Positions 1 to 32,000 of a stretch of 32,000 bases of DNA are shown here, piece after piece. A model generated the notes under the pieces. The model saw only the letters and a list, made by a program, of their open reading frames with translations, ran no database searches and had not been told where the DNA came from. Numbering within the stretch: the stretch's first letter is position 1; the number at the start of each line of letters is the position of its first letter. Source of the DNA: Segniliparus sp. (lineage in GTDB: Bacteria; Actinomycetota; Actinomycetes; Mycobacteriales; Mycobacteriaceae); the NCBI RefSeq assembly GCF_051660745.1, contig NZ_JBOFQF010000038.1:75039-107038 (forward strand), given 5' to 3'. Position numbers and translations under genes: made by a program.

Positions 1-702
1 GTGGACGGCTTCCGGGTTGAGCACGACGATTGCCTCGCCGAAAAGGAGCCCGTTCTTCGTGCCGCCGAACGACACGACGTCGACCCCAACGTCTGTGGTG
101 ATCGCCCGGAGCGGGACGTCGAGCGAGGCCGCGGCGTTGGCGAGGCGTGATCCGTCGAGGTGGACGAGCATGCCGAGGCGGTGGGCGCGCTCGCAGACCA
201 CGGCGATCTCGTCGGGGGTGTAGACGGTGCCGAGCTCGGTGCTCTGGGTGATCGACACCGCCGAGGGCTGCGCGTGGTGCACGCCGTCGAAGTTGTGCAG
301 ATGCGTGTCGACCAGCTCGGGGGTGAGTTTGCCGTCCGGAGTCGGGGTGGCGAGGATCTTGGCCCCGGCGAGCTTCTCGGGGGCGCCGCACTCGTCGCCG
401 TTGATGTGGGCGGTGCCCGCCGCGATCACCGCGCCCCACCGGGGCACGACCGCCTCGAGCGCCACGACGTTCGCGCCAGTGCCGTTGAACACGGGGAAAG
501 CTGCGGCGCGCGGGCCGAAATGCTCACGGAACACTTCCTGCAGCCGCTCGGTGTACACGTCGTCGCCGTACGCGGGCTGGTGTCCGCCGTTGGCGGTCGC
601 CAGGGCCGCCAACACCTGCGGGTGCGCGCCCGCCCAGTTGTCGCTCGCGAAACTCTTCTGGGAGGGGTCGTGGCGGCGGGCCACTCCGTCCGGCTTCTGC
701 AT
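1..702 (-). CDS. Threonine aldolase / beta-eliminating-lyase family PLP enzyme (C-terminus lies beyond the window edge)
   Basis: Absent from the supplied track because it is open at the window edge; translated by hand from ATG at 702: MQKPDGVARRHDPSQKSFASDNWAGAHPQVLAAL...AYGDDVYTERLQEVF...FNGTGANVVAL...HLDGSRLANAAASL...VSFGGTKNG. The FASDN N-terminus and the SFGGTKNG PLP-lysine region are typical of actinobacterial threonine aldolases. High GC3 in this frame. Confidence 0.75.
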   Translation of the reverse strand, partial: MQKPDGVARRHDPSQKSFASDNWAGAHPQVLAALATANGGHQPAYGDDVYTERLQEVFREHFGPRAAAFPVFNGTGANVVALEAVVPRWGAVIAAGTAHINGDECGAPEKLAGAKILATPTPDGKLTPELVDTHLHNFDGVHHAQPSAVSITQSTELGTVYTPDEIAVVCERAHRLGMLVHLDGSRLANAAASLDVPLRAITTDVGVDVVSFGGTKNGLLFGEAIVVLNPEAVH

Positions 703-713
703 AGGAGGCTCGG

Positions 714-1223
714 TCAGCAGAGCTCTTCGTCGGGGAAGGACTTCAGCACCGCGGACTCCAGCGTGCGCAGCCAGCGCACGATCTGCACCTGCTCCTCGGT
801 GCTGAGCACCGCGAGCGCTTCCGAGACGGTCTGCACGCGCGCCGACGCGGCGCCGACGACGTACTCGCGCCCCGCCGGGGTCACCGACAGCAAGGTGGCG
901 CGGCCGTCGGCCGGATCGGGTTCGCGCTGCACCAGCTCGGACTGCTCCAAGATCGTGACGACCCGGGACATGGTCGGGGCGGTGACTCGTTCGCGGTTGG
1001 CGAGGTCGCCGAGGCGCAACGGCCCGTGCTGGGCGATGACGAACAACGCGGAGAGCCCGCTGGCGGTGAGCGGGGTCATCTCTCCGGCCCGACGCATGCC
1101 GCGCAGGATGCGCAAGAGCAAGTAGTACACGTCGGCGGCGGCTCCGAGCCCCGCCTGGTCGAACACGGCTTTCGTCTCGGCGGCAAGTCCGGATTGCGAT
1201 TCGACTCCGCGCTCTGCGCTCAT
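714..1223 (-). CDS. MarR family transcriptional regulator
   Basis: Winged-helix core LRILRGMRRAGEMTPLTASGLSALFVIAQHGPLRLGDLANRERVTAPTMSRVVTILEQSELVQREPDPADGRATLLSVTPAGRE. Start taken at internal ATG 1223 (MSAERG...); the upstream extension to 1373 does not look like protein. The stop lies 11 nt upstream of the aldolase start. Confidence 0.85.
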   Translation of the reverse strand: MSAERGVESQSGLAAETKAVFDQAGLGAAADVYYLLLRILRGMRRAGEMTPLTASGLSALFVIAQHGPLRLGDLANRERVTAPTMSRVVTILEQSELVQREPDPADGRATLLSVTPAGREYVVGAASARVQTVSEALAVLSTEEQVQIVRWLRTLESAVLKSFPDEELC

Positions 1224-1362
1224 GTTCTTTCCTGTGCTCTGGGCTGAATTGGGGGGTAGTGTATCGCAGATTGTTGCAATGTGGCAATCAACTATGGCGG
1301 AAATCGTCGCGCGTGTTCTCGTGCGGTTGCCGAACCGTCCGGAGACCAGCCACACTAGAGCG

Positions 1363-2151
1363 ATGGGACCCACGCGCGCCCGGCGCTTCTTTTCGACACT
1401 CGCGGCTTCGCCAGACGCCGCGCGGGTCGTGAACGCGGTGGCGTACGGGGCGGCGCTCGGATTCCAGCTCTACTACGTCAAGAGCATGGTCGAGAACCCC
1501 GCGAAAGCGCGGACCATGGCGATGCGCCGCGCGGGAACGGTCACGGCGGCGGTCGAGGGCGGGTTGTACGACGCCGCGCTCGACCAGTTCGGCGACGACT
1601 TCCTCGCCGCGCAAGAGGCGTACCGCCGCAAAGGGCTGATCCTGGACGACCTGCTCGTCTCGGAGCCCCGGCCGCAACGGGCGCCCGTCCGCCGGAGGCT
1701 CCGCTGCCAGGCCGCGACGGCGCTGCGGGCCGCGTTGCCGAGGCGGAGACAGGACGGCGACGAGCGGCGCAGGGCCAAGGCGGTGACTGTCCGTTCGGCG
1801 CAAGCGTTGCGCAGCTCTATCCTCGGACCTGCGCCGATGATCCTGTCCGCGTACACGGGGCCGCATGATTACCGGGCGTTGTGGACTCCGGAGGACCGCA
1901 GGGTCGAGCATCAGCTGCTCATCGCGTTGGAGGAGTTGTCCGGGGCCTCGTTGCCAGGGCTCACCGAGGCGAACCTGCGGCCTTTCACGGACCCGGAGAC
2001 CGGGCTCCTGCTGCCATGGGACGAGGTCGTGGCGGGCGCAGGGGCCTTGGACGTGGACCAGGCCGTGGTCGAGTACCTTCTCGACTCCCGCTACGGCGAC
2101 GCGGTGCTGGCGGGCGCGAAGGCGTTCAACGAGGCGAGATCCGCGCGTTAA
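1363..2151 (+). CDS. Hypothetical protein (Arg-rich middle, no recognised domain)
   Basis: Strong GC3 bias in this frame, divergent from MarR. Start uncertain: ATG 1363, ATG 1294 or the track start 1222 are all possible. I recognised no motifs. Confidence 0.5.
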   Translation: MGPTRARRFFSTLAASPDAARVVNAVAYGAALGFQLYYVKSMVENPAKARTMAMRRAGTVTAAVEGGLYDAALDQFGDDFLAAQEAYRRKGLILDDLLVSEPRPQRAPVRRRLRCQAATALRAALPRRRQDGDERRRAKAVTVRSAQALRSSILGPAPMILSAYTGPHDYRALWTPEDRRVEHQLLIALEELSGASLPGLTEANLRPFTDPETGLLLPWDEVVAGAGALDVDQAVVEYLLDSRYGDAVLAGAKAFNEARSAR

Positions 2152-3074
2152 GCGACTTCCGGCGCCGAGGCGGCCCAGGTGTTGCAGTCGACCAGGCTTT
2201 TCGCGTCGGCTCCGCGCCGGAACCAGCGGCGGTGGCTCTCCGTCGACGCGTTGATACTGGACCCTCCCGCGTCGTCCCCGTAGGACGAGGTGCTCGCGAG
2301 GGCCTGGTCGAACATGTCGGTCGTGATGGAGCCGAGCCCGAGCTCGGCGGCGATGAACGAGCCGCTGAAGCACTGCCATTGCAGCGTGTGCCTGCGCCCG
2401 AACTCGCCGCGCTGCGGCGAGTTCTCCGGCACGTTGGCCCTGGCGTTCCGGTACGCGGCCGTGATGCCCGAGAGGGCCTGCACGTACTCGCCGTACCAGC
2501 CCGAGACGAGCCCGAGGGAGGATCCGGGATCGGGGTTGAGGGCGGGGGAGCCCGGTTGCGCGTACAGGATGTGGATCGAGTCGTCGCAGAGCGAGGCCGA
2601 GGAGAGCTCGGGCACGCAGGCCGTGCCGTAGCCCGCGCCGTAGTGGACGGCGAGGCTCGCGTCGGCGAACGGCAGGTTGGCCGCTTCGAGGACTGGCCGC
2701 CAGGTGGCGTTCATGCAGCCGACGGCGGCCTTCATGAAGGCTTGCTCGTCGGCTGCGGTCGGCTTCCAGCCGGGCAGCCTGCAGGTCGTCCCGTGCAGTG
2801 CGAGCCCCCGGTCGTTGAGCAACGGGTGGTCGCGGAGCTTGAGCACGCGGGCGGGCGGCCCGGTCGCGGTGAGGGGCGGGGGCGCGGCTCTCGTCGGCGC
2901 CGCGCCGGGGCTGGGGCCGCCCGCGGCGCCGCGAGCGGCGAGCCAAACGGCGCCCGAGACGGACAGGACGGCGGCCACTGCGGCGACGGCGATCAGCGAG
3001 ACGACCACCGGGCGGCGTAAGCCTGCCGGAGTCTCCGGCTCAGGCTTGATGTACGCCCGGTACGCCCGCCTCAT
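2148..3074 (-). CDS. Membrane-anchored extracytoplasmic hypothetical protein, translationally coupled to purC
   Basis: ATG 3074 overlaps the purC TGA (ATGA at 3071-3074). N-terminus [22 protein letters not shown] is followed by the TM helix [25 protein letters not shown] and then a Cys-containing soluble domain. The layout C...[10 protein letters not shown]...GWYGEYVQ...LQWQCFSG faintly recalls YpfJ-type putative Zn-metallopeptidases, but no HExxH is present. Confidence 0.65.
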
Positions 3075-3940
3075 GCCAACCAGGCTCCGAACGACAGCCC
3101 GGTGACCTGCTCGTAGAGCTGGATGTAGCGCTCGCGCGTCGCGTCGGCGACCTCGGCGGGCAGCGGGGGCGGGGCTGCGCCCCCCGATTTCGACCAACCT
3201 GATTCAGGGCTCGTCAGCCAGTTGCGGACGTATTGCTTGTCGAGGCTCGTCCCGGGGCTCTCGGCGGGCCAGTAGCGCGACGAGTCCGGCGTGAGCGCCT
3301 CGTCGGCGAGCACGAGCTGCCCGTCCGAGTCCAGGCCGAACTCGAATTTCGTGTCCACGAGGGTCAGGCCCCGGTCCGCGACGAGCCGCGAGGCCGCGTC
3401 GAAGATCTCCAGGGTCGCGTCGCGGAGCTGCTCGGCGAGCTCGGCGCCCACCTGCTCGGCGACGCCGTCGAAGCTGATGCTCTCGTCGTGCTCGCCGACG
3501 TCGGCTTTCGTGGTGGGGGTGAAGATCGCGGGCGCCAGCCGGGCGTTCTCGGCCAGGCCCGGCGGCAGCGCCACGCCGGAGACGGACCCGTCCGCCTGGT
3601 AGTCGGACCAGCCGGAGCCGGTGAGATAGCCCCGGGCGATGCACTCCACCGGGACCATGCGCAGTTTGCGCACCACGAGCGCCCTGCCGAGGACTTCCTC
3701 GGGGATGCGCCCGTCGTCCGGCGGGCCCGCGAGGTGGTTCCGGACGGCGAGCCTCTCGAAGAAGAAGACGGAGAGCGCGGTGAGCACCCGGCCCTTGTCC
3801 GGGATGGGGGTGGCGAGCACGTGGTCGTACGCGGAGAGGCGGTCGCTGGCGACGAACAGCAGGTGCTCGTCGTCCACCTCGTAGAGGTCGCGGACTTTTC
3901 CGGAGTGCACGTGCGGGTACTCGGCGAGCGATGGGCGCAT
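3071..3940 (-). CDS. purC: Phosphoribosylaminoimidazole-succinocarboxamide (SAICAR) synthase
   Basis: Full-length match to the PurC pattern: [31 protein letters not shown]...IPDKGRVLT...[20 protein letters not shown]...[13 protein letters not shown]...LVDTKFEFG...[14 protein letters not shown]. Confidence 0.95.
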
Positions 3941-4012
3941 GGGTCATGAGCGTACCTGGCCACCCACAGGCCCGCTGGGCCGTCGTGCTGCGGTGTTGCG
4001 CCTTTGCCCGTC

Positions 4013-4052
4013 TCATATTAGCATTCACGCATATAAGGATTCGCGCATATGA
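4013..4052. promoter_or_regulatory. Candidate metal-responsive operator upstream of the CDF gene (direct repeat ATTC[A/G]CGCATAT x2, CATAT-rich)
   Basis: attcacgcatat (4022-4033) and attcgcgcatat (4038-4049) repeat with 16-bp phasing, flanked by tcatat...atatga, in an AT-rich patch 15-55 bp upstream of ATG 4067. No cognate ArsR/Zur-type regulator lies adjacent. Confidence 0.25.
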
Positions 4053-4066
4053 CAGAGGAGACCTGA

Positions 4067-5044
4067 ATGGCGCACGACCACGACCACGGGCACGGGCTTG
4101 ACACGAGCAGCGATCGAAGGTGGCTGTTCGCGGCGTTGGCGCTGTTGCTCGTGTTCATGGCGGGCGAGGTGGCGGCAGGCCTCGCCGCAGGCTCCCTGGC
4201 GCTTTTGTCCGACGCCGCGCACATGCTCACCGACGTGGCCTCGCTCGTCCTCGCGCTCGTGGCGATGAAGCTCGCCGCCCGCCCGGCCGAGGGCTCCATG
4301 ACCTACGGCCTGCGCCGCGCCGAGATCCTTTCCGCCCAGCTCAACGGGGCCACCCTCCTCGTGCTCGGCGGTTGGTTCGTGTACGAGGGGATCACAAGGC
4401 TGCTGCATCCGCCGCAGGTCGAGGGCGGGCTGGTGCTCGTCGTCGCGCTCGTCGGCGTCGCGGTGAACATCGCCGCGACGGTGTGCGTCGGCAAGGCGAA
4501 CCGCGCCAGCCTCAACGTCGAGGGGGCTTTCCAGCACATCCTCACGGACCTCTACGCCTTCATCGCCACGGTCGTCGCCGGATTGGTGATCTGGCTGACC
4601 GGGTTCGCCAGGGCGGACGCGCTCGCCGCGCTCGTCGTCGCCGCGCTGATGCTCAAATCGGGCTGGGGCCTTGTGCGCGCGGCTTCTCGGATCCTCCTCG
4701 AAGCCGCTCCCGCCGGATTCTCGCCCGACGCCATCGGCGCGCAGCTTGTCGCGCTCGACGACGTCGTCGAGGTGCACGACCTGCATATTTGGGAGATCTC
4801 GTCGGGCCAGGCCGCCCTCTCCGCCCACGTGTTGGTCACGGGCGCGGCGGACTGCCACGAGCGCCGGGTCGCGATGGAGCGGCTCTTGCGCGACGAGCAC
4901 GGCGTCGAGCACACGACGATCCAGGTGGACCATTTCGCCGAAGGCGAAGAGCACTGCGAGCAGGCACATGGCCGCGTCCATCGGTCTGAACGAGACGAAG
5001 TCGGGCCGGTGGAGCAGACTAGTAGGCATGAGCACCACCACTGA
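4067..5044 (+). CDS. Cation diffusion facilitator (CDF) family divalent-metal efflux transporter, CzcD/ZitB-like
   Basis: His-rich N-terminus MAHDHDHGHG; TM motifs GSLALLSDAAHMLTDV and FQHILTDLYA (the HxxxD pairs of CDF site A); cytoplasmic domain VHDLHIWEISSGQAALSAHV; His-rich C-terminus SRHEHHH. Confidence 0.9.
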   Translation: MAHDHDHGHGLDTSSDRRWLFAALALLLVFMAGEVAAGLAAGSLALLSDAAHMLTDVASLVLALVAMKLAARPAEGSMTYGLRRAEILSAQLNGATLLVLGGWFVYEGITRLLHPPQVEGGLVLVVALVGVAVNIAATVCVGKANRASLNVEGAFQHILTDLYAFIATVVAGLVIWLTGFARADALAALVVAALMLKSGWGLVRAASRILLEAAPAGFSPDAIGAQLVALDDVVEVHDLHIWEISSGQAALSAHVLVTGAADCHERRVAMERLLRDEHGVEHTTIQVDHFAEGEEHCEQAHGRVHRSERDEVGPVEQTSRHEHHH

Positions 5045-6176
5045 GGCCGACTTCCTCGTCGTCGGCGCGGGGATAGCCGGGGCTTCGACGGGGTATTTTC
5101 TCGCGCCGCACGGCAAAGTCGTCGTCCTCGAGCAGGAGGATGCTCCGGGCTACCACACCACGGGGCGCTCGGCCGCGATGTACGAGCCCGCGTACGGCAA
5201 TGCGCAGGTCCGCACGCTGACGGCGGCGAGCAGGGCTTTCTTCGACGCCCCGCCCAAGGGGTTCGCCGAGCATCCGCTGCTCGCCCCGAGGGGCGTGGTG
5301 ATCGCGCGGCTCTCGGGAGAGGAGTTCGAGTCCGACTCGCCCGAGTCCGACGAGGCTCTGATCGCCGACCTGCTCGACGTGCCGGGGGCGAAGCTCCTCG
5401 GGAAAGAGGAGGTGCTCGAGCTCCTCCCGGTGCTGCGCGAGGAGCTCGTGCTGGGCGGCGTGCACGACACGCACGCCGAAGACGTCGACGTCGGCGAGCT
5501 GCACCTCGGCTTCCTCAAGGGGATCCGGGCGCACGGCGGCGAAGTGCGCTGCGGGCGCAAGGTCGCCTCGCTCCAGCGCGTCGGATCGCATTGGGAAGCG
5601 AAGTCGGGCGACGAGGTCTACCGGGCGCCCGTGGTGGTCAACGCGGCCGGGGCCTGGGCCGACGTGGTCGCCCAGCTCGCCGGGGCCGGGCAGATCGGGC
5701 TGGTCCCCAAACGCCGCTCCGCGTTCGTCTTCCACCCGCCCGAAGGGCTGGACGTGCATGCCCTGCCAATGGTCAAAGACCTGCGGATGAACTTCTACGT
5801 CAAACCGGACGCGGGCATGCTCCTCGGCTCCCCGGCGAACGCCGACCCGGTCCCGCCCCAGGACGTGAAACCCCCGGACCTCGACATCGCCCTCGCGATC
5901 TACCGGATCGAGGCCGCCACCACGCTCACCGTGGGCCGCCCGGCGCGGACCTGGGCGGGGCTGCGCTCCTTCGTCGCGGACGAGGGGCTGGTCGGCGGGT
6001 ACGCGCCCGATGCGGAGGGCTTCTTCTGGGTCGCCGCGCAAGGCGGCTACGGCATCCAGACCTCGCCCGCGATGGGCGAGGCGACCGCCGCGCTGGTCCT
6101 CGGCGAGCAGATCCCGGCGCATATCGCCGCGCACCACGTCACCGCCGAGGCGCTGAGCCCGTCGAGGCTGCGATGA
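5028..6176 (+). CDS. FAD-dependent oxidoreductase (DAO / glycine-D-amino-acid oxidase-like family)
   Basis: Internal ATG 5028 gives MSTTTEADFLVVGAGIAGASTGYFLA..VVVLEQE, a GxGxxG Rossmann dinucleotide fold. The sequence upstream in the track ORF (4671-5027) is out of frame with the CDF gene and not protein-like. It overlaps the CDF stop by 17 nt, and its stop overlaps the next start (ATGA at 6173-6176). Confidence 0.8.
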   Translation: MSTTTEADFLVVGAGIAGASTGYFLAPHGKVVVLEQEDAPGYHTTGRSAAMYEPAYGNAQVRTLTAASRAFFDAPPKGFAEHPLLAPRGVVIARLSGEEFESDSPESDEALIADLLDVPGAKLLGKEEVLELLPVLREELVLGGVHDTHAEDVDVGELHLGFLKGIRAHGGEVRCGRKVASLQRVGSHWEAKSGDEVYRAPVVVNAAGAWADVVAQLAGAGQIGLVPKRRSAFVFHPPEGLDVHALPMVKDLRMNFYVKPDAGMLLGSPANADPVPPQDVKPPDLDIALAIYRIEAATTLTVGRPARTWAGLRSFVADEGLVGGYAPDAEGFFWVAAQGGYGIQTSPAMGEATAALVLGEQIPAHIAAHHVTAEALSPSRLR

Positions 6177-6610
6177 GCGCTCCGGAGTGGCCGACGCTCG
6201 TCTACGCCGACGCGAAGGCGGCGGTCGTGTTCTTCGCGAGGGCGTTCGGCTTCACTCCGGGGATGCTGGTCGGCTCAGGCGACCTCGTGCTCCGCGCGGA
6301 GCTGGTGTGGCAGGGCCGGGGCGTGGCCGTGGTCGAGGCCGCGTCGGAGGCGGCAGGGGAGGGAGCGGGCTCGGTGTCGCTCGCCGTCGATTCGCCGCAG
6401 GAGGCCGACGCGCTGTACGAGCGCGCTGTCGCGGCCGGGGCGCGCAGCGTCCTCGCGCCGCACGACGGGGAAGGCCCGGAAAGGAAGGGCAGGGCGCGCC
6501 GCTTCCAGGTCGCCGACCCCGAGGGCGTGCTGTGGTTGTTCGCCGCTCAGTGCCCGCAGAGTTTGGCTGACCCGCAGCCGCTGCCGCTCGCGCAGGCCTC
6601 GGCGGAGTAA
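6173..6610 (+). CDS. VOC / glyoxalase-bleomycin-resistance family protein
   Basis: MSAPEWPTLVYADAKAAVVFFARAFGFTPG...AELVWQGRGVAVVEA...LAVDSPQEADALYERAVAAGA...RRFQVADPEGVLWLF, a typical small beta-alpha-beta-beta-beta VOC pattern. ATGA coupling to the upstream gene. The last ~20 codons overlap the convergent gene. Confidence 0.7.
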   Translation: MSAPEWPTLVYADAKAAVVFFARAFGFTPGMLVGSGDLVLRAELVWQGRGVAVVEAASEAAGEGAGSVSLAVDSPQEADALYERAVAAGARSVLAPHDGEGPERKGRARRFQVADPEGVLWLFAAQCPQSLADPQPLPLAQASAE

Positions 6611-6987
6611 GGGCACGTCGGAGCGCTTGCTGCCGAGACGGGCAGCCGGTCTGCGGCTTTGTTCCCCACATAGGCCCCGTAGCCGATCGGGAGGAGCGAG
6701 ACGAGCGCGCCCAGCAGGACCGCGACGGCGAAGCCCAATGGCGCGGGCAGGGCGAGCGCGCCGATCGCGGTGAGGACCATGACGGCTCCGCCTGCGGCGA
6801 CGCCCGGGGCGGCGATCTTGTTGGCGAGCTTGAACGCCTCGTCCGAGCGCATGGTGGCGGGGGTGCGCACGCCCGCGAACCGGTTCGCCGACAGTTTCTG
6901 CGTCCACGAGGCCCACGCGACCGCGAGCAGCGCGCAGCCTGCGAGGGCGAAGACGACCGCGACGGCGATGACCGAGAAGGAGGGCAT
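6547..6987 (-). CDS. SdpI/YhfL-like integral membrane protein with Cys-rich C-terminal tail
   Basis: Three or four hydrophobic helices, and [18 protein letters not shown] resembles the SdpI-family loop motif. The tail is [26 protein letters not shown] 6987 is preferred over the TTG at 7008, whose GGAGG then serves as the SD. Confidence 0.6.
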
Positions 6988-7085
6988 GCGACGAGTGTAA
7001 TCCTCCAAGGCCGCGCGGACACAAAACCAATGCAGCAGGCTCGCGCCGACGATCTGGTTTGCACAGCGCAGTAAGCTCTACGCCC

Positions 7086-9947
7086 ATGACCGAACCTGCT
7101 TCGACCCGCTACGACAACACGGCCGCCGGGCGGATCGAGGCGTTCTGGCAAGCCGAATGGGAGCGCGCCGGGGCGTTCCACGCGGACAACCCGGTCGGCG
7201 GCCTCGCGGGCGCGGGCGCGGGGCTGGAGCCGTTCTTCATCATGGACATGTTCCCGTATCCGTCGGGGGACGGCCTGCACGTCGGGCACCCGCTCGGCTT
7301 CATCGCCACGGACGTGCTCGCCCGCTTCCAGCGGATGGCGGGGAAGAACGTCCTGCACACCATGGGCTTCGACTCGTTCGGCCTGCCGACCGAGATCTAC
7401 GCGGTGCAGACCGGGATCCACCCGGCGAAAGTGACGGACACGAACGTGGCGCGGTTCTTGCAGCAGATCCGCCGCCTCGGCCTGGGCCACGACGAGCGCC
7501 GCCGGTTCAACACCTCCGACCCCGACTACTACCGCTGGACGCAGTGGATCTTCCTCAAGATCTACAACGCCTGGTACGACCAGGGCCAGAAGCGCGCGAG
7601 GCCGGTGGGCGAGCTGGAGGCCGAGTTCGCCTCCGGAGCGCGGGCGACGTCGGACGGACGAGCCTGGGGCGATCTCACGAAGGGCGAGCAGCGCGCGCTG
7701 GTCGACTCGTACCGGCTGGTCGGGCGGCACGAGTCGGTGGTGAACTGGTGCCCCGGCCTCGGCACGGTGCTGTCGAACGAGGAGGTCACCGACGAGGGGC
7801 GCTCCGAGCGCGGCAACTTCCCCGTGTTCCGCAAGAACCTGCGCCAGTGGACGATGCGGATCACCGAGTACGCCGACCGGCTCGTCGACGACCTCGACCG
7901 CCTGGACTGGCCGGACAAGGTCAAGTCCATGCAGCGCAACTGGATCGGCCGCTCGACCGGCGCGGTGGTGGCGTTCGAGATAGCCGGTGATCGCCGCCTT
8001 GGCGCGTTGGAAGTGTTCACGACCAGGCCGGACACGCTGTACGGCGTCACCTTCATGGTGGCCGCGCCCGAGTCCGAGCTGGTCGACGCCCTCGTGCCGG
8101 ACCAGTGGCCCGAGGGCACGAGCCCCGAGTGGACCGGCGGGGCGGCGACCCCGGCGGAGGCAGTGGCCGCCTACCGGGCCAAGGTCGCGAACCGGGGCGA
8201 GCGCGAGCGGCAAGAGGAGAAGACCAAGACGGGCGTCTTCACCGGCGCGTTCGCGGTCAACCCGATCACCGAGGAGCGCATCCCGCTCTTCGTGGCGGAC
8301 TACGTCCTCGTCGGGTACGGCACCGGCGTGGTCATGGCCGTGCCGGGGCACGACCAGCGGGACTGGGAGTTCGCGAAAACCTTCGGCCTGCCGGTCGCCG
8401 AGGTCGTCTCCGGCGGCGACGTCGAGACCGGCGCGCACACCGGCGACGGGAAACTGGTGAACTCGGGGGCCTGGGACGGGCTTTCGCCGAGCGAGGCCAA
8501 GGCGGTCGCGGCGCAGGACCTGGAGCGGCGCGGCGTGGGCCGCGCGCAGCTGCAGTACAAGCTGCGCGATTGGCTCTTCGCCCGCCAACGCTACTGGGGC
8601 GAGCCGTTCCCGCTGGTGGCAGATAGTTCCGTGGACCAGGTCTTCCCGCTCGGCGACGCGCAGCTGCCGGTCCTGTTGCCCGAGATCGAGGACTTCCGCC
8701 CGATCGTGTTCGAAGCCGACGACGCGGACTCCCGCCCGTCCGCCCCGCTGAAGAAGGCGGGCGCGTGGCTCACGACCGAGTTCGACTTCGGCGACGGGCT
8801 CAAGCCCTACACCCGCGAGACGGACGTGATGCCGAACTGGGCGGGGAGCTGCTGGTACTACCTGCGCTATTTGGACCCGAAGAACGAGGAGACGTTCTGC
8901 GACCCGGCGAACGAGCACTACTGGATCGGCCCGAAGCCTGAAAAGCGCGGAGCGGCGGACCCCGGCGGCGTCGACCTCTACGTCGGCGGCACCGAGCACG
9001 CGGTGCTGCACCTGTTGTACGCGCGGTTCTGGCACAAGGTGCTCCACGACTTGGGCGAGGTGTCCTCGGCAGAGCCGTTCCGGCGCTTGTTCAACCAGGG
9101 GTACATCCAGGCCGCCTCGTACACCGACTCCCGCGGCGCGTACGTGCCCGCCGCCGAGGTCGAGGAGCGGGGCGGCGAGTTCTTCTGGACAGACTCTGAT
9201 GGAACGACACAGCCGGTCAAGCGCGAGTTCGGCAAGATGGGCAAGAGCCTGAAGAACTCGGTCACCCCCGACGAGATCTGCGCCGAGTACGGCGCGGACA
9301 CGTTGCGGGTCTACGAGATGTCGATGGGCCCCTTGGACCAGTCGAAGGACTGGTCTACCAAGGACATCGTCGGGGCGCAGCGCTTCCTCGCCCGCGTGTG
9401 GCGCCTCGTTGTCGACGAGGACGGCGCGGGCAAGGCGAGGGTGGCCGAGTCCGAGCCGGACGTCGAGACGCTGCGCGTCCTGCACCGCACCATCGCCCAG
9501 GTCGGCGAGGACTACCCGGCGCTCAAGTTCAACCTCGCGGTGGCCAAGCTCATCGAGTACACCAACCACCTGACGAAACGCTATCTCTCCGACCAGCAGG
9601 GCCCGGACGGCGCCCCGCGCGCGGCGGTGGAGCCGCTCGTCGTGATGCTCGCCCCGCTCGCCCCGCACCTCGCCGAGGAGCTGTGGCGCGCGCTGGGCCA
9701 CGAGGAGCTGCTGGTCCGCCACCCGTTCCCGGCGGTCGACCCGAAATTCCTCGTGGACGACGAGGTGAGGCTCCCGGTGCAGATCGGGGGCAAGGTCCGG
9801 GCCACCATCGTCGTGCCTGCGGAAGCCGCCGAGGACGTGGTCCGCGCCGCCGCGCTCGCCGACCCGAAGGTCGTGGAGCAGCTCGCGGGCAAGGAGCCCA
9901 AGCGAGTCATCGTCGTGCCGAAGAAGATGGTCAGCATCGTGCTCTGA
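7086..9947 (+). CDS. leuS: Leucyl-tRNA synthetase
   Basis: Class I aaRS signatures: HVGHPLG (HIGH) and KMGKSLKN (KMSKS), an editing-domain region, ~950 aa. ATG 7086 is preferred over TTG 7059. Confidence 0.97.
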
Positions 9948-9975
9948 GCCGAGCCGGAGAGAAGGAGGCGCCGCT

Positions 9976-10422
9976 GTGGCGAACGTGGCCGAAGAAGTGT
10001 CCCAGTGGTTCTTCGAGGAGTATTTCCAAACCTACGTCGGCTCGCTGAACGGCTCGCTCGCCGTCGGCCCCGAGTTCCTCCTGGACTACTGGAACGTGCC
10101 GGTGCGCCTCAGCGCGCCGGGGTTCGCCGCGTGGCTCCGCGCGGACGAGGCGGTCGTCGGCTTCCACCGGGACTTCGACCGCGTCCAGGCGCAGAGCCAG
10201 GGGTTCGCCGACACCGCCGTGCTGGACAGCGCGGTCGTCGGGTACCACGCCGACGCGGCGGGGGTCGAGCTGGTTTTCTCCCGCCGTCGTGCCGACGGCT
10301 CGGAGATCGGGCGTTTCGCGGCCCACTACGAGGTGGGCAGGGACGCGCGGGGCTGGCGGATCTTCTCCGTGCAGACCGCCCCGACGGCGGCGGAGTCGCT
10401 CGCGGAGGCGTGGGGGCAGTAG
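9976..10422 (+). CDS. Hypothetical protein (possibly NTF2/SnoaL-like fold)
   Basis: GTG start preceded by gagaaggagg; high GC3; no diagnostic motif recognised. Confidence 0.55.
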   Translation: MANVAEEVSQWFFEEYFQTYVGSLNGSLAVGPEFLLDYWNVPVRLSAPGFAAWLRADEAVVGFHRDFDRVQAQSQGFADTAVLDSAVVGYHADAAGVELVFSRRRADGSEIGRFAAHYEVGRDARGWRIFSVQTAPTAAESLAEAWGQ

Positions 10423-10438
10423 GCTCGCCGAGCATGCT

Positions 10439-10457
10439 ATGTCAACAATATTGACAT
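10439..10457. promoter_or_regulatory. Inverted repeat ATGTCAA-caata-TTGACAT in the DDN-gene promoter region
   Basis: Perfect 7-bp arms with a 5-bp spacer, flanked by direct TGCTATG copies (10435-10441 and 10462-10468). TATGCT at 10465-10470 sits 6 nt before ATG 10477, which is the geometry of a leaderless promoter. Confidence 0.3.
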
Positions 10458-10476
10458 TGTGTGCTATGCTGGAGCT

Positions 10477-10929
10477 ATGGCTGAGATAGATATCACACCC
10501 CCGCCGAAGTGGCTCAAGCTCGTCAACAAAGGCATGGTCTTCGCGCAGCGCGCGCTCGGAGTCACGATGGGCCCGGTCCACGTGCTGACCGTCCCCGGCC
10601 GGACTTCCGGCGAGCCGAGGTCCACCCCGATGTCGATCGTGGCGTTGAACGGCGCCCGCTACGTCGTCGCGGGCTACGCGAAATCCGATTGGGTGCGCAA
10701 CGCCCGCGCCGCGAAGGCCGGGACGCTCTCGGTGGGCAAGAAATCGCAGGACGTGGGCATTGTCGAGGTCGACGCGGACGAAGCGCGCCCGGTGCTGCGC
10801 GAATTCCCGACCCAAGTCCCCACCGGGGTGGGGTTCATGAAGCGCAGCGGCGTGGTCGAGAACGGCACGCCCGAGGAGTTCGAGGCGTTGGCGGGCTCTG
10901 TCGTCGTCTTCCGTTTCGACTCTTTGTGA
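10477..10929 (+). CDS. Nitroreductase-family deazaflavin (F420)-dependent oxidoreductase (DDN family)
   Basis: LKLVNKGMVFAQRALG...HVLTVPGRTSGEPRSTPMSIVALNGARYVVAGYAKSDWVRNARAAKAGTL is the DDN/PF04075-type pattern (GRKSG/GRTSG...P..., sDWvrN). Its last 25 nt form the left copy of the islet-flanking repeat. Confidence 0.85.
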   Translation: MAEIDITPPPKWLKLVNKGMVFAQRALGVTMGPVHVLTVPGRTSGEPRSTPMSIVALNGARYVVAGYAKSDWVRNARAAKAGTLSVGKKSQDVGIVEVDADEARPVLREFPTQVPTGVGFMKRSGVVENGTPEEFEALAGSVVVFRFDSL

Positions 10930-10931
10930 TC
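10905..10931. repeat. Left copy of the imperfect direct repeat flanking the GC-poor islet (attL-like)
   Basis: cgtcttccgtttcgactc(tttgt)gatct here, versus cgtctttccgcttcgactcgatct at 14055-14078. The 18-nt core differs by one substitution and one single-base indel, followed by a shared gatct. Confidence 0.55.
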
Positions 10932-11605
10932 TCCCTGCGGATAGCTGGGGTCTTCGGAGAGTTTGCTGTGTGGTTGCGGCCAACGAAAGTTGCAGCAGTG
11001 CTTGGCTTGGCGGAGCCGAGTCTCCAGCGAAACCAGTCCGAGTGCGCAGCTTCGGGTGCGCAGCCCTGGTTTTGTGCTGTTTCCCATGTGCCGAGCGGAG
11101 CGCAATGGTGATGGGGTAGGAATTTGGAGGTTTGAGCGTGATGGCAGAGTTTGCTGATTTGGGCGGTAGAGGGCCAAGGGGTCAATCTCATATGCAGACA
11201 AAGCCGTGAAGTCGGAAACTATTTTCGGGAAGAGATGCGCGCTCGTGTGGATGCCTGCAACGCGCCCTTGGGGAAATAGAGGCGGAGCGTGCGAGTCGGA
11301 ATGGGAGATCGAGTCTTGGTCTTTTGGCACGCGACGGGACTTGATGTCCGGCCAGCCGGGAATTGACTGGTCGTTTTTCCGCTGTTAGTGCAGCTCGATC
11401 CGGCCATCATTCGGCTCTCTTAAGGTATGGTGGCTCTCTGTCGGATCGTCCCTGCGCGGCTGGCGATGCCTCCGGATGGCCTTATCCGACCCCAGGGTTC
11501 GTCGATGCGTCTACCGGTCTATAGTCCGCTTCATGGGTAGTATGTTCCATACGCGTGCCCACCCCAGGGGACGCGGCGGAACTCATTGAACAAGGTAGGG
11601 CAGGC

Positions 11606-12772
11606 ATGATGCCAGTCGAGAATAAGACCACTAATTTGAACGCCGCCAGGGCAGCCAAGAACGATGAGTTTTACACGCAGTGGGCTGACATCGAGCGCGA
11701 GATCAATGCGTACCTCGAGTACGATCCGGATGTGTTCCGGGGCAAAGTGGTGTTGTTGCCATGCGATGATCCGGAATGGAGTAATTTCGCTAAATTCTTC
11801 GCCTTGCACTTCGTCGCCCTTGGCCTCAAAAAACTCATATCAACATCGTATGCCCCGGACAGCAAGCCTGCCAGTCATTTCTATACCCCGACGGATTTCG
11901 AGGCTGCCGACCCCAAATTTGATGCGACCAAGACGCGACTCAACGGTAAGAAGTTTGTGCTGGAGCCGACGGATATCAACGGTGATGGTATGGTCAACAT
12001 CGATGACCTGCAGTGGGAGTATCTTGACGGCGATGGCGACTTCCGCAGCTTAGAAGTGACTAAGCTCCGCGACGAAGCGGACATCGTGATCACCAACCCG
12101 CCGTTCAGCCTCTTCCGGGAGTTCGTGACCTGGCTGATCGAGGGCGGTAAGCAGTTTGCAGTGATCGGTAGCAACAACGCGATCACTTACGCTGAGGTTT
12201 TCCCGCACATCAAGTCAAATCGGTTATGGAAGGGTGCGACTGCGAACAGCACCGACATGGTGTTCGGAGTCCCGAAGGGCGCAAAGGTATCCGATGCGGA
12301 CCGGCTGAAGGCCGAGAAGCTCGGTTACCCGTCAGACGACGAGCGGGACTACACGCGGCTCGGCAACTCCTGCTGGTTCACAAACATCGACCACGGCCGA
12401 CGCCACGAACCGTTGCAGCTCATGACTATGGCTGACAACCTCAAGTTCAACAAGCGGTTGATCAAGAAGCTCGACGGTGAAGAGAGCTACCAGCGCTACG
12501 AGAACTTCGATGCGATCGAAGTGCCGTACACGGATGCGATCCCATCCGACTTCGTCGGTGCGATGGGTGTGCCGATTACGTTCCTTGACAGATACAATCC
12601 GGATCAGTTCGAGATCATTGGTAACGGCGAGGGGCGTTTGGCGGCGGCAATGGGAGTTACCCCGCTTGGGCCCGACTTCGTAGGGAATCAGGGGCGTACT
12701 AAGCTAGGCATCGCGAGCACCAAGCAGGCAGTTTTCAAACGTATTCTCATCCGGCGGAAGGACGCCTCTTGA
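11606..12772 (+). CDS. EcoRI-like (PF13651-type) N6-adenine-specific DNA methyltransferase
   Basis: [23 protein letters not shown]...[16 protein letters not shown]...[17 protein letters not shown]...[12 protein letters not shown]. The NDEFYT N-terminal motif, the LLPCDD SAM-pocket region and catalytic NPPF are the hallmarks I associate with the EcoRI-methylase-like family. ATG 11606 (SD-like aaggtaggg upstream) is preferred; GTG 11555 is an alternative. Confidence 0.85.
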
Positions 12773-13935
12773 AGACCGAACTCAAGCACTACACCGTCGG
12801 GGAAATCATCACGGGTTTCGTCTACAACGAGATGGAGGGCAAGGGTCTCTTCGGTCTTGACGGCAAGCTCGTCATCCAGCCGGAGTATCAGCGCAACTAC
12901 ATTTATAACGACGGCAAGCGTGATGTCGCGGTAATAGATTCGCTGCTCAAGGGGTATCCGCTCGGGCTGATTTACTTCAACGTCGAAGGTGAAATGCTCG
13001 AAGTTCTGGACGGCCAGCAACGGATCACAAGCTTTGGTCGCTTCGTGACCGGAAAGTTTGCCATCAAGGTCGACGGCAAAGAGCAGACGTTTTCCTCGCT
13101 GCCCAAAGATCAACAGCAAAAGATCTTGGATACCAAGCTCGATATCTATGAATGCGAAGGCGATGAGGCCGAGATTAAGCAGTGGTTCGAGACAATTAAT
13201 ATAGCGGGCGTACCGTTGAATAAACAAGAGCTATTGAACGCGATCTACTCGGGACCATTCGTCACTGCCGCCAAGGTCGAATATAGCAACTCAAACAACG
13301 CGAACATGCAGAAATGGCAGTCCTACATTGCTGGCGACCCCAGGCGTCAGCAGATCCTCGCCGAGGCGTTGGCATGGGTAGCTTCGTTGCAGAAATTGAG
13401 CATCGATGCCTACCTGGCGCAGCATCGACAGGATGGCAATATCAAGCAGTTGAGGACCTATTTTACATCGGTAATCGACTGGGTCAGCAGCGTCTTCACC
13501 CGACCACCTGACAAAGAGATGCGCGGCCTTGAATGGGGTCGGCTATATGAGGTCTACCACTCGAAGTCCTACAGTGAGTCGATGATCGAAAATCGAGTCG
13601 AAGAACTGCGCAAGGATCCGTTTATCGGCAACCGTAAAAATATCTACGAGTTTCTACTCGGGGGTGAGACTGATACGCAGCTTTTAGAGATCCGGTTATT
13701 CGACAAGAAAATAAAAGCACTCGCTTACGATCAACAGACTGGCAAGGCTAAAGTTGCCGGTATCTCGAACTGCCCGCTGTGCGCCGTAGGAAATAATCCC
13801 AATAAGACCCGCATCTACAAGGACAATGAGATGGATGCCGACCATGTCGCAGCCTGGTCAAAGGGCGGTAAGACTGATCTGACCAACTGCGAAATGCTCT
13901 GTGTGACGCATAATCGCGCCAAAGGCAACAAGTAA
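12769..13935 (+). CDS. DUF262 (ParB/GmrSD-N-like) domain protein with C-terminal HNH endonuclease
   Basis: The TTG start overlaps the MTase stop (TTGA at 12769-12772). N-terminus: [11 protein letters not shown]...[16 protein letters not shown]...[12 protein letters not shown] (the DGQQR motif of DUF262). C-terminus: CPLCAVGN...[34 protein letters not shown] (CxxC...DH...N...HN, a His-Me finger). Confidence 0.85.
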
Positions 13936-14054
13936 TACTCGGTTTCATCTTCTGTCTAGGATCGGTGGGGTGGAGCTTGTTCGGCCCATGCCGTGCATAT
14001 GTCCCACATCGGCAGACCAAAGCCGACGTGTCCCAGTTGTAGATGGCGACTGGC

Positions 14055-14078
14055 CGTCTTTCCGCTTCGACTCGATCT
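14055..14078. repeat. Right copy of the islet-flanking direct repeat (attR-like); retains an in-frame pseudo 3' end ...SFRFDSI*
   Basis: tct ttc cgc ttc gac tcg atc tag reads SFRFDSI-stop. The intact DDN gene ends ...VFRFDSL-stop at 10929. Similarity does not extend further upstream. Confidence 0.55.
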
Positions 14079-14104
14079 AGCTCCGCCGTGGCTACACTTG
14101 CGGC

Positions 14105-14548
14105 ATGGCTGAGACTGTGACGTTGGCACCCGAGGTGCGCGCTTTCCTGGCCGAGGGCACGCGCACCGGGATCGTGGCCTGGACCGGGCCGACCGGCCAG
14201 CCGTTCGCGGCTCCGGTCTGGTTCGTCGTGGAGGGGGACGACCTGCTGTTCACCACGGTGGCCGCCTCGGCGAAGGGCAAGGCGTTCCAGCGCGACCCGC
14301 GCATCGCGCTCACCGCGCAGCTCTCGGAGCCGCCGTACGCGTTCGTGCAGGTCCGTGGCGTCGTCGAGCTCAGCGACGACCTCGTCGAGGTCCGCCGGGT
14401 GGCGACCCTCGCGGGCGGGCGCTACATGGGGGCCGAGCGGGCCGAGGAGTTCGGGGCCCGCAACGGGGTCCCCGGCGAGCTCGCCGTCCGGCTGCGGCCG
14501 GTGAAAGTGGTGGCCGCGCTCGATGTGACGGCGCCGAGTTCTTCATAA
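14105..14548 (+). CDS. PPOX-class (pyridoxamine 5'-phosphate oxidase-like) probable F420-dependent enzyme
   Basis: VRAFLAEGTRTGIVAWTGPTGQPFAAPVWFVVEGDDLLFTT...KGKAFQRDPRIALT...PPYAFVQVRGVVEL, a typical split-barrel PPOX pattern. Confidence 0.8.
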   Translation: MAETVTLAPEVRAFLAEGTRTGIVAWTGPTGQPFAAPVWFVVEGDDLLFTTVAASAKGKAFQRDPRIALTAQLSEPPYAFVQVRGVVELSDDLVEVRRVATLAGGRYMGAERAEEFGARNGVPGELAVRLRPVKVVAALDVTAPSSS

Positions 14549-14605
14549 GCAGAGTTCCCAGTGAATCCAGTCCTGTCCCACAGTTTCGGGGGCTAGGCTC
14601 CGGCC

Positions 14606-15049
14606 ATGCGATCACGATGTTTCCCCCGAGCGGCGCTCGCGGCGCTGGCCGGATTGGCTTTTGGAGGCGCGAGCGCGATGGCGGACCCAGCTGGTTTGAG
14701 CGGCGGATGGCTGGTGCGGTCGGCCTCCGGCCCCGGCTCCGAAGCCCTCAACGCCGCCAAGCCGCAGAAGATCGCCTTCGCCGAGGGGCAGGTGCGCGTT
14801 TCGGGCGCCTGCAACGCGCTCTTCGGGCCTGCCGAGGCGGGGGATTCGCAGATCGAGTTCGGGCCGGGCCTCGCCTCGACCCGGATGGCCTGCCCGGGGG
14901 ACCGGATGGCTTCGGACCAGTTCGTCGCCGATGTCTTCCACGGCTCCGCCGACTATTCAGTCGAGGACGGGGTCGTGCGGATCGTGAACGGCGGCCGTGT
15001 CCTGGTCCTCGAACGCGCGACCGGCCCCGGCGACGGTCCAGTGGACTAG
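14606..15049 (+). CDS. Secreted META-domain (HslJ-like) protein
   Basis: Signal peptide MRSRCFPRAALAALAGLAFGGASAMA, then GGWLV...KIAFAEGQVRVSGACNALFGP...GPGLASTRMACPGDRMASDQFVADVF..., the META pattern GCN...y......m..T.maC. Confidence 0.75.
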   Translation: MRSRCFPRAALAALAGLAFGGASAMADPAGLSGGWLVRSASGPGSEALNAAKPQKIAFAEGQVRVSGACNALFGPAEAGDSQIEFGPGLASTRMACPGDRMASDQFVADVFHGSADYSVEDGVVRIVNGGRVLVLERATGPGDGPVD

Positions 15050-15057
15050 GGCCGCCG

Positions 15058-16821
15058 TCACTCCAGCTGTTCGGACAGGTCCAGCCAGCGGTCTTCGAGC
15101 TCGGTTTGCTCGCGTTCGAGCGCGCGGAGCGCGTCCGCCTGCGCGGCGAGCCCCTTGAAGTCGTCTTGGTCGTGCGCTGCGAGTTTGTGCTGCGCGGCTT
15201 CGATCTGCGCGACGAGCTTTTGGACGCGGCGTTCGACGGCCGCGAGCTCTTTCTGCGCCGCGCGCAGCTCCGAGCCCGACGCGCTGGCTTTGGCCTGCCC
15301 GCCCGAGGGGGCTTCGACTGTGCGCCGCAGCGTCAGGTACTCCTCGACGCCGCCGGGCAGGTGCCGCATCTTCCCGCCGAGGACCGCGTACTGCTGGTCG
15401 GTGACGCGTTCGAGCAGGTAGCGGTCGTGCGAGACGACGAGCAGCGTCCCCGGCCAGTTGTCCAGGAGGTCTTCGAGCGCGACCAACATGTCGGTGTCGA
15501 GGTCGTTGGTCGGCTCGTCCAGGATGAGCACGTTGGGCTCGTCCAGCAGGATGAGCAAGAGCTGGAGCCTGCGTTTCTGCCCGCCGGAGAGGTCGCGGAT
15601 CGGCGTGGACAGCTGGGCGCTGGAGAACCCGAGCCGCTCCAAGAGCTGCGAGGGGCTTTGCTCCTTGCCGTCGATCACGTAGGAGCTGCGCTTGTCCGCG
15701 AGCACCTCGCGCACCCGCGCCGACTCGTGGTCGGCGAGCTCGACGAGGTTCTGGCTGAGCGTCGCGATCTTGACGGTCTTGCCCCGGACGACCCGGCCCT
15801 CGGTGGCCGCGACTTCGCCGGTGACCAGGCCGAGGAGCGTGGACTTCCCGGCTCCGTTCACCCCGAGGATCCCGGTGCGCTCGCCGGGGGCGATGCGCCA
15901 TTCGATGCCCTGCAACACCTGTTTGTCGCCGTAGGAGACCCCGACGTCGACCAGGTCGACCACGGTTTTGCCGAGCCGCGAGATGGCGGTGGACTTGAGC
16001 GCGACGGTGTTGCGCGGCGGGGGCTCGTTCGCGATGAGCTGGTTCGCGGCCTCGATGCGGAACTTCGGCTTGCTGGTCCGCGCGGGGGCTCCGCGCCGCA
16101 GCCACGCGAGCTCCTTGCGCATAAGGTTCTGGCGTTTGGACTCGCTCGCGGCCGCCATCCGGTCCCGCTCGACCCTGGCGAGCACATACGCCGCGTACCC
16201 GCCGTCGAACGGCTCGACGACCCGGTCGTGCACCTCCCAGGTGGTGGTGCAGACCTCGTCGAGGAACCAGCGGTCGTGGGTGACGACCAACAAGCCGCCC
16301 GCATTGCGGGACCAACGGTTTTTCATATGCTCGGCGAGCCAGGTGACGCCTTCGAGGTCCAAGTGGTTCGTCGGCTCGTCCAGCATGAGGACGTCCCAGT
16401 CGCCCGCGAGCAGGGCCGCGAGGCCGACCCGGCGGCGTTGCCCGCCCGACAGCGCCCGGACCGGAGTCTCCCACAGCGCCTGGTCGGGCAACAGCCCGGC
16501 GAACACGTCGCGGATCTTGGGGTCCGAGGCCCACGCATGCTCGGGCACATCGCCGACGACGGCGTGGCGCACGGTGGCCTCGGGGTCGAGGTTGTCGGAT
16601 TGGCCGAGCACCCCGACATGGACGCCGCTGCGCGTAGTCACCCGCCCGGCGTCCGGTTTGTCGAGGCCCGCGAGCAGGCGCATGAGCGTGGACTTGCCGT
16701 CGCCGTTGCGCCCGACCAGGCCGATGCGGTCGCCTTCGGAGACGCCGAGCGTCACCGAGTCGAGGACGACTTTCGTTGGGAATTCGCGGCGGATCGACTC
16801 CGCGCCGAGCAGGTGCGCCAT
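15058..16821 (-). CDS. ABC-F family ATPase (Uup/EttA-like translation-associated ABC protein, no TM domain)
   Basis: Two ABC cassettes: GLVGRNGDGKST / LSGGQRRRVGLA / LMLDEPTNHLD and GILGVNGAGKST / LSGGQKRRLQLL / LILDEPTNDLD. There is an inter-domain linker, a C-terminal coiled coil (LRAAQKELAAVERRVQKLVAQIEAAQHKLA) and no membrane domain. Confidence 0.9.
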   Translation of the reverse strand: MAHLLGAESIRREFPTKVVLDSVTLGVSEGDRIGLVGRNGDGKSTLMRLLAGLDKPDAGRVTTRSGVHVGVLGQSDNLDPEATVRHAVVGDVPEHAWASDPKIRDVFAGLLPDQALWETPVRALSGGQRRRVGLAALLAGDWDVLMLDEPTNHLDLEGVTWLAEHMKNRWSRNAGGLLVVTHDRWFLDEVCTTTWEVHDRVVEPFDGGYAAYVLARVERDRMAAASESKRQNLMRKELAWLRRGAPARTSKPKFRIEAANQLIANEPPPRNTVALKSTAISRLGKTVVDLVDVGVSYGDKQVLQGIEWRIAPGERTGILGVNGAGKSTLLGLVTGEVAATEGRVVRGKTVKIATLSQNLVELADHESARVREVLADKRSSYVIDGKEQSPSQLLERLGFSSAQLSTPIRDLSGGQKRRLQLLLILLDEPNVLILDEPTNDLDTDMLVALEDLLDNWPGTLLVVSHDRYLLERVTDQQYAVLGGKMRHLPGGVEEYLTLRRTVEAPSGGQAKASASGSELRAAQKELAAVERRVQKLVAQIEAAQHKLAAHDQDDFKGLAAQADALRALEREQTELEDRWLDLSEQLE

Positions 16822-16825
16822 GTGG

Positions 16826-17266
16826 TCATTTCTTGTCGGGGTGGGGGACGGCTACGAGATCTAATCCATTGATCCCGGCGAAGTCCTTCGGATTGCAGGT
16901 GTAGAGCGGCAGCCCATTCGCGATGGCGACAGAGGCGATGAGCATGTCGAACCCGCGAGCAGCAGGCTTGCGCCCCGCGGCCCGCAGTTCCGCCGAGACT
17001 CGGCCGAAAGCTTGCGCTGCCGCCGTGTCGAACGGAATCGGGTCGAACCGTGCTTCCACTCGTTGGAGACGGGCTTGTCGAACGGCTCGTTCTTCGAGGG
17101 TGAGCGCGACAAGCGGCCCGACCGAGAGCTCGGCGAGGGTGATCGCGCTGATCGTTGCTTCATCGGGGAGGCTCTGCGGATCTGCGATCCGCTCAAGATG
17201 GATCACGGCGGAGGTGTCCAAGAGGCCTCGGCGAATGCTCACGGCAGGTGTCGGGCCGTGGCTCAC
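16826..17266 (-). CDS. vapC: PIN-domain ribonuclease toxin VapC
   Basis: LLDTSAVIHL (first acidic residue), ISAITLAEL, FDMLIASVAIANGLPLYTCNPKDF (the C-terminal PIN Asp/Asn region). GTG 17266 overlaps the antitoxin stop (GTGA); GTG 17242 is an alternative. Confidence 0.85.
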   Translation of the reverse strand: MSHGPTPAVSIRRGLLDTSAVIHLERIADPQSLPDEATISAITLAELSVGPLVALTLEERAVRQARLQRVEARFDPIPFDTAAAQAFGRVSAELRAAGRKPAARGFDMLIASVAIANGLPLYTCNPKDFAGINGLDLVAVPHPDKK

Positions 17267-17520
17267 GCCTCTCGGTCCCAGATGGTGTACCAGCTGCCGG
17301 TGGCCGAGTCGACGTCACGTCGGAAGGACTCGTAGTCCATCGGCGGCAAATTCTGAAAGGCCGAGATGAGCTCGTCTCTGGTGGGATTGCGCCGTCGGGT
17401 GGGCCGCAGCTCGGCCACCGGTTCGCCATTCTTGGTCACGAGCAGCGTCTCGCCCCGCTGCACGCGGTCGAGCACTTCGCCGCCGTGGTTGCGCAAGTCT
17501 CGGACGCTGACGGTTTCCAC
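17263..17520 (-). CDS. Phd/YefM-family antitoxin (VapB role)
   Basis: (GTG)ETVSVRDLRNHGGEVLDRVQRGETLLVTKNGEPVAELRP is a classic Phd/YefM N-terminus. 85 aa, overlapping the downstream PIN gene. Confidence 0.85.
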   Translation of the reverse strand: METVSVRDLRNHGGEVLDRVQRGETLLVTKNGEPVAELRPTRRRNPTRDELISAFQNLPPMDYESFRRDVDSATGSWYTIWDREA

Positions 17521-17532
17521 GACAGAAGTGTA

Positions 17533-17551
17533 TCACGCGTGAGACAGTCTC
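17533..17551. promoter_or_regulatory. Overlapping palindromes TCACGCGTGA / GAGACaGTCTC upstream of the antitoxin gene (candidate TA autoregulatory operator)
   Basis: A perfect 10-bp palindrome (17533-17542) abuts a 5-1-5 palindrome (17541-17551). On the minus strand TACACT lies 6 nt before the GTG start and there is no SD, which suggests a leaderless promoter with the operator immediately upstream. Confidence 0.35.
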
Positions 17552-17588
17552 GCTGTTCGGTGTCAGTGACCCGGCTCATACTTGATTC

Positions 17589-18251
17589 ATGACCACACCG
17601 ATGCGGGACATCCCGGCGCACGACCGCCCGCGAGAGCGGCTCTTGCGGCACGGGAGCGCGGCATTGAGCGAAGCCGAGCTCGTCGCGGTCCATCTCGGCT
17701 CCGGGCACGCCCGGGCGAGCGCCCTCGACGTGGCCCGCACCCTGCTGACGACGTGGGGCGGGGTGCGCGGGCTCGCCCGAGCGCGCCCGGAAGAGCTCGC
17801 GCGGACCCCCGGCGTCGGCCCTGCGAAGGCCGCGCGGTTGGCCGCCGCGTTCGCCATCGCAGGACGAGTCGGCGCATCGGACGACTCGGTGCAGCTCGTG
17901 CAATCGGCAGACATCGCACGCGTCGCGAGCCGTGTTCTTGGAACGTCTCGGACGGAGCAAGTCGCCGTGCTGGTCGCAGACGGCAGGCTGCGGCTGCGCC
18001 GCACGGAGATCGTGGCGATGGGCTCGGCGACAGCCTGCCCGATGCCGGTGCGCGAAATCCTCGCCACCGTGCTCCGGCATGACGGCGTCGCGTTCGCGGT
18101 CGCCCACAACCATCCGAGCGGGGACCCGACGCCGAGCGCCGCCGACCGGGCGTTGACCGACACGCTGCACAACGCGGCCTGGGCGACGGGTCTGCGGTTT
18201 CTCGACCATATCGTCGTCGCGGGGAACGACTGGCGCAGCACGGCGTTCTGA
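17589..18251 (+). CDS. radC: RadC-like JAB/MPN-domain protein (UPF0758)
   Basis: N-terminal HhH-like RPRERLLRHGSAALSEAELVAVHLGSG; C-terminal JAMM motif AFAVAHNHPSGDPTPSAADRALT. Confidence 0.85.
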   Translation: MTTPMRDIPAHDRPRERLLRHGSAALSEAELVAVHLGSGHARASALDVARTLLTTWGGVRGLARARPEELARTPGVGPAKAARLAAAFAIAGRVGASDDSVQLVQSADIARVASRVLGTSRTEQVAVLVADGRLRLRRTEIVAMGSATACPMPVREILATVLRHDGVAFAVAHNHPSGDPTPSAADRALTDTLHNAAWATGLRFLDHIVVAGNDWRSTAF

Positions 18252-18282
18252 ACTCGACGGGGCGGTGTCGGGAGTTTGTGCC

Positions 18283-19251
18283 ATGCTGATGCCTATGGAG
18301 CTCGTGTCCCTCGCCGATATCAAGGCCGCCCGTTCGCGGATCGCGCCCGACGTGGTGCGCACGCCGCTGGTCCCGGTGCTGCGCGCCTCGGGCCCGGCGC
18401 GTTCGTTGTGGCTCAAACCGGAGAATCTGCAGCCCACCGGGGCGTTCAAACTGCGCGGGGCTTTGAACGCGGTGCGCAAGCTGAACGCCGAGCAGCGCTC
18501 GGCTGGCGTGGTGACGCATTCCAGCGGCAACCACGGCCAGGCCTTGGCGTACGCGGGAAAGCTGGAAGGCGTGTCAGTCGTGGTGGTGATCCCGAAGAAC
18601 GCGCCCGCCGTCAAGATCGAGGCGTGCGAGGCGCACGGCGCGGAGGTGGTGTTGGTCGAGCCCGCCGAGCGCGAGCCCGCGATGCTGCGGCTCGCGCAGG
18701 AGCGCGGCCTCGTGGTGATCCCGCCCTACGACCACCCGGACATCATCGCGGGCCAGGGCACCGTCGGCTTGGAGATCGCGGAGGACTTGCCGAAGGTCGA
18801 GAACGTGCTCGTGCCGGTGGGCGGCGGCGGGCTGCTCTCCGGCGTCGCGGCGGCGATCAAGGCGCTGCTGCCCACCGGGGCGAGGGTGATCGGCGTCGAG
18901 CCGGAGCTGGCCGCCGACGCCAAGGAGAGCAGGGAAGCCGGATCGGTCGTCTCGTGGCCGGTCGAGCTCCGGAGCCGGACCATCGCCGACGGTCTGCGCA
19001 CGCAGCTTTCCGAGCTCACGCTGGCGCACGTCAGGGAGTTGGTGGACGACATCGTCACCGTCACCGAGGAGGAGATCGAAGCGTCGGTCCGCTGGCTCGC
19101 GCGCGAGGCGCGCATCGTCGCGGAGCCGTCCGGCGCGGTGACGACGGCGGCGTTCCTCTCCGGGAAAACACCGGAAGGCCTGACGGCGGCCGTCGTGAGC
19201 GGCGGCAACGTGGACCCGGCGCTCTACGCGAGCATGATCGCCGCGAGCTGA
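18283..19251 (+). CDS. PLP-dependent serine/threonine dehydratase (threonine ammonia-lyase / serine-racemase-like, PALP family)
   Basis: LWLKPENLQPTGAFKLRGA (PLP lysine), VVTHSSGNHGQALAYA, PVGGGGLLSG. ATG 18283 lies 8 nt after gggag. Confidence 0.85.
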   Translation: MLMPMELVSLADIKAARSRIAPDVVRTPLVPVLRASGPARSLWLKPENLQPTGAFKLRGALNAVRKLNAEQRSAGVVTHSSGNHGQALAYAGKLEGVSVVVVIPKNAPAVKIEACEAHGAEVVLVEPAEREPAMLRLAQERGLVVIPPYDHPDIIAGQGTVGLEIAEDLPKVENVLVPVGGGGLLSGVAAAIKALLPTGARVIGVEPELAADAKESREAGSVVSWPVELRSRTIADGLRTQLSELTLAHVRELVDDIVTVTEEEIEASVRWLAREARIVAEPSGAVTTAAFLSGKTPEGLTAAVVSGGNVDPALYASMIAAS

Positions 19252-19262
19252 GCGCCTCGCGG
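19241..19262. terminator. Hairpin between convergent genes (ccgcgag-ctgagcgc-ctcgcgg), possible bidirectional terminator
   Basis: A 7-bp GC-rich stem with an 8-nt loop spans the dehydratase stop codon. There is no U-tract, as is common in actinobacteria. Confidence 0.3.
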
Positions 19263-19532
19263 CTACCTCTTTTTGACCGGCGGTTTCGCGGGCGGGATCT
19301 GAGCCTGCGGGCCTAAGCCCCCGGCGGCCATCTCGGGGCCGATCAGCGCGCCCGTCCCGAAGTTCTCCCCCTGGTCCTGGACCGGGTTGGGGATGTCGCC
19401 CGCGCCGTTGTCGTCGTTGTGGCCGTGCCCGTCGCCGTCGTCGGCGAACGCAAGAGCCGCGGGCAGCGCGGTCGTGCCTGCGGCTCCGCCCAGCGCAAGG
19501 GCGAGGAACATGGCGGAGAGTGTCTTTTTCAT
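19263..19532 (-). CDS. Small secreted acidic Gly/Asp/His-rich protein
   Basis: MKKTLSAMFLALALGGAAGTTALPAALAFA is a signal peptide. The mature part is DDGDGHGHNDDNGAGDIPNPVQDQGENFGTGALIGPEMAAGGLGPQAQIPPAKPPVKKR. TGGAG SD upstream of ATG 19532. No family recognised. Confidence 0.5.
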   Translation of the reverse strand: MKKTLSAMFLALALGGAAGTTALPAALAFADDGDGHGHNDDNGAGDIPNPVQDQGENFGTGALIGPEMAAGGLGPQAQIPPAKPPVKKR

Positions 19533-19569
19533 GGTGTGCTCCAATCAATTGAGGGGTTGGCGGCGGGTT

Positions 19570-21540
19570 TCAATGCGAGCGAGGGTCGGTGAGGATCTCG
19601 ACGAGGGCTGGTCCGGGATGGGCGAGGGCTTCGGCGACTGCGCCCCGCAACGCCGAGGGGTCGTCGACGCGCTTGCCGTATGCCCCGCAGTTCTGGGCGA
19701 AGGCGGCGAAGTCGGGGTTGTGCAGCGAGGTGTGCCAGACCTCGTACTCGCTGCTGCGCTGCTCGTCGCTGATCTTGGCCAGTTCGGCGTTGTTGAGCAG
19801 GATGTGCGTGATGTTCATCCCGTACTTCACGGCAGTGGTGAGCTCGGCGAGGTACTGGCCGAAGCCGCCGTCCCCGGTGATGGCGACGACGGGGCGCTCT
19901 GGAGCCGCCGCCCAGGCCCCCATGGCGGCGGGGAATCCGAAGCCGATGGAGCCGAGGTAGCCGGACATGAGGACCGACTGCTCTGTCGCCTCGAAGTACC
20001 GCCCGAAGGAGTAGGCGTGGTTGCCGACGTCGACGGCCAGCACCGCGTCGGACGGGAGCAGCGCGTTGAGCTCGTGGAAGACCGTCGCGGCGGCCACCCG
20101 GCCCGGGGGGCGCTCTGCGGCTCGCCGGGCTTTCTCGGCCCGCCAGACCGCCCAGCGCTCGGCGATCTCGGCCCGTTGGTCGACGAGGTCCTGGCCGGCG
20201 CGGCACTCGTCCAACAGGGCTGCCGCCGTGAGGCCGATATCGCCGAGCACCGGGACGTCGACCGGGCGGAACCGGCCAAGGGCGAGCGGGTCGGTGTCGA
20301 CTTGGACGGTCGTCTTGTACGGGGAGATGCCGGTGTGGTTCGAGAAGGAGGCGCCGAACACGAGCAGCAGGTCGGCCTTGTTCATCATCCACGAGGCCAC
20401 CGGCGTGCCCGAGCGTCCGAGCACGCCGCAGGCGAGCGGGTGCTGGTCAGAGATCTGCCCCTTCGCTTTGAACGTGGTCAGCACGGGGGCGCCGAGGCGC
20501 TCGGCGAGCGCCTCGACAGCGGGCATGTCGAATTTGGCCCCGGCTCCGACGACGACCAGCGGCCTGCGGGCGGCCGCGATCCTGTCCAGCGCGGCCCGCA
20601 GGGCCGAGGGGGGAGGCGCCACGCGGAGGTCCGGCATCCGCCCGGCCGGGCCGGAAGCCCGCGCGCCTGCGGCCGGCAGCACTTGCACTTCGTCGGGCAG
20701 GACGAGATGGCCGACGCCTCGTTCGAGCACGGCGCGTTTGAGCGCCGTCGTCATCAGCTCGGCGTGGTCCGATCCGGAGCGCACCATCGCCGAGTACACA
20801 GCCACGTCGGCGAACGCGGCGAGCAGGTCGATGTCCTGGAAGGCGCCCTTGCCCGCCACGGAGGAGTCCACGTTGCCGGAGAGCGCGAGCACGGGGGAGC
20901 GGTCGGCTTTCGCGTCGTAGAGCCCGGTGAGCAGGTTCGTCGAGCCCGGCCCGGCGATGCCGAAGCAGGCTGCGGGCCGCCCGACGAGCTTGCCGTACGC
21001 GGAGGCCGCGAAAGCCGCCGCCCCCTCGTGCCGGACGCCGAAGTAGCGCAGCCTCCCGTCGGACTCGGCCCGGTGCAGAGCCTCGGCCAGCCCGAGATTG
21101 GAGTGGCCGACCATGCCGAAAACGGTGTCGACCCCCCAGTTCGTCATCGTCTCGACGAGCACGTCGCTGACCGTCCTCGGCGCGGGGGCGGGCGCGGGCG
21201 TCCCGACGTACACGCCGTCCTCGCGTTCTTCGACGGGGTAGACGCGGACGTCGAAGTCCGGTCCGCCCGCCGCCTCGCCGGTGAACGGGTCGAAGTCGAA
21301 TCCGTGCCAGGGGCAGCGGATCTTGTCGTTCTCCAGGGTGCCTTGCCCCAACGGGCCGCCTTGGTGCGGGCAGCGGTTGTCGACCGCGCCGTACGCGCCG
21401 CGCAGCTTGGTCAGCGCGACGGTCTTCTGCCCTGCGGGACACGAGACGACCTGCCCGTCTTCGAGCTCGTCGCGGGCGGCGACTTTGTGCCAGACCGTGG
21501 CGTCTTCGTGGGCTGGTTGGCTGTCGAAGCCGCCGCTCAT
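19570..21540 (-). CDS. Rieske [2Fe-2S] domain fused to a TPP-dependent pyruvate-oxidase / acetolactate-synthase-like enzyme
   Basis: ATG 21540 overlaps the upstream stop (ATGA). N-terminal Rieske: CPHQGGPL...CPWHGFDF. Then three TPP-enzyme domains: VFGMVGHSNLGL...GPGSTNLLTGLYDA (Pyr), a central domain, and ITGDGGFGQYLAELTTAVKYGMNITHILLNN (GDG...NN TPP-Mg motif). The track ORF extending to 22953 is an out-of-frame read-through. Confidence 0.85.
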   Translation of the reverse strand: MSGGFDSQPAHEDATVWHKVAARDELEDGQVVSCPAGQKTVALTKLRGAYGAVDNRCPHQGGPLGQGTLENDKIRCPWHGFDFDPFTGEAAGGPDFDVRVYPVEEREDGVYVGTPAPAPAPRTVSDVLVETMTNWGVDTVFGMVGHSNLGLAEALHRAESDGRLRYFGVRHEGAAAFAASAYGKLVGRPAACFGIAGPGSTNLLTGLYDAKADRSPVLALSGNVDSSVAGKGAFQDIDLLAAFADVAVYSAMVRSGSDHAELMTTALKRAVLERGVGHLVLPDEVQVLPAAGARASGPAGRMPDLRVAPPPSALRAALDRIAAARRPLVVVGAGAKFDMPAVEALAERLGAPVLTTFKAKGQISDQHPLACGVLGRSGTPVASWMMNKADLLLVFGASFSNHTGISPYKTTVQVDTDPLALGRFRPVDVPVLGDIGLTAAALLDECRAGQDLVDQRAEIAERWAVWRAEKARRAAERPPGRVAAATVFHELNALLPSDAVLAVDVGNHAYSFGRYFEATEQSVLMSGYLGSIGFGFPAAMGAWAAAPERPVVAITGDGGFGQYLAELTTAVKYGMNITHILLNNAELAKISDEQRSSEYEVWHTSLHNPDFAAFAQNCGAYGKRVDDPSALRGAVAEALAHPGPALVEILTDPRSH

Positions 21541-23165
21541 AGGGGTGTCGCTCCTGCGTAGGGGACTCCGCTGAGATACGCGAAGTCGCGGTCGAAAGTC
21601 ACGAGGTCGTCCAGCTCGAAGTCCGCGAGCCGCCGATGGCCGCACGCCCTGGCGAGCACGGCCATCAGGTCCACGCTGGCGCGCAGGAACCTGTCCAACC
21701 GCTCTGCGGCGGACCGCACGGGCAGCCGGGCGCGCAGCCGGGGGTCTTGGGTGGCGATGCCAGCGGGGCAGGCGTTCGTGTCGCAGGCCCGCATGCCGAC
21801 GCAGCCGACGGCCTGGATCGCGGCGTTGGAGAGGCCGATGGCGTCCGCGCCGAGCGCCAGGGCTTTGGCCATGTCCGCCGCAGTACGCAGGCCGCCGGTG
21901 ACGGCCAGGGTCACGCCGTCGGCGCGGGAGCGGTCCAGATGCCGCCGCGCCCGCGCCAACGCCGGGATGGTGGGCACGGAGATGTTGTCGCGGAAGACCA
22001 ACGGGGCGGACCCCGTCCCGCCGCCCCTGCCGTCGAGGATGATGTAGTCGACCCCGATCTCCAGCGCCGCGTCGATGTCCCGCTCGATGTGCTGCGCGCT
22101 CATCTTGTATCCGACGGGGATGCCGCCGGACTCCTCCCGCACCTGTTGCGCGAAGTCCGCGAACTGGCTGAGCGACGTCCAGTCCGGGAACCGGGCCGGG
22201 GAGACAGCCGCCGTGCCGGGCGGCAGCCCCCGGACCTCGGCGATCTTCCCGACCACCTTCGCCCCCGGCAGGTGCCCGCCGGTGCCGGTCTTCGCGCCTT
22301 GCCCGCCTTTGAAATGGAACGCCTGGACTTTCCGGACGTGCTCGATGCTCCATCCGAAACGTCCGGACGCGAGCTCGTAGAAGTACTTCGAGTTCTCCTG
22401 CTGCTCCTCGGGCAGCATGCCGCCCTCGCCGGAGCAAATACCGGTGCCGGAGAGCTCGGCCCCCATCGCGAGCGCCGTTTTCGCCTCCTGCGACAGCGCG
22501 CCGAAGCTCATGTCGCTCACGAACAGGGGGATGTCGAGCGTCAACGGCTTTCGGGCGTTCGGCCCGATCACGGTCGCCGTCCCGACCGGCTCGTCGTCGA
22601 GCAAGGGCAGGCGCGCGAGCTGCGCGGTCAGGATCTGGATCGAGTCCCAGGAGGGGAGCTGCCCGCGCGGCACCCCCATCGCGGCGGTCGGGCCGTGCGC
22701 GCCGGATCCGCGCAGGCCGCGCGCGGCGAATTCGTGGATCTGCGTGACGAAGGGCTCCTCGGCGGTGTCCGAGGGCTTGATCCATCGGCCTTGGTACCCG
22801 TCGTCCGAGTAATCCCTCGGGTCGGCCTTGGCGTGTGCGGCGACCGCCGCGCCGTCGACGTACACCGAGCCCTCCGACACCCAAGCGGGGAAAGAGCCCA
22901 GGGAGACCGCCGGGTTGACCGGGGAGACGCCGGTGTCGAGCTCGTAGCGCCACCCGTGCACCCCGCAGACGAGGAGCCCGCCTTCGACCCGCCCGTCCGC
23001 CATCAGCGCCCCGCGATGCGCGCAGCGCCCGTGCAGGGCGTGGACCTGCTCGCCGCGTCGGACGAGGACGAGGTCCACCCCGTGCGCGACCACGGCGTGC
23101 GGGGAGCTTTCGGGCAATTCGGCGAGCGAGGCCACGCGGAGGGTGGGGGTCTGTGCTGTGGTCAT
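21537..23165 (-). CDS. Rieske [2Fe-2S] domain fused to a glutamate-synthase-related FMN-binding domain (GltB domain-2-like)
   Basis: N-terminal CAHRGALM...CGVHGWRY. Then DIPLFVSDMSFGALS, FKGGQGAKTGTGGHLPG, ILDGRGGGTGSAP, GGLRTAADMAKALALGADA, CDTNACPAGIATQDP, which is the conserved GltS FMN / Fe-S module. Confidence 0.85.
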   Translation of the reverse strand: MTTAQTPTLRVASLAELPESSPHAVVAHGVDLVLVRRGEQVHALHGRCAHRGALMADGRVEGGLLVCGVHGWRYELDTGVSPVNPAVSLGSFPAWVSEGSVYVDGAAVAAHAKADPRDYSDDGYQGRWIKPSDTAEEPFVTQIHEFAARGLRGSGAHGPTAAMGVPRGQLPSWDSIQILTAQLARLPLLDDEPVGTATVIGPNARKPLTLDIPLFVSDMSFGALSQEAKTALAMGAELSGTGICSGEGGMLPEEQQENSKYFYELASGRFGWSIEHVRKVQAFHFKGGQGAKTGTGGHLPGAKVVGKIAEVRGLPPGTAAVSPARFPDWTSLSQFADFAQQVREESGGIPVGYKMSAQHIERDIDAALEIGVDYIILDGRGGGTGSAPLVFRDNISVPTIPALARARRHLDRSRADGVTLAVTGGLRTAADMAKALALGADAIGLSNAAIQAVGCVGMRACDTNACPAGIATQDPRLRARLPVRSAAERLDRFLRASVDLMAVLARACGHRRLADFELDDLVTFDRDFAYLSGVPYAGATPL

Positions 23166-23170
23166 GCGCG

Positions 23171-23833
23171 TCAGCCCTCGTGCCCTTTGAGAAGGTCCGC
23201 GAACGGCGTGACGCGCGTGTCGACGTTGTTGCCGGAGGTCCTGGCCTGGTCCTCTTCCCGCTGGGCGAAACCAGGCAGGGGCACGCGCTCGGCCACGACC
23301 TGGCAGGCGAGCTCGGAGGCGGCGCGGCGGATCCGGGCCGACAGCTCCACGCCTCCGGAACCGGCCCCGAAGTCGCTGGTCGCGGCGAAGACTCCGGTCG
23401 GGACGACCACGGCGCGCAGGTAGGAGAACAGGGGGCGCAGCGCGTGGTCGAGCACGAGGGAATGCCGCTCGGAGCCCGCCGTCGCGGCGATCAGGACCGG
23501 CGTCCCGACCAGGGAGGCCGTGTCGAGGACGTCGAAGAACAGTTTGAACAGCCCCGAGTAGCTCGCGCTGAACACGGGGGTCACCGCGACGAGCCCCTCC
23601 GCCGCCGCGATTTTCTCCCGGGCCTCGGCGATCGCGAGCGTCGGCAGCCCGCCGGTGGCGACCGTGGTGGCCAGGTCCTGCGCGAGCGGCCGCAATTCGA
23701 CGAACTCGACCTCCGCGCCCTCGCCGCGCGCGGTGATCTGCGTCGTGACCGCCGCCGCGATCCGGTCGGCGAGCAGCCTGGTCGTGGAGGGCTCGCCGAG
23801 CCCTCCGGAGACGACTGCGATGCGTCGCGCCAT
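23171..23833 (-). CDS. NAD(P)H-dependent FMN reductase (LLM-partnered, CE1759-like)
   Basis: MARRIAVVSGGLGEPSTTRLLA...GLVAVTPVFSASYSGLFKLFFD...PVLIAATAGSERHSL, an SsuE/MsuE-type flavodoxin-like reductase. It starts 1 nt after the LLM stop. Confidence 0.85.
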   Translation of the reverse strand: MARRIAVVSGGLGEPSTTRLLADRIAAAVTTQITARGEGAEVEFVELRPLAQDLATTVATGGLPTLAIAEAREKIAAAEGLVAVTPVFSASYSGLFKLFFDVLDTASLVGTPVLIAATAGSERHSLVLDHALRPLFSYLRAVVVPTGVFAATSDFGAGSGGVELSARIRRAASELACQVVAERVPLPGFAQREEDQARTSGNNVDTRVTPFADLLKGHEG

Positions 23834-23834
23834 G

Positions 23835-24998
23835 TCAGTGCGCCCTTCTCGTCGTGCCCTTTGCCGGGTCGCGCTGCGCGGCGTCCTCGACGTCTGCGGT
23901 GATGACCCGGCGGTGCTTGGACTGCTCGCCCTGCGCCAGCAGGGACTGGTGGGTCGGCGGCTCGCTCGGCACATGCGCGGGGCGGCGCAGCTCGAACTCC
24001 TTGCGCAGCACGGGGACCACTTCCTTGCCGAGGATCTCGATCTGCTCGAGCACGACCTCGCGCGGCAGCCCCGCGTGGTCGACGAGGAACAGCTGGCGCT
24101 GGTAGTCGCCCACCGCGTCGGCGAAACCGAGCGTGCGCTCCACGACCTGCTCGACCGTGCCGACGGTCAGGGGGGTGTCGCGGGTGAAGTCTTCGAGCGA
24201 GGGCCCGTGGCCGTAGACCGGGGCGTTGTCGAAGTACGGGCGGAAGAACCGCTTCGCCTCTGCCTCGGTCTCGGCGATGAACGCCTGCCCGCCCAAGCCG
24301 ACGACGGCCTGGTCGGCGCAGCCGTGCCCGTAGTGCTCGAACCGCTGCCGGTACAGCCGCACCATCTGCGAGGTGTGCTCAAGGTCCCAAAAGATATTGT
24401 TGTGGAAGAAGCCGTCGCCGTAGAACGCGGCCTGCTCGGCGATCTCTGTGGAGCGGATCGAGCCGTGCCACACGAACGGCGGCACGCCGTCCAGCGGCGC
24501 CGGGGTCGAGGTGAAGCCGTGCAACGGGGTGCGGAACTGGCCGTTCCAGTCCACGACGGGCTCGCGCCACAGCCTGCGCAGCAGGTGGTAGTTCTCGACC
24601 GCGAGGTTGATCCCTTGGCGGATGTCTTTGCCGAACCATGGGTACACCGGACCGGTGTTCCCCCGGCCCATGATGAGGTCGACCCGGCCGTCGGAGAGGT
24701 GCTGCAGCATCGCGTAGTCCTCGGCGATCTTCACCGGGTCGTTCGTGGTGATCAGCGTGGTCGCGGTGGACAGCAGCAGCGTGCTGGTCCGCGCCGCGAT
24801 CCAGCCCAGCATCGTGGTCGGCGAGGACGGCACGAACGGGGGGTTGTGGTGCTCGCCGGTGGCGAAGACGTCGAGCCCGACCTCCTCCGACTTGAGCGCG
24901 TACGACAGCATCGCCTCGAGGCGCTCGTGCTCGCTGGGCCGCCTGCCGGTCGTCGGGTCCTTCGTCACATCGCCGACGCTGAAAATGCCGAACTGCAT
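23835..24998 (-). CDS. Luciferase-like (LLM class) flavin-dependent monooxygenase (CE1758-like)
   Basis: MQFGIFSVGDV...GLDVFATGEHHNPPF...LSTATTLITTNDPVKIAEDYAMLQHLSDGRVDLIMGRGN is the bacterial luciferase family pattern. It is the first gene of the four-gene operon. Confidence 0.85.
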   Translation of the reverse strand: MQFGIFSVGDVTKDPTTGRRPSEHERLEAMLSYALKSEEVGLDVFATGEHHNPPFVPSSPTTMLGWIAARTSTLLLSTATTLITTNDPVKIAEDYAMLQHLSDGRVDLIMGRGNTGPVYPWFGKDIRQGINLAVENYHLLRRLWREPVVDWNGQFRTPLHGFTSTPAPLDGVPPFVWHGSIRSTEIAEQAAFYGDGFFHNNIFWDLEHTSQMVRLYRQRFEHYGHGCADQAVVGLGGQAFIAETEAEAKRFFRPYFDNAPVYGHGPSLEDFTRDTPLTVGTVEQVVERTLGFADAVGDYQRQLFLVDHAGLPREVVLEQIEILGKEVVPVLRKEFELRRPAHVPSEPPTHQSLLAQGEQSKHRRVITADVEDAAQRDPAKGTTRRAH

Positions 24999-25146
24999 AG
25001 ATATTCATCCCTGTTGTATACGCAGGGCCGGATCCTGGCCCTCCTGCACGATTGAACACATCAGCCCGTCTGGCAACAAGGGCGGGCTGTTCCCAGGGAC
25101 TGGCAGACCCTCTGTCGGAGGGGCGCTCGGCCCTTATGGTGGGAGG

Positions 25147-25974
25147 ATGGAGCACCGCAAAGACATCCGCGACTTCCTGGCCTCGCGCCGGGCGAAGATC
25201 ACCCCGGAGGAGGCGCAGGTCCCGGTGTACGGGGGCAAGCGCCGCGTCCCCGGCCTGCGCCGCGAGGAGGTCGCCCTGCTCGCCGGGGTCAGCGTGGACT
25301 ACTACACGCGGCTCGAGCGCGGCAATTTGCGCGGCGTGTCCGACACCGTCCTGAACTCGGTGGCCGCCGTGCTCCGCCTCGACGAATCAGAGCGAGCCCA
25401 TCTGTTCGACCTCGCCCGAGGCTCCGCCTCCGGCGGCGCGGGCAGGCGGAGGGCCGCGTCGCCGCTACGCCCGGCGCTCCGCCATGTCCTGGATGCGCTG
25501 GCCGGGGCGCCTGCCTGGATCAGCGACGAGCGGCTCGACGTGCTCGCCGCGAACGCCCTGTGCGCCGCCCTCTATCAAGACGCGTTCGCCGAGCAGGGCC
25601 GGGAGCCGAACCTCGCGCGGTTCGTGTTCCTCGACCCGAGGTCGCGGGACTTCTTCCTCGACTGGGGCCAGCACGCCGACAACGCCGCCGCCAGCTTGTG
25701 CGCCGCGACGGGCAGGCACCGGGGCGACGAGAAGCTCGCCGCGCTCGTCGCCGAGCTTCGCGCTGGGAGCGACGACTTCCGCGCCCGGTGGCAGGCGCAC
25801 GACGTGCGGCTCCAGCTCGACGGGGCCAAGGGCTTGCAGCACCCGGTCGCGGGCAGGCTCGACCTCGTCTACGAGCGGCTGCAGCTGCCGTCGGACGCGG
25901 GGCTCACGCTCTTCGTGCTCGTGGCCGAGCCGGGGTCCCCCACGGCGGACCGTCTCAAACTCCTGGGCGGCTGA
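25147..25974 (+). CDS. MmyB-like XRE-family HTH transcriptional regulator
   Basis: LRDFLASRRAKITPEEAQVPVYGGKRRVPGLRREEVALLAGVSVDYYTRLERGN is the diagnostic MmyB-family N-terminus, followed by a C-terminal ligand-binding-type domain. GGGAGG SD. Divergent from the LLM operon. Confidence 0.85.
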   Translation: MEHRKDIRDFLASRRAKITPEEAQVPVYGGKRRVPGLRREEVALLAGVSVDYYTRLERGNLRGVSDTVLNSVAAVLRLDESERAHLFDLARGSASGGAGRRRAASPLRPALRHVLDALAGAPAWISDERLDVLAANALCAALYQDAFAEQGREPNLARFVFLDPRSRDFFLDWGQHADNAAASLCAATGRHRGDEKLAALVAELRAGSDDFRARWQAHDVRLQLDGAKGLQHPVAGRLDLVYERLQLPSDAGLTLFVLVAEPGSPTADRLKLLGG

Positions 25975-25982
25975 ACTGCGGC

Positions 25983-26630
25983 TCAGCCTTTGACGCCCAC
26001 GGTGAAGAGGTCGGCGGCGAACGCTTTGCTCCAGGCCGGGCGGCGCACCCGGCGCTGCTCGGCGATGGTGAAGCCCGCGTCCTCGAACAGCGCGCGGATC
26101 TGGTCCGGGGGCAGGAACTGGGTGGCGGACCATTGCTGCGGGACGAGACGGTTCAGCAGCGGGGTGACCGGCTGGCGGGGGCTGATCGTGGTGACCGCCG
26201 CGATGCCCCCGGGGCGCAGCACCCGGTGGAACTCCCGCAGCGCCGCAGCTTGGTTGAAGAAGTGGAACGCGGAAGTGGTGACCACCGCGTCGAGGCCGCC
26301 GTCCTCGAACGGCAGCTGCTCGGCGGGGGCGATCTGCCAACGGACCTTGTCCGACAGCGCTTTGGCCCGCGCGAGCATCCCCTCGGACATGTCCACGCCG
26401 TCGATCTCGTCGGGGTCGAGCTCGCGCTGGATCCGGTCGGCGAGGATGCCGGTGCCGCAGGCGACGTCGAGGATCTTCTGCGCGCCGCGCTCGCGCAGCA
26501 GCGCCAGCATCTCGTCGTGCGGCTGCTGGTAGGCATTGCGCTGGAGGGGGCCCCAGTCGTATGCCTTGGCGACCGATCCCCAGAACCGGGTCACTTGGTC
26601 GTTGAGCGCGCGGCGTTGGGGGTCGGTCAT
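25983..26630 (-). CDS. Class I SAM-dependent methyltransferase
   Basis: ILDVACGTGILA (motif I), IDGVDMSEGML, DAVVTTSAFHFF, LRPGG. Confidence 0.8.
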   Translation of the reverse strand: MTDPQRRALNDQVTRFWGSVAKAYDWGPLQRNAYQQPHDEMLALLRERGAQKILDVACGTGILADRIQRELDPDEIDGVDMSEGMLARAKALSDKVRWQIAPAEQLPFEDGGLDAVVTTSAFHFFNQAAALREFHRVLRPGGIAAVTTISPRQPVTPLLNRLVPQQWSATQFLPPDQIRALFEDAGFTIAEQRRVRRPAWSKAFAADLFTVGVKG

Positions 26631-26760
26631 GGGGGTCTCCTTAGGTTGTCTCGGAGATCAGGCAGATGAGATGCGAGGCGCACCGAGCCGTGGTGTACGG
26701 AGGCGGTATGGGTACACGAGGCGAGGAGCAACGAAGCAGGTCGCTGCCTGAATCCGAGGG

Positions 26761-27147
26761 TTAGTCGATGTCGGCGGTGAGGACAGCTATCCGCTTGAGC
26801 GACTCCCTCGCGAGGAAGGGCAGGCCGATTCCGGGGTCGCCGGGCGGGACGATCTTGATGTTGCTGATCCGGTGGGCCTTGCCGAGGATGCGGACCTCGG
26901 CCTCGCCTGCGGCGATGATGTTGCGGACCCAGTCGGTGTAGGTGCCGTGGCCGAGCGTCACGACGAAACGGCCCTTGGTCTGCAGCGGGTTGACCGGGGT
27001 GCGGAAGGTCTTGCCGGACTTGCGGCCCTTGTGCGTGATCTGCGCGAAACCGGGCAGGTAGGGGGCGGCTTTGACCGTGAGCGGGTTCATGAACTTCACC
27101 TGCAGGCGGTCGAACCATTTGGGGAAGATGTAAGCGCCTTCGGCCAC
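26761..27147 (-). CDS. Nitroreductase-family deazaflavin (F420)-dependent oxidoreductase (second DDN-family paralogue)
   Basis: ITHKGRKSGKTFRTPVNPLQTKGRFVVTLGHGTYTDWVRNIIAAGEAEV. GTG start preceded by GAGGAGG. Confidence 0.8.
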   Translation of the reverse strand: MAEGAYIFPKWFDRLQVKFMNPLTVKAAPYLPGFAQITHKGRKSGKTFRTPVNPLQTKGRFVVTLGHGTYTDWVRNIIAAGEAEVRILGKAHRISNIKIVPPGDPGIGLPFLARESLKRIAVLTADID

Positions 27148-27370
27148 GGGGCCTCCTCGTTTTCGGCGTGGAACATGCTGTCTGTCACAGTATGCCCGAC
27201 ATCGGGCGGGACGGGCGGCCCGGTCTGCTGTTCCGCCGGACCCCTGCCCGTCCCCGGCCCGCGCCGCCCGTTCGGTGCCTTCTGTCCTGGACCCGCATGA
27301 CTTTCGACCCTTGGAACCCGCGCTCGGCGCTGCTGAGCTGGAAGCAAGGCCGAGTGAAAGGAGAAACGTC

Positions 27371-28357
27371 TTGGCTGTGTATTTGAACCAGGCGGCGTTG
27401 TTGTTCGAGTTGGAGGAGGTCGCGGAGCGGGAGGTGAACCGCCATCTGGCGATGTCGAAGGACTGGCATCCGCACGACTACGTGCCATGGGAGGACGGGC
27501 GCAACTTCGCGGCGATGGGCGGCGTGGATTGGGACCCGGCGCAGTCCAAGCTCTCCGACGTGGCGAAGGCCGCGCTCGTCACGAACCTCTTGACCGAGGA
27601 CAACCTGCCCTCCTACCACAACCGCATCGCGGGCGACTTGTCCCCGGAGGGGGCGTGGGGCACCTGGGTCGGGCGGTGGACGGCGGAGGAGGCGCGGCAC
27701 TCCACGGTGATGCGCGACTACCTGGTCGTCACGCGGGGCGTTGACCCGGTGGCCTTGGAGTGCGACCGGATGACCCATATGACGCACGGGTTCCAGCCGC
27801 TCGTTCGGTTCTCGCCCGACACGGGTGCGGGGTTTTTGCACACCATCGCGTACGTCTCGTTCCAGGAGCTCGCGACCCGGATCAGCCACCGCAACACCGG
27901 CGCGATATGCGGGGACCCGGTCGCCGAGGCGATCATGCAGCGCCTCGCCCTCGACGAGAACCTGCACATGATCTTCTACCGCAACATCTGCGGGGCGGCC
28001 CTCGACATCGACCCGGACCAGACGATGGAGGCGATCGCGAACGTGGTGACCAATTTCCAGATGCCGGGCGTCGGCATGCCGAACTTCCGGCGCAATGGCG
28101 TGCTCATGGCGAAGTACGGGATCTACGACTTGCGCCAGCACTACGAGGACGTGCTCATGCCGGTCGTGCGCAAATGGCATGTCTTCGACCGCGACGACCT
28201 CTCCGCGCGGGGCGAGATAGCCCGCGACCGACTGGCCGCGTACTTGGAGGACCTGGAATTGGTCCAGATCCCGAGGTTCGAGGAGCACCGGGACCGCTCG
28301 CTGGCCAGGGACCGGGCGCGCGGGATCGACCGGGCTCAGGCGGTGAGCACGGTCTGA
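27371..28357 (+). CDS. desA: Soluble di-iron acyl-ACP desaturase (mycobacterial DesA1/DesA2-like)
   Basis: LFELEEVAEREVNRHLAMSKDWHPHDYVPW...DWDPAQSKLSDVAK...LLTEDNLPSYH...WTAEEARH...YVSFQELATRISHRN...LALDENLHMIFY contains the two EExxH/DExxH di-iron motifs. TTG 27371 follows aaaggagaaacgtc; GTG 27377 is an alternative. Confidence 0.88.
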   Translation: MAVYLNQAALLFELEEVAEREVNRHLAMSKDWHPHDYVPWEDGRNFAAMGGVDWDPAQSKLSDVAKAALVTNLLTEDNLPSYHNRIAGDLSPEGAWGTWVGRWTAEEARHSTVMRDYLVVTRGVDPVALECDRMTHMTHGFQPLVRFSPDTGAGFLHTIAYVSFQELATRISHRNTGAICGDPVAEAIMQRLALDENLHMIFYRNICGAALDIDPDQTMEAIANVVTNFQMPGVGMPNFRRNGVLMAKYGIYDLRQHYEDVLMPVVRKWHVFDRDDLSARGEIARDRLAAYLEDLELVQIPRFEEHRDRSLARDRARGIDRAQAVSTV

Positions 28358-28487
28358 GCCGGGCCGCCCGCCCGGCGCGCGGCCTCGACGACCACGCCGC
28401 CGGCGGCGGGCACGGGGCTCGGCGCGGCTTCGAGGCGCAGATCGCCATGCCCGTGCAGCCGCCAGGCCCGATGCTGGTCAGGGGTGG

Positions 28488-28539
28488 TTTGGGACATTCT
28501 GCTCCAATCGGCGGGGGCGCTTTGGGACACTCTGCTCCA
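28488..28539. repeat. Tandem 19-bp direct repeat TTTGGGACA[T/C]TCTGCTCCA (33-bp period)
   Basis: Copies at 28488-28506 and 28521-28539 match at 18/19 positions. On the minus strand each copy reads TGGAGCAGA-[A/G]TG-TCCCAAA, that is SD + start codon + Ser-Gln. Confidence 0.7.
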
Positions 28540-28545
28540 GGATTG

Positions 28546-28560
28546 GAGACTAATAGTCTC
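28546..28560. promoter_or_regulatory. Perfect palindrome GAGACTA-a-TAGTCTC, candidate TetR operator
   Basis: 15-bp dyad located 26 bp upstream of the tetR ATG at 28586, in the only AT-rich patch of the intergenic region. Confidence 0.45.
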
Positions 28561-28585
28561 GATATGGTCCGACTATACTCCTGGC

Positions 28586-29149
28586 ATGCCGTCCTCCGAC
28601 TCCGACTCGGCCGTGCTGTCGCCGCGCGCCCGGCGGGGAAGGCCGCGCAGCGAGACCGCCAAGGCCGCGATCCTCGCCGCCGCCTACGACCTCGTGGTCG
28701 ACCACGGCATGGCGCAGGTGACCGTGGACGACATCGCCGCGCGCGCCTCGGTGGGCAAGCAGACGATCTACCGCTGGTGGCCGAGCAAGGCGGAATTGGT
28801 CCTCGACGCGCTGGAGGAGCGGGCCAAGACGGAGATCGACACGTTGGAGACGGCCTCGGTCGCGGCCTTCCTGGCCCGCGTGTTCGTCGGCGCCTGCGGC
28901 GTGCGCCTCGCGCTCAAATCGCTCATCGCGGCGGCCCAGTCGGACGAGGCGCTCGGGGAGGCCGTCAAGGCCCGGCTCATCGAGCCGCGCCGCGCGGCGC
29001 TGCGCCGCTGTTTGGAGCGCGCGGGCGTGCCGAAGGTGCGCAGGGAGGCGCTGGTCCTCGCGATCTACGGGGCGATGTGGTACCGGCTGCTCCTCGACGA
29101 GCCGCTGGACGACGCGCTCGTCGCCGAGCTCGCCAGGCTCACCGTGTAG
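28586..29149 (+). CDS. TetR/AcrR family transcriptional regulator
   Basis: RGRPRSETAKAAILAAAYDLVVDHGMAQVTVDDIAARASVGKQTIYRWWPSKAELVLDAL is the canonical TetR HTH. Confidence 0.9.
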   Translation: MPSSDSDSAVLSPRARRGRPRSETAKAAILAAAYDLVVDHGMAQVTVDDIAARASVGKQTIYRWWPSKAELVLDALEERAKTEIDTLETASVAAFLARVFVGACGVRLALKSLIAAAQSDEALGEAVKARLIEPRRAALRRCLERAGVPKVRREALVLAIYGAMWYRLLLDEPLDDALVAELARLTV

Positions 29150-29170
29150 GAGCCCCGCCGGGCGGGGCGG

Positions 29171-30031
29171 CTACGGCTTCGTCGCGTGCAGCAGGCCCAT
29201 CGCGCAATACCCCTGCTCCAGGGTCGTGATCATGTTCAGGCCGATCTCGACGTTCTGGTGCACCGCGTCCGGGCGCAGCCCGATTTTGTGGCCGATGAGG
29301 TCGGGGACGCGGAACCAGGAGGCGATGCGGCGCAGCCGTCGCGCCGAGGGCAGCGACTCCTTGGTCACGTCGCGGTAGACCACGTCCGTGAGGCCGCATT
29401 CCCGCGCGGCGGACTCCAGCTCCTCGGGGGTGCAGAAATCGTCGACGGCCATGCAGTTCGCGGCGTAGCGGACGAACTGCTCCACATCTGCGGAGAAGTC
29501 CCGGCCCGTGCGGAACCCGTCCGCGACCGCGATTTTCCCCCCGGGGCGCAGCACGCGCGCGGCCTCGCGGCAGAAGTCCCGCTTGTCCAGCGCGTAGCAG
29601 GCGCTCTCCTGCGCCCAGACCACGTCGAAGGACTCGGCTTCGAGGCCGGTGTCGCAGTAGTCGGCGACCTCGAAGCGGACGAGGTGGGAGAGCCCGCGCC
29701 TGCGGGCGGCGCGGGTCGCGGAGCGGGCCTGGCCGGGGACGAGGGTCACCCCGAGCACCTCCACGCCGAACGTCTCGGCGAGCCAGAGCGAGGACCCGCC
29801 GATCCCGCAGCCCGCGTCCAGCACCCGCCGGCCCGGCCGCAGGTCGAGCGGGACCGCGAGCTCGCGGTCCATGTTCACCAGTGACTCGTCGTGCGACTTG
29901 GTGTCGGCGTCCCAGTAGCCCATGTGCAGCGCGCGGCTGCGCCCGCCCGACCAGATCAGCCGGTAGTCGAACCCGTTGAGATTGAAGTATTTGACGATCG
30001 CCGCGTTGTAGACAGCTTTGTCGATAACCAT
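29171..30031 (-). CDS. Class I SAM-dependent methyltransferase (HxGYWD-type, small-molecule C/N-methyltransferase-like)
   Basis: ALHMGYWD..., VLDAGCGIGGSSLWLA (motif I), VLGVTLVPGQ, FDVVWAQESACY, LRPGGKIAVAD. Confidence 0.8.
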   Translation of the reverse strand: MVIDKAVYNAAIVKYFNLNGFDYRLIWSGGRSRALHMGYWDADTKSHDESLVNMDRELAVPLDLRPGRRVLDAGCGIGGSSLWLAETFGVEVLGVTLVPGQARSATRAARRRGLSHLVRFEVADYCDTGLEAESFDVVWAQESACYALDKRDFCREAARVLRPGGKIAVADGFRTGRDFSADVEQFVRYAANCMAVDDFCTPEELESAARECGLTDVVYRDVTKESLPSARRLRRIASWFRVPDLIGHKIGLRPDAVHQNVEIGLNMITTLEQGYCAMGLLHATKP

Positions 30032-30167
30032 GTGTCCTAGATTACTACGAGCGCGCTATTGTGCGCGAGCGGACCAAGGCCGTGGGGCCGCGTCGCGGAG
30101 CCCCCGGCTAATCTCTATACTAGAACGTATAAAATTTCGTGCGGCTCTCGCGGAAGGACGAAGCGCG

Positions 30168-30629
30168 GTGTTGGTCCGAAGAATTGTGTGCACGGTCCCG
30201 GAGGGGCGGTTGTCGGACGGAGTCCGCCGCGAGCTGGAGGCCGTTGTGCGCAGGCGCTCGCGGGAGTTCTTCGGGGCGGACGGATGGACGGCCGTCCTGT
30301 GGCGGACGGTCCCTTCGGGCCAGATGTTCGCGGACGGGCGCCCGGCGGCGGGCTCGGTCGTCGTGGTCGAGGCGGACGACGGGTTCGACCAGGCCCGGCG
30401 CGAGGAGGCGCTGCGCGCGATCAGCGGCGACTGGGCCGCCGTCACCGGCACAGGGGAGCGCCACCTCCTCCTCGCCATCGTGGACTCGTCGGCGCTCGCC
30501 CGGCAGCAGGCGCGGGAGCGAGGCCGTTTCCGAGGGCCGTGGGGCGCGTGGTTCTTCGCGAGGATCGCCGCCTCCCTCGCGGCCTCGGCCCTGCGGCGCC
30601 TGCCGCTCGCCATTCCGGCGAACTACTGA
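30168..30629 (+). CDS. Hypothetical protein, possibly a degenerate tandem tautomerase-like fold with a C-terminal hydrophobic helix
   Basis: GTG start after ggaaggacgaagcgcg. IVCTVPEGRLSDGVRRELEAVVRRR and VVVVEADDGFDQARREEALRAI look like two beta-alpha-beta units, but no Pro-1 is present. Weak call. Confidence 0.4.
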   Translation: MLVRRIVCTVPEGRLSDGVRRELEAVVRRRSREFFGADGWTAVLWRTVPSGQMFADGRPAAGSVVVVEADDGFDQARREEALRAISGDWAAVTGTGERHLLLAIVDSSALARQQARERGRFRGPWGAWFFARIAASLAASALRRLPLAIPANY

Positions 30630-30677
30630 CCTGGGAACAGCAGGCCCGAGAAGACGACAGACGAGGAAAGGAACCGC

Positions 30678-31079
30678 ATGCCGCTCTACGCAGTCGCGAC
30701 GCGAAGCCCGTTGGCCCCCGCAGTCGCCGAGAGGGTCGCGGGGGCCGTCACGACGGCCCACGCGGAGCTGACCGGGGGCCCGCGCGTCCTGGTGAACGTG
30801 CTCTTCCAGCACGGCTACCGCCTCCGGGCCGGGGAGCGCATCGACGTCTCGGGGACCATCCGGGGCGGCGCGCGGCGCACGGACGAGCTGACGCGGCGGC
30901 TGGAGGAGCGCCTGCGCGCCGACATCGCGGAGGCCGCGGGCGTGCCGAGGGGCGAGGTCGTGGTGTCCCTCGCCAAAGTCCCCGCGAAATGGGCGATCGA
31001 GGCAGGCCTCGTCCTGCCGGAGCCGGGCACGCCCGAAGAAGAGGAGTGGAAGGCCGCCGTCGCCGCGCTCGCGGACTGA
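30678..31079 (+). CDS. Tautomerase-superfamily protein (Pro-1; cis-CaaD/4-OT-like, ~130 aa type)
   Basis: Starts MPLYAV (Pro at position 2, which becomes catalytic Pro-1 after Met removal). Two beta-alpha-beta halves: ...AERVAGAVTTAHAELTG... and ...RRLEERLRADIAEAAGVPRGEVVVSL. Confidence 0.65.
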   Translation: MPLYAVATRSPLAPAVAERVAGAVTTAHAELTGGPRVLVNVLFQHGYRLRAGERIDVSGTIRGGARRTDELTRRLEERLRADIAEAAGVPRGEVVVSLAKVPAKWAIEAGLVLPEPGTPEEEEWKAAVAALAD

Positions 31080-31091
31080 GCGGGCCCGCGC

Positions 31092-32000
31092 TCACTTCCT
31101 CGCGTTGGCCTCGGAGATGTGCTCGCCGACCTTCTTGAGCAGCGGCGGCATGTCCATCTTGGCCACCACGGCCTCGATGAGCACGAGCCGGTCCTGCGCC
31201 GCCCCGGCCTTCTCGATGGCGGCGCGCAGGCCGCCGACGGTGTCGACCCGGAGGGCCAGCGGGTCGGTCGTGGGCTCGAAGGCGCTGAGCAGTTTCGCGT
31301 AGTCCCAGTGGTCGATGTCGTTGTAGTGCTGCTCGGCGCCGTGGATCGCGCGCTCGACGGTGTACCCGTCGTTGTCCACCACCACGACGACCGGGTTGAG
31401 GCCGTGGCGGAGGACGACCGACAGCTCCTGCGCGGTGAGCTGCGCGGAGCCGTCGCCGATGAGCAGCACGACCCGCCGGTCCGGGCAGGCGAGCCCCGCG
31501 CCGAGCGCGGCGGGCAGGGTGTAGCCGATGGAGGCCCACAGCGGCTGGCCGATGAACGTGACCCCGGCGGGCAGCGGATGGGTGGCGAGGCCGAAGAACG
31601 AGGTGCCCGCCTCGGCGATGACGATGTTGCCGGGGGTGACCGCGTGGGCCAGAAGGTCCCACATCGAGGCCTGGGCCAGCGGCTCCGCGTCGGCAGGCTC
31701 GGGGGGCTTGGCGGCGGGCCGGGCCTGCGGGGCGGGCGGGCGCTCCCGGTCCGCGATGAGCTCGGCGAGCGCGCCGAGCGCGTCGCGCATCTCCAGCGGG
31801 GCGAACAGCTCGCCCGCGACGGTCGACTCGTGCGGGGCGATGTCCACCGTCTTGGCGGGGTCGACGCGGTGCGTGAAGAAACCGCTGATCAGATCGGTGA
31901 ACTGGACCCCGGCGAGGATGAGCGCCTCGGCCTCCTCCACGCCCTCGCGCACGCGCGGCTCGCTGTTGGCCCCGATATAGATGCCGAGGAAGTTCGGGTC
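31092..32000 (-). CDS. TPP-dependent alpha-keto-acid (indolepyruvate/pyruvate) decarboxylase, C-terminal part (N-terminus beyond the window)
   Basis: FIGQPLWASIGYTLPAALGA...LLIGDGSAQLTAQELSVVLRHGLNPVVVVVDNDGYTVERAIHG carries the GDG...N(D)GYT TPP-binding motif of the PDC/IPDC family. The frame stays open to position 32000. Confidence 0.85.
   Translation of the reverse strand, partial: DPNFLGIYIGANSEPRVREGVEEAEALILAGVQFTDLISGFFTHRVDPAKTVDIAPHESTVAGELFAPLEMRDALGALAELIADRERPPAPQARPAAKPPEPADAEPLAQASMWDLLAHAVTPGNIVIAEAGTSFFGLATHPLPAGVTFIGQPLWASIGYTLPAALGAGLACPDRRVVLLIGDGSAQLTAQELSVVLRHGLNPVVVVVDNDGYTVERAIHGAEQHYNDIDHWDYAKLLSAFEPTTDPLALRVDTVGGLRAAIEKAGAAQDRLVLIEAVVAKMDMPPLLKKVGEHISEANARK

Follow-up and report, generated by a model that had tools for sequence, protein, structure and literature searches.

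A two-gene cassette of Segniliparus sp. with an EcoRI-family methylase and a DUF262–HNH nuclease belongs to a known and widespread restriction–modification family

Introduction

In a GC-poor part of a Segniliparus genome, the gene of an EcoRI-family methylase is directly followed by the gene of a predicted nuclease which combines a ParB-like DUF262 domain with an HNH motif. This locus raises the question whether the two proteins form a restriction–modification (R–M) pair, in which the methylase protects the host DNA against its neighbor, and whether such a pair is new. An earlier note on this DNA had favored a type II-like logic of self-protection and had regarded the pair as a candidate non-canonical module of which no characterized example was known to it. 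We have analyzed the locus within a window of 32,000 nucleotides, that is, the whole stretch of DNA under study (contig NZ_JBOFQF010000038.1, positions 75,039–107,038), and compared it with related loci in genomes, plasmids, and phages. As set out below, the locus is a further case of a known, widespread, and mobile R–M family.

Results

The locus and its surroundings

The locus comprises the following features (positions in the window):

10930–14104, no strand: GC-poor islet between housekeeping genes, GC content 0.50–0.59 versus about 0.70
10930–11605, plus strand: non-coding leader 5′ of gene 1, in which no convincing open reading frame was found
11606–12772, plus strand: gene 1, EcoRI-family N6-adenine DNA methyltransferase, 388 amino acids, 43.7 kDa (PF13651, PADLOC MTase_II)
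12095–12106, plus strand: catalytic motif NPPF of the methylase (motif IV), from the translation; none of 70 homologues deviates in this column
12756–12762, plus strand: Shine–Dalgarno-like GGAAGGA within the 3′ end of gene 1, 6 nt 5′ of the start of gene 2
12769–12772, plus strand: TTGA start/stop overlap, translational coupling; NTGA form in 74 of 78 junctions
12769–13935, plus strand: gene 2, DUF262(ParB-like)–helical–HNH nuclease, predicted restriction subunit, 388 amino acids, 44.2 kDa (PADLOC REase_II)
12871–13248, plus strand: DUF262/GmrSD_N ParB-like domain (PF03235, residues 35–160, E 8e-21) with QPExQR and DGQQR
13249–13770, plus strand: all-helical middle region, candidate DNA-recognition/dimerization module (AF2 helices, residues 163–330)
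13771–13932, plus strand: C-terminal zinc-ribbon HNH nuclease motif (PF01844) with C335, C338, D358-H359, N373, C378, and H381-N382

Between positions 11001 and 14000 the GC content is 0.50–0.59, compared with about 0.66–0.75 in the rest of the window; the coding sequences of gene 1 and gene 2 have values of 0.554 and 0.509, respectively, the flanks of 0.703. The islet is flanked by DUF6841, F420H2_quin_red, PNPOx, META, and ABC-F genes. The two genes had been noted as the only genes of the islet. Their low GC content is borne out, but about 620 nt of non-coding DNA (10930–11555) 5′ of gene 1 are also part of the islet. No similarity of this leader to other loci or to plasmid copies of the cassette was found. 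A scan of its plus strand gave no sigma-70-like site, and consensus scans of this kind do not apply to promoters of actinobacteria.

At the borders of the islet we searched for a tRNA gene, an integrase gene, and a flanking target-site duplication and found none of them, nor a convincing direct repeat. Weak repeats (10463–10886 versus 14091–14457) were rejected as islet borders, as they fall within two flanking genes of F420/FMN-type oxidoreductases (an F420H2_quin_red and a PNPOx gene); the short matches are of low strength and may have arisen by chance. The cassette is probably horizontally acquired, and its DNA similarity to plasmid copies is confined to the two coding sequences.

The methylase

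The longest open reading frame of gene 1 runs from a GTG at 11555 to 12772 (405 amino acids), while the ATG at 11606 yields the form of 388 amino acids (1,167 nt), and the alignments of the homologues start at residues 1–10 of this shorter form. The protein matches the complete Pfam profile PF13651 (EcoRI_methylase, profile 1–345 of 345, E 3.3e-118) and, end to end, the PADLOC model MTase_II (PDLC03297, E 7.7e-87). With M.EcoRI, encoded beside R.EcoRI on plasmid pMB5823_5, it shares 38% identity over the full length as well as the DEFYT, CDDP, and NPPF motifs, and 70 homologues all keep DEFYT, CDD, and TNPPFS. Because the identity is 38%, the GAATTC specificity of M.EcoRI cannot be transferred to gene 1. 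The methylase is variable at residues 81–125, 205–260, and 340–388, which leaves room for a recognition site other than the RTCAGG of the BanLI system described below. The resemblance to the EcoRI system ends with the methylase: the partner nucleases are unrelated, R.EcoRI being a PD-(D/E)XK enzyme whose gene lies upstream of the methylase, whereas the DUF262–HNH gene of the window lies downstream.

The junction of the two genes

Open reading frames and junction sequence both show the overlap of 4 nt, with a TTG start at the TGA stop, which had been read from the sequence before. The junction reads ...GGAAGGACGCCTCTTGAAG, with the TTG of gene 2 at 12769–12771 and the TGA of gene 1 at 12770–12772. 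The TTG aligns with an ATG (55 relatives) or a GTG (21 relatives) and is itself found in 2 of the 78 relatives. An overlap of 4 nt between the two genes is present in the majority of loci, and the relatives have an equivalent of the Shine–Dalgarno-like sequence, GGAAGG or GGAGG, at the same position of the junction.

The nuclease

Gene 2 is matched by the PADLOC model REase_II (PDLC03418, E 3e-85) with residues 19–388 on profile positions 17–372 of 372. It has more than 8000 homologues, mostly of 388 amino acids, which form 395 clusters at the level of 50% identity (E ≤ 1e-30). The QPExQR and DGQQR motifs of its DUF262 domain are invariant among the homologues and align with those of BrxU (7p9k). 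PF01844 is found at residues 353–388 (E 2e-6), and the residues of the HNH motif are invariant across 23–81 homologues, down to 38% identity. No match to PF07510 (DUF1524) was obtained in the Pfam search at E ≤ 0.1, and a search of NCBIfam gave no model for either protein. Thus, the domains which the earlier note had assigned to both proteins are those given by Pfam (PF13651 for gene 1, PF03235 and PF01844 for gene 2, no PF07510), and all motifs that it had quoted are found in the translations.

The AF2 model of gene 2 is of moderate quality only (pLDDT 71.5, pTM 0.46), and therefore the DNA-binding surface cannot be read from it. In the model residues 163–330 form helices with a pLDDT of mostly 70–90. 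We infer that this middle region is a candidate module for DNA recognition or dimerization; conservation is lowest at residues 201–220 and 261–280. The best Foldseek matches of the model are BrxU and CTP-bound N-domains of ParB, with weak scores none of which reaches E ≤ 0.001.

Conservation and spread of the pair

Of 80 genome loci, 76 have a methylase gene as the next gene upstream, in the same orientation; of the other four, three lie at contig ends, so that the pair is present in 76 of 77 assessable loci. These genomes belong to Actinomycetota, Saccharibacteria, Bacteroidota, Chloroflexota, Bacillota, Campylobacterota, and Burkholderiales. On IMG/VR viral contigs both genes occur in 72 of 80 loci, and four further loci leave no room (72 of 76 assessable); the matches required a diverse alignment as query, as a single protein query found nothing. 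The pair is also carried by plasmids, including plasmids of 9–10 kb, and by the Flavobacterium phage laban6-1 as a two-gene moron. Pairing holds even for a homologue with just 37% identity, and one protein of 688 amino acids is a fusion of EcoRI_methylase, GmrSD_N, and HNH.

The pairwise identities of nuclease and methylase correlate (Mantel r 0.86, with none of 999 permutations as high), that is, the two proteins co-diverge. The pairing is not accidental, and the coupling to the methylase that had been noticed at this one locus is real, being kept across phyla, plasmids, and phages in the survey of homologue neighborhoods. In about 5% of the assessable loci a seemingly intact nuclease gene has no methylase gene within several kilobases (L039 and L098/L099/L104/L121). 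A solitary nuclease is unexpected for a lethal orphan restriction enzyme, unless the methylase is encoded elsewhere or the enzyme is weak. The cassette itself is a bare two-gene unit without mobility genes of its own; elsewhere, copies of it are carried by phages and small plasmids and lie within integrative elements.

Relation to catalogued systems

As the PADLOC type II models of both restriction and modification subunits match over the full length, the architecture appears not to be uncatalogued. Moreover, REBASE lists as type II a comparable system, BanLI of Bifidobacterium animalis subsp. lactis, in which an EcoRI-like methylase (41.7 kDa) precedes, on the same strand, a restriction enzyme (43.5 kDa) which NCBI annotates as a protein containing a DUF262 domain, at a GC content of 50% (PMC3990576, PMC13091528). 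Its authors aligned M.BanLI with M.EcoRI; the enzyme methylates RTC(m6A)GG, that is, one strand of RTCAGG, and its modification raised transformation, while restriction is weak, about 10-fold, the cloned R–M system giving an efficiency of plating of about 0.1 for P1vir (PMC3990576, PMC13091528). Both BanLI and the window pair thus consist of an EcoRI-like N6-adenine methylase of about 42–44 kDa followed by a restriction enzyme of about 43.5–44 kDa with a DUF262 annotation, and both are GC-poor relative to the host with signs of horizontal acquisition. BanLI adjoins an integrase gene, unlike the window copy. The likeness is one of annotation, sizes, gene order, and GC content and not of alignment, and M.BanLI is a probable relative of gene 1.

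Homologue searches seeded with the nuclease of Bifidobacteriaceae and the methylase of B. choerinum returned B. dentium and others and no sequence of B. animalis; the family member of Bifidobacterium dentium (386 amino acids, 43.6 kDa) is 59% identical to gene 2. Pairs of this kind are already listed in REBASE and among the defense systems, and the claim of a module outside the catalogues is not supported, at least as far as cataloguing and a partial genetic characterization are concerned. Our literature searches (DUF262 with HNH, GmrSD with EcoRI) found no biochemical study of the DUF262–HNH plus methylase architecture, no experiment on the window locus or a verified close homologue, and no statement on the REBASE sequences behind the PADLOC model. 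Searching for avoided k-mers in the window and in 80 to 160 related loci gave generic depletion of palindromes only and no recognition site. RTCAGG was rejected as an avoided site, as it is not depleted (observed/expected 0.94 for ATCAGG and 0.99 for GTCAGG).

Discussion

The proposed mode of action

We consider it probable, and hold this with good confidence, that the locus is a horizontally acquired two-gene R–M cassette made up of an M.EcoRI-family methylase and its cognate DUF262–HNH endonuclease. The product of gene 1 would be a monomeric methylase which forms N6-methyladenine within a short recognition sequence of the host DNA. Gene 2 would be translated by coupling to gene 1 and would therefore never be made without it. 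Its product, as the cognate endonuclease, would locate the same sequence in the unmethylated state by means of the helical middle region, to which the ParB-like DUF262 domain probably contributes, and would cut the DNA with the zinc-ribbon HNH motif at its C-terminus. Methylation by gene 1 would, as we infer, block this cleavage. By analogy to BanLI, an asymmetric recognition site with methylation of just one strand is possible.

Gene 2 has in common with GmrSD, BrxU, and SspE, which are enzymes of type IV or sense phosphorothioate, a DUF262 domain of the ParB/Srx-like kind at the N-terminus, whose nucleotide pocket carries the QR and DGQQR motifs, as well as a His-Me finger nuclease at the C-terminus. 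The difference to these enzymes pointed out in the earlier note holds: gene 2 has an HNH motif of type PF01844 with a Cys/His zinc ribbon and about 390 amino acids, whereas they carry DUF1524 and comprise 580–770 amino acids. In addition, they are solitary and activated by modification, while gene 2 is paired with a methylase, as judged from the genomic context of its family, and is predicted to be blocked by modification. Menshen NsnA, PD-T4-2 A, and Dazbog DzbA are further DUF262 defense proteins with a partial PADLOC likeness to gene 2 (NsnA E 4e-26, PD-T4-2_A E 9e-14), restricted to DUF262 and the adjacent region; unlike gene 2 they belong to systems with other partners and without a cognate methylase. 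We know of no ParB-like DUF262 domain in the KpnI, Hpy99I, PacI, NlaIII, SphI, MnlI, and HphI families of HNH type II enzymes. Like the window pair, these enzymes combine a beta-beta-alpha-Me/HNH module with a separate methylase, and the classification of HNH type II enzymes from 2008 names no DUF262-containing subfamily (PMC2441816).

Is the nuclease dependent on nucleotides?

Because the motifs of the DUF262 nucleotide pocket are invariant, we think it likely, though by a modest measure, that binding or hydrolysis of an NTP gates the nuclease of gene 2 as in BrxU and SspE. The invariant DGQQR pocket also raises doubt whether the type II criterion of Mg2+ only and no NTP would apply here. One could go further and suggest, tentatively and as a rather unlikely case, that the DUF262–HNH “type II” enzymes are a distinct methylation-blocked class, in which a ParB-like NTP switch would allow asymmetric sites with N6-methyladenine on one strand to communicate. 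The CTP clamp in ParB and the ATP switch in type III enzymes would be comparable cases. If true, this would account for the protection of the genome by one monomeric methylase and for the weak restriction in single-site assays such as those of BanLI.

For the Segniliparus genome the locus is a routine, recently acquired R–M cassette which marks horizontal transfer and which may make the host harder to manipulate genetically. More generally, in a very large mobile family a domain otherwise known only in modification-sensing, NTP-responsive defense nucleases is combined with a classical protective methylase. Whether the label “type II” is right depends on the NTP requirement and on the mode of one-strand protection, and a need for NTP would extend the known roles of ParB-like NTPase domains.

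Alternative explanations

The cassette might chiefly be a phage moron or a selfish addiction module which persists and spreads by post-segregational killing, phage superinfection exclusion, or attack on host DNA, with host defense incidental or negligible. The bare cassette without mobility genes among housekeeping genes, with a GC content 15–20 points below that of the host, the copies on small plasmids, integrative elements, and phages, and the weak restriction by BanLI are in line with this explanation. Nevertheless, it concerns the biological role and no other molecular mechanism and is compatible with an R–M cassette; as the main role of the cassette we hold it to be improbable.

Alternatively, the nuclease could be a modification-dependent enzyme of type IV, similar to GmrSD, which is directed against a foreign modification and travels with an unrelated orphan or anti-restriction methylase. 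All DUF262 nucleases studied biochemically (GmrSD, BrxU, and SspE) do sense modified DNA, BrxU is the nearest PDB neighbor of gene 2 in both structure and sequence, and a few solitary copies of the nuclease exist. However, an enzyme of type IV has no use for one specific family of methylases, and still an EcoRI-family methylase lies immediately upstream in about 95% of the assessable copies, mostly with the NTGA overlap, and nuclease and methylase co-diverge. Furthermore, the defining DUF1524 domain is missing, PADLOC places the family among the type II restriction enzymes, and for BanLI, transformation increased upon methylation by the partner, and unmodified P1vir was restricted by the cloned pair. 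We therefore regard the type IV explanation as very improbable. Because the coupling is conserved, a methylase which protects self DNA is favored over an unrelated type IV enzyme, as had been suggested from the single locus.

Finally, it is most improbable that the pair is decaying or silent in Segniliparus, with intact frames but without expression or restriction activity, as could be supposed from the rare TTG start of gene 2 (2 of 78 relatives), from the leader of 620 nt without a promoter-like site, and from a related bifidobacterial plasmid in which the nuclease gene is truncated and the methylase gene intact; the consensus scan does not hold for actinobacterial promoters, and in the window both reading frames are of full length and keep every invariant residue.

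The cassette in its locus

In the ORF table of the window, the cassette appears as a gene for an EcoRI-family methylase (gene 1) followed by a gene for a DUF262-HNH nuclease (gene 2):

11555–12772, + strand, longest ORF of gene 1, 405 aa from GTG
12769–13935, + strand, ORF of gene 2, 388 aa from TTG

The alignments of relatives start at residues 1–10 of the form of gene 1 that begins at ATG 11606, and with this start both genes are 1,167 nt long. At the junction (GGAAGGACGCCTCTTGAAG) the TTG start of gene 2 (12769–12771) and the TGA stop of gene 1 (12770–12772) form a four-base overlap, and the SD-like sequence GGAAGGA precedes the gene 2 start by 6 nt. The equal gene lengths, the 4-nt overlap with its TTG start and the GC-poor islet described in an earlier note are thus borne out, the lengths with gene 1 read from ATG 11606. 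The GC content is 0.50–0.59 over 11001–14000 versus about 0.70 in the rest of the window (coding sequences 0.554 for gene 1 and 0.509 for gene 2, flanks 0.703). The neighbouring genes, leuS, DUF6841 and an F420H2-quinone-reductase-family gene on the 5′ side and PNPOx, META and ABC-F on the 3′ side, are all ordinary; a tRNA, an integrase, another defence gene and a target duplication were looked for around the cassette in the window and were not found.

The region 10930–11605, with ∼620 nt of non-coding DNA 5′ of gene 1, has an intermediate GC content (about 0.59). It resembles no other cassette copy, holds no convincing ORF and gave no sigma-70-like promoter in a consensus scan, which is not valid for actinobacterial promoters. 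This DNA may be a donor remnant or host intergenic DNA. Three short, imperfect direct repeats of 16–24 nt (75–94% identity, spacing about 3.55–3.63 kb) link 10463–10886 with 14091–14457, that is, the F420H2_quin_red-family and PNPOx-family genes flanking the islet. They are probably not target-site duplications and reflect weak similarity of the two oxidoreductase genes, or chance.

NCBI records an identical gene 2 protein from a Segniliparus sp. MAG. At 27689–27756 (−) the window also has a full-length Rfam match to ASdes TB sRNA (RF01781; 53.4 bits, gathering 40, E 4.6e-10), a mycobacterial-type antisense sRNA consistent with a Mycobacteriales host.

The two proteins

The motifs quoted in the earlier note were all found in the translations, and its domain assignments proved correct. 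Pfam EcoRI_methylase covers the gene 1 product end to end (E 3.3e-118), and over its whole length the protein is 38% identical to the M.EcoRI whose gene adjoins that of R.EcoRI on an E. coli plasmid. Among 70 homologues DEFYT, CDD and TNPPFS are invariant and residues 81–125, 205–260 and 340–388 are variable.

In gene 2 the Pfam search found GmrSD_N/DUF262 at residues 35–160 (E 8e-21) and HNH (PF01844) at the C-terminus, and no DUF1524. The protein has 395 relatives at the 50% cluster level (E<=1e-30), most of 365–420 aa. Down to 38% identity Q41-R42 and D81-G-Q-Q-R85 of DUF262 and C335, C338, D358-H359, N373, C378 and H381-N382 of the HNH end are invariant, together making up an intact ParB-like nucleotide pocket and a zinc-ribbon HNH site. 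The least conserved parts (201–220, 261–280) lie in the helical middle region. By sequence, BrxU is the sole PDB relative, via the two DUF262 motifs. In an AlphaFold2 model (moderate quality; pLDDT 71.5, pTM 0.46) the N-domain is mixed alpha/beta, the middle is helical and the C-terminus folds as a small beta-beta-alpha unit; the Foldseek hits that rank highest, BrxU and CTP-bound ParB N-domains, are weak.

Conservation of the gene pair

Relatives of gene 2 (59–80% identity) were surveyed at 80 genome loci from Actinomycetota, Saccharibacteria, Bacteroidota, Chloroflexota, Bacillota, Campylobacterota, Burkholderiales and others. An EcoRI-family methylase lies directly upstream on the same strand in 76 of them. 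Three of the four remaining loci are contig ends, and L039 alone has room and yet no methylase. The NTGA stop/start overlap is present in 74 of 78 junctions, the SD-like element is kept, and the pairwise identities of the methylases go together with those of the nucleases (Mantel r 0.86, reached by none of 999 permutations). The pairing is conserved and not accidental; it is real and ancient.

P0172, a protein of 688 aa from the representative library, joins EcoRI_methylase, GmrSD_N and HNH in one polypeptide; it may be naturally fused or result from a frameshift in the NTGA overlap. In a Saccharibacteria subgroup (L066, L069–L071, L074, L058, L067) the genes do not overlap and are separated by ∼448 nt (at about 5552–6001 of those loci), which could contain a small gene, e.g., a controller.

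Relation to known systems

The architecture, for which the earlier note had no characterised example, is not an unrecognised one. Full-length PADLOC-DB models match both proteins: MTase_II for gene 1 (E 7.7e-87) and REase_II for gene 2 (E 3e-85; residues 19–388 on profile positions 17–372 of 372). A standard defence annotator would therefore label the locus "RM type II". The cassette belongs to a widespread family, which the catalogues already place in type II and of which a partial genetic characterisation probably exists. In the literature searched there was no biochemical study of a DUF262-HNH enzyme partnered by a methylase, and the reviews found name DUF262 only in GmrSD, BrxU, SspE, Menshen, Dazbog and PD-T4-2.

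The genetic work would be that on BanLI of Bifidobacterium animalis subsp. lactis (PMC3990576). M.BanLI (41.7 kDa), aligned by its authors with M.EcoRI, is followed by R.BanLI (43.5 kDa), and the genes have 50% GC against 60% for the genome. M.BanLI modifies a single strand, RTC(m6A)GG; the cloned pair lowered P1vir plating in E. coli about 10-fold, and pre-methylation raised transformation 1.8-fold (PMC3990576). According to a 2026 paper, the type II REase that REBASE lists for RTCAGG in B. animalis is encoded by a gene annotated "DUF262 domain-containing protein" (PMC13091528). Compared by description alone, BanLI fits the cassette in having an EcoRI-like methylase, then a DUF262-annotated nuclease, in GC-poor genes, and is a probable member of the family. 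The nuclease of Bifidobacterium dentium (386 aa, 43.6 kDa) is 59% identical to gene 2.

Mobile settings

The pair occurs on plasmids of Arthrobacter, Gordonia, Rhodococcus and Enterococcus faecium, on 9–10 kb plasmids of Moraxella, Pediococcus and Apilactobacillus, as a two-gene moron in Flavobacterium phage laban6-1, on a faecal phage scaffold (nuclease 37% identical to gene 2) and in 72 of the best 80 IMG/VR contigs; in B. dentium it adjoins a large serine recombinase. DNA similarity with the plasmid copies runs from about 30 nt inside gene 1 to the gene 2 stop. As it spans just these two genes, they alone are the shared unit.

On large E. faecium plasmids (L084, 3801–6155, from plasmid pBN83-1) the pair neighbours a type ISP R-M fragment and is a few kb or less from the resistance genes optrA and erm(A). 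In plasmid pBC of Bifidobacterium choerinum (L166, 3965–5482) the methylase is intact and the nuclease homology ends after about 111 residues, so that pBC looks like a case of nuclease loss leaving an orphan methylase. The chloramphenicol-efflux gene cmx (record 917–2089) lies roughly 1 kb past the end of this homology.

Possible mode of action

We favour a restriction-modification system in which the methylase shields the cell from its partner nuclease, because the coupling is conserved, both proteins co-diverge and they are transferred as a bare pair; we regard this as the probable function. None of these three features would be expected if gene 2 encoded a type IV enzyme, which requires no particular methylase, and we consider that explanation very unlikely.

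In the self-protecting system m6A from gene 1 would block cleavage by gene 2, whose helical middle region may read the recognition sequence. As in BrxU and SspE, the HNH site would be licensed once the invariant DUF262 pocket bound or hydrolysed an NTP. Should BanLI be typical, the recognition site would be asymmetric with methylation on one strand, and the system would face the same replication problem as type III and type IIL enzymes, which solve it by a two-site requirement. Such a requirement could readily be imposed by a ParB-like switch that an NTP operates, a suggestion that we hold to be less likely than not. A possible NTP-dependent mechanism would concern the whole family rather than the window locus in particular. 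K-mer statistics on 1.5 Mb of related loci, in which the recognition site was sought, revealed only generic palindrome depletion, and RTCAGG was not depleted.

Nuclease genes without a nearby methylase

In five loci an apparently intact nuclease gene stands alone, with no EcoRI-family methylase for several kb around it. These solitary copies are unexpected for a type II REase and are the chief observation at odds with an orphan REase being strictly lethal.

Solitary nuclease genes (no methylase within several kb)
L039, 6001–7170, between SDR and TetR genes
L098, 4001–5173, integrative/mobilisable element
L121, 4001–5176, integrative/mobilisable element
L099 and L104, integrative/mobilisable elements

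The five solitary homologues show 61–63% identity, and the neighbours in L098, L099, L104 and L121 are Bro-N, tyrosine integrase, Mob_Pre or KAP-NTPase genes.

What the first reader, a model, noticed from the sequence alone, without database searches (positions are those of the whole stretch)
19570..25974. Four-gene operon LLM monooxygenase - FMN reductase - Rieske::GltS-like FMN protein - Rieske::TPP enzyme, with a divergent MmyB-like regulator
The four minus-strand genes are packed with a 1-nt gap, a 5-nt gap and an ATGA overlap (23833/23835, 23165/23171, 21537-21540). Two consecutive proteins each carry an N-terminal Rieske 2Fe-2S module with complete ligand sets (CAHRG...CGVHG and CPHQG...CPWHG). 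These are fused to unrelated catalytic cores: a glutamate-synthase-type FMN/Fe-S domain and a pyruvate-oxidase/ALS-like TPP enzyme. Established knowledge: the LLM plus partnered FMN reductase resemble the CE1758/CE1759 paired families (from memory, TIGR04036/TIGR04037), whose substrate is unknown. Inference: the matched Rieske domains suggest an electron relay between a TPP-dependent 2-oxo-acid-transforming step and an FMN-dependent amine/imine redox step, combined with a two-component flavin monooxygenation. That would be a coherent pathway, but I know of no characterisation of it. MmyB-like regulators commonly control specialised-metabolite or xenobiotic operons.
Basis: partly seen in the sequence, partly recalled or inferred. 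Interest (0 to 1): 0.6.

Follow-up and report, generated by a model that had tools for sequence, protein, structure and literature searches.

The report
Two unrelated gene pairs placed together
The four tightly packed genes are real, but they are two independent two-gene units that sit together only in this mycobacterial genus: an ordinary luciferase-like monooxygenase with its FMN reductase, and a widespread, strongly conserved and apparently unstudied pair of flavoenzymes that each carry a Rieske iron-sulfur domain.

Summary
Observation confirmed. The coordinates, the 1-nt and 5-nt gaps, the ATGA overlap, all domain assignments, both Rieske ligand sets and the divergent MmyB-like regulator are as described.

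Interpretation partly supported.
- In 80 loci from more than 8 phyla that carry the Rieske::TPP fusion, the Rieske::GltS-like gene is adjacent in about 41. The LLM and the FMN reductase are adjacent in none.
- In 15 other genomes that carry the CE1758-type LLM, no Rieske pair lies within 8 kb.
- A sister species of the same genus is syntenic across the whole window and keeps the LLM, reductase and regulator intact. The Rieske pair there is reduced to a roughly 390-nt relic.

The locus is therefore two juxtaposed modules.

The Rieske pair is the interesting part. All cluster ligands, the [3Fe-4S] cysteines and the ThDP motifs are invariant across phyla, and dN/dS is about 0.14. I found no publication on it. 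Each fusion also occurs alone. In other lineages the pair or the solo TPP fusion has other neighbours: a membrane di-haem Rieske protein, a flavodoxin-like protein, or ergothioneine genes.

Most likely mechanism (inferred): a PoxB-like 2-oxoacid oxidase passes electrons out through its Rieske domain to the GltS-like FMN/[3Fe-4S] enzyme.

This scan has already reported the same pair several times on other DNA.

The parts
19240..19263 (.). GC-rich hairpin followed by a T-run. It is the only terminator-like site in 19000-25400 and lies between the convergent PALP gene and the minus-strand gene string.
19266..19532 (-). Small ORF (88 aa) with a signal-peptide-like N-terminus. It starts 37 nt after the TPP stop codon. 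It has no family match. Most of it is missing in the sister species.
19570..21540 (-). Rieske [2Fe-2S] domain (residues about 17-112) fused by a Pro/Ala linker to a pyruvate-oxidase/PoxB-like ThDP enzyme with N, M and C domains. It lacks the PoxB C-terminal tail.
21537..23165 (-). Rieske [2Fe-2S] domain (residues about 10-104) fused to a glutamate-synthase-type FMN domain with the C-x5-C-x4-CP [3Fe-4S] motif. It has no amidotransferase, central or GXGXG domain.
23171..23833 (-). CE1759-family NAD(P)H-dependent FMN reductase (TIGR04037).
23835..24998 (-). CE1758-family FMN-dependent luciferase-like monooxygenase (TIGR04036).
24999..25146 (.). 148-nt divergent intergenic region between the LLM and the regulator. 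It is presumably the promoter/operator region. No sigma-70 consensus was found.
25147..25974 (+). MmyB-like transcription regulator (HTH_31 plus MLTR_LBD). It is conserved next to the LLM only in the same genus.

Best explanation
The string of minus-strand genes is a lineage-specific juxtaposition of two self-contained two-gene modules. It is probably read as one transcript here.

Module 1 is LLM plus FMN reductase, with the MmyB-like regulator in this genus. It is a standard two-component flavin monooxygenase of the CE1758/CE1759 families. The reductase makes FMNH2 from NAD(P)H, and the LLM uses it with O2 on an unknown substrate.

Module 2 is Rieske::GltS-like plus Rieske::TPP. It is an ancient cassette found in many phyla.

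Inferred mechanism for module 2:
- The PoxB/POX-like ThDP (probably FAD) enzyme oxidatively decarboxylates a 2-oxoacid, most likely pyruvate.
- It lacks the PoxB membrane tail. It therefore hands the electrons one at a time to its own low-potential, ferredoxin-type Rieske domain.
- In genomes with the pair, that domain reduces the Rieske domain of the GltS-like protein.
- That protein relays the electrons through its [3Fe-4S] cluster to FMN. FMN then reduces a 2-imino/2-oxo-dicarboxylate-type substrate. This would be glutamate-synthase-like chemistry without NAD(P)H or free ferredoxin.

What is shown: modularity, conservation, cofactor-ligand integrity and purifying selection. What is inferred: direction of electron flow, substrates and physical contact.

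Rough odds:
- Two independent modules: about 0.85.
- The two Rieske enzymes work in one process: about 0.65.
- Direct transfer from the TPP enzyme to the GltS-like enzyme: about 0.4.
For: - All 80 loci with the TPP fusion lack the LLM, the reductase and (bar one weak hit) the MmyB regulator within 8 kb. The GltS-like fusion is adjacent in 22 of 22 mycobacterial and about 19 of 58 other loci. ORF clustering found no other broadly conserved neighbour.
- DNA similarity to 22 mycobacterial loci covers only 19570-23141, exactly the two genes.
- In a sample of 400 genomes of the class, the TPP fusion occurs in 15 and the GltS fusion in 9. Seven have both, and in all seven the two genes are adjacent.
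- TIGR04036 scores over its cut-off in only 2 of those 15 genomes, and it is unlinked in both.
- The LLM occurs in 36 of 61 relatives. The reductase is adjacent in 12 of 16 LLM loci, and the Rieske pair in none of the 15 other genomes.
- Sister species G401 is syntenic from ABC-F to the second methyltransferase. Where the pair should be, it has a roughly 390-nt spacer. The spacer holds a relic of GltS residues 370-413 (68% identity, E 2e-12). G401 has no Rieske fusion elsewhere. Its LLM and reductase are intact.
- Rieske ligands, [3Fe-4S] cysteines, the GDG..NN motif, the catalytic Glu and the GAK/E/R positions are invariant across phyla.
- dN/dS is 0.13-0.14 for the pair and 0.19-0.21 for LLM and reductase.
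- The nearest solved structures are L. plantarum POX and E. coli PoxB for the TPP core. The match ends at PoxB residue 527 of 572, so there is no C-terminal tail. For the GltS-like protein they are the GltS alpha FMN domains 7MFM, 1EA0 and 2VDC.
- Both Rieske domains resemble the ferredoxin components of oxygenases (AndAb, HcaC, CarAc, T4moC) and lack the extra cysteine pair of bc1-type Rieske proteins (sequence). Rieske-ferredoxin to Rieske-centre transfer is established in ring-hydroxylating oxygenase systems (own knowledge).
Against: - Each fusion also occurs without the other. Eight of 15 genomes with the TPP fusion lack the GltS fusion. Four of 5 further GltS-fusion genomes in the phylum sample lack the TPP fusion. 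The Rieske domains must therefore also serve other partners.
- Other neighbours recur. A Ferric_reduct (di-haem) membrane::Rieske protein lies in 4 paired loci. A flavodoxin-like FMN_red protein lies in 8 solo-TPP loci.
- FAD binding, the substrate and the direction of electron flow were not tested.
- Within this genome the 5-nt gap and the lack of a terminator mean that all four genes are probably co-expressed. A local functional link cannot be excluded.
- No transcript data were available.
Confidence: 0.7

Rival explanations
1. First reader's view. The four genes encode one pathway under the MmyB-like regulator. A ThDP-dependent 2-oxoacid step and an FMN-dependent amine/imine step are joined by a Rieske relay, and both feed or complement the two-component flavin monooxygenation.
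For: - Tight packing (1-nt gap, 5-nt gap, ATGA overlap), with no terminator-like site until 19240.
- The relic in G401 shows that the arrangement predates the split of the two species.
- Solo Rieske-TPP genes in other lineages often sit beside an FMN_red-fold protein. A flavin-reductase-type partner is therefore not absurd.
Against: - None of 80 Rieske-TPP loci holds the LLM or the reductase.
- None of 15 other LLM loci holds the pair.
- TIGR04036 is present in only 2 of 15 genomes with the TPP fusion, and it is unlinked there.
- G401 kept LLM, reductase and regulator intact and under purifying selection after losing the pair.
- The recurrent FMN_red-like neighbour shows no detectable similarity to the CE1759 reductase.
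Confidence: 0.1
2. The two Rieske enzymes do not exchange electrons with each other. Both are dehydrogenases of one catabolic route. The GltS-like enzyme runs in reverse to turn an amino acid into a 2-oxoacid plus NH3. The TPP enzyme then turns the 2-oxoacid into an acyl product plus CO2. Each uses its Rieske domain as an outlet to a shared third acceptor, such as a membrane di-haem Rieske protein, a soluble Rieske ferredoxin, a quinone or a flavodoxin-like protein.
For: - Both fusions occur alone in many genomes.
- A Ferric_reduct::Rieske membrane protein lies 1-3 kb from the pair in 4 loci of other phyla.
- A DoxX/DoxD::Rieske protein lies near a solo TPP fusion.
- The product of the first enzyme would be the substrate class of the second.
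- G000 has a stand-alone 127-aa Rieske ferredoxin with the same CPHQGGP...CPWHG motifs as the TPP fusion.
Against: - No Ferric_reduct domain scores over its cut-off, and no membrane::Rieske fusion was found, in G000. The proposed shared acceptor is therefore unidentified here.
- Known GltS FMN domains work physiologically in the reductive direction (own knowledge).
- The strict adjacency and translational coupling in all 22 mycobacterial loci fit a direct couple at least as well.
Confidence: 0.25
3. The Rieske pair in this genome is a decaying passenger on its way to loss, as in the sister species, with no current function.
For: - The pair has been lost in both other genomes of the genus that were searched.
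- It lacks the ECF sigma, DUF5996 and TetR genes that precede it in several Mycolicibacterium loci.
Against: - Both ORFs are full length.
- All cofactor ligands are intact.
- dN/dS against Mycolicibacter arupensis is 0.13-0.14.
Confidence: 0.04

Closest known systems
E. coli PoxB (pyruvate:ubiquinone oxidoreductase, PDB 3EY9/3EYA) and Lactobacillus plantarum pyruvate oxidase (PDB 1POX/1Y9D)
   Same: Three-domain ThDP enzyme core. It scores 224-231 bits over residues 122-651. The best NCBIfam hit is pyruvate oxidase NF006377 at 380 bits. The catalytic Glu and the GDG..NN ThDP motif are invariant.
   Different: - It scores far below the equivalog cut-off (380 against 742 bits).
- It has an N-terminal Rieske domain that no characterised POX or PoxB has.
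- It lacks the last 45 or so residues of PoxB. These include the lipid-binding C-terminal peptide (own knowledge).
- The electron acceptor is therefore probably a protein-bound Fe-S centre, not quinone or O2.
Glutamate synthase alpha subunit / Fd-GltS, FMN ('synthase') domain (PDB 7MFM, 1EA0, 2VDC, 1LLW)
   Same: PF01645 at 292 bits. The C-x5-C-x4-CP [3Fe-4S] motif aligns with that of GltS. The GAK, SGEGG and Arg positions are conserved.
   Different: - It consists only of the FMN domain.
- It has no Ntn-amidotransferase, central or C-terminal beta-helix domain.
- The conserved GltS stretch ISPPPHHDIYS is replaced by VSPARFPDWTS.
- An N-terminal Rieske domain stands where GltS uses ferredoxin or the beta subunit.
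Rieske-type ferredoxin components of oxygenase systems (CarAc 1VCK, T4moC 1VM9, AndAb, HcaC) and NirD
   Same: Both N-terminal domains match these best. They have the C-x-H-x16-C-x2-H ligand spacing and no bc1-type disulfide cysteines.
   Different: They are fused covalently to flavoenzymes instead of being free shuttles. No oxygenase partner is encoded nearby.
CE1758/CE1759 two-component LLM plus FMN reductase families (TIGR04036/TIGR04037; nearest structures 2I7G and 3K1Y)
   Same: Both proteins score above the curated cut-offs, and the genes are adjacent, as the families are defined.
   Different: Nothing differs, apart from the lineage-specific neighbours. The substrate of the families is unknown, and both nearest structures carry only generic names: 'Monooxygenase' and 'oxidoreductase'.

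Membership tests
TIGR04036 CE1758-family LLM | Whole-protein score above the curated cut-off (479.1 bits) | tested here: met
   684 bits over profile positions 1-354 of 355
TIGR04036/TIGR04037 pair | LLM adjacent to a CE1759-family FMN reductase | tested here: met
   There is a 1-nt gap in the window. The reductase scores 265.6 bits against a cut-off of 175.9. The reductase is adjacent in 12 of 16 LLM loci examined.
Pyruvate oxidase / PoxB (NF006377, NF006591) | Equivalog score above cut-off | tested here: not met
   379.6 bits against 742, and 303.7 against 792
Pyruvate oxidase / PoxB | ThDP-binding GDG-x(24-27)-NN motif and catalytic Glu in the PYR domain | tested here: met
   G556-D557-G558 ... 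N583-N584 and E172 are invariant or nearly so in 81 sequences
Pyruvate oxidase / PoxB | FAD bound in the middle domain | tested here: inconclusive
   The middle domain aligns well with L. plantarum POX. No cofactor-specific test was possible with these tools.
PoxB | C-terminal membrane-binding peptide | tested here: not met
   The alignment ends at PoxB residue 527 of 572, and the query ends 5 residues later
Glutamate synthase (GltB/GltS, NF008730) | Full large-subunit architecture: amidotransferase, central, FMN and GXGXG domains | tested here: not met
   Only profile positions 865-1131 of 1490 are matched, at 133 bits against a cut-off of 1047. A normal 1526-aa GltB lies elsewhere in the genome.
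Glu_synthase FMN domain (PF01645) | Domain score above cut-off, plus three [3Fe-4S] cysteines | tested here: met
   292 bits. C455, C461 and C466-P467 are invariant in 37 of 37 sequences.
Rieske [2Fe-2S] (PF00355), ferredoxin type | The 2 Cys and 2 His ligands are present and conserved. No bc1-type disulfide pair. | tested here: met
   60.3 and 55.7 bits. The ligands are invariant in 81 of 81 and in 36-37 of 37 orthologues. The motifs CPHQGG/CPWHG and CAHRG/CGVHG lack the extra cysteines.
MmyB-like regulator | N-terminal HTH plus MLTR_LBD ligand-binding domain | tested here: met
   PF17765 at 180.5 bits and HTH_31 at 33 bits
Proposed four-gene operon as a conserved unit | Co-occurrence or adjacency of the LLM/reductase with the Rieske pair in other genomes | tested here: not met
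   None of 80 loci, none of 15 loci, and 2 of 15 genomes, unlinked in both. Adjacency is seen only in this genus, and there only as a relic in G401.

The most novel reading that the evidence does not exclude
The Rieske::TPP protein is an oxygen-tolerant, PFOR-like '2-oxoacid:Rieske oxidoreductase'. It would act as a general low-potential electron-donor module for interchangeable flavoprotein or haem clients: the GltS-like FMN/[3Fe-4S] enzyme, a flavodoxin-like FMN_red protein, and a membrane di-haem Rieske protein. In this genus it would also have been wired behind the CE1759 reductase, so that pyruvate rather than NAD(P)H can drive the LLM monooxygenase.
Probability: 0.12. Interest if true: 0.75.

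Novelty: new variant of a known kind. Interest (0 to 1): 0.5.

Why it matters
The four-gene 'pathway' should not be used to guess the substrate of the CE1758/CE1759 monooxygenases, or the reverse. The association is a local accident of genome history.

The Rieske pair matters more.
- It is a highly conserved cassette, 58-82% identical across more than 8 phyla.
- It occurs in Mycobacteroides abscessus, many environmental mycobacteria, marine symbionts and cyanobacteria.
- It joins two textbook enzyme cores to built-in iron-sulfur carriers.
- I found no study of it.

If the proposed couple is right, it would be a route that links 2-oxoacid oxidation directly to reductive amination, or another FMN-dependent reduction, without pyridine nucleotides. 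The natural loss in a sister species, and the intact copies in culturable mycobacteria, make it directly testable.

Tried and rejected
- Complex prediction on the full GltS-like protein plus the Rieske domain of the TPP protein, both as 36-row alignments. The score was 0.00 and the verdict 'no answer'. This is no evidence either way.
- The look-up of sequencing runs returned no RNA holder. It listed only two runs, each holding 0.05-0.07 of the sampled words.
- The promoter scan found no sigma-70 consensus in 19000-25400. This is uninformative for mycobacterial promoters.
- Literature searches on these terms found nothing relevant: Rieske with pyruvate oxidase, glutamate synthase or LLM; TIGR04036, TIGR04037, CE1758 or CE1759; and DUF5996.
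- A Rosetta-stone search for longer fused forms found one 1195-aa Rieske-GltS-Rieske-TPP ORF on a single 9-kb metagenomic contig. Its Glu_synthase match breaks off at profile position 250 of 369. This is probably a frameshift or assembly artefact at the overlapping stop/start, so I did not count it.
- I considered an asymmetry argument, that the GltS-like enzyme depends on the TPP enzyme but not the reverse. I dropped it when the phylum sample showed GltS fusions without TPP fusions.
- I considered that the CE1759 reductase belongs to the same family as the FMN_red-like protein found beside solo TPP fusions. BLASTP shows no similarity between them.
- I looked for a membrane Rieske partner in the window's own genome and found none.
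Full report
**1. What is in the window**

The window is high-GC DNA (about 0.70) from a 3.63-Mb genome of the Mycobacteriaceae.

On the minus strand lie, in this order:
- a luciferase-like monooxygenase (LLM) at 23835-24998;
- an FMN reductase at 23171-23833;
- a Rieske::Glu_synthase-FMN protein at 21537-23165;
- a Rieske::TPP enzyme at 19570-21540.

A MmyB-like regulator is transcribed divergently from about 25147 to 25974.

Pfam and NCBIfam confirm every assignment.

I add three features:
- The GltS-like protein has the C-x5-C-x4-CP [3Fe-4S] motif. It aligns with the cluster motif of real glutamate synthases.
- A small ORF for a secreted peptide (19266-19532) follows the TPP gene.
- The only terminator-like hairpin lies after that ORF, at 19240-19263.

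**2. Is the four-gene unit conserved? No.**

- *Loci with the TPP fusion.* A scan of one genome per prokaryotic species returned 80 loci with the Rieske::TPP fusion (58-82% identity). They come from Actinomycetota, Gemmatimonadota, Myxococcota, Planctomycetota, Acidobacteriota, Cyanobacteriota, Poribacteria, Pseudomonadota and others.
- *Flanks of those loci.* I ran tblastn on flanks of up to 8 kb. The Rieske::GltS-like gene is next door in all 22 mycobacterial loci and in about 19 of 58 others. The gene order and orientation vary. There was no hit to the LLM or the FMN reductase, and only one weak hit to the regulator.
- *Other neighbours.* Clustering all flank ORFs showed no other widely shared neighbour.
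- *DNA similarity.* Similarity between the window and the 22 mycobacterial loci begins and ends at the borders of the two Rieske genes, 19570-23141.
- *Even sample of 400 genomes of the class.* The TPP fusion is in 15 and the GltS fusion in 9. Seven have both, and in all seven the genes are adjacent. Only 2 of the 15 have a TIGR04036 member. In one it is on another contig, and in the other it is 195 kb away.
- *LLM loci.* The LLM is common in the order, in 36 of 61 relatives. It usually has its reductase beside it, in 12 of 16 loci. The Rieske pair is beside it in none of the 15 other genomes. Nothing else is conserved next to it.

**3. The sister species settles it**

A genome of the same genus, G401, is syntenic with the window from the ABC-F gene to the second methyltransferase, at 77-88% DNA identity.

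Between the PALP gene and the FMN reductase it has about 390 nt instead of 3.85 kb. That spacer still encodes a recognisable fragment of the GltS-like protein: residues 370-413, 68% identity, E 2e-12. The fragment runs straight into a probable remnant of the last residues of the TPP enzyme.

Neither G401 nor a third species of the genus has a Rieske fusion anywhere else. The LLM and reductase of G401 are intact and under purifying selection (dN/dS about 0.2).

So the genus ancestor had the four genes in a row. One descendant discarded the Rieske pair and kept the monooxygenase module and its regulator.

**4. The Rieske pair itself**

*It is real, old and constrained.*
- Across 81 TPP fusions and 37 GltS-like fusions, the four Rieske ligands of each are invariant. 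One or two gappy rows are the only exceptions.
- Also invariant are the three [3Fe-4S] cysteines, the GDG..NN ThDP motif, the catalytic Glu, and the Lys, Glu and Arg of the GltS active-site motifs.
- dN/dS against Mycolicibacter arupensis is 0.13-0.14.
- In a tree, the window's protein sits inside a fully supported mycobacterial clade, next to M. arupensis. This is consistent with vertical descent. Outside that clade, adjacency to the GltS-like gene changes at least 10 times.

*Nearest known relatives.*
- The TPP core is nearest to L. plantarum pyruvate oxidase and E. coli PoxB. It stops where PoxB's C-terminal extension begins.
- The FMN domain is nearest to the GltS alpha subunits 7MFM, 1EA0 and 2VDC. 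It lacks every other GltS domain.
- Both Rieske domains look like the soluble ferredoxin components of oxygenase systems. They are only 26% identical to each other.

*Literature.* I found no paper on either fusion.

**5. Mechanism: what the context says**

The simplest reading is a self-contained redox couple. It would run as follows:
- 2-oxoacid oxidation takes place on the ThDP/flavin enzyme.
- Electrons exit through its Rieske domain.
- They enter the partner through its Rieske domain and [3Fe-4S] cluster and reach FMN.
- FMN reduces an imino or oxo acid.

Transfer from a Rieske ferredoxin to a Rieske centre has precedent in ring-hydroxylating oxygenases (own knowledge).

The comparative data temper this:
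- Each fusion also occurs alone.
- Four paired loci from other phyla carry a third Rieske protein, fused to a Ferric_reduct (YedZ-like di-haem) membrane domain.
- Eight solo-TPP loci in Actinomycetota and Cyanobacteriota carry a conserved 257-273-aa flavodoxin-like FMN_red protein.
- One TPP fusion overlaps the end of egtD in an ergothioneine operon.
- Several Mycolicibacterium loci put an ECF sigma factor and DUF5996 in front of the pair.

The Rieske domains thus look like plug-in connectors with several possible partners.

The window's genome has none of those extra partners. No Ferric_reduct domain scores over its cut-off, DUF5996 is absent, and there are only six Rieske domains in all. There the two enzymes have mainly each other, plus a 127-aa soluble Rieske ferredoxin encoded elsewhere.

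I therefore rank the direct couple first (about 0.4). The 'two dehydrogenases sharing a third acceptor' model comes second (about 0.25).

**6.

In this genus the pair sits 5 nt behind the FMN reductase, with a Shine-Dalgarno-like GAGGG and no terminator. It is probably transcribed from the LLM promoter and so falls under the MmyB-like regulator. That is a regulatory capture, not evidence of shared chemistry. A local functional link, such as pyruvate-driven supply of reduced flavin, cannot be excluded. It has no comparative support.

**7. Relation to earlier work in this scan**

The same Rieske pair has been reported repeatedly on other genomes. I re-tested the leads I used:
- the wide distribution;
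- the membrane haem-Rieske neighbour;
- the ECF sigma factor that precedes the pair, where I additionally identified DUF5996 beside it;
- the ergothioneine association;
- the repeated loss in close relatives.

New here are the juxtaposition with CE1758/CE1759, the relic that dates and resolves it, and the recurrent FMN_red-like neighbour of solo TPP fusions.

**8. Verdict**

The four-gene pathway is not supported. The LLM/reductase module is an ordinary member of known families of unknown substrate. The Rieske pair is an uncharacterised new variant of known enzyme kinds and deserves experiments.

Noticed in passing
window 10600-14055: A low-GC island (GC 0.51-0.56 against 0.70). It encodes an EcoRI-type adenine methyltransferase (11525-12772) and a GmrSD/HNH-type restriction endonuclease (12703-13935). 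It is absent from the syntenic sister genome G401, so it is probably a recently acquired restriction-modification or defence island.
   Followed up: partly
window 19266-19532 (-): An 88-aa ORF with a signal peptide, an Asp/Gly/His-rich middle and a basic Pro/Lys tail. It lies 37 nt downstream of the TPP gene and has no family match. Only its last 16 or so codons survive in G401.
   Followed up: partly
window 18265-19251 (+): A PLP-dependent Ser/Thr/3-hydroxyaspartate dehydratase-like gene, convergent with the Rieske pair. Its products would be a 2-oxoacid plus NH3, which are the presumed substrate classes of the pair. It is not a conserved neighbour in the 80 loci, so this is probably coincidence.
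   Followed up: partly
L027, L029, L034, L035, L082, L083, L136, L137 (next to solo Rieske::TPP genes): A conserved 257-273-aa flavodoxin-like protein. It gives a weak PF03358 FMN_red match, and two members are 60% identical to each other. It recurs beside Rieske::TPP genes that lack the GltS-like partner, in Actinomycetota and Cyanobacteriota. It may be an alternative electron partner.
   Followed up: partly
L137:5338-8935: In one actinomycete the Rieske::TPP gene overlaps the end of egtD, in an egtC-egtD-Rieske::TPP string. This is the position where mycobacterial egt operons carry egtE (own knowledge).
   Followed up: no
L044:10767-11819, L073:10429-11487, L062:10263-11699, L072:4395-6014: Ferric_reduct (YedZ/MsrQ-like) membrane domain fused to a C-terminal Rieske domain. 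It lies 1-3 kb from the Rieske pair in Planctomycetota, Acidobacteriota and related loci.
   Followed up: partly
L106:4451-7441 (sister genome G401): G401 has about 3 kb inserted between RadC and the PALP gene. In the window these two genes are 13 nt apart. I did not examine the content.
   Followed up: no
L126:1468-1851 (G000 contig C15): A stand-alone 127-aa Rieske ferredoxin with the same CPHQGGP...CPWHG motifs as the TPP fusion. It has a roughly 20-residue insertion between the ligand loops. Its neighbouring ORFs have no Pfam match.
   Followed up: partly
window 31092-32000 (-), running off the window end: Another ThDP enzyme without a Rieske domain, about 28% identical to the fusion's core. 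It is conserved in G401. It is an unrelated paralogue.
   Followed up: no
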